A stretch of 64,000 bases of DNA from Candidatus Aquilonibacter sp. GTDB lineage: Bacteria > Verrucomicrobiota > Verrucomicrobiia > Limisphaerales > UBA11358. Made by a program: the position numbers and the translations under genes. The stretch spans positions 2,157-66,156 of the forward strand of contig DATJRH010000047.1 in NCBI GenBank assembly GCA_035504945.1, read 5' to 3'. Positions 1 through 64,000 of the stretch are shown one piece after another. Numbering within the stretch: the first letter of the stretch is position 1; each line of letters starts with the position of its first letter. The notes under the pieces are model-generated. The model saw only the letters and a program-made list of their open reading frames with translations, searched no databases and was not told the origin of the DNA.

Positions 1-785
1 TTTTCAGCGACTAATTGTTCGTATTGCTGTTCGGAAATTTCTTTTTCAAGTCCGTATTTATGTCTAACCATTGACGAAAAATATACTCCGGCCTTAAGTC
101 CAAAATTCAATTCCTGATCAATGGTAAAAATTTCCCTTCCAAATTGTTGCCCATGCACGATGTCATGCCGCAAATTATCAAATGTTTCCAATGCGCTTTT
201 AGAAAATGTGAAATTGTTTGCATATCTAGCCTGTGAGACGGGCTTGCAGATCGCGTGTAAAATATCTGACCTTTTAACAATGGATTCACGTTCCAAGCTA
301 ACAAGAAATTTCTCGGTGGCGGCTTGAATGACATTGTCTTTGGTTTCCGCCAGAACAGTTCCAATTTCTATTTTGCGATCTTTTATAAAAGGTATCCAAT
401 CATTTGGGCTTAACGAATGACTTATTTTGCAAAGAGAGTAAATCGTAGCATCAAGCAGAGAGTGGATGAAAACGATTGCGGCTGCATCAATTCTTCTTTT
501 TGAGTGCCGAATTGAAACATCGGGATTTTTCACAAACTGAAAGGCGTCCAAGCTCTCGCCAAACATTTTTTCAACTTCTGGTGTGACTTCAATGGTGGTT
601 TTCCCGCTATTGCTAAAATCTTTTATGGCTTGGATTTTTTGCTTCGCTTTTATAAGCAACTGGTCTTTGCCGCTCTCAATTAGAAACAAAGCATCATTCC
701 TGAACGCGATAATTTTATTGGTTTGCAAAAGAAAGTTATTGAAAACCACCGCGAATTCGACGTTTGGATTGACGCCAGAGGACAT
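1..785 (-). CDS. Hypothetical protein with HEPN-like Rx4H motif; C-terminus runs off the left edge (absent from ORF track because no stop in window)
   Basis: Own minus-strand translation: ATG at 785-783 preceded by in-frame TGA (812-810), open to base 1: MSSGVNPNVEFAVVFNNFLLQTNKIIAFRNDALFLIESGKDQ...SKSALETFDNLRHDIVHGQQFGREIF...VRHKYGLEKEISEQQYEQLVAE. RHDIVH fits the HEPN Rx4-6H motif. Visibly AT-rich relative to pheS/rplT. Confidence 0.5.
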   Translation of the reverse strand, partial: MSSGVNPNVEFAVVFNNFLLQTNKIIAFRNDALFLIESGKDQLLIKAKQKIQAIKDFSNSGKTTIEVTPEVEKMFGESLDAFQFVKNPDVSIRHSKRRIDAAAIVFIHSLLDATIYSLCKISHSLSPNDWIPFIKDRKIEIGTVLAETKDNVIQAATEKFLVSLERESIVKRSDILHAICKPVSQARYANNFTFSKSALETFDNLRHDIVHGQQFGREIFTIDQELNFGLKAGVYFSSMVRHKYGLEKEISEQQYEQLVAE

Positions 786-800
786 TGCTTTAATTGATTC

Positions 801-872
801 AAAATTGTTTCAAAAACCGCACGTCGTTTTCGTAGAAGAGGCGGATGTCGTTGATGCCGTAGCGGAGCATGG
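801..872. repeat. 72-bp copy of the pheS 3' coding end (displaced remnant; direct repeat of 1532-1603)
   Basis: Manual alignment 801-872 vs 1532-1603: 70/72 identical, flanks unrelated. On the minus strand it encodes ...[23 protein letters not shown] plus its own TGA stop (801-799). Confidence 0.9.
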
Positions 873-884
873 TGGATTTCAAAT

Positions 885-1262
885 TCATAATGATTTTGCC
901 AACGGCAGGAGTTCGTTGAAATGTTTATCACAATGCTCCAATTCCAAGCCGTGGGTCACAGCGCAGGCCGCAGTAACAATGTCACTGATAGGAAGGGTAA
1001 GTCCTTTTTCCCGACATCGAAGAGCCAGTTTTGAAGCCAATTGCCAAACTGCCGCGTCCACCGGAATACGTTCAATTTCATTTTCCATTTCGGCCAGCTC
1101 CCGTTTTTCTTTCGTGCCACGCACGCCGTGCCACAATTCCACCAAAGTGATGTCGCACCAAGCCGCCTCACCGCTCAAAACCAGCACCTCAATGCTGTCG
1201 CCGATTTCGGATTCGCGGTCGCGGAGGTATTCCACCCAACTGGATGTGTCAACAAGCTTCAT
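885..1262 (-). CDS. vapC: Type II toxin VapC (PIN-domain ribonuclease)
   Basis: 125 aa, [15 protein letters not shown]... with the PIN acidic-residue pattern. 4-bp ATGA overlap with the upstream antitoxin gene. Confidence 0.85.
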
Positions 1263-1480
1263 CTGGCCTTGGGCATATCGGCTGCACGCATCGCCTTCAA
1301 ATCAGCCTGCGTCATGAAATCACGGAACTGACCACGCACGCGGGCGTTCAGCTTTTCCAGCCGCTTAAGGCGGTTGAACCGCTCCACGGCAGTCACCACG
1401 GCTTCGCGTTTGGTCTTCGCGCCGGTGAATTTCATGGCTTCTTCCATTGCCAGTTCAGGAATATCAATTGTTGTTTTCAT
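1259..1480 (-). CDS. vapB: Type II antitoxin VapB (DUF2191/RHH-like)
   Basis: 73 aa, MKTTIDIPELAMEEAMKFTGAKTKREAVVTAVERF..., typical VapB N-terminus. Translationally coupled to vapC. Confidence 0.75.
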   Translation of the reverse strand: MKTTIDIPELAMEEAMKFTGAKTKREAVVTAVERFNRLKRLEKLNARVRGQFRDFMTQADLKAMRAADMPKAR

Positions 1481-1529
1481 GATCCTAAAATACTTTTATT
1501 TGGAATCCTGTCAATGTTATTTTGGAATC

Positions 1530-2543
1530 CTAAAATTGTTTCAAGAACCGCACGTCGTTTTCGTAGAAAAGGCGGATGTCGTTGATGCCGTAGCGGAGCA
1601 TGGCGATGCGTTCGATGCCGAAGCCGAACGCCCAGCCCGTCCAGACTTCGGGATCGTAGCCGACGTTCTCGAAGACCTGCGGATGCACCATGCCGCAGCC
1701 GGCGATCTCCAGCCAGTCCTTGCCCATCTTCTTCACAAGCGCGGTGGTGAAATCAATCTCGTAGCTCGGCTCGGTGTAGCTGAAATAATGCGGCCGGAAA
1801 CGGATCTTCACGTCGCTGCCCATGAGTTCTTTGAAAACAAATTCCACCGTGCCTTTCAAATCGCCAACGGTCACATTTTTATCAACGTAAAGCCCTTCGA
1901 TCTGGTGGAACGTGGGATTGTGCGTGGCGTCGGCGTTGTCTCGGCGATAGACGCGGCCGGGCACGATGATTCGCACGGGCGGCGGCTGTTTTTCCATTAC
2001 GCGGATTTGGACGGACGAGGTGTGGGTGCGGAGCAAGCGTTTGTCGGTAGTATTGAGATAAAACGTGTCCTGCGAATCGCGCGCCGGATGATCTGCCGGC
2101 GTGTTGAGCGCGTCGAAGCAATGATACTCGTCCTCGATCTCTGGCCCGTCGGCGACGGCGAAACCAATTTTGCGAAACGCGCGGACGATGTCGTCGGTGA
2201 CTTGCGTGAGCGGATGCAATTTGCCAAGCGCGCGGCGGCGGCCGGGCAGAGTGAAATCGGTCGGCTCCTTCGGCAGCGCGGCTTTCAGCTCCAATTCCTC
2301 GCGGCGCGAGGTGAGCGCGGCTTCGAGTTCGACTTTGGCGGCATTGATGAGCTTGCCGGCGGCGGGGCGTTCTTCTTTCGAGAGCGTGCCGAGCTGTTTC
2401 ATCAGCGCGGTGAACTTGCCATTCGGTCCAATCCACGCGCCTTTGGTTTGTTCCAAGGCGGCGAGGTCGGGCGCGGCTTTGAGTTCCGCGAGCGCGGCTT
2501 GTTTGAGCGGTTCAATTTCGTTCAGGAACGACATAGACTTCAA
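1530..2543 (-). CDS. pheS: Phenylalanine--tRNA ligase alpha subunit
   Basis: 337 aa with class II aaRS motifs (...RTHTSSVQIR..., ...GRVYRRD..., ...[20 protein letters not shown]). Confidence 0.95.
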   Translation of the reverse strand: MKSMSFLNEIEPLKQAALAELKAAPDLAALEQTKGAWIGPNGKFTALMKQLGTLSKEERPAAGKLINAAKVELEAALTSRREELELKAALPKEPTDFTLPGRRRALGKLHPLTQVTDDIVRAFRKIGFAVADGPEIEDEYHCFDALNTPADHPARDSQDTFYLNTTDKRLLRTHTSSVQIRVMEKQPPPVRIIVPGRVYRRDNADATHNPTFHQIEGLYVDKNVTVGDLKGTVEFVFKELMGSDVKIRFRPHYFSYTEPSYEIDFTTALVKKMGKDWLEIAGCGMVHPQVFENVGYDPEVWTGWAFGFGIERIAMLRYGINDIRLFYENDVRFLKQF

Positions 2544-2635
2544 AGATTTTGAGACAGAATTAACAAAATTTACAGAATTCTTTTTGCGATTCGGCTCGTG
2601 AGGACACTCGCTCCGCCATTTTATTTTCAGTGAAT

Positions 2636-2667
2636 GAAAAACGGGCGGACCTTTTCGGGCCGCCCGT
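2636..2667 (-). terminator. Rho-independent terminator downstream of rplT
   Basis: Minus strand: stem ACGGGCGG / CCGCCCGT (2641-2648 / 2660-2667) followed by a run of about 5 T (plus-strand A run 2637-2641). Confidence 0.6.
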
Positions 2668-2692
2668 TAATGGATTCAAATTGAAATTTCGA

Positions 2693-3076
2693 TTACGCCT
2701 TTGCCAAAGTGGCGCCGGGCTTGGCCTTAAGCGCATTCTTGGCGACGTTGACCAATTCGGTAAAACCGGCGGCATCCTGCGCGGCGATGTCGGCGAGGAC
2801 TTTGCGGTCGAGCGCGCATTTGGCGGCCTTGAGTCCTTCCATGAAGCGGCTGTAAGTCAGCCCGGTGGCGCGGACGGCGGCATTGATGCGGATTTGCCAG
2901 AGATAACGGAACTCGCGTTTTTTGCGGCGGCGATCACGGTAGGCGTATTGGCGGCCGTGGTCAACGGCGTCGCTGGCGTAACGGTAAAGCTTGCCGCGCT
3001 TGAGGCGGAAGCCTTTGGCCGCACGAATCATGCGTGTGCGGCGTTTGCGGGAAGCGGGAGAATTGGTGACTCGCAT
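2693..3076 (-). CDS. rplT: 50S ribosomal protein L20
   Basis: 127 aa, MRVTNSPASRKRRTRMIRAAKGFRLKRGKLYRYA... Confidence 0.95.
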   Translation of the reverse strand: MRVTNSPASRKRRTRMIRAAKGFRLKRGKLYRYASDAVDHGRQYAYRDRRRKKREFRYLWQIRINAAVRATGLTYSRFMEGLKAAKCALDRKVLADIAAQDAAGFTELVNVAKNALKAKPGATLAKA

Positions 3077-3082
3077 AAAAAT

Positions 3083-3292
3083 TTAGTGGCTGAACGGTAG
3101 ATTTTGCGTGATGCGGTAGGCGTCAGTCGCATGAACGACAGAGGCCTTGCCGAGCCGGCGGAGGCGTTTGGCGTTTTTGGTTTGGGCCAGATGGCGGCGG
3201 CCGGCGGGAAAGTGGGTCACCTTGCCGGTGGCGGTAATTTTGAACCGCTTGGCCACGGATTTCTTCGTTTTGATGCCTTTAGGACGTCGCAT
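3083..3292 (-). CDS. rpmI: 50S ribosomal protein L35
   Basis: 69 aa, basic, MRRPKGIKTKKSVAKRFKITATGKV...; immediately upstream of rplT. Confidence 0.9.
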   Translation of the reverse strand: MRRPKGIKTKKSVAKRFKITATGKVTHFPAGRRHLAQTKNAKRLRRLGKASVVHATDAYRITQNLPFSH

Positions 3293-3417
3293 AAATTTAA
3301 TTCAATTGCAAAAGAGCACGAAATATAGTCGCAGCCGCCCGGTGGGGCAAGCGCAAATTTTGGTCGCGTTGGAAAAAATTGTTGCTGGTAAGAAAAGCGA
3401 TACAGTCCAACTTTGAA

Positions 3418-3789
3418 TTATTTTTGTGGCGAGTCGCCAGCCGATATTTCCATAAATGATTTTTCGGCTGGCTTGGCTGGGGATGCTGGCTGTGTTCCGC
3501 TTGGCTTTGGGATGTCCTCGGCATTTGCGGATGGTTTGTTAATGGCTGTCAAACGACTTTCTGCTTCATTCACCGCTTGTTCAATGGGGTCTGTTTCTTC
3601 TTTCGTTAATTCCCTGCAAGTGGGTTTGTTATCTTTATTATTTTCCAATACGACAATCTGTTTTGGTTCAGCAATTCCGCCCGGACTGGTTTTAATCGCA
3701 TGATTCAATGTCCAGTAAGTTGCAAATATCCCTTCTGACAGATGCGGCAAGCGGTCTGACCAAAAACCATGTGTGTTCACACCTTTCAC
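3418..3789 (-). CDS. Hypothetical protein (AT-richer islet)
   Basis: 123-aa ORF with no recognisable motif; low-complexity Pro/Ala/Lys C-terminus. Confidence 0.35.
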   Translation of the reverse strand: MKGVNTHGFWSDRLPHLSEGIFATYWTLNHAIKTSPGGIAEPKQIVVLENNKDNKPTCRELTKEETDPIEQAVNEAESRLTAINKPSANAEDIPKPSGTQPASPAKPAEKSFMEISAGDSPQK

Positions 3790-3917
3790 ACTGATAGCCT
3801 GATTTAACCCGGCTTAGGGTTTATCGGTTTGAAACCGCTAAACCTCCGGCGGGTTCTGAAGGGGGACGCCCTGAAAAGCATTATTTTCTCAATTTTGACC
3901 AGACGATTTTCCTTTTA

Positions 3918-4430
3918 ATGCTCACTCGGCCAACAGAGGAGACAAAAGAATTTCGCGTGAAGTTGATATTGGCTTTCCGAGCCGCCCGCGAAAAATTGCG
4001 TCCAGTTGATACAATACTGCTGACGATTCCCGAAAAATGGCGAAAAACTTTCAAGGATGAATTTTACATTGCGCTTCTTAACATCTACGGCGAATCATTC
4101 GACGCATCAAAGAACAAACCAAGTTGGGTTGGCCATTGGACAAATCATTTTATTTACTCCCCGATTTATGACGGGCTTTCCCATGAACTAAAATCCAAGC
4201 GTGCCGCGCATTGCGATTTGACCGGCAAAGACCCGGACTTTATCCGATTGCATCAATTTTTAGAGGAGCACGCGAAAGACGAACTGAAAGAACAAATTGC
4301 GAAAACGACAGCCGTGCTTCAAATGTCCGGCTCAAAACATGATTTTGCCGAAAATTACAGAGCGGTTTTTCATGGAGTTTCTCAAATCAAATTTGACGAT
4401 TTATTGAAAGATGATTTCGGGAGCAATTAG
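3918..4430 (+). CDS. P63C-domain-like phage-derived protein (possibly N-terminally truncated)
   Basis: 170 aa. The pattern ...WRKTFKDEFYIALLNIYG...KNKPSWVGHWTNHFIYSPIYDGLSHELKSK...IRLHQFLEEHAKDELKEQI...MSGSKHDFAENYRAVF matches my recollection of the P63C domain (FPDEFY..RL.gw...krP..g..Tn.iVY..L.pgv.eEL...lHQ.Lt...G...L..hl). Confidence 0.5.
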   Translation: MLTRPTEETKEFRVKLILAFRAAREKLRPVDTILLTIPEKWRKTFKDEFYIALLNIYGESFDASKNKPSWVGHWTNHFIYSPIYDGLSHELKSKRAAHCDLTGKDPDFIRLHQFLEEHAKDELKEQIAKTTAVLQMSGSKHDFAENYRAVFHGVSQIKFDDLLKDDFGSN

Positions 4431-4491
4431 AGAGCAACAAAATAATCACACACGACCCAAATTTTGACTTTTGGGCCTGGATTACCGCCGA

Positions 4492-5109
4492 TCACGGACT
4501 GCTAGTGTTCGTGGGCGTGGACTCGGGCAGCGGGTTGACTGGCGCACCGGCGTTGAGTTGGGCGAGGACGGCGGTGGTCAGGTCGTTTTCGTTGTTATTG
4601 TAGAGCACCGCGGGCGTGCCGTTGACGGTTTCGGCATCGGAGTCAATGACCAACGAATAACCACCGGCCTGGGCTTTGGTGGTAATGGCGGCCTCGATTT
4701 CCTGCAGGATATCCGCGCGCATTTGCTGCTTTTGTTGGGCCAGCCTGGCCTGGGCATCGTGTTCAAACTGATCCATCGCGGCCTGGGAGCTTTTTAATTC
4801 TTTCAACTTGGCATCAGCGGCCTGCTGGCGCTTGGCGCGCTCGTCGGCGGAAATGGCCTGATCATTGGCCTGTTGCAACAACTGCTGGTATTGGGTGTTG
4901 ACCAGGTTCAAATTGGTGAGCATTTGCTTGTCGTCGTTGTCCAGTTGCTCGGCGTGTTGCTGGATGTCAATTTGTGCTTGTTTGGTTTTCCAATAGCCGT
5001 CGAAGAGTTTGCGCAAATCCACCGTGGCAATCCGGCTTTGCGCCAGTGCGGGAACGCTCAAAAACGTCAGCAATGAAACCGTCAAAATAATTGTTCGCAA
5101 AATTTTCAT
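4492..5109 (-). CDS. skp: Periplasmic chaperone Skp/OmpH family
   Basis: 205 aa with a signal peptide (MKILRTIILTVSLLTFLSVPALAQ), IATVDLRKLF start and a Gln/Lys/Ala-rich coiled coil. Located two genes downstream of bamA in the same orientation. Confidence 0.8.
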   Translation of the reverse strand: MKILRTIILTVSLLTFLSVPALAQSRIATVDLRKLFDGYWKTKQAQIDIQQHAEQLDNDDKQMLTNLNLVNTQYQQLLQQANDQAISADERAKRQQAADAKLKELKSSQAAMDQFEHDAQARLAQQKQQMRADILQEIEAAITTKAQAGGYSLVIDSDAETVNGTPAVLYNNNENDLTTAVLAQLNAGAPVNPLPESTPTNTSSP

Positions 5110-5166
5110 GGAAATAGGAAATCAGAATTCGTCCGCGACGCCAACTCAAAACTGGTGGTATTCATG

Positions 5167-7563
5167 TTAAAATTTGTGCAGCCGGAAAAATGAATCGTCG
5201 TTGGTGGAGGGCAGAGTGACGGTGTTCCAGCCATTGCTCAACACGGGCGGTTGCGGCACGGTTGTCCAAGTGTTGGTCGAGGTGAGATTTGTGTTGGATT
5301 CCAAAATGTATTCCGGCTGGAAGGCGCGCCACGCGAGGGTGACGTTGCTGGTGTCCGCCGGGGCAATGGTCAGCGTCGGTTGTGACGCCAAAAGAATTTT
5401 GGCGAGGAAGGCGTCGTTGGTGCCGTGCAGCGTGCTGTGAAAGGCGTCCAGCGCCGGGAAATTTGTCGAAATTGTCTGGCCGACGACATAGGCGTTGCCC
5501 GCCGGGTCAACCGCGATGCCATAGCCGTAATCATTGGTCGAGCCGCCCAGATACGCGGAATAAAGCAGCGCGGATGCGTTCGTGTTAATCGCGGTGACAA
5601 AAGCATCGCTGCCGCCGGAATTGGTCGCAGACAGGAAACCGGCTGTGTTGGCCGTCGGAAAATTAGTCGAACCAGCGACGCCCGTGACGAAAGCGTCGCC
5701 CGCTGGATCCAGCGCCACGTCATATCCCAAATCCATGCTGTTGCCGCCAAAGACGGCGGAATAGGCGATGCCGACCGTGGCGCCATTGGTGATTTTTGTC
5801 AGGAAGACATTGGTGGTCACGGGGTAGGTGAAGTTCAGGTTGTTCGTGAGATAATTGACAAAGATGTTCGTCGCGGTATTTGGAAAGTCCGACGAGGTGG
5901 TTGCGCCAACCACGTAGGCGCTGCCGGCGGCGTCACATGCTATGCGCGAGGCCACATCATAGTTCGTGCCGCCGAGATAAGTTGAATAAACCAGATTGGA
6001 ACAATTGGGCAAAGGCATGAATTTGGCGACGAATGCATCAAAGTTGAAAGTCTGGCTTGGCGAACCGTAAGTGAATCTGTTCAGATGGTGGAACAGCGCG
6101 TTTGTCGTGGTCGGGAAATTGGTCGAATCCGTTGTTCCGGCGACATACACATAGCCCGCGGGATCCACCGCTATGCCGTTGCCAATATCGTAGTTTGTGC
6201 CGCCAAAATAACTGGAGTAAGTCAAATTAGAGCCGCCGGCGGAAATCACGGTTACGAACGCGTTGCCGTTGTAGACGGAATTAGTGCTGCCCAGATGGCG
6301 CTGATATGCATTGGTTGTCGTCGGAAAATTAGTAGAACTGGTGCGGCCGGTGACATAAGCATTACCATTCGAATCCAAGGCAATGCCAATGCCTTCGTCG
6401 GTCCCACTGCCGCCGAGATAGCTCGAATAGACCAATTGCGAGCCGTTGGTTTCCAGTTCCGTCACAAAAGCATCGGGGTAGTAGCCATAGGACTGACCGA
6501 GAAAAACGATTTTCGTTCCGCCAATTTTCGGTTGAAACACATTGGTAGTCGTCGGGAAATTTGTAGATTCGGTATATCCGGTGACAAAGGCGTGGCCCGC
6601 GCCGTCCACCGCCAAATCCACCGCGCCGTCCTCGGAACTGCCGCCAAGATAGGTGAGATAAATGAGGTTCGTCCCGAGATTGCCGAATTTGGCCACAAAA
6701 GCATCACCGGAAATCGTGCCTCCGGCAAAGTTCGTTTGATAGCCATTGGGCTGGCTATTGGTTGCGAATTTTGTCGAGAGTGTCTCACCCGCAATATAAA
6801 CGCAGCCGCTGTTGTCCACCTTCACCGACCAGGCGGTATCGCCATTATTACCGCCGAAATAAGTAGAATAGCTCAAAATCGGATCAATCACCAGCGGCAG
6901 ATTGCGATTGTAATTGCCGGCGGCAAATCCAACGGTGTGCGCGCCCAAAATTTTATAGCCGCCGCTAATTTCTTCCCGCACGCCGCCGGCCATTTGATAG
7001 ATCAACGGTTTCGGCTGGCGGATTTCGCCGTCGGCCAATGCCAAAACCAGTTCGCCGCGCGCATTGATGGAAATTTTATCAGTGCCGTCGAAGCGGATGA
7101 CAATGGCATCTGGGTTCACCCCCGGCGCGATGTCGAAGTCATATTCAAGTCGCTGTTGGTTGCCATAATAAACCAAACCGATGCCGGGATAAATGTCCGT
7201 AACGCGGACTTTGGCAAAAGTGGAGATGCCGGAACGCCATTGCGCCGGATTGCTGCCGACAAAGTAACTGATTTTGCCGGATAATTCGGCATCGCCGGAA
7301 ATTTGCGCCCGCGGATTTGCGCCGATGAATTGCATCCGCACGGTGGCGGCTTTGTCTGCGGATTTGCACAGGGTGAATTGCGCTTCGGTCGGTGCAATCA
7401 AGAATTGTGCGTCGCTGCCTCGGGCGAGAAATCGGGTCGGGGAACCGGCCTCAAAATAAAGCGGCACATTGCCGAACGGCGCGGCAGTCTGCGCGCGTGC
7501 TGTCAACACCATCGCCAGCCCAGCGAGCGTTGCGAACAGAAATTGTTTCCGAGAAAGAGTCAT
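5167..7563 (-). CDS. Secreted SBBP (beta-propeller) repeat protein
   Basis: Many repeats of the type YSTYLGGS..D.G.GIAVD..GNAYVTG.T.STNFPTT. Start chosen at MTLSRKQFLFATLAGLAMVLTARAQ (signal peptide), 1 nt after the bamA stop; the track ORF extends to 7629. Confidence 0.8.
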   Translation of the reverse strand: MTLSRKQFLFATLAGLAMVLTARAQTAAPFGNVPLYFEAGSPTRFLARGSDAQFLIAPTEAQFTLCKSADKAATVRMQFIGANPRAQISGDAELSGKISYFVGSNPAQWRSGISTFAKVRVTDIYPGIGLVYYGNQQRLEYDFDIAPGVNPDAIVIRFDGTDKISINARGELVLALADGEIRQPKPLIYQMAGGVREEISGGYKILGAHTVGFAAGNYNRNLPLVIDPILSYSTYFGGNNGDTAWSVKVDNSGCVYIAGETLSTKFATNSQPNGYQTNFAGGTISGDAFVAKFGNLGTNLIYLTYLGGSSEDGAVDLAVDGAGHAFVTGYTESTNFPTTTNVFQPKIGGTKIVFLGQSYGYYPDAFVTELETNGSQLVYSSYLGGSGTDEGIGIALDSNGNAYVTGRTSSTNFPTTTNAYQRHLGSTNSVYNGNAFVTVISAGGSNLTYSSYFGGTNYDIGNGIAVDPAGYVYVAGTTDSTNFPTTTNALFHHLNRFTYGSPSQTFNFDAFVAKFMPLPNCSNLVYSTYLGGTNYDVASRIACDAAGSAYVVGATTSSDFPNTATNIFVNYLTNNLNFTYPVTTNVFLTKITNGATVGIAYSAVFGGNSMDLGYDVALDPAGDAFVTGVAGSTNFPTANTAGFLSATNSGGSDAFVTAINTNASALLYSAYLGGSTNDYGYGIAVDPAGNAYVVGQTISTNFPALDAFHSTLHGTNDAFLAKILLASQPTLTIAPADTSNVTLAWRAFQPEYILESNTNLTSTNTWTTVPQPPVLSNGWNTVTLPSTNDDSFFRLHKF

Positions 7564-7564
7564 C

Positions 7565-10066
7565 TTAAAATTGACGGGTATAGCCGACGCCGAACTGGAA
7601 TTGGCCGGAATTGCCGTTGTATTGATCATGGTGAATGGGCACGCCGTAGTCCAGCCGGAGCGGGCCGAGGCGCGGAATGTTCAGGCGCAGGCCGACACCC
7701 CAGTTGTCATCAAAATTTCCTGAAAATGAATAGGGTCCTGCGCCTACCGCGCCGACATCATAAAAGAGAGCAAAGCGCACACCCACGCCATTGTCCCTTT
7801 CGAAAATGGGGATGCTGTATTCTGCCGTGCCGAACCAGTAGCTATCGCCGCCAATCGGCTCGTCAGGTATGCCGGCTGAATTGCCGGGAAAATAGCCCGG
7901 ATCACGCGGGCCGATGTTGCGGTATTTGAAACCGCGCAGCGAATAAAGGCCGCCAAGATAATAGCGATCATAAAACGGCACATCACCGCCACTTAAACTG
8001 TTCGCGATGCCGGCGCGTCCAGCAACTTCAAGCACATGGCCTTTGAACAAGCCGGGGAAGAACCAGTCCGATTTGACTTCGACCTTGTAATATGTCGTGT
8101 TACCAACATCGAGCTCCGTGTCGAGCTCCGTTCGCTGACCGTGATTGGGCAATTCCGTGCTGTTGCGGGTGTCGTAAGCGAGCGTTCCATCAAAGCGCTG
8201 ATAAAAATGGTTGCCGACTTGTTCCAAGATCGATGTGGGGACGTTGGGCGGAACCGGCTCTGCTAGACCGGGCGGTGTGCCGGGGCTTGGACTGGGATTT
8301 GGCACGGGAATATTTTCAAAACTATGCCAGCCGGGATTAAGTGAAATACCCACTTCTTCCGCCGTGTAGCTTACGGTGCCGATGAAGAAATCGCTCCACA
8401 ACGCGCGCGTCAGGCTCAAGCGCGCGCCGGTGCGGGTTTCGTCAAAAATGTTGTTCGGACTTTCAAAATCCCATTCACTCCGGTAAAGGTCCACTCCGAG
8501 CGACAGCTTGCGGTTCAAAAACCATGGTTCAATGAATGAAAGCTCGTAATCCTGCCGCTCGGTGCCCAGCTCGACGCGTAGCCGGAATTTCTGGCCACCG
8601 CCGGTGAAATACGGCGGATGGAACAAATCGAAGTTGTCCTGCGATATTTCGGCGTAACCGACGAGCGAATCCACCGAGCTGAAGCCCGCGCCGAGCGTGA
8701 AATTGCCGGTATTTTTCTCCTCCACGTCCACATCCAAATTTTCGCGCCCGGGAACCGGCGGATCCATTGGCTCCGGCTGCATTTCCACCCGGTCGAAATA
8801 ATCCAAGCCTTCCAACCGTTGCTTGCTTAGGTTGACGCGCACCATGTCAAACACTTCACCCGGCGAAATGGCCAGCTCGCGGCGGATGACCGAGTCCTTT
8901 GTTTTCAAATTGCCGCGGATGTTGACTTGCTCGACGTAGGTTTTTTGGCTGGCGGCAATTTGAAACTCCAAATCCATCGTGCCCGTGTCCACGTTGGGAA
9001 CGCTGTTGACCTGCAGTGCCATTCCCTGCGCCACGTCAATGTAGCCTTTGCTGCCGTAAAAATCTTCAATGGCGGTTATGTTTGTTTGCATGCCGCCGGG
9101 CGTAAAAGTGTCGCCCACGTCCATCGGCAATCCATGCACGCCAAGTTTGGCGCGCGAGTGTTCAAGATTGTGAACATACTGCAAACCCTGGCGGATCTGT
9201 TCGTCGGTGAAAATTTTGTTGCCGGTGAATTTGATCGAGCCGACCTTGTATTGCCGCCCTTCAAAAACGTAAAATTGGATGACCAGCGTGTTCGGCGTCG
9301 GATGCACGAATTTCACGTCCTTGATTTCAAAGTCAAGGTAGCCATGGTCGAGGTAAAATTGCGTGAGCGAGTCTTTGTCGTCGTCGAAATCGTCCTGCTT
9401 GAAGACGCCGCTGCCCGTCAACCACGAATACCAACGGCGTGTCGAAGTCTTGAGTTGCTTGCGCAATTCCTTTTGCGAGAACGCCGTCGCGCCGATGAAC
9501 TGAATTTGCGTGATGAGGACCTTCGGACTTTCAGTGATTTCAAACGTGACCGAGCCGCGCCCGGTGTCCTGGTCAATGTTCAGGACGTATTTTACCTGCG
9601 TGTCCGGGTAGCCGTATTTTTCGTAAAGCTTTTTGATTGCCTGCGTGTCGGTGAACAACTTTTGCTCGTCCAGCGGCTCGCCGGTCTTCACGGTAATTTC
9701 TTTGCGGATTTTGGAATCGCTTAACTTTTTGTTGCCCTCCACGGTGACTTCGGTGATGCGCGGGCGTGCCTGCACGATGTAAGTTAAAATCACGCCGCCG
9801 TCGTCAGCCTGCGTCATGGAAACTTGGATGTTGTAGAACTGTCCCGTGCCGTAGAGTGAGTGAAGGTCGGCTTCGGTGAGTTCCGGCGTGTAAATGTCGC
9901 CGGCCTTGGCGCTGATGTTGGCGCGGACGAATGGTTCGCTGACCGACTCGGGGCCGACGTATTTGATGTCCACGCGGTCAATTGTTAAGTCGGCGGCCTG
10001 CGACCACGCCAGTTGCGCACAGCCAAGCAACAGCCAGATTCCGAAAAGGCGGATAAACAATTTCAT
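7565..10066 (-). CDS. bamA: Outer membrane protein assembly factor BamA
   Basis: 833 aa with a signal peptide, POTRA-like repeats, and an Omp85 C-terminal barrel ending ...GQFQFGVGYTRQF. Confidence 0.9.
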   Translation of the reverse strand: MKLFIRLFGIWLLLGCAQLAWSQAADLTIDRVDIKYVGPESVSEPFVRANISAKAGDIYTPELTEADLHSLYGTGQFYNIQVSMTQADDGGVILTYIVQARPRITEVTVEGNKKLSDSKIRKEITVKTGEPLDEQKLFTDTQAIKKLYEKYGYPDTQVKYVLNIDQDTGRGSVTFEITESPKVLITQIQFIGATAFSQKELRKQLKTSTRRWYSWLTGSGVFKQDDFDDDKDSLTQFYLDHGYLDFEIKDVKFVHPTPNTLVIQFYVFEGRQYKVGSIKFTGNKIFTDEQIRQGLQYVHNLEHSRAKLGVHGLPMDVGDTFTPGGMQTNITAIEDFYGSKGYIDVAQGMALQVNSVPNVDTGTMDLEFQIAASQKTYVEQVNIRGNLKTKDSVIRRELAISPGEVFDMVRVNLSKQRLEGLDYFDRVEMQPEPMDPPVPGRENLDVDVEEKNTGNFTLGAGFSSVDSLVGYAEISQDNFDLFHPPYFTGGGQKFRLRVELGTERQDYELSFIEPWFLNRKLSLGVDLYRSEWDFESPNNIFDETRTGARLSLTRALWSDFFIGTVSYTAEEVGISLNPGWHSFENIPVPNPSPSPGTPPGLAEPVPPNVPTSILEQVGNHFYQRFDGTLAYDTRNSTELPNHGQRTELDTELDVGNTTYYKVEVKSDWFFPGLFKGHVLEVAGRAGIANSLSGGDVPFYDRYYLGGLYSLRGFKYRNIGPRDPGYFPGNSAGIPDEPIGGDSYWFGTAEYSIPIFERDNGVGVRFALFYDVGAVGAGPYSFSGNFDDNWGVGLRLNIPRLGPLRLDYGVPIHHDQYNGNSGQFQFGVGYTRQF

Positions 10067-10069
10067 CGT

Positions 10070-10495
10070 CTATCGGCCTTCCGGTATGTCTTCATCGCTG
10101 ACTTTGGCTGCGCTTTCAAAGCGGGTATAAGACTTCAAAAATGTCAAGTTCACGTCGCCCGTCGGGCCGTTGCGCTGCTTGGCAATCAATAAATTCACCG
10201 GTAAACCATCTGCTTCTTCCATCACCTCGTCGTCATCACCGGAATTTGGTTTATACAACAGACCGACGAGGTCGGCATCCTGTTCAATCGCGCCCGACTC
10301 GCGCAAATCGCTCAAACGCGGCTTGCGGTTTTTGTCGCGCTCCAGTTCGCGCTTCAACTGGCTCAATACGAGCACCGGCACCTTCAATTCCTTCGCCAGC
10401 GCCTTGATGCCGCTGGAAATGTCCGCGATCTCCTGCTGCCGGTTTTCCTGTGAGCGGTGGTCAGTAGAATGCAAAAGCTGCAAATAATCAACCAC
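10070..10495 (-). pseudogene. Orphan C-terminal fragment of a DnaB helicase (displaced native 3' end?)
   Basis: 141 aa align to the last ~140 aa of the full dnaB (VDYLQLL..NRQQEIADIS.G.KALAKELKVPV.VLSQL...RESGAIEQDAD.VG.LYK...PVNLLIAKQRNGP.G...). In the same frame as dnaB, 8 codons after its TAA. No N-terminal or Walker A region. Confidence 0.8.
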
Positions 10496-10519
10496 AAAAA
10501 AATTCCGTCGTTGGAATAA

Positions 10520-12064
10520 TTACGAAACATCCTCGTTGGCAATTTTTGAACGACTTTCAAAGCGTGTAATTGTTCTCAAAAACTGTAGAGGAACTTCACC
10601 AATGGGACCATTTCGCTGTTTGGCAATCAAAAGATTAACTGGTATGCTGTCTGGCACCACACCAGTTTCTTCGTCGGCAACCTCGTCTTTTCTTCTATTT
10701 GGATCATCCGGATCGGCCTTATACAAAATGCCGACAAAATCAGCGTCCTGTTCTATCGCTCCGGATTCGCGAAGATCTGCGAGATTTGGCTTTCTTGTTT
10801 TGTCTCGTTCAAAATCTCGATTTAATTGACTCAATACAATTACTGGAACTTTTAGTTCTTTCGCCAGAGCCTTTACCCCGTTTGAAATGTCCGCAATTTC
10901 TTGCTGGCGATTATCAATTTTTCGCGATGAAGAATTCATCTGTTGTAAATAGTCGATAACAAACAATTTGATTCCGTGTTGTTGAGCCATACGACGAGCT
11001 CTGGCACGAAGTTGCAAAATGGATAAACCAGCAGTGTCATCAATCAATAATGGAGCACCCGATATTTGGCCGGCGGCATTTAAAATGAGCGGAAAATCTC
11101 GTTCGACCAAAAATCCGTCACGGATGCTCTGCATATTAATTCTCGAACGAGAGCAAAGCATGCGCAACACGAGTGATTCTGCGGTCATTTCCAAACTAAA
11201 AACACCGACAGGCAGCTTTTGTTCAACAGCCACGTGTTCAGCAATATTTAGCGCAAGAGAAGTTTTCCCAACGCTTGGACGGGCAGCGATAACTATCATT
11301 TCTCCACCGTGAAAACCGCTCGTCATTTTGTCCAGTTCCGGAAAGCCGGTGCCAATTCCCGTGAGAGCTCCCTGTCGTTGATGAAAATCTTCAATTGTAG
11401 TAATTGCCCTTTTGACAAGTTCTTTGATTGTTGTCGTCTGCCCTTGCGAGCGTGCTTCGCTGATGTGCAGCACGTCGCGCTCAACCTCATCCATCAGCGC
11501 GTCCACTTCGCCTTCGTAATCATAAACGCGCCCGACGACTTCCGTGCAAACGGAAATCATTTTCCGCAGCAGATATTTTTCGCGGACGATGTCGAGGTAG
11601 TAACTTAAATTGGCCGCGCTCGGCACGGCGTCCTGCAATTGTGACAAATAGGCGATGCCGCCGACTTGATCGAGCAATTGTTTGTCCTTCAATTTTTGCT
11701 GGACCGTGATGATGTCAATGGCTTCCTTCGCATCAAACATTCCCGCCAGCATTTCGTAAATCGTCTGGTGCCGCAGGTCGTAAAAATATTCCGCTCCATT
11801 GTCCTTCAATTTTTCAACGCACTCGCCAAGACATTCATTTGGCGACAACAGGCAGCAGCCGAGCACGCCCATTTCGGCTTCGGGCGAGTGCGGCGGCAAT
11901 CGGTCCAATTTAATCGAATCGGACGGGGAAATATTTTTGCGCCGCCGCATTTTTTTCAAATCAGCCGCTGCGCCGGCGACCTCGGAAATGGAATCAATCA
12001 TGCGACAAGGAAACGCTGTCGATGAATTTGCAGCAAGACAAACTTGTTTTTCTTGTTCACTCAA
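10520..12064 (-). CDS. dnaB: Replicative DNA helicase DnaB
   Basis: 514 aa: LPPHSPEAEMGVLGC N-domain, Walker A ARPSVGKTSLALN, and the C-terminal RecA-like fold. The start could be an internal Met. Confidence 0.9.
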   Translation of the reverse strand: MSEQEKQVCLAANSSTAFPCRMIDSISEVAGAAADLKKMRRRKNISPSDSIKLDRLPPHSPEAEMGVLGCCLLSPNECLGECVEKLKDNGAEYFYDLRHQTIYEMLAGMFDAKEAIDIITVQQKLKDKQLLDQVGGIAYLSQLQDAVPSAANLSYYLDIVREKYLLRKMISVCTEVVGRVYDYEGEVDALMDEVERDVLHISEARSQGQTTTIKELVKRAITTIEDFHQRQGALTGIGTGFPELDKMTSGFHGGEMIVIAARPSVGKTSLALNIAEHVAVEQKLPVGVFSLEMTAESLVLRMLCSRSRINMQSIRDGFLVERDFPLILNAAGQISGAPLLIDDTAGLSILQLRARARRMAQQHGIKLFVIDYLQQMNSSSRKIDNRQQEIADISNGVKALAKELKVPVIVLSQLNRDFERDKTRKPNLADLRESGAIEQDADFVGILYKADPDDPNRRKDEVADEETGVVPDSIPVNLLIAKQRNGPIGEVPLQFLRTITRFESRSKIANEDVS

Positions 12065-12136
12065 TTTTCACGAAGTTATTCGCCGGAAAATTTGACTCGC
12101 TACTGTTCGTTGTTAAACTTTCTGCTTGTTGTAACA

Positions 12137-13441
12137 ATGAAACACAAACCATCACTGCTCGTCGTTTTTCTAACCGTCTTTATTGATCTCATCGGCTTCG
12201 GCATCGTCGTGCCGCTCGTGCCTCTTTACAGCAAGCTTTACGGCGCGGGCTGGCTGGTCATCGGCGTCATCATTGCCTCGTATTCCGCGATGCAGTTCCT
12301 CTTCGCGCCCGTCTTGGGCCGGTGGTCCGACCGCATCGGTCGTCGTCCCGTCATGCTCCTGAGCACCGCTGGCGCGGCGCTGTCCTACGTTTTGTTCGCC
12401 ATCGGGTCGGGTTTTCAAAATCACACCGCCGCGCTGTGGGCGCTGCTCATTTCGCGCGTCTTCGCCGGCGTCTGTGGCGCGAACATCACCGTCGCCCAGG
12501 CCTACATCGCCGACATCACGCCGCCGGAAAAGCGCTCGAAACGGATGGGTTTGATCGGCATGGCGTTCGGACTTGGCTTTATTCTCGGCCCGGCGATCAG
12601 CGGAATCGCGCTGAAATTTTTCGGCGTGACTGGCCCCGGCTGGGCCGCCGCCGTCCTTTGCGCGGCCAATTTTATTCTGGCCTTTTCCATTCTCGCCGAA
12701 AGCCTTCAGCCGTCCTCCGGCCACGCGAACCGGCGCCCGCATTTGAAACAATGGGGCCACACGTTATCGCATCCCAAAATCGGCGTGCTCATCCTGATTT
12801 TTTTTCTGGCGACATTTGCGTTCAGTTGCTTTGAAACGACTTTGCCGCTGCTGGTGAATGACGATTTCAACCTGGGTCTGACTGTGGATCTGACCAAGCC
12901 CGCCATGACGGTGGTTTCGCTGTTTGTTTTTTGCGGACTCATTGCGGCGTTTGTTCAGGGCGGCGCGATTGGCCGGCTGGTAAAAATGTTCGGCGAACCG
13001 AAACTGATTGCGTTGAGCCTCGTGCTGACCGGCATCAGCCTCGCGCTGCTGCCGTTCATCAAAGGCGAGGGCCAGTTGAAATGGCTGGCTGTCCTGCGCC
13101 TCGCTGACCATCCGTGGATTGAAATGCTTTTGGCGCTCGCGTTGCTGTCCGTCGGCACCAGCCTGACGCGCCCGCCGGTGTTCGGTTTGCTTTCAAACCT
13201 CACGCCCGCGAACGAGCAGGGCGCGACCATCGGCGTCGCACAAGGCGTCGGCAGTCTGGCGCGCATTTTGGGCCCGCTGTTTGCCTTGGAGCTTTACGGA
13301 GTGCATCCAACGCTGCCGTATGTGATTTGCGGCGCAATTTCGATTGTGGCCGGTGCGCTCGCCGTGCTGTGGCTCGGCAAAGGCGCTGAAACCGCAGGCG
13401 CGGAAGTTTCGGCCGGACAAATTGATTCAACGCAGAAATAA
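12137..13441 (+). CDS. MFS transporter (Tet/TCR-like drug:H+ antiporter family)
   Basis: Start chosen at MKHKPSLLVVFLTVFIDLIGFGIVVPLVPLY. Has the GRWSDRIGRRPV motif and about 12 predicted TM segments. Confidence 0.85.
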   Translation: MKHKPSLLVVFLTVFIDLIGFGIVVPLVPLYSKLYGAGWLVIGVIIASYSAMQFLFAPVLGRWSDRIGRRPVMLLSTAGAALSYVLFAIGSGFQNHTAALWALLISRVFAGVCGANITVAQAYIADITPPEKRSKRMGLIGMAFGLGFILGPAISGIALKFFGVTGPGWAAAVLCAANFILAFSILAESLQPSSGHANRRPHLKQWGHTLSHPKIGVLILIFFLATFAFSCFETTLPLLVNDDFNLGLTVDLTKPAMTVVSLFVFCGLIAAFVQGGAIGRLVKMFGEPKLIALSLVLTGISLALLPFIKGEGQLKWLAVLRLADHPWIEMLLALALLSVGTSLTRPPVFGLLSNLTPANEQGATIGVAQGVGSLARILGPLFALELYGVHPTLPYVICGAISIVAGALAVLWLGKGAETAGAEVSAGQIDSTQK

Positions 13442-14587
13442 TTCCGCTGCCGCGTCGGCGAAGCGCAAACCTTGCGGCGTGAGCTGAAAGCTGTCAGGGG
13501 AAATTTTTCCCCAGCCGCGTCCGGCCAGTTGGTTCATTTCCGAATTCCATTGCTCGCGCAAATCGAAATTGGTCGTGCGCTGAAATTCCTCGAATTGCCA
13601 CCCGGAATTCATCCGCAAACCGAACGCCGCCGTTTCGCCCGCGCGCTTGAGCGGCGGCAGTTCCTCGCTCGATTCAATCGCGTGCTTCCCCTTTTCAAGC
13701 TGCTCGCAGTAAAGCTGCGTATTCGACCAATTTTTTGTCCGCACGCCGCGAACATAACTCGTTGCGCTCGGCCCCAGCCCGTAAAAATTTCCGCCGCGCC
13801 AGTAATTGACATTGTGTTTGCAGGCACGCGCCGGAATTTTTTTGCTGCTCAATTCGTCTCGTGCAAAGTTGGCAATTTCATATTGATGAAAACCGGCGCG
13901 CGTCGCGGACGAAACCAGTTCCTCGAACATTTCGCACGCGAGATTTTCGTCCACGGAAAATTCTCCAGCCTGCAATTGCTGAAACAGCGGTGTGTCGTCC
14001 TCGTAAATAACTTCGTAGCTGGACAAATGCTCGCTCTGCATGGCCATCGCCTCGCGCAACGTGCCGCGCCAGACTTCCATCGTCTGCGTCGGAATGGCGA
14101 ACATCAAATCGAGGTTGAGATTCTCAAACCCGGCGGTGCGCAAAATGTCGAACGATTTGAAAACCATTTCGCGCGAATGAACCCGGCCGAGCCGGTCCAG
14201 TAATTTTTCGTCGAGCGATTGGACGCCCATGGAAATCCGGTTCACGCCAAAGTCGCGGAGCAATTTCGCCTTGTCCGCGGAAACCGTCGCCGGGTTGCAT
14301 TCGACGGTGAATTCCTCCGCGCCGAGCAGATTCAGTTTTTCCATCGCGCGCAAAATCGTTTCCCATTGGCGCAAGTTCAAAAGCGACGGCGTGCCGCCGC
14401 CGAAGAAAATCGTTTTTAGCGCGAGATCGTCCGCGACGATTTCCAATTCGCGTGCGAGCGCGGCGACGTAGCGGTTCATCAGTTCGCCGGATGCCGCCTC
14501 GGAATAGAAGGCGCAATACTCGCATTTCCGCGCGCAGAACGGAACGTGGACATAAAGATTACGAATTTTTTCAGCTGGCGTTGCCAT
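13427..14587 (-). CDS. hemW: Radical SAM heme chaperone HemW (HemN-like, oxygen-independent coproporphyrinogen oxidase family)
   Basis: 386 aa, YVHVPFCARKCEYCAF CxxxCxxC radical SAM motif, GGGTPS. Confidence 0.85.
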   Translation of the reverse strand: MATPAEKIRNLYVHVPFCARKCEYCAFYSEAASGELMNRYVAALARELEIVADDLALKTIFFGGGTPSLLNLRQWETILRAMEKLNLLGAEEFTVECNPATVSADKAKLLRDFGVNRISMGVQSLDEKLLDRLGRVHSREMVFKSFDILRTAGFENLNLDLMFAIPTQTMEVWRGTLREAMAMQSEHLSSYEVIYEDDTPLFQQLQAGEFSVDENLACEMFEELVSSATRAGFHQYEIANFARDELSSKKIPARACKHNVNYWRGGNFYGLGPSATSYVRGVRTKNWSNTQLYCEQLEKGKHAIESSEELPPLKRAGETAAFGLRMNSGWQFEEFQRTTNFDLREQWNSEMNQLAGRGWGKISPDSFQLTPQGLRFADAAAELFLR

Positions 14588-14668
14588 GGGGAAAGATTAG
14601 CCGACACCGTCGCCGTCCGCGAACGAAAATGTTCCCGGCGGAAAATGGGATCGCGGATGGTGCGGGGG

Positions 14669-14878
14669 TTACGCCGGACTCACGCGCTGGACGTTCTGCG
14701 CCTTCAGGCCCTTTTCGCTGGGGATGACTTCAAATGAAACCTCGTCGCCTTCGTTCAGAGTTTTGAAGCCCGCACCGAGGATGGACGAGTGATGCACGAA
14801 AACGTCCTGACCGGAATTTTGGGCGATGAACCCGAACCCTTTTTTATTGTCGAACCATTTTACTTTGCCGTTGGCCAT
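14669..14878 (-). CDS. Cold-shock protein (CspA family)
   Basis: Start chosen at [18 protein letters not shown] (RNP1 KGFGFI, RNP2 VFVHHS), 69 aa. The track ORF extends upstream to 14950. Confidence 0.9.
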
Positions 14879-15120
14879 AATTGTGCTCCTGATTTTGGGG
14901 CATGCTCCAGAAGAAAACGGACACAACCTCAACACGATTGTATCCTTCAATCCATTCGGAAACGACTCATGTCACAATTTGGGCGAAAAAGACACTAAAC
15001 AATAATGATATCAACGTCAAGAACTAATTGTTCAAGCAACCCGGCAGTTCATTACAAATTTTTTACAAACCTTTGACACGCTGCTGACAACTCCTTTGCG
15101 GCTTCGGGTAAAATGGCGGC

Positions 15121-16431
15121 ATGAAAATGATTCTGCTCACAATCGGTCTGGCGGCGGGTTTCACCGCAAACCTGTTCGCCGGAGAAACTCTGCAATTGAA
15201 CCTCGTGCCGGAGCGCGATGTCATTGTGAAAAATTCGCCACAAGAAGTCGTCATAAAAATTGACCTCTCCGCAATCACCGGCAAAAAGAAAGTCCACCGC
15301 ACGCCGCTAAATCTCGCCGTCGTGCTGGACAAATCCGGTTCGATGAGCGGCGCGAAATTGGAGAAGACCAAACAGGCCGCCATGGAATTGGTGGATCGCC
15401 TCGCGCCCGATGATATTTTTTCGCTCGTCGTTTTCAGCGACCGGGCCCGCGTGCTCGTGCCGGCGCAGCATGTTGAGGACAAGGATGCGCTCAAGGAAAA
15501 AATCGAAAGCATCCGGGCCGGCGGCAGCACCGCGCTTTACGACGGGGTGAAACTCGGTGCGGATCAGCTTGAAGAATATCTTTCTTCCGAGCGGATCAAT
15601 CGTGTCATCCTGTTATCCGACGGGCTGGCGAATGTCGGGCCGAGTTCGACGAGCGATTTGCGCCGGCTCGGCAGCGATTTGTCGGAGCGCGGCATTTCCG
15701 TCACGACCATCGGCGTCGGCGACGATTACAACGAGGATTTGATGGCCGGTCTCGCCGAGGCGAGCGACGCCAATTATTATTTCGTCCAGGACGTCGAAAA
15801 TCTTCCCAAAATCTTCGCCAAGGAACTCGGCGATCTGCTCACCGTTGCCGCGCGTGATGTGCGCATCGAGATCGTTTGCCCCGACGGTGTGAAGCCGCTC
15901 GGCTTCATTGGCCGCGCCGAGAAATTTCAGGACCAGAAGGCCGTCATTAACTTGAGCCAGCTCGACGGCGGGCAGGATCGTTATTTGTTCCTCCGCTGCC
16001 TCGTGAACGGTGACCAGCCCGAGGTCGCGCAAGTCAACGTCAGCTACAAGGACGAATTTGACAACGACAGTGTGCAGACGGCCAGCAGCACGGCGAAAAT
16101 TGATTTTACCGACAGCCAGAAAGCTTCCGACGAGTCGGTGAACAACGCCGTGGAGGCAGAAAAAGAATTGGTGCTCACCGCCGTTGCGAAGGATGAGGCG
16201 ATACAACAGGCGGACGACGGAAACTACCAACAGGCGGCGACGATTCTCGGTGGACAGGCGAAGACACTCAGCGGTGTTTTTGCCGCCGCGCCTGCCGGCG
16301 CACAGTCTCAAATCCGGATGGAGTTGCAGAATCTCGATGATTTCACCAACCAGCTTGATCAAGGCCAATACGATTCCGTCACCCGTAAGACGATGCAATG
16401 GCAATCCTACAACACACTCAATTCAAAATGA
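15121..16431 (+). CDS. Secreted von Willebrand factor type A (VWA) domain protein
   Basis: 436 aa with a signal peptide, MIDAS DKSGSMSG, ...AGGSTALYDG..., ...ILLSDGLAN.... Confidence 0.8.
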   Translation: MKMILLTIGLAAGFTANLFAGETLQLNLVPERDVIVKNSPQEVVIKIDLSAITGKKKVHRTPLNLAVVLDKSGSMSGAKLEKTKQAAMELVDRLAPDDIFSLVVFSDRARVLVPAQHVEDKDALKEKIESIRAGGSTALYDGVKLGADQLEEYLSSERINRVILLSDGLANVGPSSTSDLRRLGSDLSERGISVTTIGVGDDYNEDLMAGLAEASDANYYFVQDVENLPKIFAKELGDLLTVAARDVRIEIVCPDGVKPLGFIGRAEKFQDQKAVINLSQLDGGQDRYLFLRCLVNGDQPEVAQVNVSYKDEFDNDSVQTASSTAKIDFTDSQKASDESVNNAVEAEKELVLTAVAKDEAIQQADDGNYQQAATILGGQAKTLSGVFAAAPAGAQSQIRMELQNLDDFTNQLDQGQYDSVTRKTMQWQSYNTLNSK

Positions 16432-16591
16432 TCGAGCCATGCATAAACTCGCTCAAATCATTTGTTCAAAGGCCGCCTGATTTTTAATGGCAGGACGAAG
16501 CCTGTCGAAATCCGGTGCGGTTCGCGGCGTTGAATCGGCAAATTGAGCTTGGTTATGCCGTCGGACGTGGGATATTTCAGAAGCAAAGCCA

Positions 16592-18574
16592 ATGAAAAAA
16601 GTCGCGCTGGTTTTTGTGCTCGCGGTGCTGCTGCCGAGCCTTGTGCTCGCGTGGCTGGCCGTGCGCTCGCTACGCGACCAGCAATTCCTGCTGGAGCACC
16701 AGCAGGCGTTGCTGGACCAGCGCGCCACTGATTCGCTCGCGCAAAACATTTCCGATTACCTCGCGCAGCAGCAGCAGGAATTCAGCGCGCGAGTCGAAAC
16801 GCTCGCCGCCGGCAAGGACGCGCAGGAGGTGGCCGGCCAATTCGACGGCGAAATCCGCCAAAGCTGGCCGCTCGCCGAGGTCGGTTTCTGCGTCACGCTT
16901 TCGGGAAAAATTCTTTCGCCTTCGCAAAGCGCGCGCGCGGCGTCACAAACATTTTATGAGAACAACAGCGATTTTCTCGGCAACCGCGAATCGGCCGAAG
17001 TTTATGGACTGAACGGCAACGCCAATGCGGCTCAAAATGTTTTTCAAAGCTCCCTTCGCGGCGGGACAAGCCAGTTGCTCGCGTTCAGCTCCTTTTCCGG
17101 CACCGCGGCACAGAACCAATCGCCGCCGGCGTCAACCGCCGCGCCGGCTGCCTTCGCGCTACAGAAGGAAAAATCGCTGCTTGGCGAAGCTAAAGCCGCC
17201 GACACCGTGGCGCCGCCGGAGGAAACATCTCAACGCGACCTTTCGCAAACGGCAACCGTGAGCGGCATAATCAACGAACAGCAGGTGCAACTAGACAAAC
17301 CGCAGACGCGCAAAGTCAGCCCGCAAAACGTGGCTTATGACCAGCTTAAAGATTCTTCCGGCGCCATGGAGCAAAATTTGTCCAAGGTCATCCCCGCCGA
17401 AGCCGAATTCGCCCAACTTGTCGGCAGCGGCACGGATGGGATGCTTGCCCGATTTTTGCAAAACAAACTGGAGCTGTTGTTCTGGCATCGCTTGAGCACC
17501 GAACCCGATTTGGTTTTTGGCGCCGAATTGAATCTCAACCGCGTCGTCGCCGGTTTGCGCGGACTCGTCCAGCCCGATCCCGCGCTGCAAAATGAAATTT
17601 GCCTCGCCATTTTGGACGACAACGCCCGGCCTGTGGCTCTTTCGCGCGCGGGTTTTCAGGCGAACTGGAAACACCCGTTCGTCGCCACCGAAATTGGCGA
17701 CGCGCTGCCGCATTGGGAAGCCGCCGCGTATCTCGTCAATCCCGCGCAGCTCACGCAGGCCGCGCGCACCGCCGAACTTACGCTCGGCTTGCTCATCGGC
17801 GTGCTCGTGCTGGCCATCGGCGTCGGAAGCTGGCTCATCGTCACCAGCCTGAATGCCGAGCTCAAACTCGCGCGGCAGAAAACTGATTTTGTCAGCAACG
17901 TTTCGCACGAATTGAAAACGCCGCTCACGTCCATCCGCATGTTTTCCGAATTACTCGCCGAAAATCGCGTCGCCGACCACGCGAAGCAGCGCTCGTATTT
18001 GCAAATCATCACCGCCGAGGCCGCGCGGCTCACGCGGCTCATCAACAACGTCCTTGATTTCTCTCGCATGGAACGCGGCGAAAAGAAATACAATTTCCAA
18101 CCGTGCGATTTGACGGAGATTGTCCGCGCGACGGTGGAAACGTTCCGTCCGCACCTCGAAGCGAACGGATTCAAGCTGGACAGCGAATTGCCGGAGACGA
18201 AAATTCCGGTTCGCGGCGACAATGACGCGCTCTCGCAAGTCATTGTCAATCTGCTGTCCAACGCGGAAAAGTATTCCAACGGCGGGAAAGAAATCACGCT
18301 GCAACTGGCGCAGAAGCAATCGCCGCTGCCGCACGTCGAGGTAAAAATAATGGACCGCGGCTCCGGCGTGCCGCGCGGCAGCGAGGAAAAGATTTTCGAG
18401 AAATTTTACCGCGCGCACGATTCCTTGAGCAGCGGCATTCAGGGGTCGGGACTCGGCTTGACGATTGCGCGGCAAATCGCCCGCGCACACGGCGGCGACG
18501 TGGTTTATGAACGTCGCGAAGGCGGCGGCAGTTGTTTTATTTTGCGGTTGCCACTTTCGGGGGGCACGGCATGA
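16592..18574 (+). CDS. Sensor histidine kinase (large periplasmic/extracytoplasmic domain, HisKA + HATPase_c)
   Basis: 660 aa with two TM segments, H-box FVSNVSHELKTPLTSI, N-box LLSNAEKYS and G-boxes DRGSGV / GSGLGL. Confidence 0.85.
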   Translation: MKKVALVFVLAVLLPSLVLAWLAVRSLRDQQFLLEHQQALLDQRATDSLAQNISDYLAQQQQEFSARVETLAAGKDAQEVAGQFDGEIRQSWPLAEVGFCVTLSGKILSPSQSARAASQTFYENNSDFLGNRESAEVYGLNGNANAAQNVFQSSLRGGTSQLLAFSSFSGTAAQNQSPPASTAAPAAFALQKEKSLLGEAKAADTVAPPEETSQRDLSQTATVSGIINEQQVQLDKPQTRKVSPQNVAYDQLKDSSGAMEQNLSKVIPAEAEFAQLVGSGTDGMLARFLQNKLELLFWHRLSTEPDLVFGAELNLNRVVAGLRGLVQPDPALQNEICLAILDDNARPVALSRAGFQANWKHPFVATEIGDALPHWEAAAYLVNPAQLTQAARTAELTLGLLIGVLVLAIGVGSWLIVTSLNAELKLARQKTDFVSNVSHELKTPLTSIRMFSELLAENRVADHAKQRSYLQIITAEAARLTRLINNVLDFSRMERGEKKYNFQPCDLTEIVRATVETFRPHLEANGFKLDSELPETKIPVRGDNDALSQVIVNLLSNAEKYSNGGKEITLQLAQKQSPLPHVEVKIMDRGSGVPRGSEEKIFEKFYRAHDSLSSGIQGSGLGLTIARQIARAHGGDVVYERREGGGSCFILRLPLSGGTA

Positions 18575-19266
18575 AAACAAAAATTCTCATCGTCGAGGAT
18601 GACCCGCACATTTTGCTGGGTTTGGAGGAAGTGTTGAAGAGCGACGGCTTCGACGTGGCGTCGTGCAATCGCGGCGACCTCGCGCTTGACGCCGCCACAA
18701 AACACAGGCCCGCGCTCGTGGTGCTGGACGTGATGCTGCCCGGCGCGAGCGGCTACGACGTTTGTAAGCGACTGCGCGCGAAAAAATTTGCCGCGCCGAT
18801 TCTCATGCTTACCGCCAAGGGGCAGGAAATTGACAAGGTCGTCGGCCTTGATCTCGGCGCAGACGATTACGTGACCAAGCCGTTTGGCGTCCGCGAATTG
18901 CTCGCGCGCATCCACGCGCTGCTGCGGCGCGGCGGCGGCGAGGCCTCGGCGCAAGCCGTCGACGACAAGCCATTCACAATCGGCGGCGCGACGATTGATC
19001 CGAAAACATTCCAGGTGAAGCACGGGAAAGCCGTGGAGGAGCTTACGGCCAAGGAATTGAAACTGCTCCAGATTTTCCACGCGCACGCGGGCGAGGTGCT
19101 GTCGCGCGACAAATTGCTGAACGAAGCCTGGGGCTACAATTATTATGGCACGACGCGCACGCTGGACCAGGTCATTATGCAGCTTCGCAAAAAACTCGGT
19201 GACAACGGCGGTGAGCCGCGACATCTGCTTACCATCCACGGCGTCGGCTACAAACTGGTCGCGTGA
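18571..19266 (+). CDS. OmpR-family response regulator
   Basis: Start MKTKILIVEDD overlaps the kinase stop (ATGA). Receiver domain (DVMLPG, KP) plus a winged-helix C-terminus (...LTAKELKLLQIF...IHGVGYKLV). Confidence 0.9.
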   Translation: MKTKILIVEDDPHILLGLEEVLKSDGFDVASCNRGDLALDAATKHRPALVVLDVMLPGASGYDVCKRLRAKKFAAPILMLTAKGQEIDKVVGLDLGADDYVTKPFGVRELLARIHALLRRGGGEASAQAVDDKPFTIGGATIDPKTFQVKHGKAVEELTAKELKLLQIFHAHAGEVLSRDKLLNEAWGYNYYGTTRTLDQVIMQLRKKLGDNGGEPRHLLTIHGVGYKLVA

Positions 19267-19354
19267 CCGCGGTCGCAAACAAATTCTGCCGGTCAAGAAG
19301 GTGCCAAAGACTCTTAAAATTTGAAATCCACGCCCAAATGCCTCAAAAACCATT

Positions 19355-19477
19355 GCTGAATTTGACAATGGCCAGCTACACGTGTCGAAGGCCATGTCAA
19401 AAATTTACACGACCATCTACACGCGTCGGAAGCCATGTTGAAATTTTACCTGACCATCCCAACGTTTCGACGGTCAG
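19355..19477. repeat. Three exact-register 41-bp tandem units, each with a central 6-8-bp palindrome (degenerate copies flank on both sides)
   Basis: Units 19355-19395, 19396-19436 and 19437-19477, each pair about 26/41 identical by manual alignment. Centres are ACACGTGT, ACGCGT and AACGTT. Outer arms TGGCC/GGCCA and TGACC/GGTCA in units 1 and 3. Confidence 0.8.
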
Positions 19478-19648
19478 GTTGAAAATTGGCGATGTGCAAT
19501 GAGCGCAGCCCGGGCCGGGGACATTGACAAGGCCGTCAAGGACGGTAAATTGCCCCCATGAAACCTTTGGTCCAACCCGGCGGAACTACCCAGAACCACA
19601 GTTCTGCCCACTTCTTCTTAGCCACAGGTTAGGCGTCGTCAGCACACA

Positions 19649-20002
19649 GTGCAAAAATCGAGACACATAATTTTGTTGCTGCTCGTCACACTGGCAGCGA
19701 TTGCTGCGGCTTTGTTCTGGTCGCTCCGTCCCTTGCTCACGCCACTTTTGTATCTTCACCCGACAGATTGGACGGACGCAGACCTTGTCAGGCATATCTG
19801 GCATTTTCGCCTTGTGCAGCCGGAGTGGGTCAGCACTCCGCCGGATTATATGAGATGGTGTGTGGCAGAGACGTTGGCTCGACTTACCGTTGTACTTCTT
19901 GGCTGGGCTGTGAGCATCATGTTTATTGAGCGGCGATATTCCAGGAGTCACAGAAAGCCGACGCCTAACACTGCGCTGGAGCCAACGCCGACTGCCCCTT
20001 GA
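19649..20002 (+). CDS. Cassette ORF 1: small membrane protein (GTG start)
   Basis: 117 aa with 2 hydrophobic segments. Starts 14 nt after GTTAGGC (19628-19634). The C-terminus reads into the repeat element (...PNTALEPTPTAP). AT-richer than flanks. Confidence 0.5.
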   Translation: MQKSRHIILLLLVTLAAIAAALFWSLRPLLTPLLYLHPTDWTDADLVRHIWHFRLVQPEWVSTPPDYMRWCVAETLARLTVVLLGWAVSIMFIERRYSRSHRKPTPNTALEPTPTAP

Positions 20003-20089
20003 GTTTATGGATGGTTTGAGTTATACAACCATTATCGAGCTTGCGGAGCCACTCGCCCGTCGGCGTGGCTCAGCTTTGGACCGTTAGTC
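19963..20089 (+). repeat. attC-like / REP-like inter-cassette element 1 (127 bp)
   Basis: GCCTAAC (RYYYAAC) at 19963-19969 and GTTAGTC at 20083-20089. Internal imperfect stem GAGCCAACGCCGAC (19979-19992) / GTCGGCGTGGCTC (20059-20071) with one bulged base. Confidence 0.5.
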
Positions 20090-20101
20090 GTTTTTGCGGG
20101 T

Positions 20102-20449
20102 ATGAAACTTATCAGAACAAGATTGGTGATTTCGTGGTTGCTATTTGCGGCGTTCCTCGCCGCGCTTTGGCTGCATTTTTACACGGTCGCCATTTTTGTG
20201 CTTTTTCCCGCCATCGTGGTTGCCCGGCTTCGCATACCAACACCGAGGCTTTCCGCATTGGAACGGCGAGTCAGTTGGATTTTCGCTGTGATTTTACTCG
20301 CGGGACCACCTTCCCTGATTATTTTACACCAAGCATTTTCGCCAGCCCTTGCAATGACGGGTGGAATTCTTGGTACCATTTTGGTTTTCGCCTATGGTAT
20401 TTTTATAGATTATTCCAAGTTTAAACAGTCACACGATTCAAGCGCCTAA
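20102..20449 (+). CDS. Cassette ORF 2: small membrane protein
   Basis: 115 aa with 3-4 hydrophobic segments. ATG lies 12 nt after GTTAGTC. The stop TAA (20447-20449) lies inside the next GCCTAAC box. Confidence 0.55.
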   Translation: MKLIRTRLVISWLLFAAFLAALWLHFYTVAIFVLFPAIVVARLRIPTPRLSALERRVSWIFAVILLAGPPSLIILHQAFSPALAMTGGILGTILVFAYGIFIDYSKFKQSHDSSA

Positions 20450-20553
20450 CACCGCGCTGGAGCCAAAGGCGGAAGACGGTTGAAAGTTGATGGTTGAGAG
20501 AAAATTCCTGCTTGCGGTTTTTAGTGCCGTGATTCAGCTTTGGATCGTTAGGC
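20444..20553 (+). repeat. attC-like / REP-like inter-cassette element 2 (110 bp)
   Basis: GCCTAAC (20444-20450) pairs perfectly with GTTAGGC (20547-20553). GAGCCAAAG (20460-20468) pairs with CTTTGGATC (20538-20546), 8/9. The left module is nearly identical to elements 1 and 3. Confidence 0.5.
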
Positions 20554-20560
20554 ACAGGAT

Positions 20561-20803
20561 ATGTTTCTCAGCCCGTGGAATCTTGTTCAGGCCATTCTCT
20601 TTGCACTTGGGATTTGGTGGTGCAAGGAGATACTTTCACGCTGGCGAGATGACCTTGCAAAGCTGCGCAAGCCTGATGACCAGGCAGACCGTGTGGTCGT
20701 TATCATATTCTGGATTATTACAGCTTTGGTTTTGCTGCTATGTGTCCGATTTGCTTTGAATATCGGTGGGAGCATCGTGCGTGGGATTCGAGACCTTCGA
20801 TAA
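20561..20803 (+). CDS. Cassette ORF 3: small membrane protein
   Basis: 80 aa with 2 hydrophobic segments. ATG lies 7 nt after GTTAGGC. Confidence 0.5.
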   Translation: MFLSPWNLVQAILFALGIWWCKEILSRWRDDLAKLRKPDDQADRVVVIIFWIITALVLLLCVRFALNIGGSIVRGIRDLR

Positions 20804-20858
20804 AGCGCAAGGCAGAGCATTTTGGTTTCGGATTGCGCCAGTTGGTATCGAGCCTTGC

Positions 20859-20886
20859 GCCCAACACCGCGCTGGAGCCAAAGGCC
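20859..20886 (+). repeat. Third copy of the left module only (GCCCAACACCGCGCTGGAGCCAAAGGCC)
   Basis: Matches 20444-20471 at nearly every base. No right half (GTTRRRY) follows, and it abuts the 3' end of the convergent TPR gene. Confidence 0.6.
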
Positions 20887-20893
20887 ATGGCTT

Positions 20894-21661
20894 TTACAAT
20901 TTCCCCATCAAACTTTTCGCGCGGCGAATCCAGACGCGGTCGCGTTTGCGCTGGAACGCCGGCGCATGAACATCGTCGCTCAAAACGTCCTTGAGTTCGG
21001 CGCGGGCGAGTTCGGGCTGGTTCTTCGCAAGGTAAAGTTCGGCGAGCTGCACTTTGGCGCGCGGATAGGAATGGCTTTGCGTGATGTGCTGCCAGTATTG
21101 AAGCGCATTGTCGGTTTCGCCAAGTGCGGTGAGTGTTTCGGCCAGCGCCATCATCGTGTGGCCGTAATCATGGTCGGGTTTTTCGTGCATCACGCCTTCG
21201 AGCAGCGGGCGCGCCTCGGCGGGACGTTTCATGCGGACGAGGCATTGGCCAAGATGCGCGCGGGTGTCAATGTCGTTCGGCTCGCGTTCGAGCGCGGCGC
21301 GATAGCACTTCTCGGCGTCGGCCAGTTTTCCGCGTTGAAAATAAACGTCGCCGAGCTGGAAATAATGATAGGCGTTGCCGATGTGATGGATTTGTGATTG
21401 AAGCTGCTTGATGCGCTGGCGGCTTTGCGCGCCGGGCAGTTCAAATCCGCGCGTGGCCGAAGGCGTGGCGCGATAGACGAAAAAGTAATAAAGCAGCGCC
21501 GTGATGCCCCAGCCGATGAGGATGAAAACCGCCCAGAGCCATTCGCGGTTGCGGAGCGCGTGAATGAACATCCAGAGTTGAAAGGCAAAGACCGGGAGCA
21601 GCCACAAATGATGCAGCAGATAACCGAAATTCAGCAGATTCGTCATCAACGAAGTGAACAT
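20894..21661 (-). CDS. Membrane-anchored tetratricopeptide (TPR) repeat protein
   Basis: 255 aa with two N-terminal TM helices followed by TPR-like repeats (YFQLGDVYFQRGKLADAEKCYRAALEREPND...). Confidence 0.75.
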   Translation of the reverse strand: MFTSLMTNLLNFGYLLHHLWLLPVFAFQLWMFIHALRNREWLWAVFILIGWGITALLYYFFVYRATPSATRGFELPGAQSRQRIKQLQSQIHHIGNAYHYFQLGDVYFQRGKLADAEKCYRAALEREPNDIDTRAHLGQCLVRMKRPAEARPLLEGVMHEKPDHDYGHTMMALAETLTALGETDNALQYWQHITQSHSYPRAKVQLAELYLAKNQPELARAELKDVLSDDVHAPAFQRKRDRVWIRRAKSLMGKL

Positions 21662-21775
21662 GGCGACAGGTTAAATTAAAAATGTCTCGTGGTAAAATGA
21701 CTAATTCCCCCAATTCGGACGGGTCAGTTGAGCGTTTGAGAATTTTCTTGTCCTCATGGTTTCATCATTTGCCCT

Positions 21776-22567
21776 TTGAATTGGCGGCTTGTTTTTGCCG
21801 TCAATTCTCTTTATCAATTTGCGCTCCGCGTGAACGACGCTTTGATCATCGTGCCGACTTACAATGAGCGGGCCAATCTCCCGCGCATGGCGCAAAGGCT
21901 TTTGGCGCTGCCGGTCGCGGTGGATTTGCTCGTCGTGGACGACAATTCGCCGGACGGCACCGGCAAAATCGCGGACGAACTGGCGGCGGAAAATCCGCGC
22001 GTCCACGTTTTGCATCGCAATGAAAAAAACGGGCTGGGCCGCGCTTACATCGCCGGGTTCAAATGGGCGCTGGAGCATGGCTACGAATTTATTTTTGAAA
22101 TGGACTGCGATTTTTCGCACGACCCGGAGGACATTCCCAAATTTCTCGACGCGGCGAAAAATGAAAATGCCGACCTCGTGCTCGGCTCGCGTTATTCCGG
22201 CGGCATTCGCGTCATCAACTGGCCGTTGCGCCGGCTGATGTTGAGCCGCACGGCGGGCATTTACGTCAAGGTCGTCACCGGGATGCCGTTTACCGACCCG
22301 ACCGGCGGTTACAAATGTTTCCGCCGCCGCGCGCTGCAAGCCGTCAACCTCGATGACGTGCGCTCGAACGGCTACAGTTTCCAGATTGAAATGACCCACA
22401 AGCTCTGGCGGCAGGGATTCAAAATTGTCGAGACGCCGATTATTTTCACCGAACGCGCCGAGGGCCATTCGAAGATGGCCGGCGGCATCATCAACGAGGC
22501 GTTTTGGATGGTTTGGCGGCTGTGGTGGCAAAATGGGCTGCGCCGCTCGCCGCGCAAACGCAAATGA
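21776..22567 (+). CDS. GT2 polyprenol/dolichyl-phosphate mannosyltransferase-like glycosyltransferase
   Basis: IIVPTYNERANL...VVDDNSPDGT...LHRNEKNGLGRAYIAGF...EMDCDFSHDP. An alternative GTG start at 21830 is plausible. Confidence 0.85.
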   Translation: MNWRLVFAVNSLYQFALRVNDALIIVPTYNERANLPRMAQRLLALPVAVDLLVVDDNSPDGTGKIADELAAENPRVHVLHRNEKNGLGRAYIAGFKWALEHGYEFIFEMDCDFSHDPEDIPKFLDAAKNENADLVLGSRYSGGIRVINWPLRRLMLSRTAGIYVKVVTGMPFTDPTGGYKCFRRRALQAVNLDDVRSNGYSFQIEMTHKLWRQGFKIVETPIIFTERAEGHSKMAGGIINEAFWMVWRLWWQNGLRRSPRKRK

Positions 22568-22604
22568 AATTTGCCAAACGCGCGCGGTGAATTAGATTGC
22601 GCCC

Positions 22605-23168
22605 ATGATTGTTTTAATCGTCGGCACGAACCGGCCGGGCAGCAACACGCGCAAGGTCGCCGCACACGTCGAGGAATTTTACCGCGAACTGAAAGTGCCG
22701 CTGCACGTTCTGGATTTGGCACTATTGCCGCCGGAAATATTCTCGCCGCGCTCCTATCTCGAAAAACCGGAATCCTTCCAGCCATTCGCCGACGCCATTC
22801 TGCAATCCGCCGGGCTGCATGTCGTTACGCCCGAATACAACGGCAGTTTGCCCGGCGTGCTGAAGTATTTCATAGACATGCTGAAATTTCCGGAAAGTTT
22901 CGAGCAGCGCCCGGTCTGTTTCACCGGCTTGGCGGCAGGCGTTTGGGGCGCGCTGCGGCCGGTCGAGCAGTTGCAGGCCATTTTCGGCTACCGCAACGCG
23001 CACATTTATCCAGTCCGCGTTTTTTTGCCGCAAATTTACAATTTGCTCGACGATTCGGGAAAATTGAAGGACGCCGAACTTTTGGAGCGCCTGAAAAAAC
23101 AGGTTGACGGCTTTGTGGATTTTGTGGAAAAGATCAAGGGCGCGAAATTACGCGGCGCAAAAGCCTGA
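22605..23168 (+). CDS. NADPH-dependent FMN reductase family protein
   Basis: 187 aa, MIVLIVGTNRPGSNTRKVA...VTPEYNGSLPGVLKYFID. Confidence 0.8.
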   Translation: MIVLIVGTNRPGSNTRKVAAHVEEFYRELKVPLHVLDLALLPPEIFSPRSYLEKPESFQPFADAILQSAGLHVVTPEYNGSLPGVLKYFIDMLKFPESFEQRPVCFTGLAAGVWGALRPVEQLQAIFGYRNAHIYPVRVFLPQIYNLLDDSGKLKDAELLERLKKQVDGFVDFVEKIKGAKLRGAKA

Positions 23169-23215
23169 ACGTTCTGCGGATAATTCCGTCCAACTCCAAG
23201 GAAAGGACAATCATT

Positions 23216-23749
23216 ATGAAATCAAACTGGTTCGCAACCCGGTTAATCGCCGGGACAATTCTTTTTTCCGCCGCCACGACCTTCGCCGCCACGCCCAAGG
23301 TCGGCGACACCGCGCCGCTATTCACCGGCACAAACCAGGATGGCCAGACCTTCAAGCTGGCCGACCTCATCGGCAAAAAAATCGTATTGCTGTATTTTTA
23401 TCCGAAGGATTTCACCGGCGGTTGCACGAAAGAAGCCTGCGGTTTCCGCGACCGCATGGGCGATTTGCAAACGAACAACGTCGCCGTCGTCGGCGTGAGC
23501 TATGATTCCGTTGCCAGTCACAAAAGTTTTGCCGAAAAATACAACTTGAACTTCACGCTCATCGCCGACCCGGAGGGAAAAATTGTTTCCCTCTATGATG
23601 TAAAGATGCCGATGATGAACATGGCCAAGCGCGTCAGTTTTCTCATCGGGCTGGACGGCAAAATCGTCCACGTGACCGACTCCATGAATCCGCAAACGCA
23701 CTTTGATGAAATGCAAGCCGCCATCGCGGATTTGCAGAAAAAGAATTAA
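23216..23749 (+). CDS. bcp: Secreted peroxiredoxin (Bcp/AhpC-TSA family)
   Basis: 177 aa with a signal peptide and the motif YFYPKDFTGGCTKEAC (peroxidatic Cys). Confidence 0.85.
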   Translation: MKSNWFATRLIAGTILFSAATTFAATPKVGDTAPLFTGTNQDGQTFKLADLIGKKIVLLYFYPKDFTGGCTKEACGFRDRMGDLQTNNVAVVGVSYDSVASHKSFAEKYNLNFTLIADPEGKIVSLYDVKMPMMNMAKRVSFLIGLDGKIVHVTDSMNPQTHFDEMQAAIADLQKKN

Positions 23750-23820
23750 GCCGGGCATTTTCGGTTGCAAAAATTCCGGACTACGCCATCCGTCTGACGC
23801 GGATTTTGCGGTGTCTAATT

Positions 23821-24906
23821 TCACCGTGCAATCCAGCCGCCGCCAACAACCAAGTCGTCCTGATAAAACACCGCCGCTTGGCCGGGAGTAACGGCACGCT
23901 GGGCGGAATGCAGTTTCACTTTCACCGAACCATTGCCGGTCGGCATTACGGTCGCGGGCGTGCCGGGATGGTTGTAACGGATTTTTGCCGTGACTTCGAT
24001 CGGCTCCGTGAGTTTGTCGAACGGAATCCAATTGCAATTCGTCGCGGTGAATTCATCACGGTCGAGCGCCGATTCGTCACCGACCACCACGCGATTGTTT
24101 TCTGTGTCCAACTCGACGACATAAACCGGCTTGGGCGTCGTGATACCAAGCCCGCGCCGCTGGCCGATGGTATAAAATTCAATGCCGTCGTGATGGCCAA
24201 GCACAAGGCCGTGAACGTCCGTGATTTCACCGCGATGCTTTTGCACGAGGTTCGCCTGCTGGAGGAAGCCGCCGTAATTGTTGTCCGGCACGAAGCAAAT
24301 TTCCATGCTCTCCTCCTTGTCGGCGGTCTTGAGCTGGCAATGCCGCGCCACTTCGCGCGTGTCGTTCTTGGTCTTTTCGCCGAGCGGAAAAATCGCGCGC
24401 GCAAGCTGGTCCTGCCGCAGCGAAAAAAGAAAATAACTTTGGTCCTTCCGCAAATCGCGCCCGCGCTTGAGTAAATTGCGCGAGCCGTCCACGCTTTTCT
24501 CAATTCGCGCAAAATGTCCCGTGGCAACAAAATCCGCACCAAGCTGGTCCGCGCGGTCAATGAGCCGGCCAAACTTCAAATTCTGGTTGCACATCACGCA
24601 GGGGTTCGGTGTGCGCCCGGCCTTGTATTCGTCGGCGAAGTATTGAATGACGTGCTTCTGGAATTCCGCCGCCTCGTCAATCAAGTAATACGGGATGTCG
24701 AGCTTGTGGCAGACAGCGCGGGCGTCGGTCACGGCCTGCGGGCCGCAGCACTTGTCCTCGGCGCGGTTCACGCAATCCTGCGGCCAGAGCTTCAGCGTGA
24801 TGCCGATGACGTCGTAGCCCTGCTCCAGCAAAAGCGCCGCCGTCGCGGAGGAATCAACTCCTCCGCTCATGCCGCAGACGACGCGCTGACGCTTTTGCAA
24901 ATTCAC
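23821..24906 (-). CDS. mnmA: tRNA 2-thiouridine(34) synthase MnmA
   Basis: 361 aa, PP-loop CGMSGGVDSS, ...TPNPCVMCN..., ...ATGHFAR.... Confidence 0.95.
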   Translation of the reverse strand: MNLQKRQRVVCGMSGGVDSSATAALLLEQGYDVIGITLKLWPQDCVNRAEDKCCGPQAVTDARAVCHKLDIPYYLIDEAAEFQKHVIQYFADEYKAGRTPNPCVMCNQNLKFGRLIDRADQLGADFVATGHFARIEKSVDGSRNLLKRGRDLRKDQSYFLFSLRQDQLARAIFPLGEKTKNDTREVARHCQLKTADKEESMEICFVPDNNYGGFLQQANLVQKHRGEITDVHGLVLGHHDGIEFYTIGQRRGLGITTPKPVYVVELDTENNRVVVGDESALDRDEFTATNCNWIPFDKLTEPIEVTAKIRYNHPGTPATVMPTGNGSVKVKLHSAQRAVTPGQAAVFYQDDLVVGGGWIAR

Positions 24907-25054
24907 AATGGGACATTATACGATGCGCAGGCGACGTGTAAAATGGTTTGAACAAGCGTGCAATTTCTTAATCCCACTCTTAATCGTAATCGTTCAATTC
25001 CGAAGATTATGATTACGATTAAAATTAAGACAAAACCGACGCACCCGAAGACAA

Positions 25055-25552
25055 TCACAACTGGAAAAACTGGATTTCCCGCGCAAAACTTTTCTCCGAA
25101 TCCGAGGCGTGAATCAGGTTGAACAGAAATTGGTCATCGCCCGGCTGCTGGAATTTCAGCCGATACGGCGCGTTCACTTCCGCCGCCCCCGGCCAGAAAT
25201 CCCCGCGAATCGTTCCCGGCTCCGCCTGCCACGGCCGCGTCGCGCCCACGGCTTTGCGCACTTTCTGGATGGCGCCGGGCCCGCGAAAATGAATGACCTT
25301 CACCGGTCCGTGCGCCATGTATTTCGACGTTCCCTCCAGGCACGGCGGCCGGTCGCCGATGGCCGGAAAATAAAATTCACGCCATTTTTCCTCCGGAAGA
25401 TTTTCGCCGCCCGCGAGCGTCCGTTCGGCGACCACTTTCAATCCCAACGCCTTGAGCCGGCCTTCGACCTGATGATTCAAATTGCGCCAGAAAGAATCCG
25501 GCTTGAGGATGACCAATGTGTTCTCTTCATTGCCGTCTGCCATAGCCCGCAA
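25055..25552 (-). CDS. ndk: Nucleoside-diphosphate kinase family protein (divergent)
   Basis: 165 aa, TLVILKPDS..., GTIRGDF, NLIHASDS (active-site His context). Longer and more divergent than canonical Ndk. Confidence 0.65.
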   Translation of the reverse strand: MRAMADGNEENTLVILKPDSFWRNLNHQVEGRLKALGLKVVAERTLAGGENLPEEKWREFYFPAIGDRPPCLEGTSKYMAHGPVKVIHFRGPGAIQKVRKAVGATRPWQAEPGTIRGDFWPGAAEVNAPYRLKFQQPGDDQFLFNLIHASDSEKSFAREIQFFQL

Positions 25553-25806
25553 TGATGGCTTTCATAGCTCATAACTCAAACGAAAAAACTTGGGGGACAT
25601 TTCAGACATTTATCAATAAATGTCCGCAACCGGCTGTTGGAGACAATATTTTTATTCAAAAGCCGTTGGCGGAATTTAATTGAAGTGCCGGTGTGGCGTG
25701 CGTTCCCGCGAGCCGGATTGAAATCGTGGCGGCGGCTCGGCAGAGCGCCGCTAATTATTCGGAAGAAAATAATGCGGCTTTCTGCCGAAAGCCGCTACGC
25801 CGATTT

Positions 25807-26494
25807 TTATCCTATCACGCCGATGGTGGCCACGTCGCTCCACTGGCCGACTTGCGCATCATTGAGGCGATAGACGGCCTTGTATTTCCAGACCGCGCTT
25901 GGTGCCGGCTGCGGGCAGCGGCGAATTGTCCGCGTAATCGGTATTGGTCGTGAAGGTCAGCGGCACAAAGCCCTTGCCGTCGCCGCGGTCCACCTGCAAT
26001 TCCAGACTGTCCATGCCCTGCTTGGCCCAGCCGACGTGCGGATGAATGCCCGGCGGTGAGCGTGAGATAAAGCACCGGTTTCATGTTGGCCAGGTCAATG
26101 ATCACTTCCGGGCCGATGATGCCCAAATCCTGCGCGATGGCGTCGGTGCAGTTGGGATGGTTCTTGATGCGCACGGCCAAGGTGCTGGCGCGGCCAAAAT
26201 ATTCGGCGGCACGGTGGGCGGCGGCGTGCCGGGCGTGGGCGTCACCGGGATGTCGCTCAGATTGTCGCCGTGGGCGGCCTGATGCTTGTAAGCCGTCCAA
26301 TCGCGCGTCGTCTTGGTGTGCTGGCTGTGCGCATCGCAGACGTAATTGAAGAAAAGATTGTCGGCGGTCAACTGGGTGACTTCCGCCGGGGTGACGCCGA
26401 CGATGGCGGCGTAGGTGGGCATTTTGCCGGCGAAATTGTTGAGCCACGCGCGTTTGCCAGGCTCGTTTGTGGGTAAAAAATAGGCTTTTGGCAT
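25807..26494 (-). pseudogene. Frameshifted gene of unknown function with an Ig/FN3-like C-terminal domain
   Basis: Own translation needs three frame changes: MPKAYFLPTNEPGKRAWLNNF...TVPPNI | FGRASTLAVRIKNHPNCTDAIAQDLGIIGPEVIIDLANMKPVLYLTLTAG | IHPHVGWAKQGMDSLELQVDRGDGKGFVPLTFTTNTDYADNSPLPAAGTKR | AVWKYKAVYRLNDAQVGQWSDVATIGVIG*. The shifts sit in a T run, a G run and a CGCG repeat. Confidence 0.7.
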
Positions 26495-26540
26495 ATTATT
26501 GATGTGGTTTGAGGATTTGATTGGTTGTTTTATGCAGTTT

Positions 26541-26945
26541 TTATGTTGTTTTCATGTGTTCTAGGAACGGATAAACAAGTTCCTGGAGCCGTCTAAAAGG
26601 TTCTCGGAACCGTTCCAGAAGTTCTTGGAGCCTTCCAAAAAGTTCTTGGGACGGATAAATAAGTTCTTGGAGGCGCTCAAAAAGTTCTTGAAACCTCTCC
26701 AAGAACTCTTGGAGCCGTTCAAGAAGTTCCTGGAACGGTTCAAAAAGTTGCTGGAACCGTTCCAAAAGTTCTTGGAAGTGTTCCAGAAGTTCTCGGAACC
26801 GCTTAAAAAGCTGCCGGAAACACCCGAAAAGCCCCTGCCGACCTTGCGCGGGTTGATTGGGAGGCGGCGGCATACCCCTGCAAACCGTGCAGTGCCGGGG
26901 CTGCGCCTCGATAAATTGGTTGAAAGGCGGCGCGAATCCGGCCAC
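26541..26945 (-). CDS. Possible heptad-repeat (ELLERFQ)n protein encoded across the 21-bp array (coding status uncertain)
   Basis: 134-aa ORF starting 20 nt after the XRE stop. Eleven ELLERFQ-like heptads have coiled-coil-like a/d hydrophobics but frequent Pro. Substitutions among units show no clear 3-nt periodicity by eye. Confidence 0.3.
   Translation of the reverse strand: MAGFAPPFNQFIEAQPRHCTVCRGMPPPPNQPAQGRQGLFGCFRQLFKRFRELLEHFQELLERFQQLFEPFQELLERLQEFLERFQELFERLQELIYPSQELFGRLQELLERFREPFRRLQELVYPFLEHMKTT
26558..26830. repeat. 13 contiguous 21-bp tandem repeats, consensus GTTCTTGGARCCGTTCCARAA, with two dyads per unit
   Basis: Units start at 26558, 26579, 26600 ... 26810 with no indels. 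Dyads are AGAA-G-TTCT at unit junctions and GGAAC-C-GTTCC mid-unit, about 10.5 bp apart. All six frames are open across the array. Confidence 0.95.
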
Positions 26946-26964
26946 AGGCCGGACGCCACAATTT

Positions 26965-27378
26965 TCAGGCCGGCGAAGCTGCTGGCGGGGCGGGCGATGC
27001 TTTTAGATTGCGCATGCATTTACGGTGAGCATCCAACCAAATTAATTCCCCGCGAACCATGCAAACATATTTGCACTCCCGGCAAGCTGCCGGCTGCCGG
27101 GCGAGCCATCGCTCCACCAGCGCATAGAACCGGCTTAATGACAGACCACACGCCCGGGCGACCCGCGCGATGATTTCCGGCGAGGGGACGCTTTGCTCCC
27201 TTTCCACCCGGCACAACATCTGCCGCGATACGTCTGCGCGTTTGGCGAGTTCGTTGGGCGACCACCCGCGCCGCTCGCGCAACCGGCGGAACATGCGCGG
27301 CAACGCCCGCGTGGTGGGCGACCTGTCCGTGAACATTTCATGTGTCGGCTCCCGAAGCCCTGCTTTCTGATTGTTCAT
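26965..27378 (-). CDS. XRE-family helix-turn-helix transcriptional regulator with Cys-rich C-terminus
   Basis: 137 aa, HTH WSPNELAKRADVSRQMLCRVEREQSVPSPEIIARVARACGLSLSRF; C-terminal CRECKYVC...HRKC. Confidence 0.75.
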   Translation of the reverse strand: MNNQKAGLREPTHEMFTDRSPTTRALPRMFRRLRERRGWSPNELAKRADVSRQMLCRVEREQSVPSPEIIARVARACGLSLSRFYALVERWLARQPAACRECKYVCMVRGELIWLDAHRKCMRNLKASPAPPAASPA

Positions 27379-27488
27379 CCAACCTGGTTTGTTCGGACCA
27401 ATAAAATAATTGTCCCTTCAAACTCAAGGTGAACATCTGATGGGCGGATGAAATAAAGCAGTCCGCCGCCGTTGTCAAAAGGAAAATG

Positions 27489-29117
27489 CTATTGCGCCTT
27501 TTCGACCACGAGCATTTTGACAGATCTCCTGGCAGGAACGAGTTCCAAACCAAGTTGATTCGCTAAGGCATCCTTCCAAGCCTGTTGCTCAACCTGTTGC
27601 TCAGGACCCTTGCCACTTTGCCAGGTGGGAATCTTAAAAAAAAAGTCAAACTGGTTCGTGAAGCCGGTCTCGTCAACCATCGGCACGGGGAAGGTGTTTT
27701 GGAGCCAAAGTTCCTTTACCAAATCGTCCATTGTAAAATAAAAATGCGCATCGCCCCTGCTGGCGCCATGCCAACGGTCGAAAGCACTCAGATTGGTTAT
27801 ATTCATGCTGCGCGCCAAACTGCCCGCCGGCTTGAGTGCGCCGATATCTTGGTTTGAAAGCCGGAGCGAGAGAACGTCTGTTTCCCGCGTTTCCCATTTC
27901 CCGACAATGCCGAACTGCTTCTCAATTAATTGCTGCAGCGGCAAGGCCGTGCCTTGAGGCAAATCGGAGACGTAATCATACAATGGTTTTTGAGGCAGTT
28001 TGGCGAGGAACACCATTTGCCAAGGCTGCGCGTCGTAGGCAATTCGCACGATATACTCAAGGGTGACGCCGAGGCCGATACTTTGCCAATGATTGGATGG
28101 GGGTTGAACGATTTCGTTGGTTTGAACGACGCTGCCATCCGGCATCCGCCTGACTACAGTTCGGAAGGAAGCAGTAGTGGCTGGCAATTGGGCGCCGATG
28201 AATTTTGGGTATATTGATTGTTTGATTCGAACTTGCGGCTCAGAATAATCGAATTCTATGTCGTCGTGTTGTGGATCATTAACCTTCGGGATTTCCCATG
28301 AGTCAGCCCTGTCCTCATTATGTTCTTTGTATTCTTTGACAGCGATTGTTGTTGTTCCCACTGCGAACAATACGACTGCACCTGTGATGACTGCTGTTTT
28401 CACTTTTGTCCATGCCATAATTTTCAATGCTCCTTTAATCAGGGTTAAGGTTGAAAGAGAAGCCGTCGCGCCCTTGGCAAATGCGGTGGCCGTCACGGCT
28501 TTGGCCAGCAGCACCGGCGCAGTTTGAACCGAGTTGGCGGAAATGGTTTCGCCCAGCGTCGCCGTCGTCGAAGTCACGCCGTGTTTGAAAAAGTATTTCC
28601 GCAATTTCTCCAAGGCCCGCGTGGCTCGTTTGTGCGCGGCCCATTCCTGAATGCCCAGCAGGGCGGCGGTTTCCGCGCCGCTCTTGTTTTCATAAAATCG
28701 CAGCGCCAGCAACGTCCGCTCCTTTTCATTCAGCCGCGACATCGCATCCTCCAGAATCGGGGCGAGCTGTCGCCAGATGTTTTCGGCGTTCGGATCGTTC
28801 AGGTTGGATTGCATATAAGCCTCCTGTTCGCGGGCTTGTTGTCTGGCCTTGTTCCGCAAATGCCGGATGCCAATGAAGCGGGTGGTTTCATACAACCAGC
28901 CGGTGAGCGTGGTTCTTTGGCGCAAACTCGCGGCCTTTTGGGCAAGGATGATGAAAACGGCCTGCGTCACGTCCTGCGCGTCCAGGGAATTGCCGGTGTA
29001 GCGCAGGGCGACGGAATAAACGAGGTTGATGTGCCGCTGAACCAATCCGGCAAAAGCCGTCTCCGAACCGCAGTCGGCATATTCCCGCAGCAAATCCATT
29101 TCGTTCAAATCGGGCAT
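27489..29117 (-). CDS. ECF-type sigma-70 factor fused to a TM helix and an extracytoplasmic TIGR03435-like domain
   Basis: 542 aa. Region 2 (LVQRHINLVYSVALRYTG...DVTQAVFI) and region 4 (LLALRFYENKSGAETAALLGI...). TM helix after KGALKIMAWTKVKTAVITGAVVLFAVG. C-terminus ...LANQLGLELVPARRSVKMLVVEKAQ. Confidence 0.8.
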   Translation of the reverse strand: MPDLNEMDLLREYADCGSETAFAGLVQRHINLVYSVALRYTGNSLDAQDVTQAVFIILAQKAASLRQRTTLTGWLYETTRFIGIRHLRNKARQQAREQEAYMQSNLNDPNAENIWRQLAPILEDAMSRLNEKERTLLALRFYENKSGAETAALLGIQEWAAHKRATRALEKLRKYFFKHGVTSTTATLGETISANSVQTAPVLLAKAVTATAFAKGATASLSTLTLIKGALKIMAWTKVKTAVITGAVVLFAVGTTTIAVKEYKEHNEDRADSWEIPKVNDPQHDDIEFDYSEPQVRIKQSIYPKFIGAQLPATTASFRTVVRRMPDGSVVQTNEIVQPPSNHWQSIGLGVTLEYIVRIAYDAQPWQMVFLAKLPQKPLYDYVSDLPQGTALPLQQLIEKQFGIVGKWETRETDVLSLRLSNQDIGALKPAGSLARSMNITNLSAFDRWHGASRGDAHFYFTMDDLVKELWLQNTFPVPMVDETGFTNQFDFFFKIPTWQSGKGPEQQVEQQAWKDALANQLGLELVPARRSVKMLVVEKAQ

Positions 29118-29168
29118 CTACTGATTATTCCCCGCCTGCCGCAAAAATTGGACAATTATTTTTCGAGA

Positions 29169-30689
29169 TTATTTCACTTTATCGACCACGAGCATTTGGA
29201 TGGGCAGGTTGGTGGGAACCAGTTCGAGGCCGTAGTTGTCGAACAAAGTTTTGTTCAATTCATCAAAATTCGGTGGTTTCGTTCCAGACGTTTCCCGTGG
29301 GATTTCAAAATCATAACGATTGGTCAACCCTGTCTCGTCTATGACTGGAACCGGAATTTGAAATTCATTTACTTCAAGGTTCCACACCAATTGCCCAATC
29401 GTCACTCCATCCAAGGACATTTCATCGCTGATAGCAGATGACTCCAATTCCGAGCTGCTTGGCCGCAAACCCGGTGAGTGGCTGTTTTTGACTTGAAGAA
29501 GCAAAACATTCGTCACCACCGTTACGACATTTCCAGTAACGCCAAATTTCGCTTTAATGGCGTCCTTGAAGGCTTGGGTGGCGCCCTTTGGCAGACTGTC
29601 AATAAAATCGTAACGCTCAGACGGCAGTTGAGTCGCAACAATTGTCCGGGCGTCGGTCCATGAGCCGTAGGCATCCCTCACCATCTGTTGGACGGAATAC
29701 GCCATTGCGAGTCTCTGCTCTTCATTCCCCGACCCGCTTCCCACCTCGGCACTCCCGCCGTTGGTGTTTACCGTAGGCCGAATTTCCATCAAGGGTGGCG
29801 CTTTTCGCAATACTTCGACGTTAACGCCGTTATCAAAATCCTGCCACCACTGAGGTCCGGAACTTTTTTCAATTTCCTTTACGGTGATGGTTGTTGTTCC
29901 CGCCGCGAGCAATACAATTGCCGTGGCAACAACCATTGTCTGCGCTTTTGTCCATGCCATAATTTTCAATGCTCCTTTGATGAGGGTTAGGGTGGAAAGG
30001 GAAGCCGTGGCGCCCTTGGCCAGCGCAACGGCAGTTGCAGTTTTTGCGAGCAGGGCCGGCGCAGCTTGAACCGAGTTGGCGGAAATGGTTTCGCCCAGCG
30101 TCGCCGCAGTGCAAGTCACGCCGCGTTTGAAAAAGTATTTCCGCAGCTTTTCCAAGGCGCGGCTAACGCGCATTTTCGCCGCATCCTCGCTCGCGCCCAG
30201 CGTTGCGCCGACTTCCGCAAAATTCAGGCCTTCAAAGAACCGCAGCACCAGGGCGTCGTGATCTTTCTGGCCGAGCTTTTCCATAGCCGCATCCAGCAAC
30301 GGTGCGATTTGGTTCCAGGTTTCCGCTTGAACTTGCGGCGACGGGGCGTCGCCGTCACCAGTCAAAATGTTTTGCATGTGCGCCTCCTGTTCGCGGCGCT
30401 GCCGCCGCCTTTGAATGGTCAGCGCATTGGCACTGGCGTATCGCGCCGTGCGGCAAAGCCAGCCGGGCAGAATAGTTTTGTCGCCGAGCGAACCGGCCTT
30501 GCGCGCCAGAATGATGAACACAGCCTGGGTGATTTCCTCGGCCAGATGCGGGTCGCGCACCTGTCGCAGGGCGACGGAATAAACGAGGGCGACGTGCCGT
30601 GTGACGAGCGTGGTGAACGCTTCCTCGGAATTGCGCCGGGCATATTCGCGCAGCAGGCTCAAGTCGTCATTCATGATTTTCACAGACAT
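29169..30689 (-). CDS. Paralogous ECF sigma-TM-TIGR03435-like fusion
   Basis: 506 aa with the same architecture. Shares the identical segment KGATASLSTLTLIKGALKIMAWTK with its neighbour. C-terminus ...NYGLELVPTNLPIQMLVVDKVK. Confidence 0.8.
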   Translation of the reverse strand: MSVKIMNDDLSLLREYARRNSEEAFTTLVTRHVALVYSVALRQVRDPHLAEEITQAVFIILARKAGSLGDKTILPGWLCRTARYASANALTIQRRRQRREQEAHMQNILTGDGDAPSPQVQAETWNQIAPLLDAAMEKLGQKDHDALVLRFFEGLNFAEVGATLGASEDAAKMRVSRALEKLRKYFFKRGVTCTAATLGETISANSVQAAPALLAKTATAVALAKGATASLSTLTLIKGALKIMAWTKAQTMVVATAIVLLAAGTTTITVKEIEKSSGPQWWQDFDNGVNVEVLRKAPPLMEIRPTVNTNGGSAEVGSGSGNEEQRLAMAYSVQQMVRDAYGSWTDARTIVATQLPSERYDFIDSLPKGATQAFKDAIKAKFGVTGNVVTVVTNVLLLQVKNSHSPGLRPSSSELESSAISDEMSLDGVTIGQLVWNLEVNEFQIPVPVIDETGLTNRYDFEIPRETSGTKPPNFDELNKTLFDNYGLELVPTNLPIQMLVVDKVK

Positions 30690-30857
30690 ATTTACGCAGC
30701 CGGGAAAAGGTAACAGAAAATTTTTGGCAATTTGTTATTTCCGGCTAATGCAACCTCGTTAAAAAAGTAATATCCTAATGAAAAAAACTCACATTTTTTA
30801 AAAACATTTATTGCGCGACGGTGAATTTTGAGCCAAAAATGAGTGAACGACGGCTGA

Positions 30858-33800
30858 TTGCCAGAAATGACGAAACACCCGACGCAACAAAATGAAAACG
30901 AACGGCCCGCGCAAAATCTGATTTCCGCGCCGCCGAAACAGGGGCTTTATGACCCGCAATTCGAGCATGACTCGTGCGGGGTGGGATTTCTCGTCCACAT
31001 CAAGGGGCAAAAATCGCACGGCATTGTCACCGCCGCGCTGCAAATTTTGCTGAACCTTGATCATCGCGGCGCCGTTGGCTGTGAAGCGAACACCGGCGAC
31101 GGCGCGGGCATTCTCATGCAGGTGCCGCATGAATTTTTCGCCAAGGCCGCGGACAAGCTCGGCTTCAAACTTCCCGCGCCCGGCCAATACGGCGTCGGCA
31201 TGTTGTTCATGCCGCCCGATCCGGCTGAACGCGAAGGCGTCAAGGCCGCGCTCGCAAAGATTATTTCCGACGAGGGCCAGACGCTGCTCGGCTGGCGCGA
31301 CATTCCCACGGACAATTCCTCGCTCGGCAACGGCGCAAAAAAATGCGAGCCGCACATGATGCAGGTTTTTGTCGGACGCAATTCCGCGTTGAAAGACGAC
31401 GCGGCATTTGAGCGGAAACTTTACGTCATCCGCAAAATTGCCGAACAGCAAATCCGTTACGGCAAAAAAATCCCCGGCGGAAATGTTTTTTACGTTTCCA
31501 GCCTGTCGTGCCGGACTTGCATTTACAAAGGCATGTTAATGCCGGAGCAGGTCGCGAAATATTATCCGGATTTGCGCGACGCGGACATGACGACGGCGCT
31601 CGCGCTCGTCCATTCGCGTTTTTCCACGAATACGTTTCCGAGCTGGGACCGCGCGCATCCGAACCGCTTCATCGCGCACAACGGCGAGATCAACACGCTG
31701 CGCGGCAATGTCAACTGGATGCACTCGGCGCAGGCGAATTTCAAATCGCCGCTGTTTGGCGACGACATCAAAAAAATTATTCCCGTCATCAACACCGACG
31801 GCAGCGACTCGGCGCAGTTTGACAATTGTGTGGAGCTGCTCGTCATGGCCGGGCGCGAGCTGCCGCACGCGATGATGATGATGATTCCCGAGCCGTGGGA
31901 AAATCACGAGAGCATGGACGCCGAACGCCGGGCGTTTTATGAATTTCATTCCTGCCTGATGGAGCCGTGGGACGGCCCGGCTTCGATGGCGTTCACGGAT
32001 GGAAAAATCATCGGCGCGTGCCTCGACCGGAACGGCCTGCGCCCGTCACGTTATTACGTCACGAAGGACGACATGGTCATCATGGCGTCGGAAGCCGGTG
32101 TGCTGCCGGTCGCGCCGGAGCGTGTTTTGCAAAAAGGCCGTTTGCAACCGGGTAGAATGTTTCTGGTGGACACCGAACAAGGCCGCATCGTTGCCGACGA
32201 GGAACTGAAGAAAAGATACGCGCGCGCGCAGCCGTATCAAAAATGGCTGGCCGAACATCACGTGCTGCTCGAAAATCTGCCCGAGCCGCCCAGCGAAACG
32301 GTTCCCGCTCACCGGAGAATTTTGCAGCAGCAGCAGGGCTTCGGCTACACGTTCGAGGATTTGCGTTTCATCATCGGGCCGATGGCCAACGACGGCGTCC
32401 AGCCGCTCGGTTCGATGGGCACGGACACGCCGCTGGCGGTTTTGTCGGACAAACCGCAGTTGCTTTACAATTATTTCAAGCAGCTTTTTGCGCAGGTCAC
32501 GAACCCGCCGATTGACCCGATTCGCGAGGAAATCATCACCTCGACCGAAACGATGCTGGGCGGGCGCGGTGGCCTGCTTAATCCGACGCCGGAAAGTTGC
32601 GCGCTCATCAAATTGAAGCATCCGATTCTGACGAACGAGGAATTGGAAAAACTGCGCCACGTTGACGGGAAAAAATTCAGAGCCGTCACGCTGCCGATTT
32701 TGTTCAACGTGGCCGACGCCGCAAGAGGTTTGGAAGCCGCGCTGGAAAAATTATTTTCCGACGCTGACCAGGCGATTGCCGGCGGCGCGAACCTTTTGAT
32801 TTTATCCGACCGCGGCATTTCGCCGGAACTGGCGCCGGTTCCCGCGTTGCTGGCGGTGGCCGGCTTGCATCATCATCTGATTCGCACCGGCAAGCGCGGT
32901 CGCGTCGGCCTCATCCTCGAATCCGGCGAGCCGCGCGAGGTGCATCATTTTGCGCTGCTCATCGGTTACGGTTGCGGCGCCATCAATCCGTATCTGGCGT
33001 TTGCGACGCTCGACGATTTGATTCAACAGGGGTTGCTGGCCAACACCGACCATAAAACGGCGCAAAAGAAATTTATCAAGGCCGCCATCAAGGGCGTCGT
33101 CAAAACGATGGCCAAGATGGGCATCTCGACCATTCAAAGCTATCGTGGCGCGCAAATTTTTGAAGCGGTCGGCCTCAACAGCGATGTCGTGAACAAATAC
33201 TTCACCTGGACGCCGTCGCGGATTCAAGGCGTTGGCCTCGATGTGATTGCCGGGGAAGCGCTCGCGCGGCATCGGCACGCATTTCCCGACCGGCCGGTCA
33301 ACGGCGTGCTCGACGCGGGCGGCCAATATCAATGGCGCGACGGCGGCGAATTCCATTTGTTCAACCCGCAGACGATCCACAAGTTGCAGAACGCCTGCCG
33401 CACCGGCAGCGAAAAAGTTTATCGCGAATACGCCGAGTTGATTAACAACCAGGCGAAAAATCTCTGCACGCTGCGTGGTCTGCTCGATTTCAAATTTGCC
33501 GAGAAGCCGCTGCCGATTGAGGAAGTCGAATCGGTCGAAGAAATCGTGAAGCGCTTCAAAACCGGCGCGATGAGTTACGGCTCGATTTCCAAAGAAGCGC
33601 ACGAGGCGCTCGCGGTGGCGATGAACCGCATCGGCGGAAAATCCAACACCGGCGAAGGCGGCGAAGACCCGGAACGCTACAAACTCGAACCGAACGGCGA
33701 TTCAAAAAATTCCGCGATTAAACAAGTTGCCAGCGGACGCTTCGGCGTCACGAGCCATTACCTTGTCAACGCGCAGGAATTGCAAATCAAAATGGCGCAG

Positions 33801-35510
33801 GGCGCGAAACCCGGCGAAGGCGGCGAATTGCCCGGCAAAAAAGTTTATCCGCCGATTGCGAAAGTTCGCGGCACGACGGCGGGCGTCGGCCTCATTTCGC
33901 CGCCGCCGCATCACGACATTTATTCCATCGAAGATTTGGCCGAACTGATTCACGATTTGAAAAATTCAAATCGCAACGCGCGCGTGAGCGTCAAGCTCGT
34001 CGCCGAAGTCGGCGTCGGGACGATTGCCGCCGGCGTCGCGAAGGCGCACGCGGACGTGGTTTTGATTTCCGGTCACGACGGCGGAACCGGCGCGTCGCCG
34101 CTGTCGTCAATCAAGCACGCGGGCGGCCCGTGGGAGCTGGGCGTGGCCGAAACGCACCAGACGCTCGTGCTGAACAATCTACGCAGCCGCATTTACGTCG
34201 AGACCGACGGCCAGATGAAGACCGGCCGCGACGTGGCCGTGGCCGCGCTACTCGGCGCGGAAGAATTTGGTTTTGCGACCGCGCCGCTCGTCGTGCTCGG
34301 TTGCATCATGATGCGCGTTTGCCATTTGAATACCTGCCCGGTCGGCGTTGCCACGCAGGACCCGCGTCTGCGCGCGCGCTTTGCCGGCAATCCCGACCAC
34401 GTCGTGAATTTCATGCGTTTCATCGCGCAGGAACTTCGCGAAATCATGGCCAAACTTGGCTTCCGCACGCTCAACGAAATGATTGGCCGCACGGACAAAT
34501 TGAATCCGTGGAAGGCGATTGATCATTGGAAAGCGCGCGGCCTCGACCTTACGCCGATTTTACATCAGCCCGAAGCCGGGCCGGAAGTGGGCCGCTATCG
34601 CCAGCAGGATCAGGATCACGGCCTCGAAAAATCTTTGGACGTGACGAAGCTGCTCGACCTTTGCAAACCGGCGATTGTGCGCGGCGAAAAAGTGAAAGCT
34701 GAATTGCCGATCATCAACGTCAACCGCGTCGTCGGCACGATTACCGGCAGCGAAATCACAAAAAAACACGGCCCGAACGGTTTGCCGGAGGACACAGTGT
34801 GGCTGAAATTCAACGGCAGCGCCGGGCAAAGTTTTGGCGCGTTCGTTCCGAAAGGAATGACGCTCGAACTCGAAGGCGACGCCAACGATTATTTCGGCAA
34901 AGGTTTGAGCGGCGGCAAATTGATTGTTTATCCGCCGCGCGGTTCGACGTTTGTGCCGGAGGAAAACATCATCATCGGCAACGTGGCGCTTTATGGCGCG
35001 ACGGCGGGCGAGATTTTTGTGCGCGGCATGGCGGGCGAACGTTTCGGCGTCCGCAATTCCGGTGTCAACGCGGTCGTCGAGGCCGTCGGCGATCACGGCT
35101 GTGAATACATGACCGGCGGGCGCGTTGTGGTGCTGGGCAAAACCGGACGCAATTTTGCCGCCGGCATGAGCGGTGGCATTGCTTACGTTTTGGACGAAGC
35201 CGGCGATTTTGCTTCGCGCTGCAACAAGGAACTGGTCGCGCTCGAAAAACTTTCCGACGCCGACGAAATCGAGGAAATCTGGAAATTGGTGCAGCGCCAT
35301 CAGACTTACACGCAGAGCGAGCGCGCCGCGAAAATTCTCGGCGACTGGAAAAGTTTTGTTCCAAAATTTGTCAAAGTCCTGCCGAAAGATTATGCGCGCG
35401 TTTTGAATTCGCTGAAGAAAGTTCAATCACAGGGCTTGAGCGGCGACGACGCCATCATGGCCGCGTTCGAGGAAAATATCCGCGACGTCGCGCGCGTCGG
35501 CGGCGGATGA
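30858..35510 (+). CDS. gltB: Glutamate synthase large subunit
   Basis: 1550 aa with the Ntn amidotransferase start ...EHDSCGVGF and FMN/3Fe-4S central domains plus the GXGXG C-terminal domain. Confidence 0.95.
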
Positions 35511-35525
35511 TTCAATTTAATGAGA

Positions 35526-35623
35526 CTTAACGTAAAGACGCAAAGAAGCGAAGTCGCAAAGAAGCTGAAAAACAATTTCAATTTGTTTTTCCGCGCCTTT
35601 ACGCCTTTGCGCCTTTGCGTTAA
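35526..35623. repeat. Imperfect palindromic REP-like element in the gltB-gltD spacer
   Basis: Left arm CTTAACGTAAAGACGCAAAGAAGCGAAGTCGCAAAGAAG, right arm CGCGCCTTTACGCCTTTGCGCCTTTGCGTTAA. The arms are largely complementary (TTAACG.AAAG.CGCAAAG...). Confidence 0.7.
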
Positions 35624-35637
35624 AAATCAGATTTAAA

Positions 35638-37122
35638 ATGGGTAAACCAACCGGATTTTTAGAAATCAACCGTGAACTGCCGAAAGACCGTTCGCCGCTC
35701 GGCCGCGTCGCCGACTGGAAAGAATTCCACGAACACATGCCGGAAGCCGACCTGCGCAAGCAGGGCGCGCGTTGCATGGATTGCGGCATTCCTTTTTGCC
35801 ACACCGGCCAGCTCGTCAGCGGCATGGCCAGTGGTTGCCCAATTCACAATCTCATTCCCGAATGGAACGATTTGGTTTATCGCGGCCTCTGGAAAGAAGC
35901 GCTCGAACGGCTGCACAAGACGAATAATTTTCCGGAATTCACCGGGCGTGTCTGTCCGGCGCCGTGCGAAGGCTCGTGCGTGCTGGGCATCAATGCGCCG
36001 CCCGTCACAATTAAAAATATCGAGTGCAGCATCATTGATCACGGCTGGGAAAACGGCTGGGTCAAACCCGAACCGCCGAAAAAACGCACCGGCAAAAAAA
36101 TCGCCGTCGTCGGCAGCGGTCCGGCGGGATTGAGCGCCGCCGCGCAGTTGAACAAAGCCGGCCATCTCGTCACCGTGTTTGAGCGCGCCGACCGACCGGG
36201 TGGTTTGTTGATGTATGGCATTCCGAATCCGAAGCTGGATAAAAACGAAGTCGTGATGCGCCGCATCAAGCAACTTGAGGCCGAAGGAATTCAATTTATT
36301 TGCAACGCTGAAGTCGGCGGGAATTATCCGGCGGACAAATTGTTGAAGGAATTTGACGCCGTGATTTTGGCGACCGGCGCGACCAAGCCGCGAGATTTAC
36401 CGATTCCCGGACGCGAATTGAAAGGCATCCATTTCGCGATGGAATTTCTCACCGCCAACACCAAGGCTATGCTCGACGGCCACAAGAATGGCAGTTTCAT
36501 TGACGCCACTGGCAAGGACGTCATCGTCATCGGCGGCGGCGACACTGGAACCGATTGCGTTGCCACCTCGATGCGGCACGGCTGCAAATCGCTCGTGCAG
36601 GTGGAAATTTTGCCGAAGCCGCCGCTCGAACGTGCCAAGGACAACCCGTGGCCGGAATGGCCAAAGACTTACAAGCTCGATTACGGCCAGGAAGAAGCCG
36701 CCGCAAAATTCGGTGCCGACCCGCGCATTTATCTGACCACCGCGACAAAGTTCGACACCGATGACCACGGCCACGTCAAATCCATTCACACCGTCGAAGT
36801 GCAATGGGAACGGAACGACAAAGGCCAGTTCATTCCGAAGCACGTTCCCGGCACTGAAAAAGTTCTGCCCGCGCAATTGGTTCTGCTCGCGATGGGATTT
36901 CTCGGGCCGGAACAGCCCTTGCTCGACGCGCTCGGCATCGAACGCGACGCGCGCTCAAATGCGAAAGCTGATTTTGAAAAATACACGACGAACCATCCGA
37001 AAATTTTCGCCTGTGGCGATTGCCGTCGCGGCCAGAGCCTCGTCGTGTGGGCGTTCAACGAAGGCCGTGGCGCGGCGCGCGAGTGCGATCGCTTTTTGAT
37101 TGGCGCGACTGATTTGCCGTAA
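35638..37122 (+). CDS. gltD: Glutamate synthase small subunit (NADPH)
   Basis: 494 aa with Fe-S Cys clusters ([18 protein letters not shown]) and the FAD/NAD fold [12 protein letters not shown]. Confidence 0.95.
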
Positions 37123-37242
37123 TTTCCTTTTCCACTTCAAATAAGGGTTGGAATTAGACACCGGCATTCCAGCACAATCGGAGCGCGTCCGGCTTCGCCG
37201 CGCAAAAAAGCTTGTTGCGGAAGCTGGGGAGATTGAAGTTTA

Positions 37243-37785
37243 ATGAGAAATAAATCAATGGCTTGCTTCCCTAAATTAAAAATGGCAATAGGCATGGTAT
37301 GTTGCCTTGTTTTTTTAATTTCGGCTTTTCCACTGCAAGCGCAAACGTCCAGCACAACCAACTCGCCAGCTCATTTCTTTACGCACGGCAAAACATGGGC
37401 GCAAGAGTCGCCTGTGGAAAAAGTCCAATTGATTTGTGCCCTATTGCTCCTTCCGGTTTTTTTTGTCGCAGAAATTATGTTTGTTGTGGCGGGCTTCAAA
37501 ACTTCGGTCGGCTGGGGACTATTCATGCTCTTTATCGGCGGATTACGGTCAATCTTTGCAGCTCTTGTCATGGTCGGCTGGATGATTCAGTGGGCCTTGC
37601 TAACCCATCAAAACAAGCCGTTTCAAATTCCGGAATTGATTATTAGTGTCTTTGTTATTTCTGCTGGAACTGGTGCAATCGTTTTTATCATTAGTCATTG
37701 GGAACAAGCCCGCAAGCCGCTGGCTATGATGGGACTTGGTGTTTCACTGATTCTGACAATTCTTGGATTAAACTTTGTGAAGTGA
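37243..37785 (+). CDS. Hypothetical integral membrane protein (AT-richer)
   Basis: 180 aa with a signal-like N-terminus and about 4 TM segments. No motif recognised. Confidence 0.5.
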   Translation: MRNKSMACFPKLKMAIGMVCCLVFLISAFPLQAQTSSTTNSPAHFFTHGKTWAQESPVEKVQLICALLLLPVFFVAEIMFVVAGFKTSVGWGLFMLFIGGLRSIFAALVMVGWMIQWALLTHQNKPFQIPELIISVFVISAGTGAIVFIISHWEQARKPLAMMGLGVSLILTILGLNFVK

Positions 37786-37825
37786 CGGCTTTTCCCTTCC
37801 TCGCACGCGAAAATTTCTCCATGAT

Positions 37826-39385
37826 GTGCGAGTGTCAAACTTAATCGCCATCGTCGGACGGCCAAACGTCGGCAAGTCCGCGCTGTTCAATCGCATCGCC
37901 GGCAAGCGCATTGCGATTGTCCACGACCAGCCCGGCGTCACGCGCGACCGCGTCACCGCCGAGGCCGAGTGGGGCGGAAAATCTTTCACGCTCGTGGACA
38001 CCGGCGGCATCGGCCTGCTGCGCCGCGAAAAATCCGACGACGTCATCATCAAGGCCGCGCTCGAACAGGTCGAACTGGCGATTGAAGCCGCGAACACCAT
38101 TATTCTTGTCGTCAACGTGCAGGACGGAATTGTTCCGCTGGATCGTGAAGTCGCGGGGAAATTGCGTCGCAGCGGCAAGCCGGTTTTGGTTGCGGTCAAC
38201 AAGGTGGACACCGAGCGCGCGGAAAAGGGCGCGGACGAATTTTCCGCGCTCGGCTTCGAGAAAATTTTCCCCGTCAGTGCGATTCATGGCGAAGGGATTC
38301 AAAATCTGATGGATGCGGCGGTTGCCTTTTTGCCAGAATCGAGGGTCGAGAGTCGAGAATCGAAGGCGGAAATGCTTGAAGATGAGGCGCAAGCTCTCGA
38401 CCTTCGACCCCTGACCCTTGACCCGCTAGAACTCGCCATCGTAGGCCGCCCGAACGTCGGCAAATCTTCCATCATCAACGCGCTCACGAAATCAGAGCGC
38501 GTCATCGTTTCACCGATCCCCGGCACGACGCGCGACGCGATTGACGTGCCGTTTGAAGTGGAAACCGACGGCGTCCGCCAGAAATACGTCCTGATTGACA
38601 CCGCCGGCATGAGGAAGTCGCGCCGCGTGGACGATTCAATTGAATTTTTCAGCGTCCAGCGCACCGAGGATTCCATCGCGCGCAGCGACATTGTGGTTTT
38701 GGTTTTGGACGCCGAGGCCGGCATTCTGGAGCAGGACAAAAAAATCGCCGACGTGATTGTGGAAAACCGCAAGGCTTGCATCGTCGTCGTCAACAAATGG
38801 GATTTGTTCGACGAAAAAGTCCGCGAAGCCCGCGAAGAGGAAATCGCGCGACGCAATCGCAAGCAGCGGACTGAAGGGCAGGGAAAAAATTTGTCCACGC
38901 TCGCGGAATCCGGCGCGTGGGTTCAGCAAAAATTATTTTTTCTCGATTACGCGCCGGTGATTTTCACATCGGCCAAGTCCGGTTTTCATCTGGAGCGGCT
39001 GCTTGAAGCCGTCCACTACGTCGCATCGCAGTTGCGGCAAAAAATTCCGACAGGCATTTTGAACCGCACGTTGCGCGACGCGGTGGAGCGCCGCCAGCCG
39101 GTCAGCGCCGCCGGCCACCGCCTGAAATTTTTCTACGCGACCCAGGTGCGGCAGGTGCCGCCGACGTTTCTGCTGTTTGTCAACCGCGACGAATTGTTTT
39201 CCGACCAATACAAAAAGGATCTCGCGGGCGAACTGCGCAAGGCGTTCGGCTACGAAGGCTGCCCGCTGATTCTTGTGCCGAAGCCGCGCCCGAAAACAGT
39301 CGAACCGATTCGAAAATTCAGGCCGGGACAATCGCAAAAGCCGCAGCACAATCGCCGCCAACATCGCCGGAAACGTTCACACTGA
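37826..39385 (+). CDS. der: Ribosome biogenesis GTPase Der (EngA) with a linker insertion and basic C-terminal tail
   Basis: Two GTPase domains (GRPNVGKSALFN...DTGG; GRPNVGKSSIINAL...DTAG...NKWD) plus a KH-like domain. GTG start. Confidence 0.9.
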   Translation: MRVSNLIAIVGRPNVGKSALFNRIAGKRIAIVHDQPGVTRDRVTAEAEWGGKSFTLVDTGGIGLLRREKSDDVIIKAALEQVELAIEAANTIILVVNVQDGIVPLDREVAGKLRRSGKPVLVAVNKVDTERAEKGADEFSALGFEKIFPVSAIHGEGIQNLMDAAVAFLPESRVESRESKAEMLEDEAQALDLRPLTLDPLELAIVGRPNVGKSSIINALTKSERVIVSPIPGTTRDAIDVPFEVETDGVRQKYVLIDTAGMRKSRRVDDSIEFFSVQRTEDSIARSDIVVLVLDAEAGILEQDKKIADVIVENRKACIVVVNKWDLFDEKVREAREEEIARRNRKQRTEGQGKNLSTLAESGAWVQQKLFFLDYAPVIFTSAKSGFHLERLLEAVHYVASQLRQKIPTGILNRTLRDAVERRQPVSAAGHRLKFFYATQVRQVPPTFLLFVNRDELFSDQYKKDLAGELRKAFGYEGCPLILVPKPRPKTVEPIRKFRPGQSQKPQHNRRQHRRKRSH

Positions 39386-39497
39386 CGTTGTTCACAGCGG
39401 CGAATAATTCCGGTTTTTTCAATGCCCGCGCCCCGAAATCCATTGAATTCACTTGCGAATATCATTTGTGTAACTTTCTTGAAAAATTTTCTTGCAA

Positions 39498-39545
39498 CCA
39501 CAACATATTGGGTATACTCTCGCATTGTTGCCCACTAAATGGGGT
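39498..39545 (+). promoter_or_regulatory. Candidate tandem NrdR boxes (operator) overlapping a possible promoter of nrdJ
   Basis: Box 1 CCACAACATATTGGGT (39498-39513) matches 13/16 and box 2 GCCCACTAAATGGGGT (39530-39545) matches 10/16 against the consensus acaCwAtATaTwGtgt recalled from memory. Centres are 32 bp apart. TTGCAA (39492-39497) and TATACT (39513-39518) lie between and around the boxes. Confidence 0.5.
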
Positions 39546-39678
39546 TTCGCTTAAAAGTAAGCGGTTGGCGAAACCCTCAAAAGTAGGCTGAAAATCCGAT
39601 TTTCCCGACCGGGCTGCTGTTTGAGACGGTCGGGTGATTTGTCTGAAAATTGAACGCAACCGCTTTGAAAGGAATTCC

Positions 39679-42600
39679 ATGATTGACGCACGTGAAGAGG
39701 TTTCGATTCCGACGCCACACAAAAGCCGCCGGTCGGCGGTCTCGACCACGCGGCATGGCCGGGGCGGCGCGGGCGCGGCGAAACAGTCGCTGCGCGTTGA
39801 GCGCATTTTTAGCGACGCAAAGGTAAAGCCGTTCGATCAAATCGAATGGGAGTGTCGTACTGCGGAAATCACCGACGACGCCGGCAAGGTGATTTTCAAG
39901 CAGGAAAATGTCCAGGTGCCCAAGTCGTGGTCGTTGCTCGCCACAAAGGTGGTCGTTTCGAAATATTTTTACGGCGAGCAAAATACTCTCGAGCGAGAAA
40001 CGTCGGTGCGCCAGTTGATTCATCGCATTGCGCGGACGATTGCGGACTGGGGAATTGCGGACGGCTATTTCAGCAAGGCCGACGGCGAGGTTTTTTACGA
40101 GGAGCTTTCGTGGCTGTGCGTGAACCAATACGGCGCGTTCAATTCGCCGGTGTGGTTCAACGTCGGGCTATACCACCAATACGGCATCGGTAAAAAATCC
40201 GGCAAGGGCAACTGGTTTTACAACCGCAAGACCGGCCAGGCCGAACGCGCCGCGACGCAATACGAATATCCACAGGGCAGCGCGTGCTTCATCCAATCGG
40301 TCGAGGACAACATGGAGGACATCATGCGTCTTGCGTCGTCCGAAGCGATGCTCTTCAAATATGGCTCCGGCACCGGCACGGATTTGTCGCCGCTGCGTTC
40401 GAGCAAGGAGAAATTGAGCGGCGGCGGACGGCCCAGCGGCCCGTTGAGTTTCCTGAAAGTTTATGACCAGGTCGCCAACGTCGTGAAATCCGGCGGCAAG
40501 ACACGCCGTGCGGCCAAGATGAACACGCTCCGCGACTGGCACGGCGACATTGAGGAATTTATTGACGCCAAGCAAAAAGAGGAAAAGAAGGCGTGGGCCT
40601 TGATCGAACAAGGCTACGACGGTTCCTACAACGGCGATGCCTACGGCAGCGTGATGTATCAAAACGAAAATCTTTCCGTCCGCGCCAGCGACGAATTCAT
40701 GCAGGCCGCGCTCGCGGGCAAGGAATGGTGGACGCGCAGCATCACCAACGGCGGCAAGCCGCTGCAAAAAAAGGATGCGGCCAAGCTGCTTTTGAAAATC
40801 GCCGAGGGCACGCACATTTGCGGCGATCCGGGAATGCAATACGACGGCGCCATCCAGAAATGGCACACGTGCAAAGGCACCGAACCGATTCATTCCACGA
40901 ATCCGTGCAGCGAATACGTTTTTATCAACAACACGGCGTGCAATCTTGCGTCGCTGAATTTGATGAAGTTCAAGCGTGAGGACGGCAAGTTTGACGTGGA
41001 GCGTTACAAGGCCGCCGTCCGCATTTTCATCACCGCGCAGGAAATCATCGTGGACAACGCGAGTTATCCCACGAAGGACATCGCGGAAAACTCCCACATT
41101 TACCGCACGCTCGGGCTCGGCTACGCGAACCTCGGCTCGCTGTGCATGAGCTACGGTTTGCCTTACGACAGTGACGAGGGTCGTGCGCTCGCTGGCGCGC
41201 TCACGGCAATTTTGACTGGCCACGCCTACGAGCAAAGCGCGGAAATCGCGGCGAATATCGGCGCATTTCCGGGTTATCGCGATGCGCGCTGCGCCCATGT
41301 TGCCAAGCCGCTGGCGAAGGACAACGTGGATTCGATGCTCGGCGTGATTCAATTGCATCGCGACGCGGTTGAGGAAATTCATCCGAGCGAGGAATTCGGC
41401 TATTTAAAAAATGAGGCGCGCAAATGCTGGGACGGCGCGCTCGCCCGCGGCAAACAAGTTGGTTACCGCAACGCGCAAGTCACCGTGCTCGCGCCCACTG
41501 GCACAATTGCGTTTTCGATGGATTGCGACACGACGGGCATCGAACCCGACATCGCGCTCGTGAAATACAAACTGCTCGCCGGCGGCGGCATGTTGAAGAT
41601 TGTGAACCGCGGCGTGCCGGATGCGTTGCGCCGGCTCGGCTACAGCGAGGTGGAAATTAAAAAGATCATCGCGCACATCGAGAAGTTCGACACGATTGAA
41701 GATGTTATTGAAGAAAAACAAGATGTTGCTGAAAACGATTCTAAGTTTGGTTTAGAACCTAAACAAAACGGCGAAAATGGAATTATTTGTAGTGGACTGA
41801 AACCGGAGCATTTGCCGGTGTTCGATTGCGCGTTCAAGCCGCATCGCGGCAAACGCAGCATCGGTTATCTCGCGCACCTGAAAATGATGGCTGCGGCGCA
41901 GCCATTCATCAGCGGTGCGATTTCAAAAACGGTCAACATGCCCGCCGACAGCACAGTCGAGGAAATCCGCGACACTTACGTCCAGGCCTGGAAAATGGGG
42001 CTGAAGTGCGTGGCGATTTATCGCGATGGCTCGAAGCGTTCGCAGCCGCTTAACACGAAAAAAACCAACGAAGGCGGCGATAAAACTTCTTCCGCAGCTA
42101 ATCCCGCGCTTGAAAATCGCGTCAAGGAATTGGAGTCGGAAATTGCGAAGCTTCGCGGCGAGGCCGGCAAACCCCTGCGCCGCCGCCTGACCGACACGCG
42201 CACGGCCGTCACGCATAAATTCGACATCGCCGGCCACGAAGGCTATTTGACCGTCGGACTTTTTGAAGACCACCAGCCCGGCGAATTGTTTATCACGATG
42301 GCCAAGGAAGGTTCGACCATCGGCGGCCTCATGGACAGCATCGGCACGCTCACGAGCATGGCGTTGCAATACGGCGTGCCGCTGGAGGCGCTCGTCCGCA
42401 AATTCGCGCACCAGCGTTTCGAGCCGAGCGGCTTCACGAAAAACCCGGAAATCCGCAGCGCGGCCTCAATCACCGATTATGTTTTCCGCTGGATGGCGCT
42501 GCAATTCATTCCCGGTTATCGCGAAAATGTCGCCGCCGTTCGCAATCAGCCGGAACTGGCGATGCCCGGTCTGGTCGAGGAAATGAAAAAAAAAATAAAC

Positions 42601-42810
42601 CGGCCGGTGCCTGAACTGCCGATTGCGGAGGACGCCGATGTGGTTGAAATAAAAAATGGCAACGGCCACGCCCCCCGCGCCTTGACACTGACGGCTATGA
42701 TTACCAACCAGCAGGACGCGCCGACCTGTCCCAACTGTGGACACGTCGCCGTGCGCAACGGCGCGTGCTACAAATGTCTCAATTGCGGCGAGAGCTTGGG
42801 TTGTTCGTGA
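39679..42810 (+). CDS. nrdJ: Class II (adenosylcobalamin-dependent) ribonucleotide reductase
   Basis: Start chosen at MIDAREE (AAAGGA Shine-Dalgarno 7 nt upstream); the track ORF begins at 39634. Has NPCSEY (catalytic Cys), LGYANLG, and a C-terminal Zn ribbon CPNCG...CYKCLNCG. Confidence 0.9.
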   Translation: MIDAREEVSIPTPHKSRRSAVSTTRHGRGGAGAAKQSLRVERIFSDAKVKPFDQIEWECRTAEITDDAGKVIFKQENVQVPKSWSLLATKVVVSKYFYGEQNTLERETSVRQLIHRIARTIADWGIADGYFSKADGEVFYEELSWLCVNQYGAFNSPVWFNVGLYHQYGIGKKSGKGNWFYNRKTGQAERAATQYEYPQGSACFIQSVEDNMEDIMRLASSEAMLFKYGSGTGTDLSPLRSSKEKLSGGGRPSGPLSFLKVYDQVANVVKSGGKTRRAAKMNTLRDWHGDIEEFIDAKQKEEKKAWALIEQGYDGSYNGDAYGSVMYQNENLSVRASDEFMQAALAGKEWWTRSITNGGKPLQKKDAAKLLLKIAEGTHICGDPGMQYDGAIQKWHTCKGTEPIHSTNPCSEYVFINNTACNLASLNLMKFKREDGKFDVERYKAAVRIFITAQEIIVDNASYPTKDIAENSHIYRTLGLGYANLGSLCMSYGLPYDSDEGRALAGALTAILTGHAYEQSAEIAANIGAFPGYRDARCAHVAKPLAKDNVDSMLGVIQLHRDAVEEIHPSEEFGYLKNEARKCWDGALARGKQVGYRNAQVTVLAPTGTIAFSMDCDTTGIEPDIALVKYKLLAGGGMLKIVNRGVPDALRRLGYSEVEIKKIIAHIEKFDTIEDVIEEKQDVAENDSKFGLEPKQNGENGIICSGLKPEHLPVFDCAFKPHRGKRSIGYLAHLKMMAAAQPFISGAISKTVNMPADSTVEEIRDTYVQAWKMGLKCVAIYRDGSKRSQPLNTKKTNEGGDKTSSAANPALENRVKELESEIAKLRGEAGKPLRRRLTDTRTAVTHKFDIAGHEGYLTVGLFEDHQPGELFITMAKEGSTIGGLMDSIGTLTSMALQYGVPLEALVRKFAHQRFEPSGFTKNPEIRSAASITDYVFRWMALQFIPGYRENVAAVRNQPELAMPGLVEEMKKKINRPVPELPIAEDADVVEIKNGNGHAPRALTLTAMITNQQDAPTCPNCGHVAVRNGACYKCLNCGESLGCS

Positions 42811-42826
42811 AAAATCCGGGATTCGT

Positions 42827-42864
42827 AAGGCCGGAGAAAATTTTTCTCCGGCCTTTTATTTTTC
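42827..42864 (+). terminator. Rho-independent terminator of nrdJ
   Basis: Stem AAGGCCGGAGAAAA / TTTTCTCCGGCCTT followed by TTTATTTTT. Confidence 0.75.
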
Positions 42865-42888
42865 GAAACACGGCGTTAATCTTCGTCC

Positions 42889-43566
42889 ATGAGCGACTCC
42901 AATTATTTCATTCACGAAGACCCGTGGCGTATTTTCCGCATCATGGCCGAGTTTGTGGATTCCTTCCAGACGATGGCCCAGGTTGGTCCTGCCGTGACGA
43001 TTTTCGGTTCCGCGCGCGCCAAGCCGAATGACCAATACTATCGCGCCGCGCAGGCCATCGCCAAGGGGCTTGCCCAACACGATCTCGCCGTCATCACCGG
43101 CGGCGGGCCGGGCATCATGGAGGCCGCCAACAAGGGCGCGCTGCACGGCGGCGGCAAATCCGTCGGCTTGAACATTGAACTGCCCAAGGAACAATTCGCC
43201 AACCGGTTTTCCAACATCCCGATTCATTTCCATTATTTTTTCTCGCGCAAGGTTTGCTTCGTGAAATACAGCCTCGGTTTTATCTATATGCCGGGCGGTT
43301 TTGGCACGCTCGACGAATTATTCGAGGTCGCCACGCTCGTGCAGACCCAGCGCATCCCGGAATTTCCGCTCGTCCTGTTTGGACGCGAACACTGGCAGGG
43401 ATTGCTCGCCTGGATGAAATCGCGCCTGGAAAAAAACAAGTTCATCACGCACGGCGATCTCGACCTCTTCAAAATCACCGACGACGTGGGCGAAGTCGTT
43501 GAAATCATCCGAGATTACGAACGCCGCATCGGCACAAACGTGGTTACGCCGAAGGCGTTCGCTTGA
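42889..43566 (+). CDS. LOG-family (TIGR00730) nucleotide 5'-monophosphate nucleosidase / cytokinin riboside 5'-monophosphate phosphoribohydrolase-like
   Basis: 225 aa, ...ITGGGPGIMEAANKGA... and the PGGFGTLDELFE motif. Confidence 0.85.
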   Translation: MSDSNYFIHEDPWRIFRIMAEFVDSFQTMAQVGPAVTIFGSARAKPNDQYYRAAQAIAKGLAQHDLAVITGGGPGIMEAANKGALHGGGKSVGLNIELPKEQFANRFSNIPIHFHYFFSRKVCFVKYSLGFIYMPGGFGTLDELFEVATLVQTQRIPEFPLVLFGREHWQGLLAWMKSRLEKNKFITHGDLDLFKITDDVGEVVEIIRDYERRIGTNVVTPKAFA

Positions 43567-43702
43567 ACTGTTTTGGTTCAGACGATTGCAGTTCACCTTC
43601 TGCCCAAACAGCGTGTCCCTGCTTGCCGCCGCGAGGTCTGGGCCTCTTCCCCGGCACAAAATCAATTCCGCCTTCAGCTCACTAGATTAATCCCAGACTA
43701 GA

Positions 43703-43975
43703 TTAATCCCAGTGATCCTGCCCGCATCCAGGCGTTTGACGAAGAATCTCTTCCAGAACCGGACCCAAGTGAGTGGCTTGTTGCTGTATTTTCTCAATCA
43801 TCAGTTCCGGCTCCTCCTCCGCCATCCAGATGGCAGCATTCGCAATTCCCGTCTGCACTGGTCCGTTCTTACCTTTTGTGTCGTCCACAATTTGGCAGAA
43901 TGGCTTCATAACTGAACTTTTCACCAGAATGAATGAAAATGCAAGCGGCGCGAGACCCTGTTCCACCATGGGCAT
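43703..43975 (-). CDS. Small hypothetical protein (AT-richer)
   Basis: Only the distal 90 aa (MPMVEQGLAPL...EEILRQTPGCGQDHWD) of the 173-aa track ORF are kept. The upstream part overlaps the signal-peptide region of the convergently annotated GH gene. Confidence 0.3.
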   Translation of the reverse strand: MPMVEQGLAPLAFSFILVKSSVMKPFCQIVDDTKGKNGPVQTGIANAAIWMAEEEPELMIEKIQQQATHLGPVLEEILRQTPGCGQDHWD

Positions 43976-44048
43976 TTGCCGCCATTTGGCCTGAATCGCT
44001 GCAACAACGCAGACTTGCGCGAGCGAAATCTTTTCGCACACTATCGGC

Positions 44049-46106
44049 ATGAAGCTCACCCGCACTTTACTGGCCGTTTCATTTCTGTCACTGGCGCTGA
44101 ACCTTAACGCGCAATCGCGCTGGCACATCACCGGCGACGGTGGCATCGTCTGGGACGTCCAGCCCGGCGCGGCGCACGAGGACAACATCGAGATGAGCGG
44201 CCAGAAGGTTTCCGTCATCGTCACTTACGGCGTGGACACGAACGCCGCGTTGAGCCTGGCCGAATTTGTAATTTTCCCGACGTTCCGCACCGTGCCGCAA
44301 AACACGCGCAGCCACATCTCGGAACATTTTACAGCCGACCTTGAGCCGCACTTTTTACTTAATCATGCCGCACCGCAAAGCGACGTCGTCCAAAGCTTCC
44401 GGCAAAAGGGCATCATGCAAATCAACGGCGAAATGCGTGGTCCACAGGCAGCCGTCGCCTGGACGCGCACAATTTTTCCGTCCACCAGCCAGCCGGCGGT
44501 CATCGAAATGATTTCTTTGACGAATGTCTCCGCTGCGGAAGTTTCGGTGGAACTGGAAGGCGGAGCAAAGAGCATTACCACGGACGCGGCAAAAGGTTTG
44601 GAAGGCGCGTATGTAATGTCGTCGCGCGTGCTCGATCCCGGTGAACGGACGCTCAAGCCGGGCGAAAACACAACATTCGTCCGGGTCTTTAGCGCGCGGC
44701 ACGAGGCCGACCCGGATTTGACGATTGATGCCAATGCGGAATTGCAGGCGCGCGCCGCGTTGGTCCAAAGTTATCTGGACAATTTGCAACTGGAGACGCC
44801 GGACAAAACTTTGAACACAGAATTCGCGTTCGCAAAAATCCGCACGACCGAAAGCATCTACAAAACGAAGGGCGGCCTGATGCACAGCCCGGGCGGCGGA
44901 CGCTATTACGCGGCGATTTGGGCGAACGACCAGGGCGAGTATGCGAATCCGTTTTTCCCGTTCAACGGCGACCCGGCGGCGAACGAGGCCGCGACGAATT
45001 CCTACCGCATGTTCGCGGATTACATGAATCCCGAATACAAGCCGATTCCGAGTTCCATCGTCGCCGAAGGCGTCACGAACTGGCACGGCGCGGGCGACCG
45101 CGGCGACATGGCGATGCTGGCGTATGGCGCGTCGCGCTACGCGCTCGCCTGCGGCAATCTGCAATCGGCGCGGAATTTGTGGCCGCTCGTCCAATGGTGC
45201 CTCGAATACTGCCATCGCAAGGTGGACACGAATGGCGTCGTCGAGTCGGACGCGGACGAACTGGAAAACCGTTTTCCGTCCGGCAAGGCGAACCTCTGTA
45301 CGTCGTGCCTCTACTACGACGCGTTGAATTCTGCCGTTTATCTCGGCAAGGAATTGGGCAAGCCGGATTCGCAATTGGAAAACTATTCCGCAGAGGCGAG
45401 AACGTTGCGCGCCGCGATTGAAAGTTATTTTGGCCGCGACGTGGATGGCTTTCACACTTACCGCTATTTCGACAAATCCGTTCCGAGCGTCAACCCGCGG
45501 GCACTCAAACGCTTCGCCCATTACGAAAGTGAGCCGGACAAGCTGCGTGCGTGGATTTGCATCCCGCTCACCGTCGGAATTTTCGACCGCGCGCCGGGAA
45601 CGATTGACGCGCTTTTCTCCACAAATCTTTGGTCGCCGGACGGGTTGAGGACAGAAGAGGGTGACACGGTTTTTTGGGACCGCTCGACGTTATATGCCTT
45701 GCGCGGTGTATTCGCGGCGGGCGAGACGGAGCGGGCGCTAAAATATCTGCAGTATTATTCCACGCGGCGGCTGCTCGGCGAGCACGTGCCGTATCCGGTC
45801 GAAGCTTATCCCGAAGGCAACCAGAGCCACCTCGCGGCGGAGAGCGCGCTGTATTGCAGGATTTACACGGAAGGAATGTTTGGCATCCGGCCGACGGGAT
45901 TGCACACGTTCAATTGCACGCCGCGCCTGCCGAAGGAATGGCCCAGCATGGCGCTGCGGCACATCCGCGCGTTCGGCAGCAATTTTGATCTGGTTGTGAG
46001 CCGGGCAGGGGACAAGTTGCAAATTCAAGTTTTGGAAAACGGAAATGTTTTCAAGTCGTTGCAGATTGCCGACGGCGGCACGGCGGCGATTGACTTGGGA
46101 AGTTAA
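44049..46106 (+). CDS. Secreted (alpha/alpha)6-barrel glycoside-hydrolase-like protein, family unassigned
   Basis: 685 aa with a signal peptide. The region ...YYAAIWANDQGEYANPFFPF...LAYGASRYALACGNLQSARNLWPLVQWCLEYC...LYYDALNSAVYLGKELG... is typical of six-hairpin glycosidases. Confidence 0.7.
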   Translation: MKLTRTLLAVSFLSLALNLNAQSRWHITGDGGIVWDVQPGAAHEDNIEMSGQKVSVIVTYGVDTNAALSLAEFVIFPTFRTVPQNTRSHISEHFTADLEPHFLLNHAAPQSDVVQSFRQKGIMQINGEMRGPQAAVAWTRTIFPSTSQPAVIEMISLTNVSAAEVSVELEGGAKSITTDAAKGLEGAYVMSSRVLDPGERTLKPGENTTFVRVFSARHEADPDLTIDANAELQARAALVQSYLDNLQLETPDKTLNTEFAFAKIRTTESIYKTKGGLMHSPGGGRYYAAIWANDQGEYANPFFPFNGDPAANEAATNSYRMFADYMNPEYKPIPSSIVAEGVTNWHGAGDRGDMAMLAYGASRYALACGNLQSARNLWPLVQWCLEYCHRKVDTNGVVESDADELENRFPSGKANLCTSCLYYDALNSAVYLGKELGKPDSQLENYSAEARTLRAAIESYFGRDVDGFHTYRYFDKSVPSVNPRALKRFAHYESEPDKLRAWICIPLTVGIFDRAPGTIDALFSTNLWSPDGLRTEEGDTVFWDRSTLYALRGVFAAGETERALKYLQYYSTRRLLGEHVPYPVEAYPEGNQSHLAAESALYCRIYTEGMFGIRPTGLHTFNCTPRLPKEWPSMALRHIRAFGSNFDLVVSRAGDKLQIQVLENGNVFKSLQIADGGTAAIDLGS

Positions 46107-46356
46107 AGGCTAGACATGACGAATCCCGGCGAAGGCCGCTAATGAAGTAGATTTGAACCGAAACAACTCCGGGACAAACGTCCGCGTTCCGGCCCGAACA
46201 TAGTTTCTTCTCCCCGGTGTGGGTGGTGACTGTTTTCCGCAGATTATTTTTGCCCGCACGGGACAATTTACGCCAGCAGGAAACGTCTGCCGGGAGCGAA
46301 AACTACCGAAAGGTGACTTGGCTGGAAGACAATGATGCACTGAGGAGGCAAAAAAC

Positions 46357-46503
46357 ATGGGCAAAAGCTTTCTTTTCCCCGCCACCTTGCGGTCTTCGCG
46401 CAGAATTATGCCATTGCCGAAATGTGGGGCTAATCCGGAGCCGGTTTGGCATGTCAATTGCGTACAAAATGGCATGGGACTTAATACGGTTGTAAACTGC
46501 TAG
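46357..46503 (+). CDS. Candidate small Cys-containing protein (48 aa), not in ORF track
   Basis: GAGGAGG sits 8 nt upstream of the ATG. Sequence: MGKSFLFPATLRSSRRIMPLPKCGANPEPVWHVNCVQNGMGLNTVVNC*. An intrinsic terminator begins 28 nt after the stop. Confidence 0.3.
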   Translation: MGKSFLFPATLRSSRRIMPLPKCGANPEPVWHVNCVQNGMGLNTVVNC

Positions 46504-46530
46504 AAACTTACCTGTAGCTTTATTCTTCCG

Positions 46531-46574
46531 GTCCCGGCCGGTGGATCATCCTCTCGGCCGGGACTTGTTTTTTC
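46531..46574 (+). terminator. Rho-independent terminator
   Basis: Stem GTCCCGGCCG / CGGCCGGGAC (46531-46540 / 46556-46565) followed by TTGTTTTTT. Confidence 0.7.
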
Positions 46575-46693
46575 GCGGCGAAACTTCCCCGGTTCGAACG
46601 CGAACGGCTTTTCTTCCGTTCCGCGCCGCTACGGTTCAGACGGAAATCTTCCGGCTTCCGAGTTGAACCAAAACAGTTCCGGCGGGAATGGAC

Positions 46694-47035
46694 TCATTTC
46701 CAGCCCAAAGAATCATTTTTCCAATGCACCCTGCTTCCCCGCCAATCTGAAACATCGGAAACTTGCCCGGCTTGTGGTTTGTTTGCTTGCATCAATACCC
46801 GCAACGCTGCTTCCAGCAATCCGGCGGGCGCGCGCGGCGTTTCCTCCTCAACGACGGCGATGTCCTGCGCCTTGACCCGCAAAAGTTTTCCCAACTGGCT
46901 GCGGGTCATCTTTGCGCCCTCCCGCAATTGCGCCACCGCCTCGCCCAATTCCAGCAATTGCCGGGCAACCGCGTATTGCGGATCGCCCGCCATCTGGCGC
47001 GCGTGAAATTGTTCCAGATCGTCATGCGCGCTCAT
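46694..47035 (-). CDS. HTH (XRE-like) protein, partner of the upstream nucleotidyltransferase
   Basis: 113 aa, HTH-like MTRSQLGKLLRVKAQDIAVVEEE. 14-bp overlap with the MNT gene. Confidence 0.6.
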   Translation of the reverse strand: MSAHDDLEQFHARQMAGDPQYAVARQLLELGEAVAQLREGAKMTRSQLGKLLRVKAQDIAVVEEETPRAPAGLLEAALRVLMQANKPQAGQVSDVSDWRGSRVHWKNDSLGWK

Positions 47036-47333
47036 AAACGGGAAACAACTCGTCTTTGATGCGGTCGAAAATCAGCGGATGCAGCCGCGAACAAAAATCC
47101 ACCTTGCGCCCGATGATGGCCGCCAGTTCCTCGCCATAGCCGAAGTATTGGAAGCCGGCGTTTTTCAGGACGCCCGGCTCAAATTCCGCCAGCACGTCCA
47201 CGTCGCTGCGCTGCGGGTCGAAATCGCGGTGCAAGACCGAACCGAACAGGCTCAATTTGCGGATGCCGCGTTCCCGGCAGAAACGCGCCACCTGCTCGCG
47301 GTCAATCTGGATGGGCAATTCGGCAACGCTCAT
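47022..47333 (-). CDS. Minimal nucleotidyltransferase (MNT/MntA-like) domain protein
   Basis: 103 aa with the GS-x10-DxD motif: LFGSVLHRDFDPQRSDVDVLAEF. Confidence 0.8.
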   Translation of the reverse strand: MSVAELPIQIDREQVARFCRERGIRKLSLFGSVLHRDFDPQRSDVDVLAEFEPGVLKNAGFQYFGYGEELAAIIGRKVDFCSRLHPLIFDRIKDELFPVYERA

Positions 47334-47414
47334 GCCAAAATAATCGCCGAAATGTTAGAATTGGGCAACTCTACAATGATGCCGCGCCGACGGAGCTGCG
47401 GAGTGCGGCGATAA

Positions 47415-47560
47415 TAGCCCAGCCATTTATGGCTGGGAACAACGCGATTCGATTTTCAAAGTCCCGTCAGGGACAGCAGACAATGGTGGCCGTTCGCAAG
47501 AACCTTTCGTCCCTGACGGGACTAGGGATTCTGCCGAACCGTGAACCCAGCCATATAATT
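47415..47560. mobile_element. MITE/REP-like composite hairpin element
   Basis: Palindrome CCCAGCCATTTATGGCTGGG (47418-47437). Perfect 15-bp inverted repeat AGTCCCGTCAGGGAC (47460-47474) / GTCCCTGACGGGACT (47509-47523). Partial CCCAGCCATATAA at 47546. Confidence 0.5.
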
Positions 47561-47717
47561 CACCCTTTTCAGCAAGTGCTTCGAGGCATGATGCACGCGG
47601 AATAGCATGACTGCGGATTGCCTTTTCTTTACAAGCAGGGAACAAGCAAAGATAGTCCTTTGTCCGAATGTATTTATCTGCTTTTTGGACAGCTCTTCTA
47701 AAATTTCCGTCCATCAT
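47427..47717 (-). pseudogene. Truncated AT-rich ORF downstream of the methyltransferase (possible remnant of a cognate nuclease/specificity gene)
   Basis: MMDGNFRRAVQKADKYIRTKDYLCLFPACKEKAIRSHAIPRASCLEALAEKGELYGW... then the reading frame enters the MITE-like element and ends. Confidence 0.4.
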
Positions 47718-47739
47718 TATGTAATTAAAAACCAAAGTT

Positions 47740-49326
47740 CTACGCCAGCTTCCTTGCAATTTCCTCATCCAAAATTTCGCGGACGGTGAGCGGGATGATG
47801 ACTTTGCCGGTCTGTTTGAAGAAACGTTGAATCTCCGGGTTCACATCGCTCGAATAATCAAAAGCCACAAAAAATCCTTTGTCGCATTCCTCGCGCATCA
47901 TCATGGCTTCAAAGGAATCAATGTCAGGGCGGCCCACCTTGTCCTTTTGTTTCACTTGAATTGGATACCAGCGTTCTTTCAGGGCAAGTTCGCCTTCCTG
48001 TTTCTTGCGCGGCGTGGCGGCGGAACTCACGGGATAAATGCGGCCATCTACGCCCATGTCGCCGACCTGCACTTTGTTCGGAATGCCGCCGAGGGCGATG
48101 ACGGCCCAATTCTCAAATTCAAACGGCGGAATGGCGCGCAATTTTTCTTCCGTCCACGGCAGGTCGCGGACGATGAAGCCGCGTCCGGCTTTCCAGAGCG
48201 GTTCGCTTTCCGGCAGGCCGCAAACGTCGCGCAGACGTTTGGCCATGACGCGGCAGGCGGTAGGCGAAATATCAGTGCCAATCCATTGGCGTTTCAAATT
48301 CTGCGCCGCGACGAGCGCCGTGCCGCAACCGCAAAAGGCATCAAGCACAATGTCGTTTTCATTGCTGCTGGTTCTGACAATGCGATCAAGCAAAGCAAGC
48401 GGCTTCTGCGTCGGATAGCCAAGGCGTTCTTTTGCCTGCGAGTTAATTGGCGGAATGTCTGTCCAAACTGTGTCAATCGGGCGGCCTTCTTGTTCGTCGA
48501 GATACCGCTTCAATCTTGGCACTGCGCCGGGACTCGGCTGAACAACAATTCCAGCTTCATAGGCTTCTTGCATCCGCTCTTTTGTCCAACGCCAAACTTT
48601 CGTGTGGCCTAAAAATTCGTAGGTGAGATTTGGCCGATTAGGATTTGGATTCAGCAAATTGTCCAATTGATAAAGTCGCCCGTCTGGATCACGGTGCGAA
48701 TACTTACCAGCGGTTTTTTCGTCGAGATTGTCTGGGTCGTAAGGATTGTAAGGCCGGTTGAAAGTTATTTCACCGCCGCCGCTGTAGAGGAAAATTGAAT
48801 CATGGTTATTTGGAAAGCCAGTGAAGGCTAAACCTTTTGCCAACGTGCGGTGCCAGATGATTTCACATTGAAAATTATTTTCCCCGAAAATCTGGTCGAG
48901 CATGATCTTGACGTAGTGGCTGGCGTGCCAGTCGCAGTGGTAATAAAAGCTGCCGGTCTTTTTGAGGACGCGGGCCAGTTGCACGCAGCGCGGCCTCATG
49001 TAGTCAATGTAGGCGCGGGTGGATTCGTGGCGGTCTTCAAAGGCGCGCTTCTCCTTGGTCTCGCCCCAGAAGACCTCGTAGTTGCGGTTGGAGTTGAAGG
49101 GCGGGTCTATGTAAATCAAATCCACGCAGGCGTCGGGCAGCTTGGCGAGCTGTTCCAGATTGTCGCCGCAATAAATGACACGGGTGTCGAGGAGGGAACT
49201 TGGCTTTGCGGTTTTTTTGTCCGCCCTCACCCCGGCCCTCTCCCTCGGGGAGAGGGTGATTTCTTTATCGGCAACTTTGTGGCTTGGCGTCTTGGTGGTT
49301 AATTTCGCGTCTGCTTTCTTTGCCAT
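47740..49326 (-). CDS. Beta-class N6A/N4C DNA methyltransferase fused to a C-terminal Mrr-like PD-(D/E)xK nuclease domain
   Basis: 528 aa. Motif IV IYIDPPFNS precedes motif I VLDAFCGCGTALVAA. C-terminus GDMGVDGRIYP...WYPIQVKQKDKVGRPDIDSFEAMMMREECDKGFFVAFDYS resembles Mrr_cat (D...QxK). Confidence 0.85.
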   Translation of the reverse strand: MAKKADAKLTTKTPSHKVADKEITLSPRERAGVRADKKTAKPSSLLDTRVIYCGDNLEQLAKLPDACVDLIYIDPPFNSNRNYEVFWGETKEKRAFEDRHESTRAYIDYMRPRCVQLARVLKKTGSFYYHCDWHASHYVKIMLDQIFGENNFQCEIIWHRTLAKGLAFTGFPNNHDSIFLYSGGGEITFNRPYNPYDPDNLDEKTAGKYSHRDPDGRLYQLDNLLNPNPNRPNLTYEFLGHTKVWRWTKERMQEAYEAGIVVQPSPGAVPRLKRYLDEQEGRPIDTVWTDIPPINSQAKERLGYPTQKPLALLDRIVRTSSNENDIVLDAFCGCGTALVAAQNLKRQWIGTDISPTACRVMAKRLRDVCGLPESEPLWKAGRGFIVRDLPWTEEKLRAIPPFEFENWAVIALGGIPNKVQVGDMGVDGRIYPVSSAATPRKKQEGELALKERWYPIQVKQKDKVGRPDIDSFEAMMMREECDKGFFVAFDYSSDVNPEIQRFFKQTGKVIIPLTVREILDEEIARKLA

Positions 49327-49403
49327 GCGGCGATTGTGCTACGGGAATTTGTCAGCGTCAATTGTGCTTTGACTGGCGGCGGGAATTGGACAAAATCCCG
49401 CGC

Positions 49404-51155
49404 ATGAAATCCCTGACCGCATTGCTCGTCATCGCACTTTCCACTGTTTCCGTTTTTGCCGCCGACGATTACACGAACGGCCCGGATTCCCGGCCGCAGC
49501 CCGGCGTGCCCAAGGGCACGGTGCTGAAATTTACGCTGAAAGATTCAAAAATCTTTCCCGGCACGCGGCATGATTGCTGGGTTTATGTCCCGGCGGAATA
49601 CACGCCGGACAAACCCGCGTGCGTGTTTGTCTGCCAGGACGGCATCCGCTTCAACGCGCCGACCGTCTTCGACAATCTCATCTACAAAAAGGAAATGCCC
49701 GTGACCATCGGCGTCTTCGTCATGCCGGGCATCGTCCACGCCGCCGACACCAACGCCGCGCTCGACCGCTTCAATCGCAGTTACGAATACGACGGCCTCG
49801 GCGACAATTACGCGCGCTTCCTGCTGGAGGAAGTTTTGCCGCACGTGGAGCAAATGACTTTGCCCGACGGTCGCGCGATTCATTTGTCGCACGACGGCAA
49901 CGACCGTTGCATCGCCGGCGCGAGCAGCGGCGGGATTTGCGCGTTCACCGTCGCGTGGGAGCGGCCCAATGATTTTCGCCGCGTGTTCAGCGCCATCGGG
50001 ACGTTTGTGGATTTGCGCGGCGGCGACGTTTATCCGTCGCTTGTCCGCAAGGTTGAGCCGAAACCCATCCGCGTCTTTTTGCAGGACGGCTCGAACGACC
50101 ACAACAAATACGGCGGCGACTGGTGGATGGCCAACCAGACGCTGGAGCGCGCGCTGACCTTCGCCGGCTACGACGTGAACCACGCGTGGGGCGACGGCGG
50201 CCACACGCACAAGCAGGGCGACGCCATTTTCCCCGACGTGATGCGCTGGCTCTGGCGCGACTGGCCGGCGCCCATCAAGGCTGGCTGGTCGCAGAATGAC
50301 ACGCTCACGAACATTTTGATTCCCGGCGAAGACTGGCAGGTTGTTGCCGACAACCTTGGCGGCTCCGATGGCCCGGCGGTGGACGCCAATGGCGAAATGT
50401 TTTTCTCCGAACCGCGCTCGAACCGGATTTGGAAAATCACCGCGGACGACAAACTTGAATTGTTCGCGACCAATGCCATTGGCGTTTCCGGCGAGGCGTT
50501 CGGGCCGGATGGAAAACTTTATACCAGTTCGATGAAATCAAAGCAGCTGTTCGCCTATGATACGGACGGCAACGCTACTTTGATTGCGGACGACGTGAAC
50601 GGCAACGATCTCGCGGTCGCGCACAACGGAAACATTTACGTCACCGACCCGCCGGCGAGCACGAACATTTTGCCGAGCAAAGTCTGGCTCATCAAACCGG
50701 ACGGAGATAAATCCGTCGTGGACACCGGCCTGAAATATGCCAATGGCCTGACGCTCTCGCCCGACCAGTCGCTGCTTTACATCGGCGACTACCGGTCGCA
50801 CTGGGTTTATAGCTACGTCATCCAGCCGGACGGAACCCTGGCCGATAAGCAGGCGTATGACTGGCTGCAAACGCGCAACGTGGACGACGACAGCGGCGCG
50901 GACGGAATGCGCGTGGACCGCGACGGACGGCTTTACGTCGCCACGCGCTTCGGGATTCAGGTTTGCGACCAGGCCGGCCGCGTGCAGTGCATTTTGCCGA
51001 CGCCCAACGGAAAGATTGCCAACCTGACTTTCGGCGGCGAAAAATTCGACACGCTCTACGCCACCTGCGGCGACAAGCTTTTCAAGCGCAAGCTGAACGT
51101 GACCGGCGCGAACGGCTGGGATGCGCCGAACAAACCCGCCCCGCCGAAATTGTGA
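49404..51155 (+). CDS. Secreted esterase (putative esterase/enterochelin-esterase-like) fused to an SMP-30/gluconolactonase/LRE-like beta-propeller
   Basis: Start at MKSLTALLVIALSTVSVFA (signal peptide). Nucleophile context IAGASSGG. C-terminal NGL repeats (ANGLTLSPDQSLLYIGD, ADGMRVDRDGRLYVA). Confidence 0.8.
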   Translation: MKSLTALLVIALSTVSVFAADDYTNGPDSRPQPGVPKGTVLKFTLKDSKIFPGTRHDCWVYVPAEYTPDKPACVFVCQDGIRFNAPTVFDNLIYKKEMPVTIGVFVMPGIVHAADTNAALDRFNRSYEYDGLGDNYARFLLEEVLPHVEQMTLPDGRAIHLSHDGNDRCIAGASSGGICAFTVAWERPNDFRRVFSAIGTFVDLRGGDVYPSLVRKVEPKPIRVFLQDGSNDHNKYGGDWWMANQTLERALTFAGYDVNHAWGDGGHTHKQGDAIFPDVMRWLWRDWPAPIKAGWSQNDTLTNILIPGEDWQVVADNLGGSDGPAVDANGEMFFSEPRSNRIWKITADDKLELFATNAIGVSGEAFGPDGKLYTSSMKSKQLFAYDTDGNATLIADDVNGNDLAVAHNGNIYVTDPPASTNILPSKVWLIKPDGDKSVVDTGLKYANGLTLSPDQSLLYIGDYRSHWVYSYVIQPDGTLADKQAYDWLQTRNVDDDSGADGMRVDRDGRLYVATRFGIQVCDQAGRVQCILPTPNGKIANLTFGGEKFDTLYATCGDKLFKRKLNVTGANGWDAPNKPAPPKL

Positions 51156-51215
51156 TGTCCGGCAGGCGAATTTACCGAATGCAAATTCGTAAGGCTTGCG
51201 TCCCGGAATGAAATT

Positions 51216-52784
51216 TTGCAAATTGCCGCCATGAAATCCACTCTTCGTCGGACGCTGGTTGCGCTTTGCGCCATGGCCAGTTTTTTAACCATCGGCAATT
51301 TTGCTTCCGCGCAGGACTCGCCCGTCAGTGACGCGGGCGCGGAAATCCGCACGCCACCCGCGCCGCCCACGCCGCGCATCAACGGCCCGGACATTTTCGG
51401 CGTCCGTCCGGGGCATCCGTTTCTCTATCACATTCCCGCGACGGGCAACCGGCCGATGACCTTTTCCGTGGATAATCTGCCGGATGGTTTGCAGGTGGAC
51501 GCCGCGACGGGCAACATCACCGGTTCGCTGACCAAAACAGGTGATTACATCGTCACGTTCCACGCGAAGAACGCGCTGGGCGAGGACAGCAAAAAATTCA
51601 AAATCGTCGTGGGCGAAACGATTGACCTGACACCGGCGATGGGTTGGAACAGTTGGAATCATTACGCGGGCCGCATTACCCAGGCGATTGTCCTCGAAAA
51701 TGCGAAGGCGATGGCGGATTCCGGCCTCATCAATTATGGCTGGACTTACGTCAACATTGACGACACCTGGCAGGGTGAGCGCGGCGGGCCGTTTCACGCG
51801 CTGCAAGGCAACGAAAAATTTCCAGACATCGGAGAGTTGTGCAAACAGATTCACGCGCTGGGTTTGAAATTCGGGATTTATTCGACGCCGTGGGTGCAAT
51901 CATATGCCGGTTATCCCGGCGGCAGTTCGGAAAATCCCGAGGGCACCTGGACGAAAGCGACGGGGCCGAAAAAGCCGAACCGGAACATCCTGCCGTGGGC
52001 GATCGGCCAATATCATTTCTACACCAACGACGCCGACCAATGGGCGGCGTGGGGTGTGGATTATTTGAAATACGACTGGAACCCGATTGAGCTTCTCGAA
52101 ACGCAGGCGATGTATGACGCGCTGCGCAACAGCGGACGCGACATCGTGTTCAGCCTGTCGAACAACATGAACATCACCAACGGGCCGACGATTGGAAAAA
52201 TCGCGAACAGTTGGCGCACGACCGGCGACATCAAGGCGAACTGGGCTTCGATGAGTTCGCACGGTTTCGGGCAGGACAAGTGGCGGAAATATTCCTCGCC
52301 GGGGCATTGGAACGATCCTGACATGTTGGAAATCGCCACGGCGGAAAGAAACCAGCCCGGCCTCACGCCGAATGAAGAATACACGCACATGACGTTGTGG
52401 TGCCTGTTGGATGCGCCGCTGCTGCTCGCGAACGATTTGAGCCACATGGACGCGTTCACGCTGAATCTCCTCGAAAACAACGAAGTGTTGGCGGTGAGCC
52501 AGGATTCGCTCGGCGACCAGGCGGTTCAAGTCGCCGGCGGCGACGGCTGGAAGGTCTATGCCAAAAATCTCGAAGACGGTTCAAAAGCCGTCGGCCTGTT
52601 CAACACCGGCACCAGCGGCACCATCACCGTGACCGTGAAATGGAGCGATTTGAAAATTTCCGGCGAACAAAACGTGCGCGACCTGTGGCGGCAGAAGGAT
52701 TTGGGCAAGTTCAATAACGAATTTTCGATGAAGGTCGAGCCGCACAGCGCGGAACTGGTGAAAATTTCACCTGATTCGCCTTAA
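51216..52784 (+). CDS. Alpha-galactosidase, GH27, with N-terminal Ig-like domain
   Basis: PAMGWNSWNHY, YVNIDDTWQ, YLKYDWN, DPDMLE. Signal peptide from MKSTLRR (possible start 51231). Confidence 0.85.
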   Translation: MQIAAMKSTLRRTLVALCAMASFLTIGNFASAQDSPVSDAGAEIRTPPAPPTPRINGPDIFGVRPGHPFLYHIPATGNRPMTFSVDNLPDGLQVDAATGNITGSLTKTGDYIVTFHAKNALGEDSKKFKIVVGETIDLTPAMGWNSWNHYAGRITQAIVLENAKAMADSGLINYGWTYVNIDDTWQGERGGPFHALQGNEKFPDIGELCKQIHALGLKFGIYSTPWVQSYAGYPGGSSENPEGTWTKATGPKKPNRNILPWAIGQYHFYTNDADQWAAWGVDYLKYDWNPIELLETQAMYDALRNSGRDIVFSLSNNMNITNGPTIGKIANSWRTTGDIKANWASMSSHGFGQDKWRKYSSPGHWNDPDMLEIATAERNQPGLTPNEEYTHMTLWCLLDAPLLLANDLSHMDAFTLNLLENNEVLAVSQDSLGDQAVQVAGGDGWKVYAKNLEDGSKAVGLFNTGTSGTITVTVKWSDLKISGEQNVRDLWRQKDLGKFNNEFSMKVEPHSAELVKISPDSP

Positions 52785-52879
52785 TTTGCAACCTTTCCCG
52801 CCTTTAAGCGTCAAATGAAAGAAGCACAAATTTGTTTTCCCAAAGGAAGACGAATGGGTGCGGGTTTTATTTTTGTCAA

Positions 52880-55498
52880 ATGCGCATGAAAAAACTTTTT
52901 CTCCTGGGCGGCGTTGTCGCTGCGGTCTTGTCCACTCAATCCCTTTTCGCGGCGGATTCGCTTTATGTCTCGCCGACCGGCGACGACGCCAATCCCGGAA
53001 CGCAAGCGAAACCGATTCGCACGCTGCAGCACGCCCGCGATTTGGTGCGCGACATGGATCAAAACATGAGCGGCGACATCACGGTCTGGCTGGCCGGCGG
53101 AACCTACCGGCTGACCGAGCCGCTGACGCTGGACGCAAGGGATTCCGGCACCCGCAATCACAACGTGATTTATTCCGCGATGCCCGGCCAGCGGCCCGTC
53201 ATCAGCGGCGGCGTGCAAATTACCGGCTGGAAACTGGTGGACGCCGGAAAAAATCTCTGGTCGGCGCCCGCGCCCGCCGTTCTCGAAAATACGCGGCAGC
53301 TTTATGTCAACGGCGTTCGCGCCTACCGCACACAAGGCCGTCTGCCGGTCAAACTGACCGAGACAAAAACGGGCTACATCGCCAGTTCGCCCGTCATGGC
53401 AGGCTGGCGGAATCCCAGCGACATTGAATTTGTTTATACCGGCGGCAATGCGTTTTGGTCGGAACGGTCGTGGGGACTTGGCGCGTGGACGGAACCGCGC
53501 TGTCCGGTCGCCAGCATCGAGGGCACGACCATCACGATGGCGGAGCCGTGCTGGGACAATTCGACCAAGCGCGTGATGCTGCCGGCCAGTTCCGGTTTCA
53601 GGCGCACGGCCAATCTCGTCGGCCCGGCGAGCATCGGCCGGCAGCCGGAATATGTCGAGAACGCCTACGAACTTTTGGGCACGCCCGGCCAGTGGTATTT
53701 TGACCGCCCGGCAAAAGTGATTTATTACGTCCCGCGTCCGGGCGAAAATTTGGCGACGGCGGATGTTGAAGTGCCAGTGTTGCAAAAGCTGGTTTCGGGC
53801 GAAGGAGCTGAAGGCGCGCCGATTCATAATATCATTTTCAAAGGGCTGCAATTTTCCTACGCGACGTGGTTGTTTCCCAGCAGCAACGAAGGTTTTTCGG
53901 AAATTCAGGCGAACTACATGGTTACCGGCACGAATGGTTACGCCACGCAGGGCCTTGGCGATTTGGTTCCGGACGGGCAAAAGCCATTTGGCGACTGGAC
54001 CAAGACGCCGGGCAATGTTTCGTTCAGCTACGACCACGGGATCCTGTTTCTGGGAGACAATTTCGTTCACCTCGGCGGCGCGGGGCTGGAACTCGGCGAT
54101 GGCTCGCAATCGGACATGGTTGAAGGCTGCGTGTTCACGGATATTTCCGCCAACGGCCTTGAACTGGGCGGCGTGGATTTGCCCGAGGCCAATGCCGAGC
54201 AGGCGACGCGCGATAATCAAATTCTCAACAACCATATTTACAACGTCGCGGCGGAATACCACGGCGGCATCGGCATTGACGTCGGCTACGCGCAAAACAC
54301 CTTGATTGCGCACAATCAGCTTGACCACCTGCCTTACTCGGCGATTTCGATGGGCTGGGGCGGCTGGCCGGACAAAATCCGGCGCGCCGGCGTCGCCAAT
54401 AATTCACACGATAATCAGGTTGAGGACAATTTGATTTTTGACCACATGCAATTGCTCGCGGACGGCGGCGGAATTTACACGCAAGGGCTGACCGGCCCGT
54501 CGCTGGCCGACGGCGAAAAACTCATCGGCAATGTGATTTACAACCAGCTCGGCAGCGGCCACGGCATTTACACGGACAACGGCTGCAACAATGTCACCGC
54601 CAAAAACAATGTCATCTTTCACACGGACCACGACAATTGGGGCAGCCGCCATCGTAATTACTACGACGACAACGACGGCAAGACGTTCGATTATTTCGAT
54701 TTCGAGGACAATTACTGGCAGCAGGGCGACGAGGACAGCTCGAGCGAAAATGTCACGCTGAAAAACAACCATCTCATCAGCGAGTTGGATCAGGCTCCGC
54801 AGAAAATTCTCCAGAACGCCGGATTGAAGCCCGCGTTCAAGAACATTTTGAACGAACCATTTGGAAGTCCAAGCGCGCCCGAACCGCCGAAGCGCGTCGC
54901 GGCGTTTGCCGGAAATGGATTCGCCCTGGTCTCATGGAATCCGCCGGTGTTCATGGGAACTTACCCGGGAATTGTTGATAGTTTGCCGTCGTTTTACACG
55001 GTTACTTCATCCGCAGGTGACAAGACAACCATTTCCATGGCGGAATTCAACGAGAAAGGCTATGTAAAAATTTCCGGTCTCACCAACGGCCAGAGTTACA
55101 CCTTCACCGTGACCGCCGACAACGGCATCAACATGAGCTCTCCGTCGTTGCCGTCGGAACCGGTCATACCCACTGCCAAATCAATCACAACACCGGCCGC
55201 GCCATCAACCGCGGAGGTGTCCGCAAGCGATGACGGCATCGCGAGCGTTCATTTCGGCGCGCCCGACGATGACGGCGGCAGCCCCATCATCGCTTATGCT
55301 GTCACCGTCAATCCCGGCGGTCGCAAAGTCATGTTTACCGGGCGGAAAGTTTTGGTGCTTAGTGGCAAACACGTGACCTTTGATGTGGTGGATGACCTGG
55401 AGAAGGGAAAAACCTACACGTTCGACGTGGCGGCGGTGAACTTGGCCGGCGAAGGCGCGGCAAAGACGGTAAAAGTCTCGGTGCCGGCGGCCGAATAA
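52880..55498 (+). CDS. Secreted right-handed parallel beta-helix protein with C-terminal FN3 domains
   Basis: Start MRMKKLFLLGGVVAAVLS. LYVSPTGDDANPGTQAKPIRTLQHA (pectate-lyase-fold N-terminus). Repeated NN.I.N motifs. C-terminal FN3-like ...YTFTVTADNG... and ...YTFDVAAVNLAGEG.... Confidence 0.75.
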   Translation: MRMKKLFLLGGVVAAVLSTQSLFAADSLYVSPTGDDANPGTQAKPIRTLQHARDLVRDMDQNMSGDITVWLAGGTYRLTEPLTLDARDSGTRNHNVIYSAMPGQRPVISGGVQITGWKLVDAGKNLWSAPAPAVLENTRQLYVNGVRAYRTQGRLPVKLTETKTGYIASSPVMAGWRNPSDIEFVYTGGNAFWSERSWGLGAWTEPRCPVASIEGTTITMAEPCWDNSTKRVMLPASSGFRRTANLVGPASIGRQPEYVENAYELLGTPGQWYFDRPAKVIYYVPRPGENLATADVEVPVLQKLVSGEGAEGAPIHNIIFKGLQFSYATWLFPSSNEGFSEIQANYMVTGTNGYATQGLGDLVPDGQKPFGDWTKTPGNVSFSYDHGILFLGDNFVHLGGAGLELGDGSQSDMVEGCVFTDISANGLELGGVDLPEANAEQATRDNQILNNHIYNVAAEYHGGIGIDVGYAQNTLIAHNQLDHLPYSAISMGWGGWPDKIRRAGVANNSHDNQVEDNLIFDHMQLLADGGGIYTQGLTGPSLADGEKLIGNVIYNQLGSGHGIYTDNGCNNVTAKNNVIFHTDHDNWGSRHRNYYDDNDGKTFDYFDFEDNYWQQGDEDSSSENVTLKNNHLISELDQAPQKILQNAGLKPAFKNILNEPFGSPSAPEPPKRVAAFAGNGFALVSWNPPVFMGTYPGIVDSLPSFYTVTSSAGDKTTISMAEFNEKGYVKISGLTNGQSYTFTVTADNGINMSSPSLPSEPVIPTAKSITTPAAPSTAEVSASDDGIASVHFGAPDDDGGSPIIAYAVTVNPGGRKVMFTGRKVLVLSGKHVTFDVVDDLEKGKTYTFDVAAVNLAGEGAAKTVKVSVPAAE

Positions 55499-55540
55499 AA
55501 CTCGTGATGCAGAATACATTTTGACTCGGGCAGATTTGCC

Positions 55541-58072
55541 GTGAAATTTTTTTCCGCCATCCTTGCCTGTTCGGTCTTCGCCGCCGTTGCGGCCCGCGCG
55601 GATGACGGTTTGCTCGACGTCAATTATCGCGCGCTCGTCACGCGGGGCGATTTGGACTACACGAACCCCGCGACGCGCAGCGAGGAGGGAATGCCCGTCG
55701 GCAACGGGCGCATGGGCAGCCTGGTCTGGACGACGCCGTCCGCGTTGAAATTTCAAATCAACCGCTGCGACGTGTTTGCGGAAGACAGTTACACCGTCAG
55801 TTTTCCGCAGGCCGACAGCGATTATGCCGCCGGTTGCGGTTACGTGGACATAAATTTGGTACAGGCGGGCAACGACGTTTTTGCCGGCAAGGATTTTCAC
55901 CAGCATCTTTCGCTTTACGACGCGTTGATGACGGCCGCGGGCAGGGGCGTGTCGGCGCGCGTGCTGGCGTGGCCGCAACGCGACGTACTGGCCGTGCAAA
56001 TTGACGACCGGCGGTGGCATCCCGAACCCATCAACGTGGATTTGCGGATGCTGCGTTACGCCGTCCAGCGCGTGACCGGGATGAATTACGAACTGGCGAC
56101 GAACCATTCCGACGTGGTCCAGACCGCCGAGCAGACCGCCACTTCCAAGCTGGACATTCGCAACGGGCGCATTTTGCTGATCCAGCAATTCCGCGAAAAC
56201 GAATTTTACGATTCGTCCGCCGTCGGCATCAGCGTCGTCGGGCGCCGGTCGAAGGCGCGGTATTTGAACGAAACCACCGTTGAACTTTCCGTTGCGCCGG
56301 GCCGGGGAAAATTCACAATTCTGATTTCCAGCGCGGCAAGTTTTGACACGAATAAAGATGTCGGCGCGCAGGCCGTCGCTGAATTGCAGGCCGCCGAGAT
56401 GAAGGGTTTCCAAGGGCTGGAAACCGAAACCGCCGACTGGTGGCACAATTTCTGGAGCAAGGGATTTGTTTACATGCACAGCGACAGCAACACGGCAACG
56501 CCAAATCCCGCCAATCCCACCGTCAAGCTCGGCCAGGCCGATTTCGTCGAGGCCAATTACACCTATTTCATGTATCTCATGGGCGCGAGTTCGCGCGGCG
56601 ATTATCCGCCGCGCTTCGGCGGAATGCTCTGGCGCACGACCGGCGATTTGAGCCGCTGGGGTTCGCAATACTGGTGGGCCAACGAGAGCGCCTATTACAG
56701 CAATCTGATGCCGGCGAACCGTCTTGATTTGATGGACCCGCTGTTCTCGCTTTACAGCGGGATGTTCGATGCCTGCGCGCTCGCCGCCCGGCAGCAGTGG
56801 GGTTCACAGGGAATTTGGATTCCGGAAGTCACCTTCTTCAACGGGCCGGAAAAATTGCCGGACAACATCGCGGCGGAATTGCAGGACTTGATGCTGTGCC
56901 GCAAACCTTATTCGGAACGTTCCACCAATTTTCAGTGGTGGATTGAAACCAAGAACCGCCACAACGCCCGCTACAATTTCGAGGGTGACGGCTATTGGGA
57001 CCACGGCCATCTCGTCGTGCCGACGAAGGGCGGGAGGCGCGCGCCCGACGAAAGCGGCACGCCGGCGGACATTTTCGGCCATTGCACGCACATTCTCGCC
57101 GACGGCGCGAAAATCGCCAATCTCTACTGGCAGCGCTATCAATTTACGATGGACACGAACTGGCTCCGTGACCGGGCCTATCCGATGATCAAGGGTGCGG
57201 CGGAATTTTACCGCAACTTTCCGAATTTTGGAAAGGAGGCGGACGGCAAATATCACATCCACCACGTCAATAATGGCGAAGGCAACTGGAACTCCTCCGA
57301 CACGCCCAACGAAATCAACGCAATGCGCATGATTTTCCCGCTGGCAATTCGCGCCTCGAAAATTCTGGGCGTGGACGCCGGCTTGCGTCCGAAGTGGCAG
57401 GACATCGCCGATAATCTCGCGCCGCCGCTGCCCGTCAAAATGCGCCGCCGCTCCTTCGACGACACCAACGCGCCGGCGGGCAGCCGGACGAATCGCTTCA
57501 GCGGCTATGGCTCGTTCGTTTACGGCGGGCCGGGGGAAATCGAACCCATCGGGCCGCAGCCGGAATTGAAGCGCCGGTTTCTCGGTTTTGACCGCCTCGC
57601 CGATTTTATTGATCCGGAAGGCGGCGGCGGCGCGCAGATTTTTCGCAACCGCCTCCGGCTGCGCGAAGGTCCCGGCGCGATTGACGCCGAGCATCTCGCC
57701 GGGCTGGCGATGGGAATTCACGACACGATGCTTTCCAGCAATTTGGACCTGCCGGACGGCGAGCCGCTCTTGAAAATCATCAACGATTGGCCGAAGGATT
57801 GGGACACGGCCTTCACGCTCCGGGCGCGCGGCGCGTTCCTCGTCAGTTCCGCGCAAATCAATGGAAAAATTCCGTTTGTGCAGATTCAATCACTGGCCGG
57901 CAGCGATTGCAATTTGCAGAATCCGTGGGGCGAAACCACGGTCACGCTTTATCGCAACGGCCGGCAGGCCGGGGACATTTCGGGAACGCTGCTGAAATTC
58001 CCGACCGCCAAAAATGAAACCATTGTGGTGGCGCCGAAAGGCTCAAAACCGTCGCGCATCAGGATTTTATGA
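55541..58072 (+). CDS. GH95-like glycoside hydrolase (N-terminal GNGRMG motif; family assignment tentative)
   Basis: 843 aa with a signal peptide. MPVGNGRMGSLVWTTPSALKFQINRCDVF resembles the GH95/DUF5703 N-terminal domain, followed by a large six-hairpin-like central region. Confidence 0.6.
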   Translation: MKFFSAILACSVFAAVAARADDGLLDVNYRALVTRGDLDYTNPATRSEEGMPVGNGRMGSLVWTTPSALKFQINRCDVFAEDSYTVSFPQADSDYAAGCGYVDINLVQAGNDVFAGKDFHQHLSLYDALMTAAGRGVSARVLAWPQRDVLAVQIDDRRWHPEPINVDLRMLRYAVQRVTGMNYELATNHSDVVQTAEQTATSKLDIRNGRILLIQQFRENEFYDSSAVGISVVGRRSKARYLNETTVELSVAPGRGKFTILISSAASFDTNKDVGAQAVAELQAAEMKGFQGLETETADWWHNFWSKGFVYMHSDSNTATPNPANPTVKLGQADFVEANYTYFMYLMGASSRGDYPPRFGGMLWRTTGDLSRWGSQYWWANESAYYSNLMPANRLDLMDPLFSLYSGMFDACALAARQQWGSQGIWIPEVTFFNGPEKLPDNIAAELQDLMLCRKPYSERSTNFQWWIETKNRHNARYNFEGDGYWDHGHLVVPTKGGRRAPDESGTPADIFGHCTHILADGAKIANLYWQRYQFTMDTNWLRDRAYPMIKGAAEFYRNFPNFGKEADGKYHIHHVNNGEGNWNSSDTPNEINAMRMIFPLAIRASKILGVDAGLRPKWQDIADNLAPPLPVKMRRRSFDDTNAPAGSRTNRFSGYGSFVYGGPGEIEPIGPQPELKRRFLGFDRLADFIDPEGGGGAQIFRNRLRLREGPGAIDAEHLAGLAMGIHDTMLSSNLDLPDGEPLLKIINDWPKDWDTAFTLRARGAFLVSSAQINGKIPFVQIQSLAGSDCNLQNPWGETTVTLYRNGRQAGDISGTLLKFPTAKNETIVVAPKGSKPSRIRIL

Positions 58073-58201
58073 CGACTCATTTGTAAATTAACTCTTTACC
58101 GTGACCGGAAAAGAGCGGTAAATTCGAAGGCAGCCCCGCTGATGTTCAACACACAACCGGTGGCTCATGGAGATTGTTCCGTTACGACAGAAAGTTTCGA
58201 T

Positions 58202-59806
58202 ATGAAATGCAACATAATTCAAACTACGCTCCTCCCGCTGTGCGTCGCCGTCCTTGTTCTCGTGCCGGCCACGCTTCCGGCTCAAATCGAAGCCGTGCCC
58301 GCGCCCGAAATCCGCACGCCGCCCGCGCCGCCCACGCCGCGCATCAACGGCCCGGACATTTTCGGCGTCCGCCCCGGCCATCCGTTTCTCTATCACATTC
58401 CCGCGACCGGTGACCGGCCGATGACCTTTTCCGTGGACCACCTGCCGCGGGGCTTGACGGTGGATCCCGCCACGGGCGACATCACCGGCGTGTTGGATAA
58501 GGAATGGTTCGGCCTGAAGCACACCTTTACCGTCACGCTGCACGCGAAAAACGCGCTGGGCGAGGACAGCAAGAAATTCAAAATCGTTGTCGGTGAAACC
58601 ATTGCGCTGACGCCGCCGATGGGCTGGAACAGTTGGAACGCCTATCACGCGATCGTGACCGGCGAGGATGTCATGCACGCCGCGCGTGCGATGGTGTCCA
58701 GCGGCTTGATCAATTATGGCTGGACTTACATCAACATTGACGATTCCTGGCAGGGCGAACGCGGCGGAAAATTCGACGGCATCCAGCCCAACGACAAGTT
58801 TCCCGACATGCCGGAAATGTGCGACGCCATTCACGGGATGGGCCTGAAGGTCGGCATTTATTCCACGCCGTGGGAGACTTCCTATGCCGGCTACGTGGGC
58901 GGCAGTTCGGACGAAACCAACGGCGCGTGGACCCATGTGCGCAGCACTTTGGGCAAGTTCTCTTATGCCGACAACGACGCGGAGCAATGGGCGGCCTGGG
59001 GCGTTGATTATTTGAAATACGACTGGAACCCGACAAGAACCCGGCCCAAGCCGGAAACGCCCGAACAATTTCACCAGGACTCCGCCACCATGTATAATGC
59101 GTTGCGCAAGTCGGGACGCGACGTCGTTTTCAGCTACTCCAACAGCATGCCCTTCAGCGACATCGCCGATCAGTCGCAAATTTACAACTGCTGGCGCACC
59201 ACTGGTGACATCGGCGACAACTGGCCGAGCATGGCGAGCCACGCCTTTTACATGCCTTTTCGCCGGGGAGAAACCGAGCCGTCCGGCCCGCCCAGCGACA
59301 AATGGGTCCCCTTTGCCCGGCCCGGTCATTGGAACGATCCCGACATGATGGTGCTGGGCGTGGTCAATTTTGGCGGCAAACAGCATCCGACCCGGCTCAC
59401 GCCCGACGAACAATATCTGCACGTGACGGCGTGGTGCATGGCCTCCTCGCCCCTGTTGCTGGGCTGCGACATGGACAAACTCGACGCCTTCACGCTCAAC
59501 CTCGTCGAGAACGCCGAGGTGCTGGCCGTGGATCAGGACGCGCTCGGCAAACAGGCGACGCTCGCCAGCAACAATGACAACCGGCTGCTGGTCTATGTTA
59601 AAGACCTCGAAGACGGTTCGAAGGCCGTGGCGCTTTACAATTTGGGCGGGCAGCCGGCGACGGTGACCGCCAAATGGTCCGACCTGAAAATTTCCGGCAA
59701 ACATGCCGTTCGCGATTTGTGGCGGCAGAAAAATCTGGGCGAATTCGACAATGAATTTTCCATGACCGTCGCCCCGCACGGCGCGGAGCTGGTGAAAATC
59801 CAATAA
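58202..59806 (+). CDS. Alpha-galactosidase, GH27, paralog with the same N-terminal Ig-like domain
   Basis: Start MKCNIIQTTLLPLCVAVLVLVPA. PPMGWNSWNAY, YINIDDSWQ, YLKYDWN, DPDMMV. Confidence 0.85.
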   Translation: MKCNIIQTTLLPLCVAVLVLVPATLPAQIEAVPAPEIRTPPAPPTPRINGPDIFGVRPGHPFLYHIPATGDRPMTFSVDHLPRGLTVDPATGDITGVLDKEWFGLKHTFTVTLHAKNALGEDSKKFKIVVGETIALTPPMGWNSWNAYHAIVTGEDVMHAARAMVSSGLINYGWTYINIDDSWQGERGGKFDGIQPNDKFPDMPEMCDAIHGMGLKVGIYSTPWETSYAGYVGGSSDETNGAWTHVRSTLGKFSYADNDAEQWAAWGVDYLKYDWNPTRTRPKPETPEQFHQDSATMYNALRKSGRDVVFSYSNSMPFSDIADQSQIYNCWRTTGDIGDNWPSMASHAFYMPFRRGETEPSGPPSDKWVPFARPGHWNDPDMMVLGVVNFGGKQHPTRLTPDEQYLHVTAWCMASSPLLLGCDMDKLDAFTLNLVENAEVLAVDQDALGKQATLASNNDNRLLVYVKDLEDGSKAVALYNLGGQPATVTAKWSDLKISGKHAVRDLWRQKNLGEFDNEFSMTVAPHGAELVKIQ

Positions 59807-59816
59807 CTTCGGCGGC

Positions 59817-61022
59817 ATGAAATCGTTCGCACTGATTACGGCGATAGGTTTCGTCGCGATTGCGAATCTTTCAGCGGCTGAAACCAACAGCGCGCCCGCG
59901 TCCGAGCCGCCGCCGGTAAAGTATGGCGCGCACGAATTCCGTCCCGGAGCGCTCTGGCTCGACAACCACGGCGTTCCCATCAATGCCCACGGCGGCGGGA
60001 TGTTGTATCACGACGGCACATATTATTGGTTTGGCGAACACAAGGTTGCGGGTTCTGCCGGGAACAAGGCGCAAGTCGGTGTGCATGTTTATTCCTCCAC
60101 GAATCTTTACAGTTGGAAAGACGAAGGCATCGCGCTGGCCGTGTCTGATGATCCGAAGAGCGAAATTACCAGGGGCTGCGTCATCGAACGTCCCAAGGTG
60201 ATTTTCAACGAGAAGACCGGAAAATTCGTGATGTGGTTCCATCTGGAATTGAAAGGGCAGGGGTATCACGCGGCCCGGAGCGGGGTGGCGATTGCCGATG
60301 AAGCGACCGGGCCTTACCGCTATTTGTATTCCCTGCGCCCAAACGCCGGAGTGTGGCCGGAAAATGCGCCGAAGGATTTATGCAAGCCGCTGACAAAAGC
60401 TGAACAAGACTCGCTCGCGCAACTCAAATTACCGGGCGGCGCGGTGAAAGGACAATTATTTCCCACAAACCTGTTGTTCCGCCGTGATTTTGCGACCGGC
60501 CAGATGACGCGCGACATGACACTGTTCGAGGACGACGACGGGAAGGCTTATCAAATTTATTCGTCGGAAGACAACGGAACGATTCAAATCTCCCGGCTCA
60601 CCGATGATTATCTCAAGCCGGCAGGTCGTTACATTCGGATTTTGCCCGGCCAGTTCAACGAAGCGCCGGCCATGTTCAAGCACGACGGAAAATATTTTCT
60701 CATCACCTCGGGAACGAGCGGCTGGGCGCCGAACGCCGCCCGGCTGGCAACGGCGGATTCCATTTTCGGAACCTGGACGCCGCTCGGTAATCCGTGTCGC
60801 GGAACGGAACAACAGATGAAAACCACGTTCGAGTCGCAAGCCACTTTTGTTCTGCCGGTGGCCGGTAAAAAAGACGCCTATATTTTCATGGCCGACCGCT
60901 GGCGGCCAAAAAATGCGATTGACGGCCGCTACATCTGGCTGCCGGTTCAGTGGCACGGCGGCGTTCCCTATCTGCAATGGCAGGACAATTGGAACCTCGG
61001 ATTTTTCGACAAATCAAATTAG
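59817..61022 (+). CDS. Glycoside hydrolase family 43 protein
   Basis: 401 aa with a signal peptide. ...NAHGGGMLYHDGTYYWFGE..., ...IERPKVIFNEKTGKFVMWFH..., ...EAPAMFKHDGKYFLITSG.... Confidence 0.8.
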   Translation: MKSFALITAIGFVAIANLSAAETNSAPASEPPPVKYGAHEFRPGALWLDNHGVPINAHGGGMLYHDGTYYWFGEHKVAGSAGNKAQVGVHVYSSTNLYSWKDEGIALAVSDDPKSEITRGCVIERPKVIFNEKTGKFVMWFHLELKGQGYHAARSGVAIADEATGPYRYLYSLRPNAGVWPENAPKDLCKPLTKAEQDSLAQLKLPGGAVKGQLFPTNLLFRRDFATGQMTRDMTLFEDDDGKAYQIYSSEDNGTIQISRLTDDYLKPAGRYIRILPGQFNEAPAMFKHDGKYFLITSGTSGWAPNAARLATADSIFGTWTPLGNPCRGTEQQMKTTFESQATFVLPVAGKKDAYIFMADRWRPKNAIDGRYIWLPVQWHGGVPYLQWQDNWNLGFFDKSN

Positions 61023-61411
61023 CCGTTTCCGCCCGCCTGCTTGAAAACAAAAAAGTCCGCGTGAATCTGTGAAATCTGCGGTCAAACATGCTTTGCGAAC
61101 AAGGTGTTCTGCCGACCGGACTACGACCTCCTCAATTGCGATTAACCATTGCTCAAGTTGCTGTTGGAATTGCCGGCGATGCCTTGAAAAGGACAGCAGT
61201 GATACGATCCCACGTTCTTGCTCTGGGAAACCGTTTCTACTTGACGCCGGGCAGAACATCTGCTTTAGTGCCACGCGTTACTACAATCGGCGCAGGTTGC
61301 AACGGCGCTGAAACAGAAAACAAGGAACCCAATGCGAATCCGACGGAACGTCGGTTTGACCGCAGCCATGCCCGCCCTCGCGCGCAGCCCGGCACGCACA
61401 CCTTTTGCCAC

Positions 61412-64000
61412 TTGAAAGCGCGCCCCAAAAATTCCGTCCTGCTGCCCGTGCTCCTGGCCGGGCTGGGCTTGGTGCTGGCCGGCATTGACCGGCCGGCGGC
61501 GGCGGTGCTGTATAATGTATATGACCTCGGCGGCCTCGCTGGCGACAGCAACACGCTGGCTCTGGCCGTCAATAATTCCGGGCAGATCGTCGGCTATTCA
61601 CAGGTCGGCGCGGCGAAGGATTACGTTCCGATTTTCTGGACGAATTATTTGAGCGCCGGCTTTGAACTTTCGCAGACGGGTGCGACCTACGAGGCCGACG
61701 CCCTCAACAACTCCGGCCAGATTGTCGGCGGCGACACCGGCCAGAGCGGTCTCGCCACTTTCTGGACCAACAGTGCTAGTCAGGAGTTTTATCTGGACTT
61801 GACCGGCGGGACGCGCAGCCAGGCAGAAGCCATCAATTCCTCCGGCCAGATTGTCGGCCGATACACCTCGCTCGCCACCGCCAGCGATTTGCCTGCATTC
61901 TGGACCAACAACGGCAGTCTTCTGCAGACGCTGGATTATTTGGGCGACGCGAACGGCACCGGCATTGCCCACGCCATCAATGACGCCGGCCAGATCGTGG
62001 GCGAGACCGGCCCGGACAAGAACCACCACGCGACGTATTGGACCAACAGCAGCAGTCTGGCCGTGGATCTCGGCACGTTGGGTGGCAGCAACAGCGCGGC
62101 TTTCAGTATCAATACCGTCGGCGAGATCGTGGGCGAGGCTTACGATGCCAGTGATCTGTATCGGGCGGCGTTCTGGACCAACGGCGTCAGTCCGCCGGTT
62201 CAACTGCCGTCGCTCGGCATCGGCACAAATTTGGCGGTCTGCATCAATAATCTCGGCCAGATTGTCGGCGTGTCGGCCACCACCAGCAACCCGCTCAACT
62301 TGGCGGCGGTTTATTGGGCCGACCACAACAGCGAGCCGGTGGACTTGAACACGCTGATCCCGACGAACAGCGGCTGGATTTTGCTCGGTGCCTCCGGCAT
62401 CAACGATTCCGGAGAAATTGTCGGCTTCGGCGTCATCACCAACAACGGATTAGTGCAGCAAGCGCATGCCTTTGCGCTTATCCCGGTGACCAATGCGGAT
62501 TTGAGTTTGAGCGCCAGTGCCGCGCCCGAGCCGGTCGGCGTGGGCAGCAATCTCGTTTACTCCCTCACCATCACTAACGCCGGACCGGACGCGGCGACCG
62601 GGGTGGTGGTCAGCAACCAAATTCCCGCCGATGTCACCTTTGTCTCGGCCACCGGCGGGGCCACGCCATCGGGCGGCGTTCTGCTGTTGAACCTTGGCTC
62701 GCTCGCTGAAGGCGCAACCAATTTGGTTCAGATTGCCGTGCAGCCGACTGTTGCAGGCCAACTCACGAATCTATTTCAAGTCTTCGCCAACGAATTCGAT
62801 CCCATGCTGATGAATAATTCCGCCACCGTCGTCAGCGCGGTCACGAATGCGCCGGCGGGCGTTCCCTTCGCCGTGACCATCACATTTCCGACGCCCGGCG
62901 AGGTGCTGACCAATCAGCAGTTTTTTTCCGTCATGGGCACCGTTCCGTCCAGCAACGGCGTCGCGGCGGTATCCAACGTTTGGGTGCAAGTGAACAATGA
63001 CGGCTGGTTTTATGCCTCCCAGCAGTATTCAGGAGATCTGACCAACTGGATTTCTTATTCATTTGGATATTTGGTTCCCGGCACCAACACGGTCCAGGCC
63101 TATGCGGTGGATACCGCCGGCAATGTGTCCGCCACCAACACTGTGACGTTTGTTTATGTGCCCACGGCCGGCACACAGTTCGCCGGTCGCGCGCCGGGCA
63201 CACCGGCGTCGGGCTTTAGCAATCCGGGCGGATCAGTTGTAGCCATCAATTTGGGCGGCGGCATTGGGGTGCAGCCGATCACCACCATTTTCGAGACGCC
63301 GCCCATCACGGCCTTGGCGGGGGATGTGGTGTTTTTGAAAAACGCGAACAACGGCGACAACCCCACGAACTGGGCGGCGGTGTTGCGCTTTGTGAATCCG
63401 GCCGATCCCACCGGGACCAACGGTCTGCTCGCGACGGAATATGAGACCTATTTCCAGACCAATGCCGCGCCGGATTATTTTGCGGGCTTTGTCTTGTTGC
63501 CCAATGCCATTTTCGTCCCGATCACACAAACCAACGCGGATGGGAGCATCGCCGGCGTAGCTGTGGATTTTGGTCCGGTTGGCGACATTTTGGGCGGTCA
63601 GGAAGCCATTTTAGATTACACCGCCGCCATTCAACCGGGTGCGGATTTGAGTTTGAGCGCCAGCGCCGCGCCGGAGCCGGTGGGCGTGGGCAGCAACCTG
63701 GTCTATTCCATCACCGTCAGCAATGCCGGCCCGTCAACGGCGACTGGAGTGGTGGTGAGCAATCAACTGCCCGCCGGTGTGAATTTTGTCTCCGCGACTG
63801 GCGGTGCGACGCCTTCGGACGGCGTTCTGCTGATGAACCTCGGTTCACTTGCTGTCGGCGAAACCAATTTGGTTCAGATTGCCGTGCAGCCGACCGTTGC
63901 AGGCCAACTCACGAATCTATTTCAAGTCTTCGCCAATGAATTTGATCCAAACGTGACGAACAATTCCGCCACCGTGGTCAGCGTGGTCACGAATGTGGCG
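61412..64000 (+). CDS. Large secreted HAF-repeat / DUF11 (conserved repeat domain) surface protein; 3' end beyond right edge (absent from ORF track)
   Basis: Own translation. The frame is open from 61313 to 64000 with no in-frame ATG near the 5' end. A TTG at 61412 gives (M)KARPKNSVLLPVLLAGLGLVLAG (signal peptide). Repeats of the INNSGQIVG type (HAF family). Two DUF11 modules ADLSLSASAAPEPVGVGSNLVYS.T..NAGP..ATGVVVSNQ.PA.V.FVSATGG. Confidence 0.8.
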   Translation, partial: MKARPKNSVLLPVLLAGLGLVLAGIDRPAAAVLYNVYDLGGLAGDSNTLALAVNNSGQIVGYSQVGAAKDYVPIFWTNYLSAGFELSQTGATYEADALNNSGQIVGGDTGQSGLATFWTNSASQEFYLDLTGGTRSQAEAINSSGQIVGRYTSLATASDLPAFWTNNGSLLQTLDYLGDANGTGIAHAINDAGQIVGETGPDKNHHATYWTNSSSLAVDLGTLGGSNSAAFSINTVGEIVGEAYDASDLYRAAFWTNGVSPPVQLPSLGIGTNLAVCINNLGQIVGVSATTSNPLNLAAVYWADHNSEPVDLNTLIPTNSGWILLGASGINDSGEIVGFGVITNNGLVQQAHAFALIPVTNADLSLSASAAPEPVGVGSNLVYSLTITNAGPDAATGVVVSNQIPADVTFVSATGGATPSGGVLLLNLGSLAEGATNLVQIAVQPTVAGQLTNLFQVFANEFDPMLMNNSATVVSAVTNAPAGVPFAVTITFPTPGEVLTNQQFFSVMGTVPSSNGVAAVSNVWVQVNNDGWFYASQQYSGDLTNWISYSFGYLVPGTNTVQAYAVDTAGNVSATNTVTFVYVPTAGTQFAGRAPGTPASGFSNPGGSVVAINLGGGIGVQPITTIFETPPITALAGDVVFLKNANNGDNPTNWAAVLRFVNPADPTGTNGLLATEYETYFQTNAAPDYFAGFVLLPNAIFVPITQTNADGSIAGVAVDFGPVGDILGGQEAILDYTAAIQPGADLSLSASAAPEPVGVGSNLVYSITVSNAGPSTATGVVVSNQLPAGVNFVSATGGATPSDGVLLMNLGSLAVGETNLVQIAVQPTVAGQLTNLFQVFANEFDPNVTNNSATVVSVVTNVA

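Follow-up and report, generated by a model that had tools for sequence, protein, structure and literature searches.

Architecture of the locus

The window, i.e., the whole 64-kb stretch of DNA that was analysed, carries an array of three small ORFs located downstream of co-oriented HK-RR genes and followed by a convergent TPR gene (20894-21661, - strand). Every unit consists of a promoterless small ORF starting 7-14 nt past a G|TT crossover point, followed by its own attC site (Table 1). The crossover points lie in heptamers GTTAGGC or GTTAGTC at 19628, 20083, and 20547, with ORF starts 14, 12, and 7 nt downstream, respectively. A 23-nt left module, GCCYAACACYGCGCTGGAGCCAA, is present at 19963, 20444, and 20859, always on the + strand; these three copies in the 64-kb window, all within the array, compare with 0.01 expected, and three or more were reached in none of 100 shuffles. 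No extra copy was found in the 64 kb with up to three mismatches permitted. The G+C content of the array is 0.46-0.55, as opposed to about 0.56-0.62 in the flanks. An earlier note, made from the letters of this DNA, had described these features, and all of them were found in place. Moreover, an independent assembly (Logan contig L117, SRR8879135) was 100% identical to window positions 20058-23417, breaking inside attC1. A tRNA/tmRNA scan of the window returned none, and therefore this is not a tRNA-linked island.

Table 1. Coordinates of the array, its attC sites, and its upstream region in the window.
Feature	Position	Strand	Description
Pc-position promoter-like site	19524-19551	+	TTGACA-16 nt-TAAATT, directed into array
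attI-like region	19582-19634	+	R box GTTAGGC 19628-19634; presumed crossover G|TT between 19628 and 19629
Cassette 1	19629-20083	+	455 bp; carries ORF1
ORF1	19649-20002	+	GTG start, 117 aa, 2 hydrophobic segments (Kyte-Doolittle), no family match
attC1 (E1)	19963-20089	+	127 nt, intact
attC1 R''	19963-19969	+	GCCTAAC
attC1 left spacer	19970-19974	+	5 nt
attC1 L'' arm	19975-19992	+	bulged G19979, A19985
attC1 variable region	19993-20058	+	66 nt
attC1 L' arm	20059-20074	+	
attC1 right spacer	20075-20082	+	8 nt
attC1 R'	20083-20089	+	GTTAGTC; position 6 departs from GTTRRRY
Cassette 2	20084-20547	+	464 bp; carries ORF2
ORF2	20102-20449	+	115 aa, 3-4 hydrophobic segments (Kyte-Doolittle)
attC2 (E2)	20444-20553	+	110 nt; decayed member of 108-nt subfamily
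Cassette 3	20548-20885	+	3' end truncated; carries ORF3
ORF3	20561-20803	+	80 aa, 1-2 hydrophobic segments (Kyte-Doolittle), AGGA 4 nt 5' of ATG
attC3 stump (E3)	20859-20885	+	27 nt: R'' GCCCAAC, 5-nt spacer, start of L'' arm; right half gone

Searches of ORF1-3 against Pfam and PADLOC gave no match (DUF6541 at E 0.034 was disregarded). ORF1 extends 40 nt into attC1, and the stop codon of ORF2 (TAA, 20447-20449) falls within the GCCTAAC box of attC2. Homologs of ORF1 and ORF2 occur within attC-bounded cassettes of other genomes. The ORF1 homolog (43% identical) lies at L037 520-188 on the - strand, and an attC belonging to the window's family comes immediately after it (L037 96-224). Five ORF2 homologs with 57-68% identity were found in metagenomes, one of which (P0005, L200 1858-2250) is flanked by attC matches at 1707-1845 and 2203-2336, has the G|TTAGGC boundary 12 nt 5' of its ATG exactly as ORF2 has in the window, and has neighbours that differ from those of ORF2. 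Among the ORF2 homolog contexts, only L200 has attC sites of the window's family, none being present in L198 and L199. No ORF3 homolog was found among the loci examined.

The attC sites and their family

The family-wide parse of these sites is R'' (7 nt), a 5-nt spacer, and GCTG[G]AGCCA[A]CG..., matched by ...CG-TGGCT-CAGC, an 8-nt spacer, and R' (7 nt), with stem columns 13-30 and 104-119 and bulges at columns 17 (G) and 23 (A). It replaces the L boxes that the earlier note had read as CCAAAG/CTTTGG with 9 nt on the left and 0 nt on the right, and the caveat about non-canonical spacing disappears because the L-box parse has been corrected.

The three sites are in different states. attC1 matched the family model over its full length (129.5 bits, E 3.9e-38) and was 94-96% identical to copies in L075, L059, L082, L068, L066, and L014; its R''/R' boxes follow RYYYAAC/GTTRRRY with one deviation, and its L''/L' stem, spacers, and extrahelical bases are all as in the family. 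In attC2 the R''/R' pairing is perfect (GCCTAAC/GTTAGGC) and four L-stem pairs are broken; it scored 75.1 bits (E 3.4e-21) with non-canonical pairs flagged, compared with 98-109 bits for intact 108-nt copies. The lengths of both sites and the variable region of attC1 fall within the ranges that PMC4889954 gives for attC sites, namely about 57-141 nt overall and 20-100 nt for the variable terminal structure. Bottom-strand folding, which the earlier note had named as a check, was borne out for attC1, which folds into the expected hairpin (z = -2.6), and failed for attC2, which on either strand folds no better than shuffles (z about 0). The last element, correctly suspected to be truncated at the TPR gene, is covered by repeat family D1, and 8 nt separate its end from the TPR stop codon. 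A full attC reaching into the TPR 3' end was considered for this element and ruled out (11.1 bits, E 0.28).

Covariation across the family argues for conserved stem pairing. Over 99 aligned copies, 96.7% of cells were paired, versus 17-39% with the partner slid. Within the stem, 96.6% of cells were paired and five pairs had changed on both sides, including columns 26/108 (CG 50 : GC 47) and 28/106 (GC 71 : CG 25); this covariation stems from a few subfamilies and therefore represents few independent events. In the R boxes, columns 5-7 and 128-130 were invariant and 97% of cells were paired. Family lengths were 99-131 nt, with a few longer copies carrying insertions, and at least four discrete length classes (99, 108, 127, and 128-129 nt) were intermixed within the same arrays.

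A covariance model built only from the window's family (R1) detected attC sites of class 1 integrons, namely those of aadA2 (E 4e-8), aadA1 (3e-7), and orfD (0.015), the ends being exact and the strand correct in each case; in the model alignment, the bulge geometry agreed with that of the aadA1 and aadA2 sites, the second bulged base being at position 23 in both the window's family and the aadA sites. Rfam, which has no attC family, returned nothing relevant for the region (E up to 10) or for the whole window (gathering threshold).

The cassettes themselves carry a trace of their own sites. The start of cassette 1, GTTAGGCGTCG, shows 11 nt of perfect complementarity to CGACGCCTAAC, located in its own attC; cassette 2 taken alone is uninformative, with 3 of 6 for its own versus 2 of 6 for the contiguous attC. 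Across the family, the 6 nt after R' matched the complement of the 6 nt before their own downstream R'' at 3.51 of 6 positions, versus 2.28 of 6 for the contiguous upstream attC (Wilcoxon p = 7e-5, n = 39; permutation mean 2.21 +/- 0.16). At the sequence level, this is the pattern expected of recombination at G|TT, by which a cassette's first 6 nt are the final 6 nt of its own attC.

Integron context of the family in relatives

Scanning GTDB genomes with a 19-nt pattern returned more than 116 stretches, mostly from Verrucomicrobiae/Limisphaerales MAGs and many with multiple co-oriented copies. In tblastn searches with IntI1, the query being 100% identical to the annotated IntI1, more than 13 of the motif-fetched loci matched at 43-56% identity, and four tested proteins scored 440-457 bits against the NCBIfam integron integrase model TIGR02249 (cutoff 265). 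The intI gene is divergent from the array in L072, L007, L014, L048, and L049/L056. Copies were all on one strand in 59 of 60 multi-copy loci, with a median spacing of 605 bp, and in 111 of the 131 inter-site intervals with a dominant ORF, this ORF was co-oriented. One array, on contig CAVWJH010000003.1, exceeds 60 kb. Co-oriented arrays adjoining intI are thus a trait of the family in relatives and not of the window. The repeats in the window belong to an attC family of chromosomal integrons in Verrucomicrobiae-type soil and peat bacteria.

The earlier note had also cautioned that the left module could be a dispersed repeat of the REP type, in which case the elements would be REP/MITE-type palindromes unrelated to integrons and the ORFs an ordinary operon of small membrane proteins. 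The high conservation of the left module, which reads PNTALEPT at the end of ORF1, would fit such a repeat, as would the single copy detected by nhmmer in 46 of the 106 fetched 8-kb loci. However, the window has just three copies, and they are clustered; the family is linked to TIGR02249 integrases, is co-oriented in nearly all multi-copy loci, recognises canonical attC sites through its model, and shows the own-attC complementarity. Neither attC1 (preceded by GCCGAC, followed by GTTTTT) nor attC2 (preceded by TCAAGC, followed by ACAGGA) has a target-site duplication. Operon conservation is also missing, given the other neighbours of the ORF2 homolog in L200 and the absence of the array from 80 TPR loci. 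We consider this explanation highly improbable and reject the caveat on the basis of the clustering, the link to intI, and the co-orientation.

These TPR-ortholog loci, obtained through a metagenome scan with the TPR protein, all lack the array (80 of 80), and the family model had no match in their 620 kb; a conserved operon in relatives, which would have spoken against captured cassettes, was therefore not seen. In 79 of the 80 loci the RR side was different or not covered. Only the nearest, L119, has the RR gene adjacent; there, unrelated sequence of about 600 bp separates the two genes, and the homology of the TPR 3' end ends at the stop codon. The search for other copies of the left module, which had come back empty for the rest of the window, revealed clustered co-oriented arrays in relatives. 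No synteny was found between the flanking genes of the window and the motif-fetched loci.

Upstream region and absence of an integrase

The TTGACA-16-TAAATT site upstream of cassette 1 is the top sigma-70-like match in 19200-21000 (10/12), and an equivalent TTGACA occurs 50-100 nt 5' of the first GTTAGG in L072, L007, L014, L049, and L066. From its consensus and position, it may act as the cassette promoter. Between this site and ORF1, the attI-like region contains CTTAGCC-N4-GTTAGGC, resembling CTTAACC-N4-GTTAGGC in L048 and L072. Its 53 nt align with L072 4813-4865, which in that complete integron separates intI from the first cassette, with a local alignment score of 54 versus 18.9 +/- 2.5 (maximum 34) in 200 shuffles and a BLAST E of 9e-7. 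The proposal that the first GTTAGGC is attI-like thereby gained support, the homology being confined to one 53-nt stretch and one complete integron. A wider motif search with 44 nt of the window's attI sequence, allowing up to 12 substitutions, returned L072 only, and the attI regions of other complete integrons were too divergent for alignment. The putative attI L box of the window reads TTAGC, not TTAAC.

An integrase gene is absent. IntI1 had no tblastn match in the 64-kb window at E < 1e-3, and three Verrucomicrobial IntI proteins gave a best E of 0.03 in the window and nothing near the array; these searches, which gave only noise, agree with the earlier statement that the window lacks intI. 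Over the 19 kb upstream and the 43 kb downstream of the array, neither intI nor a pseudogene fragment of it was detected. A tentative similarity to the N-terminal part of intI at 19474-19524 was dismissed, its register to TTGACA differing from that in L072. The window does not hold a complete integron, intI being absent and the attI-like and Pc-like parts being recognised by homology and consensus only. The array is classed as a CALIN because no intI adjoins it in the window, and activity here should not be assumed because no intI or remnant was found nearby.

A CALIN and its probable origin

The reading as a CALIN-type array, i.e., integron cassettes with no integrase, is upheld by the attC architecture, the intI-linked family, and the recognition of canonical attC sites, and the array is a real example of a well-known element type. 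As in the CALINs of Cury et al. (2016; PMC4889954), which comprise two or more attC sites in one orientation within 4 kb, with intI not in the vicinity, the two full sites are 481 nt apart (start to start), with the truncated third 415 nt further, all on the + strand. The small size of the array and its cassettes with no resistance genes and no assigned function are likewise typical: 83% of CALINs have fewer than six sites, and 95% have no recognisable intI pseudogene (PMC4889954), the latter being the case here too. In contrast to that description, the window keeps a homolog of the attI side of a complete integron plus a promoter-like site, and has one decayed and one truncated attC. We conclude that window positions 19524-20885 very probably represent a CALIN, and most likely what is left of an integron platform after the loss of intI, with the cassette promoter region and the attI-like site retained.

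Alternatively, an IntI encoded elsewhere could have put the cassettes into a secondary, attG-type site at 19628, so that the locus was never a platform and its upstream sequence is native. PMC4889954 and PMC8618304 list off-target insertion among the ways in which CALINs arise, PMC13323075 cites attG sites, and both the lack of an intI remnant and the putative attI L box with no AAC triplet are compatible with it. However, it does not account for the homology of the 53 nt 5' of the crossover to attI-position sequence, for the promoter-like TTGACA at the equivalent upstream distance, or for the truncated last attC, and L119, the nearest syntenic relative, has no homolog of 19520-19634. We regard off-target insertion as unlikely.

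Less easily dismissed, though still doubtful, is an active split integron, with intI residing elsewhere in the genome after an IS-mediated or other rearrangement and the cassettes being exchanged in trans. Half of CALINs are in replicons with IntI elsewhere (PMC4889954), attC1 is intact, and in L072 an IS lies exactly between intI and the Pc/attI region, a plausible break point. Against ongoing exchange, four stem pairs have been lost in attC2 and only a stump is left of attC3, damage that points to relaxed selection. We somewhat favour, on balance, a fossil platform in which Pc and attI were kept and intI was cleanly removed, possibly through an IS as in L072, with attC sites at three stages of decay (intact, mutated, and truncated). 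On this reading, the locus would also point to a largely undescribed attC family with at least four discrete length classes, whose cassette arrays in peat and soil Verrucomicrobiae extend beyond 60 kb.

The family compares with two better-known groups. Like the sedentary chromosomal integrons typified by the Vibrio cholerae VCR, it has long (99-129 nt), highly conserved attC sites that form large arrays of one orientation beside a divergent intI, with mostly small unassigned ORFs as cassettes; unlike them, it is hosted by soil and peat Verrucomicrobiae MAGs and intermixes at least four attC length classes within the same arrays, and the window holds a three-cassette fragment only. With the class 1 sites of aadA1 and aadA2 it shares R'' RYYYAAC, the 5-nt left spacer, R' GTTRRRY, and an L stem with two extrahelical bases, the second being a top-strand A at position 23. 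However, the aadA sites have 60 nt and a 3-nt terminal loop, whereas the window's family has 108-129 nt and a 49-66-nt variable region; their right spacer is about 6 nt instead of 8 nt, and their first extrahelical top-strand base is C instead of G, so that on the bottom strand this base in the window's family is C, not the usual G.

If IntI were supplied in trans, the attC bottom strand would fold into an R/L-box hairpin with two extrahelical bases, and recombination at G|TT would lead to cassette excision or insertion. attC1 looks competent for this, attC2 appears to be decaying with its four broken L-stem pairs, and attC3 is destroyed; therefore, at most cassettes 1 and 2 would be mobilisable, and cassette 3 would be fixed. 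Expression may come from the 19524-19551 site, from HK-RR read-through, or both.

Integrons are known in Verrucomicrobia, and we found little literature on them, only mentions in PMC4889954 and PMC8618304. In a peat study, most contigs with integron-type recombinases were not called complete integrons, attC detection being suggested as a possible limit (PMC13323075). With alignment A2 and model R1, cassettes of soil and peat Verrucomicrobiae could be searched for sensitively and in a lineage-specific manner. For the organism studied here, three orphan small membrane-protein genes would be explained as captured cassettes and not as core genes, and the spot between the RR and TPR genes would be marked as horizontally acquired, a locus that illustrates how CALINs may originate and decay.

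Array layout and state of the attC sites

We reread the modules, heptamers and ORF starts of the array (19524-20885) and found them as the earlier note had described them (see table). A 23-nt left module opens each of E1, E2 and E3, the attC-like elements lying 3' of ORF1, ORF2 and ORF3, respectively, and a second conserved module, CAGCTTTGGAYCGTTAG, forms the closing end of E1 and E2. The ORF1 reading frame enters E1 for 40 nt, and the ORF2 stop codon is contained in GCCTAAC. G+C is lowered to 0.46-0.55 across the array, and the left module had no further copy in the 64-kb window with up to three mismatches allowed (0.01 expected). An independent Logan assembly (L117, run SRR8879135) matched window positions 20058-23417 at 100% identity, and its contig ended inside E1, a repeat, where short-read assemblies are expected to break.

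Coordinates and scores of features in the window array, related loci and class 1 integrons
Feature	Source	Position	Strand	Details
Promoter-like TTGACA-16-TAAATT	window	19524-19551		10/12, best in region
ORF1	window	19649-20002	+	start 14 nt after GTTAGGC heptamer
ORF2	window	20102-20449	+	start 12 nt after GTTAGTC heptamer
ORF3	window	20561-20803	+	start 7 nt after GTTAGGC heptamer
23-nt left module GCCYAACACYGCGCTGGAGCCAA	window	19963, 20444, 20859	+	opens E1, E2 and E3
E1	window	19963-20089	+	127 nt
E2	window	20444-20553	+	110 nt
intI	L072	2529-3518	-	repeats on + from 5054
ORF2 homolog	L200	1858-2250		attC matches either side (1707-1845, 2203-2336)
aadA2 attC	class 1 integron			GTCTAAC...GTTAGAT; R1 31.6 bits, E 4e-8
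aadA1 attC	class 1 integron			R1 28.7 bits, E 3e-7
orfD attC	class 1 integron			R1 E 0.015

When R1, a covariance model built from an alignment of 99 distinct repeat copies (A2), was run with filters off over the whole window, E1 and E2 were the only sites detected. E1 scored 129.5 bits (best family members, ~141), while E2 scored 75.1 bits versus 98-109 for intact 108-nt copies and had four non-canonical stem pairs. E3 was rejected as a full attC at 11 bits; its first 27 nt alone remain, ending 8 nt from the stop codon of the convergent TPR gene, in line with the truncation at this gene first read from the sequence. The TPR 3' end is homologous to that of the nearest relative up to exactly that stop codon and no further. 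E1 is intact, E2 decayed and E3 truncated.

The repeat as an attC family

The left half of A2 consists of R'' GCCTAAC, a 5-nt spacer (ACCGC) and GCTG[G]AGCCA[A]CG followed by 5 variable nt. After a variable region of ~49-70 nt, the right half has 5 complementary nt, CG-TGGCT-CAGC, an 8-nt spacer TTTGGATC and R' GTTAGGC. This family-wide parse supersedes the L-box spacing of 9 nt and 0 nt proposed initially, and with it goes the caveat of a non-canonical spacing. Pairing on this structure held in 96.7% of cells, versus 17-39% when the 3' partner was slid by 1-3 columns. In the stem part that the selection pattern had not fixed, columns 26/108 (CG 50, GC 47) and 28/106 (GC 71, CG 25) covaried, and both-sided changes also occurred in columns 25/109 and 30/104; since these changes follow a few subfamilies, they represent few independent events. 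Bottom-strand folding agreed in part: E1 forms the A2 hairpin (-24.4 kcal/mol, z = -2.6), whereas E2 folds no better than shuffles.

As a reciprocal test, R1, built from A2 alone, was run with filters off on the class 1 integrons R46 and pFBAOT6, and its top three matches were known cassette attC sites with correct strand and exact ends. R1 aligns aadA attC with the window family such that the left spacer (5 nt) and the two bulges coincide, the second bulged A lying at position 23 from the R'' start in both, whereas the right spacer is 8 nt in the window family and ~6 in aadA attC, and the first bulged base on the top strand is G and C, respectively. Rfam holds no attC family, and a permissive Rfam scan of the region gave nothing.

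Occurrence of the family and linkage to integron integrases

Scanning AACACYGCGCTGGAGCCAA against one genome per GTDB species returned at least 116 stretches, the majority of which, among the matches listed, were from Verrucomicrobiae, Limisphaerales or Verrucomicrobiota MAGs. Many of these stretches had several co-oriented copies (maximum 8-10 per 8 kb). According to nhmmer on the 116 loci listed, all copies were on a single strand in 59 of the 60 multi-copy loci, with a median start-to-start spacing of 605 bp. Of 149 intervals between repeats, 131 had a dominant ORF, which ran in the repeat direction in 111 of the 131. The one listed locus with attC on both strands (L056: two on +, 1491-2062; four on -, 4472-7144) suggests an inversion within or at the edge of an array.

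Only the repeat had served to select these loci, integrases playing no part in the choice. Of the 116 loci listed, more than 13 were nevertheless matched in tblastn by IntI1 (query 100% identical to annotated IntI1) with 43-56% identity over ~330 residues, and four encoded proteins reached 440-457 bits against the NCBIfam model TIGR02249 "integron integrase" (cutoff 265); against XerC/XerD models they reached no more than 125-160 bits. The layout in relatives was canonical, with intI and repeats on opposite strands and the repeats diverging from intI. A REP-type repeat had been the caveat of the earlier note; the search for other copies found clustered, co-oriented, intI-linked arrays in relatives.

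Four of the loci (L007, L019, L076 and L068) are parts of one MAG contig (CAVWJH010000003.1, 192-256 kb), with intI at ~195-196 kb and repeats as far as 256 kb at least. The 8-kb pieces sampled had 6-20 co-oriented attC matches each, and this would be a sedentary chromosomal integron of >60 kb, probably with >100 cassettes. Single arrays (L019, L072, L014 and others) mixed attC sites of four or more discrete length classes (99, 108, 127 and 128-129 nt), each class having a conserved variable region of its own; the 99-nt class was missing from the seed alignment, yet recovered by the model. Two integrons of one MAG (CAWEAA010000004.1; L078 5531-6847, L051 1897-3213) had intI matches in two tblastn pieces (aa 8-155 and aa 155-330, ~345 nt between), which may reflect an insertion, an intron-like element or gene disruption. 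Contigs assigned to bins of Sulfopaludibacter (Acidobacteriota), Bifidobacteriaceae, a delta proteobacterium and Patescibacteria carried near-identical attC copies scoring up to 140 bits (L073, L111, L003, L054, L029 and L061), reflecting either misbinned repeat-rich contigs or cross-phylum cassette transfer.

Left boundary and crossover signature

The 64-kb window yielded neither intI nor an intI fragment. The alignment of positions 19582-19634 (53 nt, ending with the first GTTAGGC) with L072 4813-4865 scored 54 (shuffles 18.9 ± 2.5, maximum 34; BLAST E 9e-7), and in L072 this stretch lies between intI and the first cassette, the attI position. A TTGACA promoter-like site lies upstream of the homologous stretch in both, the window's being TTGACA-16-TAAATT, and TTGACA has an equivalent place in other complete integrons. 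The attI-like reading of the first GTTAGGC has the support of homology to one integron, from which we infer that a Pc/attI-like region was probably retained. The motif CTTARCC-N4-GTTAGGC occurs on the attI side in the window (19617-19634, CTTAGCCACAGGTTAGGC, with TTAGC in place of TTAAC), L072 (4848-4865, CTTAACCACCTGTTAGGC) and L048 (~120-140 nt from the intI start, CTTAACCCTATGTTAGGC), and may represent the L and R boxes of an attI simple site.

In L072, a complete integron, 10 bp separate the intI start codon from an inserted IS (~3528-4758; inverted repeats CTTAAGGAGACGCTGA..., transposase 3825-4676 on -), which parts intI from the Pc/attI region, plausibly an intermediate towards an integrase-less array. 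In the window, the non-coding gap between the stop of the response-regulator (RR) gene (19266) and the Pc-like promoter contains a 41-nt unit repeated in tandem about three times (19372-19493, consensus CCATCTACACGCGTCGAAAGCCATGTCAAAAATTTACACGA; TRF: 2.1 copies, 80% identity), possibly as binding sites for a regulator or as a scar left by intI removal.

Insertion at G|TT implies that the next cassette supplies the bases following R', which should then be complementary to the downstream attC of that cassette rather than to the attC they adjoin. In 39 cassettes, the 6 nt after R' matched the complement of the 6 nt before their own R'' at 3.51/6 positions, versus 2.28/6 for the contiguous attC (Wilcoxon p = 7e-5; permuted mean 2.21 ± 0.16, maximum 2.72). 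Window cassette 1 is perfectly complementary over 11 nt (GTTAGGCGTCG at 19628, CGACGCCTAAC at 19959); cassette 2 alone is uninformative. If cassettes inserted at G|TT, this pairing would be a signature of IntI-type crossover.

Cassette genes and presence in relatives

A hydropathy scan predicted ORF1-3 to be small membrane proteins, as initially described, and none had a Pfam or PADLOC family. A homolog of ORF1 in L037 (43% identity) has an attC of the window family directly 3' of it, and ORF2 has five metagenomic homologs (57-68% identity); no ORF3 homolog was present among the loci collected. The ORF2 homolog in L200 has other neighbours than in the window, yet in both the ATG follows the G|TTAGGC boundary by 12 nt. 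Another ORF2 homolog (65% identity) belongs to a row of six small co-oriented ORFs (79-155 aa) in L198 4734-7590, where R1 had no match; the row may be a cassette array with a different attC family.

A metagenome scan with the TPR protein retrieved 80 loci (orthologs 75-86% identity), most of which share the GT2 and peroxiredoxin neighbours of the window. Across these loci (620 kb), R1 found no attC, and none encoded ORF1-3 or IntI. In the closest, L119 (TPR 85%, MnmA 94%, RR 85%), TPR and RR are convergent as in the window, and the gap between them is ~600 bp of unrelated sequence versus 1,627 bp. On this evidence, the array is an insertion or a variable region, and the three ORFs do not form a conserved operon.

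Classification

CALINs, defined by at least two attC sites with no intI nearby, are frequent and mostly small, and in 95% of them no intI pseudogene can be recognised (PMC4889954); off-target insertion, intI loss and rearrangement have been proposed as origins (PMC4889954, PMC8618304). Integrons were already reported in Verrucomicrobia (PMC4889954, PMC8618304). The window falls within the CALIN definition, as the earlier note had suggested, and outside that of a complete integron. The array is a further case of a known class, mildly unusual in keeping an attI/Pc-like region alongside three stages of attC decay. Its family context is also mildly unusual: in Verrucomicrobiae of peat and soil, the family builds very large arrays and has several discrete classes of attC length.

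Follow-up and report, generated by a model that had tools for sequence, protein, structure and literature searches.

The tandem array of 21-bp units at 26558-26830 on the minus strand of the window (the whole 64,000-nt stretch of DNA that was analysed) lies within a maintained open reading frame, frame B (26561-27019, minus strand), is conserved at related loci and is linked to p227, a downstream gene whose intact product has 227 aa. With moderate confidence, we read the array as the repeat-coding body of a small protein translated in frame B. One 21-bp unit would then give one heptad, about [S/K]-N-F-[W/L]-N-G-S, and translation would begin at an ATG within the last 18 codons of the upstream XRE gene or, in one sub-clade, 36 nt past the XRE stop. 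From there the frame would cross a variable pre-array segment and would end exactly with the array, 47-90 nt before the start of p227. The B protein would be fast-evolving, its length would shift by whole units (21 or 42 nt) so that the frame is kept, and XRE, B and p227 would be co-transcribed.

TRF and manual register showed that the array consists of 13 units of 21 bp, indel-free and in register at 26558-26830, as a previous reading of the sequence alone (hereafter the sequence-only reading) had described; in frame-B codon register it runs from 26833 down to 26561. The unit consensus derived here, GTTCTTGGAACCGTTCAAAAA, is near the one given in that reading. Of the periods that TRF reported (21, 42 and 84 bp), the one of 84 bp had the top score (249), in agreement with the higher-order period that had been suspected before. 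No second copy of the 21-bp unit was found elsewhere in the 64 kb, with 0 matches expected by chance, and Rfam and tRNA scans of the window gave no match. The window has a G+C content of 55% and matches ENA metagenome contig ERZ27256528 k141_560042. The earlier reading had also assigned two dyads to each unit, and this was true only in part: inverted repeats are present in the array, imperfect and 71-88% complementary, but the symmetry of the unit consensus was 14/21 (P about 0.15-0.2), which alone is not beyond chance, and exact dyads were not conserved in relatives. The RNA of the window array folded much better than shuffled sequence (z = -6.0).

A genome scan with the XRE protein detected one Verrucomicrobiae MAG (L003), in which the XRE protein was 77% identical, the layout was the same and the downstream 227-aa gene was intact. 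Scanning metagenomes with p227 yielded 26 loci from peat and bog, of which 20 carry XRE, a gap of 338-653 nt and p227, and the gap in those 20 loci showed 21/42/63-nt autocorrelation. These 20 loci with an array in the XRE-p227 gap were fetched, and 15 lineages were analysed in detail. The recurrence of this layout shows that the array is old and conserved, even though the XRE orthologues share just 40-80% identity. Thus, the array is genuine, not the recent slippage artefact, absent from relatives, that the sequence-only reading had allowed for.

That reading had described the array as open in all six frames, but only three are open over it in the window, namely minus-strand A and B and plus-strand C; the frame in phase with XRE carries 5 stops and the other two plus-strand frames carry 3 each. 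Minus-strand frames were named relative to the XRE frame, A being +1 and B being +2 (= -1), and C is antisense and has its second codon position in common with A. ORF A (26541-26945, minus strand; 134 aa, GTG start, ELLERFQ heptads), which the earlier reading had listed, is indeed in the ORF list. ORF B (26561-27019, minus strand; 152 aa) is found both in the ORF list and in the gene call of the source assembly, and ORF C (26625-27173, plus strand; 182 aa, TTG start, KKFLEPF heptads) runs antisense to A, B and XRE. A and C are also open in the window because the unit is partly self-complementary, and neither is maintained in relatives. Expected stop numbers were obtained by permuting each of the 21 columns among the units within a lineage and were summed over the 15 lineages. 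By this null, frame B had 0 in-array stops against 20.7 expected, while frame A had 22 against 27.6, frame C had 11 against 17.7, and the remaining three frames had 51, 50 and 83 against 59, 55 and 73, respectively. Five frames were near expectation, so the null is well calibrated and B alone is protected. That a coding reading is possible, as the sequence-only reading had allowed, was upheld, but the protected frame (NFWNGSK) is one that it mentioned only in passing.

Frame B was stop-free from its ATG to the last unit in every one of the 15 lineages, and it terminated at the array end, typically with ...FSR or ...SAN before the stop codon. In the window, the ATG lies within the 3' end of XRE (55-nt overlap, -1 frame relative to XRE) and is followed by about 60 aa of non-repeat sequence, 13 heptads of the [S/K]-N-F-[W/L]-N-G-S type and a stop at the array end. 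The ATG was located 54-63 nt upstream of the XRE stop in 17 loci (M[HQ]APSKS), where it is built from the last base of a K/Q codon and the TG of a conserved XRE Cys codon; the clade with the ATG 36 nt past the XRE stop comprises L011, L026 and L014. Between the close relatives L013 and L012, length differences of 42 nt in the array and 9 nt in the pre-array segment leave frame B preserved. It also stays open through REP-like inserts of at least two types, one in L003, L016 and L022 and another in L030; the database relatives with similar inserts were ascertained as called ORFs. Heptad position 2 is almost always Asn, encoded by AAY only, and independent gene callers picked frame B as well. We infer that the frame-B ORF is translated. 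A fusion of XRE and B by -1 frameshifting was rejected, as stops interrupt frame B between XRE and the ATG of B in the clade of L011, L026 and L014, and B has its own ATG in all lineages. Frame C was likewise rejected as a gene, given its lineage-specific stops in L021, L017 and L013, its start, which is not conserved, and its antisense overlap of about 200 nt with XRE.

The substitution pattern fits a frame-B protein less well. Variability across the family has a clear 3-nt period, so the earlier statement that substitutions lack such a period held within the window alone (permutation P = 0.5) and not for the family. The least variable phase is B position 1 (position 2 of A and C), which is unusual for a coding frame: within-array entropy at B positions 1, 2 and 3 was 59, 107 and 110 bits, and differences between six independent orthologue pairs fell on 65, 122 and 107 sites (P = 1.4e-4). 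NG86 dN/dS of frame B ranged from 0.4 to 1.9 and was near 1 in several pairs. In the clade of the window, frame-B amino-acid differences were fewer than expected if the same substitutions were placed at random (z = -2.9 to -3.4), and in the GC-richer clade frame A appeared more constrained than B by both dN/dS and the placement test, so these two tests gave weak and clade-dependent answers. Divergence of the array region was 0.37-1.0 times the dS of p227.

Codon usage of frame B was not host-like, with a log-odds of -0.03 bits/codon versus 0.36 +/- 0.15 for host genes, and A, B and C were alike midway between real genes and off-frames, so that codon usage does not separate the three. AF2 modelling of the B product gave low-confidence helices at pLDDT 49 with no confident fold. 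Searches of Pfam and PHROGs with the A, B and C products returned only sub-threshold coiled-coil or low-complexity matches; the B product matched PF21300 weakly (E = 3e-4, 21.2 bits), below the gathering cut-off of 30 bits. An HMM search over 1.84 billion representatives gave only a handful of true B relatives, all beginning with MHAP[SA]K, and its other matches were unrelated minisatellite ORFs. A literature search found nothing relevant. The earlier view that the array falls outside any described class was thus upheld, since no described family matched.

On the minus strand, the gene order is two sigma-70/DUF3738 fusion genes, a terminator-like hairpin at 27457-27470, XRE, the array, the gene starting at 26494, a terminator-like hairpin at 25774-25795, ndk and mnmA. 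The two fusion genes (27489-29117 and 29169-30689, minus strand), directly upstream of XRE, are tandem paralogues that combine an ECF-type sigma-70 (regions 2 and 4), a transmembrane segment and DUF3738. The gene at 25807-26494 (minus strand) is a p227 homologue with an N-terminal helical domain and a C-terminal FN3-like domain, as recognised from three-frame translation and from intact orthologues. It is intact, with 227 aa, in about 25 related loci, and the window copy is broken by three frameshifts, which makes it either a pseudogene or an assembly error. The p227 family comprises 253 proteins, apparently all from Verrucomicrobia-type contigs, and its dN/dS was 0.07-0.43. The AF2 model (pLDDT 90) showed a helical domain and an FN3-like sandwich, and Foldseek with this model gave generic FN3 matches only; a role of p227 as an iteron-binding Rep or Par-type protein was rejected on the basis of this predicted fold. 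Downstream of p227 there is a terminator-like hairpin with a T-run (25765-25795 including the T-run, minus strand), and this hairpin and that at 27457-27470 flank the putative XRE-B-p227 unit. Because the genes share a strand, no terminator lies between them and hairpins flank them, XRE, B and p227 are most likely transcribed together. The B product may work with p227. An ORF of 60-73 aa between the array and p227 (L003 6886-7068, L030 3474-3695, also L026, L010 and L019) is similar to p227 residues 1-45 (MPKAPF...RLPxYAAQLG), as if the 5' end of p227 had been partly duplicated, and L024 (1-1673) has a frameshifted p227 with neither XRE nor a periodic array upstream.

Distant p227 loci (40-65% identity; L028 and L031-L038) have no XRE, and in these loci a 21/42-nt periodic array is located directly upstream of p227. 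The array therefore travels with p227 and not with XRE. The array ORF of the XRE-less clades is A/S/T-rich, with the heptad S-A-T-[IV]-x-A-x, and its N-terminus is signal-peptide-like or hydrophobic in L032 (3627-3995; VKAKPILFIVGVLLAAAQVASA), L031 (about 3525-3840) and L037 (1829-2302). The ORF stops 2-5 nt upstream of p227 in L032, L034 and L035, and in L032 the third codon position is the least variable. The profile register of the distant arrays was not that of frame B, although the mapping was weak (0.377 versus 0.33-0.36 for the alternatives), so the array appears to be read in a different frame in these clades.

This apparent change of register counts against a frame-B protein and, together with the presence of a periodic array just upstream of p227 even where XRE is missing, favours the main rival, to which we assign a minor but appreciable probability: that the periodic nucleic acid itself is selected, with a phased ARYT core and a weak dyad every 21 nt and with strong folding, as a cis element for p227 expression. 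The ORF would then be open only for the passage of ribosomes, for example for coupling or for avoiding polarity between the upstream gene and p227, and the peptide would be incidental. The family unit profile was R N S A R Y T N N Y (not-A) N R R N S N Y Y N N, with the ARYT core. Position-frequency matrices showed a weak reflection symmetry about one common axis in 12 of the 15 lineages, and the arrays folded better than shuffles on both strands (z = -1.3 to -6.5 across lineages), neither of which is predicted by a protein-only model. The phase under constraint keeps its place on the DNA and does not coincide with position 2 of the frame that is translated, and the dN/dS values near 1 and the array divergence relative to p227 dS also point this way. 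However, p227, with its helical and FN3 domains, is not a known DNA binder, and XRE is dispensable and varies independently of the array. The shared axis could be due to descent of the arrays from a common ancestor, the exact dyads are not conserved, the register assignment in the distant clades is as weak as stated above, and a 3-nt period of constraint has no known mechanism at the level of nucleic acid.

The pre-array part of ORF B holds two further palindromes, both on the minus strand and both conserved in relatives with 7-bp stems. The hairpin TCCGGCC-TGT-GGCCGGA (26937-26953) lies just past the XRE stop, and in L021 and L017 both sides of its stem changed (C-G to A-U) with the pairing kept; the second (26895-26911) reads TCGAGGC-ACA-GCCTCGA in relatives and is imperfect in the window. 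These hairpins may serve as operators for XRE, represent an RNA element or be what is left of a REP-like sequence. REP/MITE-like palindromic elements of at least three types were observed between the XRE stop and the array in L003 (6440-6520), L016, L022, L030 (P0002), P0123 and P0174, and L015 has such an element after the array (3840-3970). A REP-associated tyrosine transposase (Y1_Tnp) follows p227 in L003, L030, L007 and L009. L003 also carries a second, truncated XRE paralogue (218-478; 86 aa, without the Cys-rich tail), and after this paralogue comes a further tandem array (522-732; GCGATGTCGCAAAACG...), of 21/63-nt period and unrelated in sequence, whose motif is similar to the REP-like element close to the main array.

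A further reading takes what is conserved to be a frame-agnostic 21-nt periodic element upstream of p227, with the ARYT core, a constraint that returns every 3 nt, a weak dyad per 10.5 bp and frames that differ by clade. The product would be an A/S/T-rich secreted peptide in the XRE-less clades and the N/F/G/S-rich frame B below XRE, and the repeat design would tolerate frame switches or serve as a cis element and an ORF together. We consider this unlikely. It is quite unlikely, too, that the window cassette is a decaying relic whose array is currently functionless. The three frameshifts in the window p227, which is intact in relatives, mean that this copy of the cassette may be decaying, and codon usage is atypical in all frames; but frame B is intact over 152 codons, the window array is as regular as the arrays of relatives, and the p227 frameshifts could be assembly errors.

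The sequence-only reading had preferred a non-coding iteron, centromere or operator array, possibly bound by the adjacent XRE protein, and we now regard such an array as very unlikely. The XRE gene itself is real (26965-27378, minus strand; 137 aa, Cys-rich C-terminus, Pfam HTH_31 4.4e-13 and HTH_3 3.4e-12), as that reading had held. Gene callers of public assemblies took the repeat ORF and skipped the XRE gene, with which it shares about 55-60 nt, in the contig of the window and in L030. An HTH regulator directly upstream, repeats of two helical turns and the dyads GGAAC-N-GTTCC and AGAA-N-TTCT in the window unit all speak for such an array, and 13 direct repeats of 21 bp in phase are what is expected of iterons (several direct repeats of 17-22 bp). 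But iterons are non-coding and have an adjacent Rep gene in a plasmid context, whereas this array lies inside a conserved ORF that is open in 15/15 lineages, its family-wide variability has a 3-nt period, and the neighbours are XRE and the helical and FN3 protein. No Rep or Par gene was found among the neighbours of the array, the contig context is chromosomal (mnmA, ndk, gltB and der), and plasmid and phage similarity searches of the region, the places that the sequence-only reading had named, gave no match. Dyad symmetry of the unit consensus was at chance in 12 of the 15 lineages, beside the weak common-axis symmetry of the position-frequency matrices.

Binding by XRE would require sites that co-vary with XRE and depend on it, and neither was found. 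The XRE proteins (L003-L030) fall into about five allele types that are 38-58% identical between types and have the Cys-rich C-terminus in common, and XRE identity did not correlate with the similarity of the array units (Spearman 0.07, P = 0.49). L014 and L016 have one array type and XREs that are 46% identical, and L006 and L016 have XREs that are 80% identical and array types that differ. This shuffling of XRE types relative to the array type and to the highly conserved p227 suggests recombination within the cassette. The lack of co-variation, the arrays upstream of p227 in loci without XRE and the lack of a plasmid or phage signal together leave the operator or iteron reading unsupported.

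Frame A, which the sequence-only reading had considered as the coding frame, is hardly credible as the gene for a coiled-coil protein, because in relatives it collects in-array stops at nearly the chance number, with 5-6 within one array in the L021 and L017 lineages, and in most lineages has no start codon upstream of the array. Its a/d-like hydrophobic spacing, the fit of the substitution counts to its codon positions (2 < 1 < 3), the Q/E-L pair kept through synonymous codons in the GC-rich clade and the most conservative replacements of the frames (BLOSUM z = +1.3) speak for it, but its stops (TAA/TAG at the heptad Q position) are synonymous TTC to TTT changes in frame B. Reading of TAA/TAG as Gln was rejected, as XRE ends in TAG on those same contigs. 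The sole database match of frame A, P0001, is a perfect ERLQELL repeat on a eukaryote-like contig (Ras, Pkinase, MRP-L28), a minisatellite ORF that we regard as unrelated.

Compared with known systems, a frame-B protein resembles small, minisatellite-encoded heptad tandem-repeat proteins such as the Asn-ladder beta-roll of the Lolium ice-binding type (PF21300, xxNxVxG) in that one 21-bp unit gives one heptad, with an Asn that does not vary and, four residues on, often a Gly, and in that copy number changes by whole units. It differs from them in its atypical codon-phase conservation, in its score below the PF21300 cut-off, in having bulky F/W/L where the beta-roll has Val/Thr and in AF2 helices of low confidence in place of a beta-roll, and a shared origin is not indicated. 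Iteron arrays of theta plasmids and centromere arrays of the parC/parS type share the direct repeats of about 21-22 bp, the helical phase and the adjoining gene for a DNA-binding protein; the array here differs in lying inside a maintained ORF on a chromosome, without Rep or Par, and in neither co-varying with the adjacent regulator nor disappearing with it. Rickettsia palindromic elements are palindromic repeats inserted in frame into ORFs. The REP-like elements that several relatives have in the pre-array portion of ORF B are like them in leaving the frame open, while the 21-bp array differs in not being dispersed, as it occurs once per locus and always upstream of p227. Most likely, the array is an undescribed example of a tandem-repeat ORF, which is itself a known kind.

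For annotation, the array shows that a partly self-complementary 21-bp repeat leaves several frames open, and that the most protein-like of them, the amphipathic ELLERFQ frame, is not the one that evolution keeps open; at the same time gene callers kept the repeat ORF at the expense of the real XRE gene. Should frame B be translated, it would represent an undescribed family of small heptad-repeat proteins tied to an uncharacterised, well-conserved helical and FN3 protein with more than 250 relatives, and the XRE regulator under which this pair often stands has alleles that are shuffled among loci. The constraint that recurs every 3 nt and a possible switch of frame from clade to clade would, if confirmed, be of interest in their own right.
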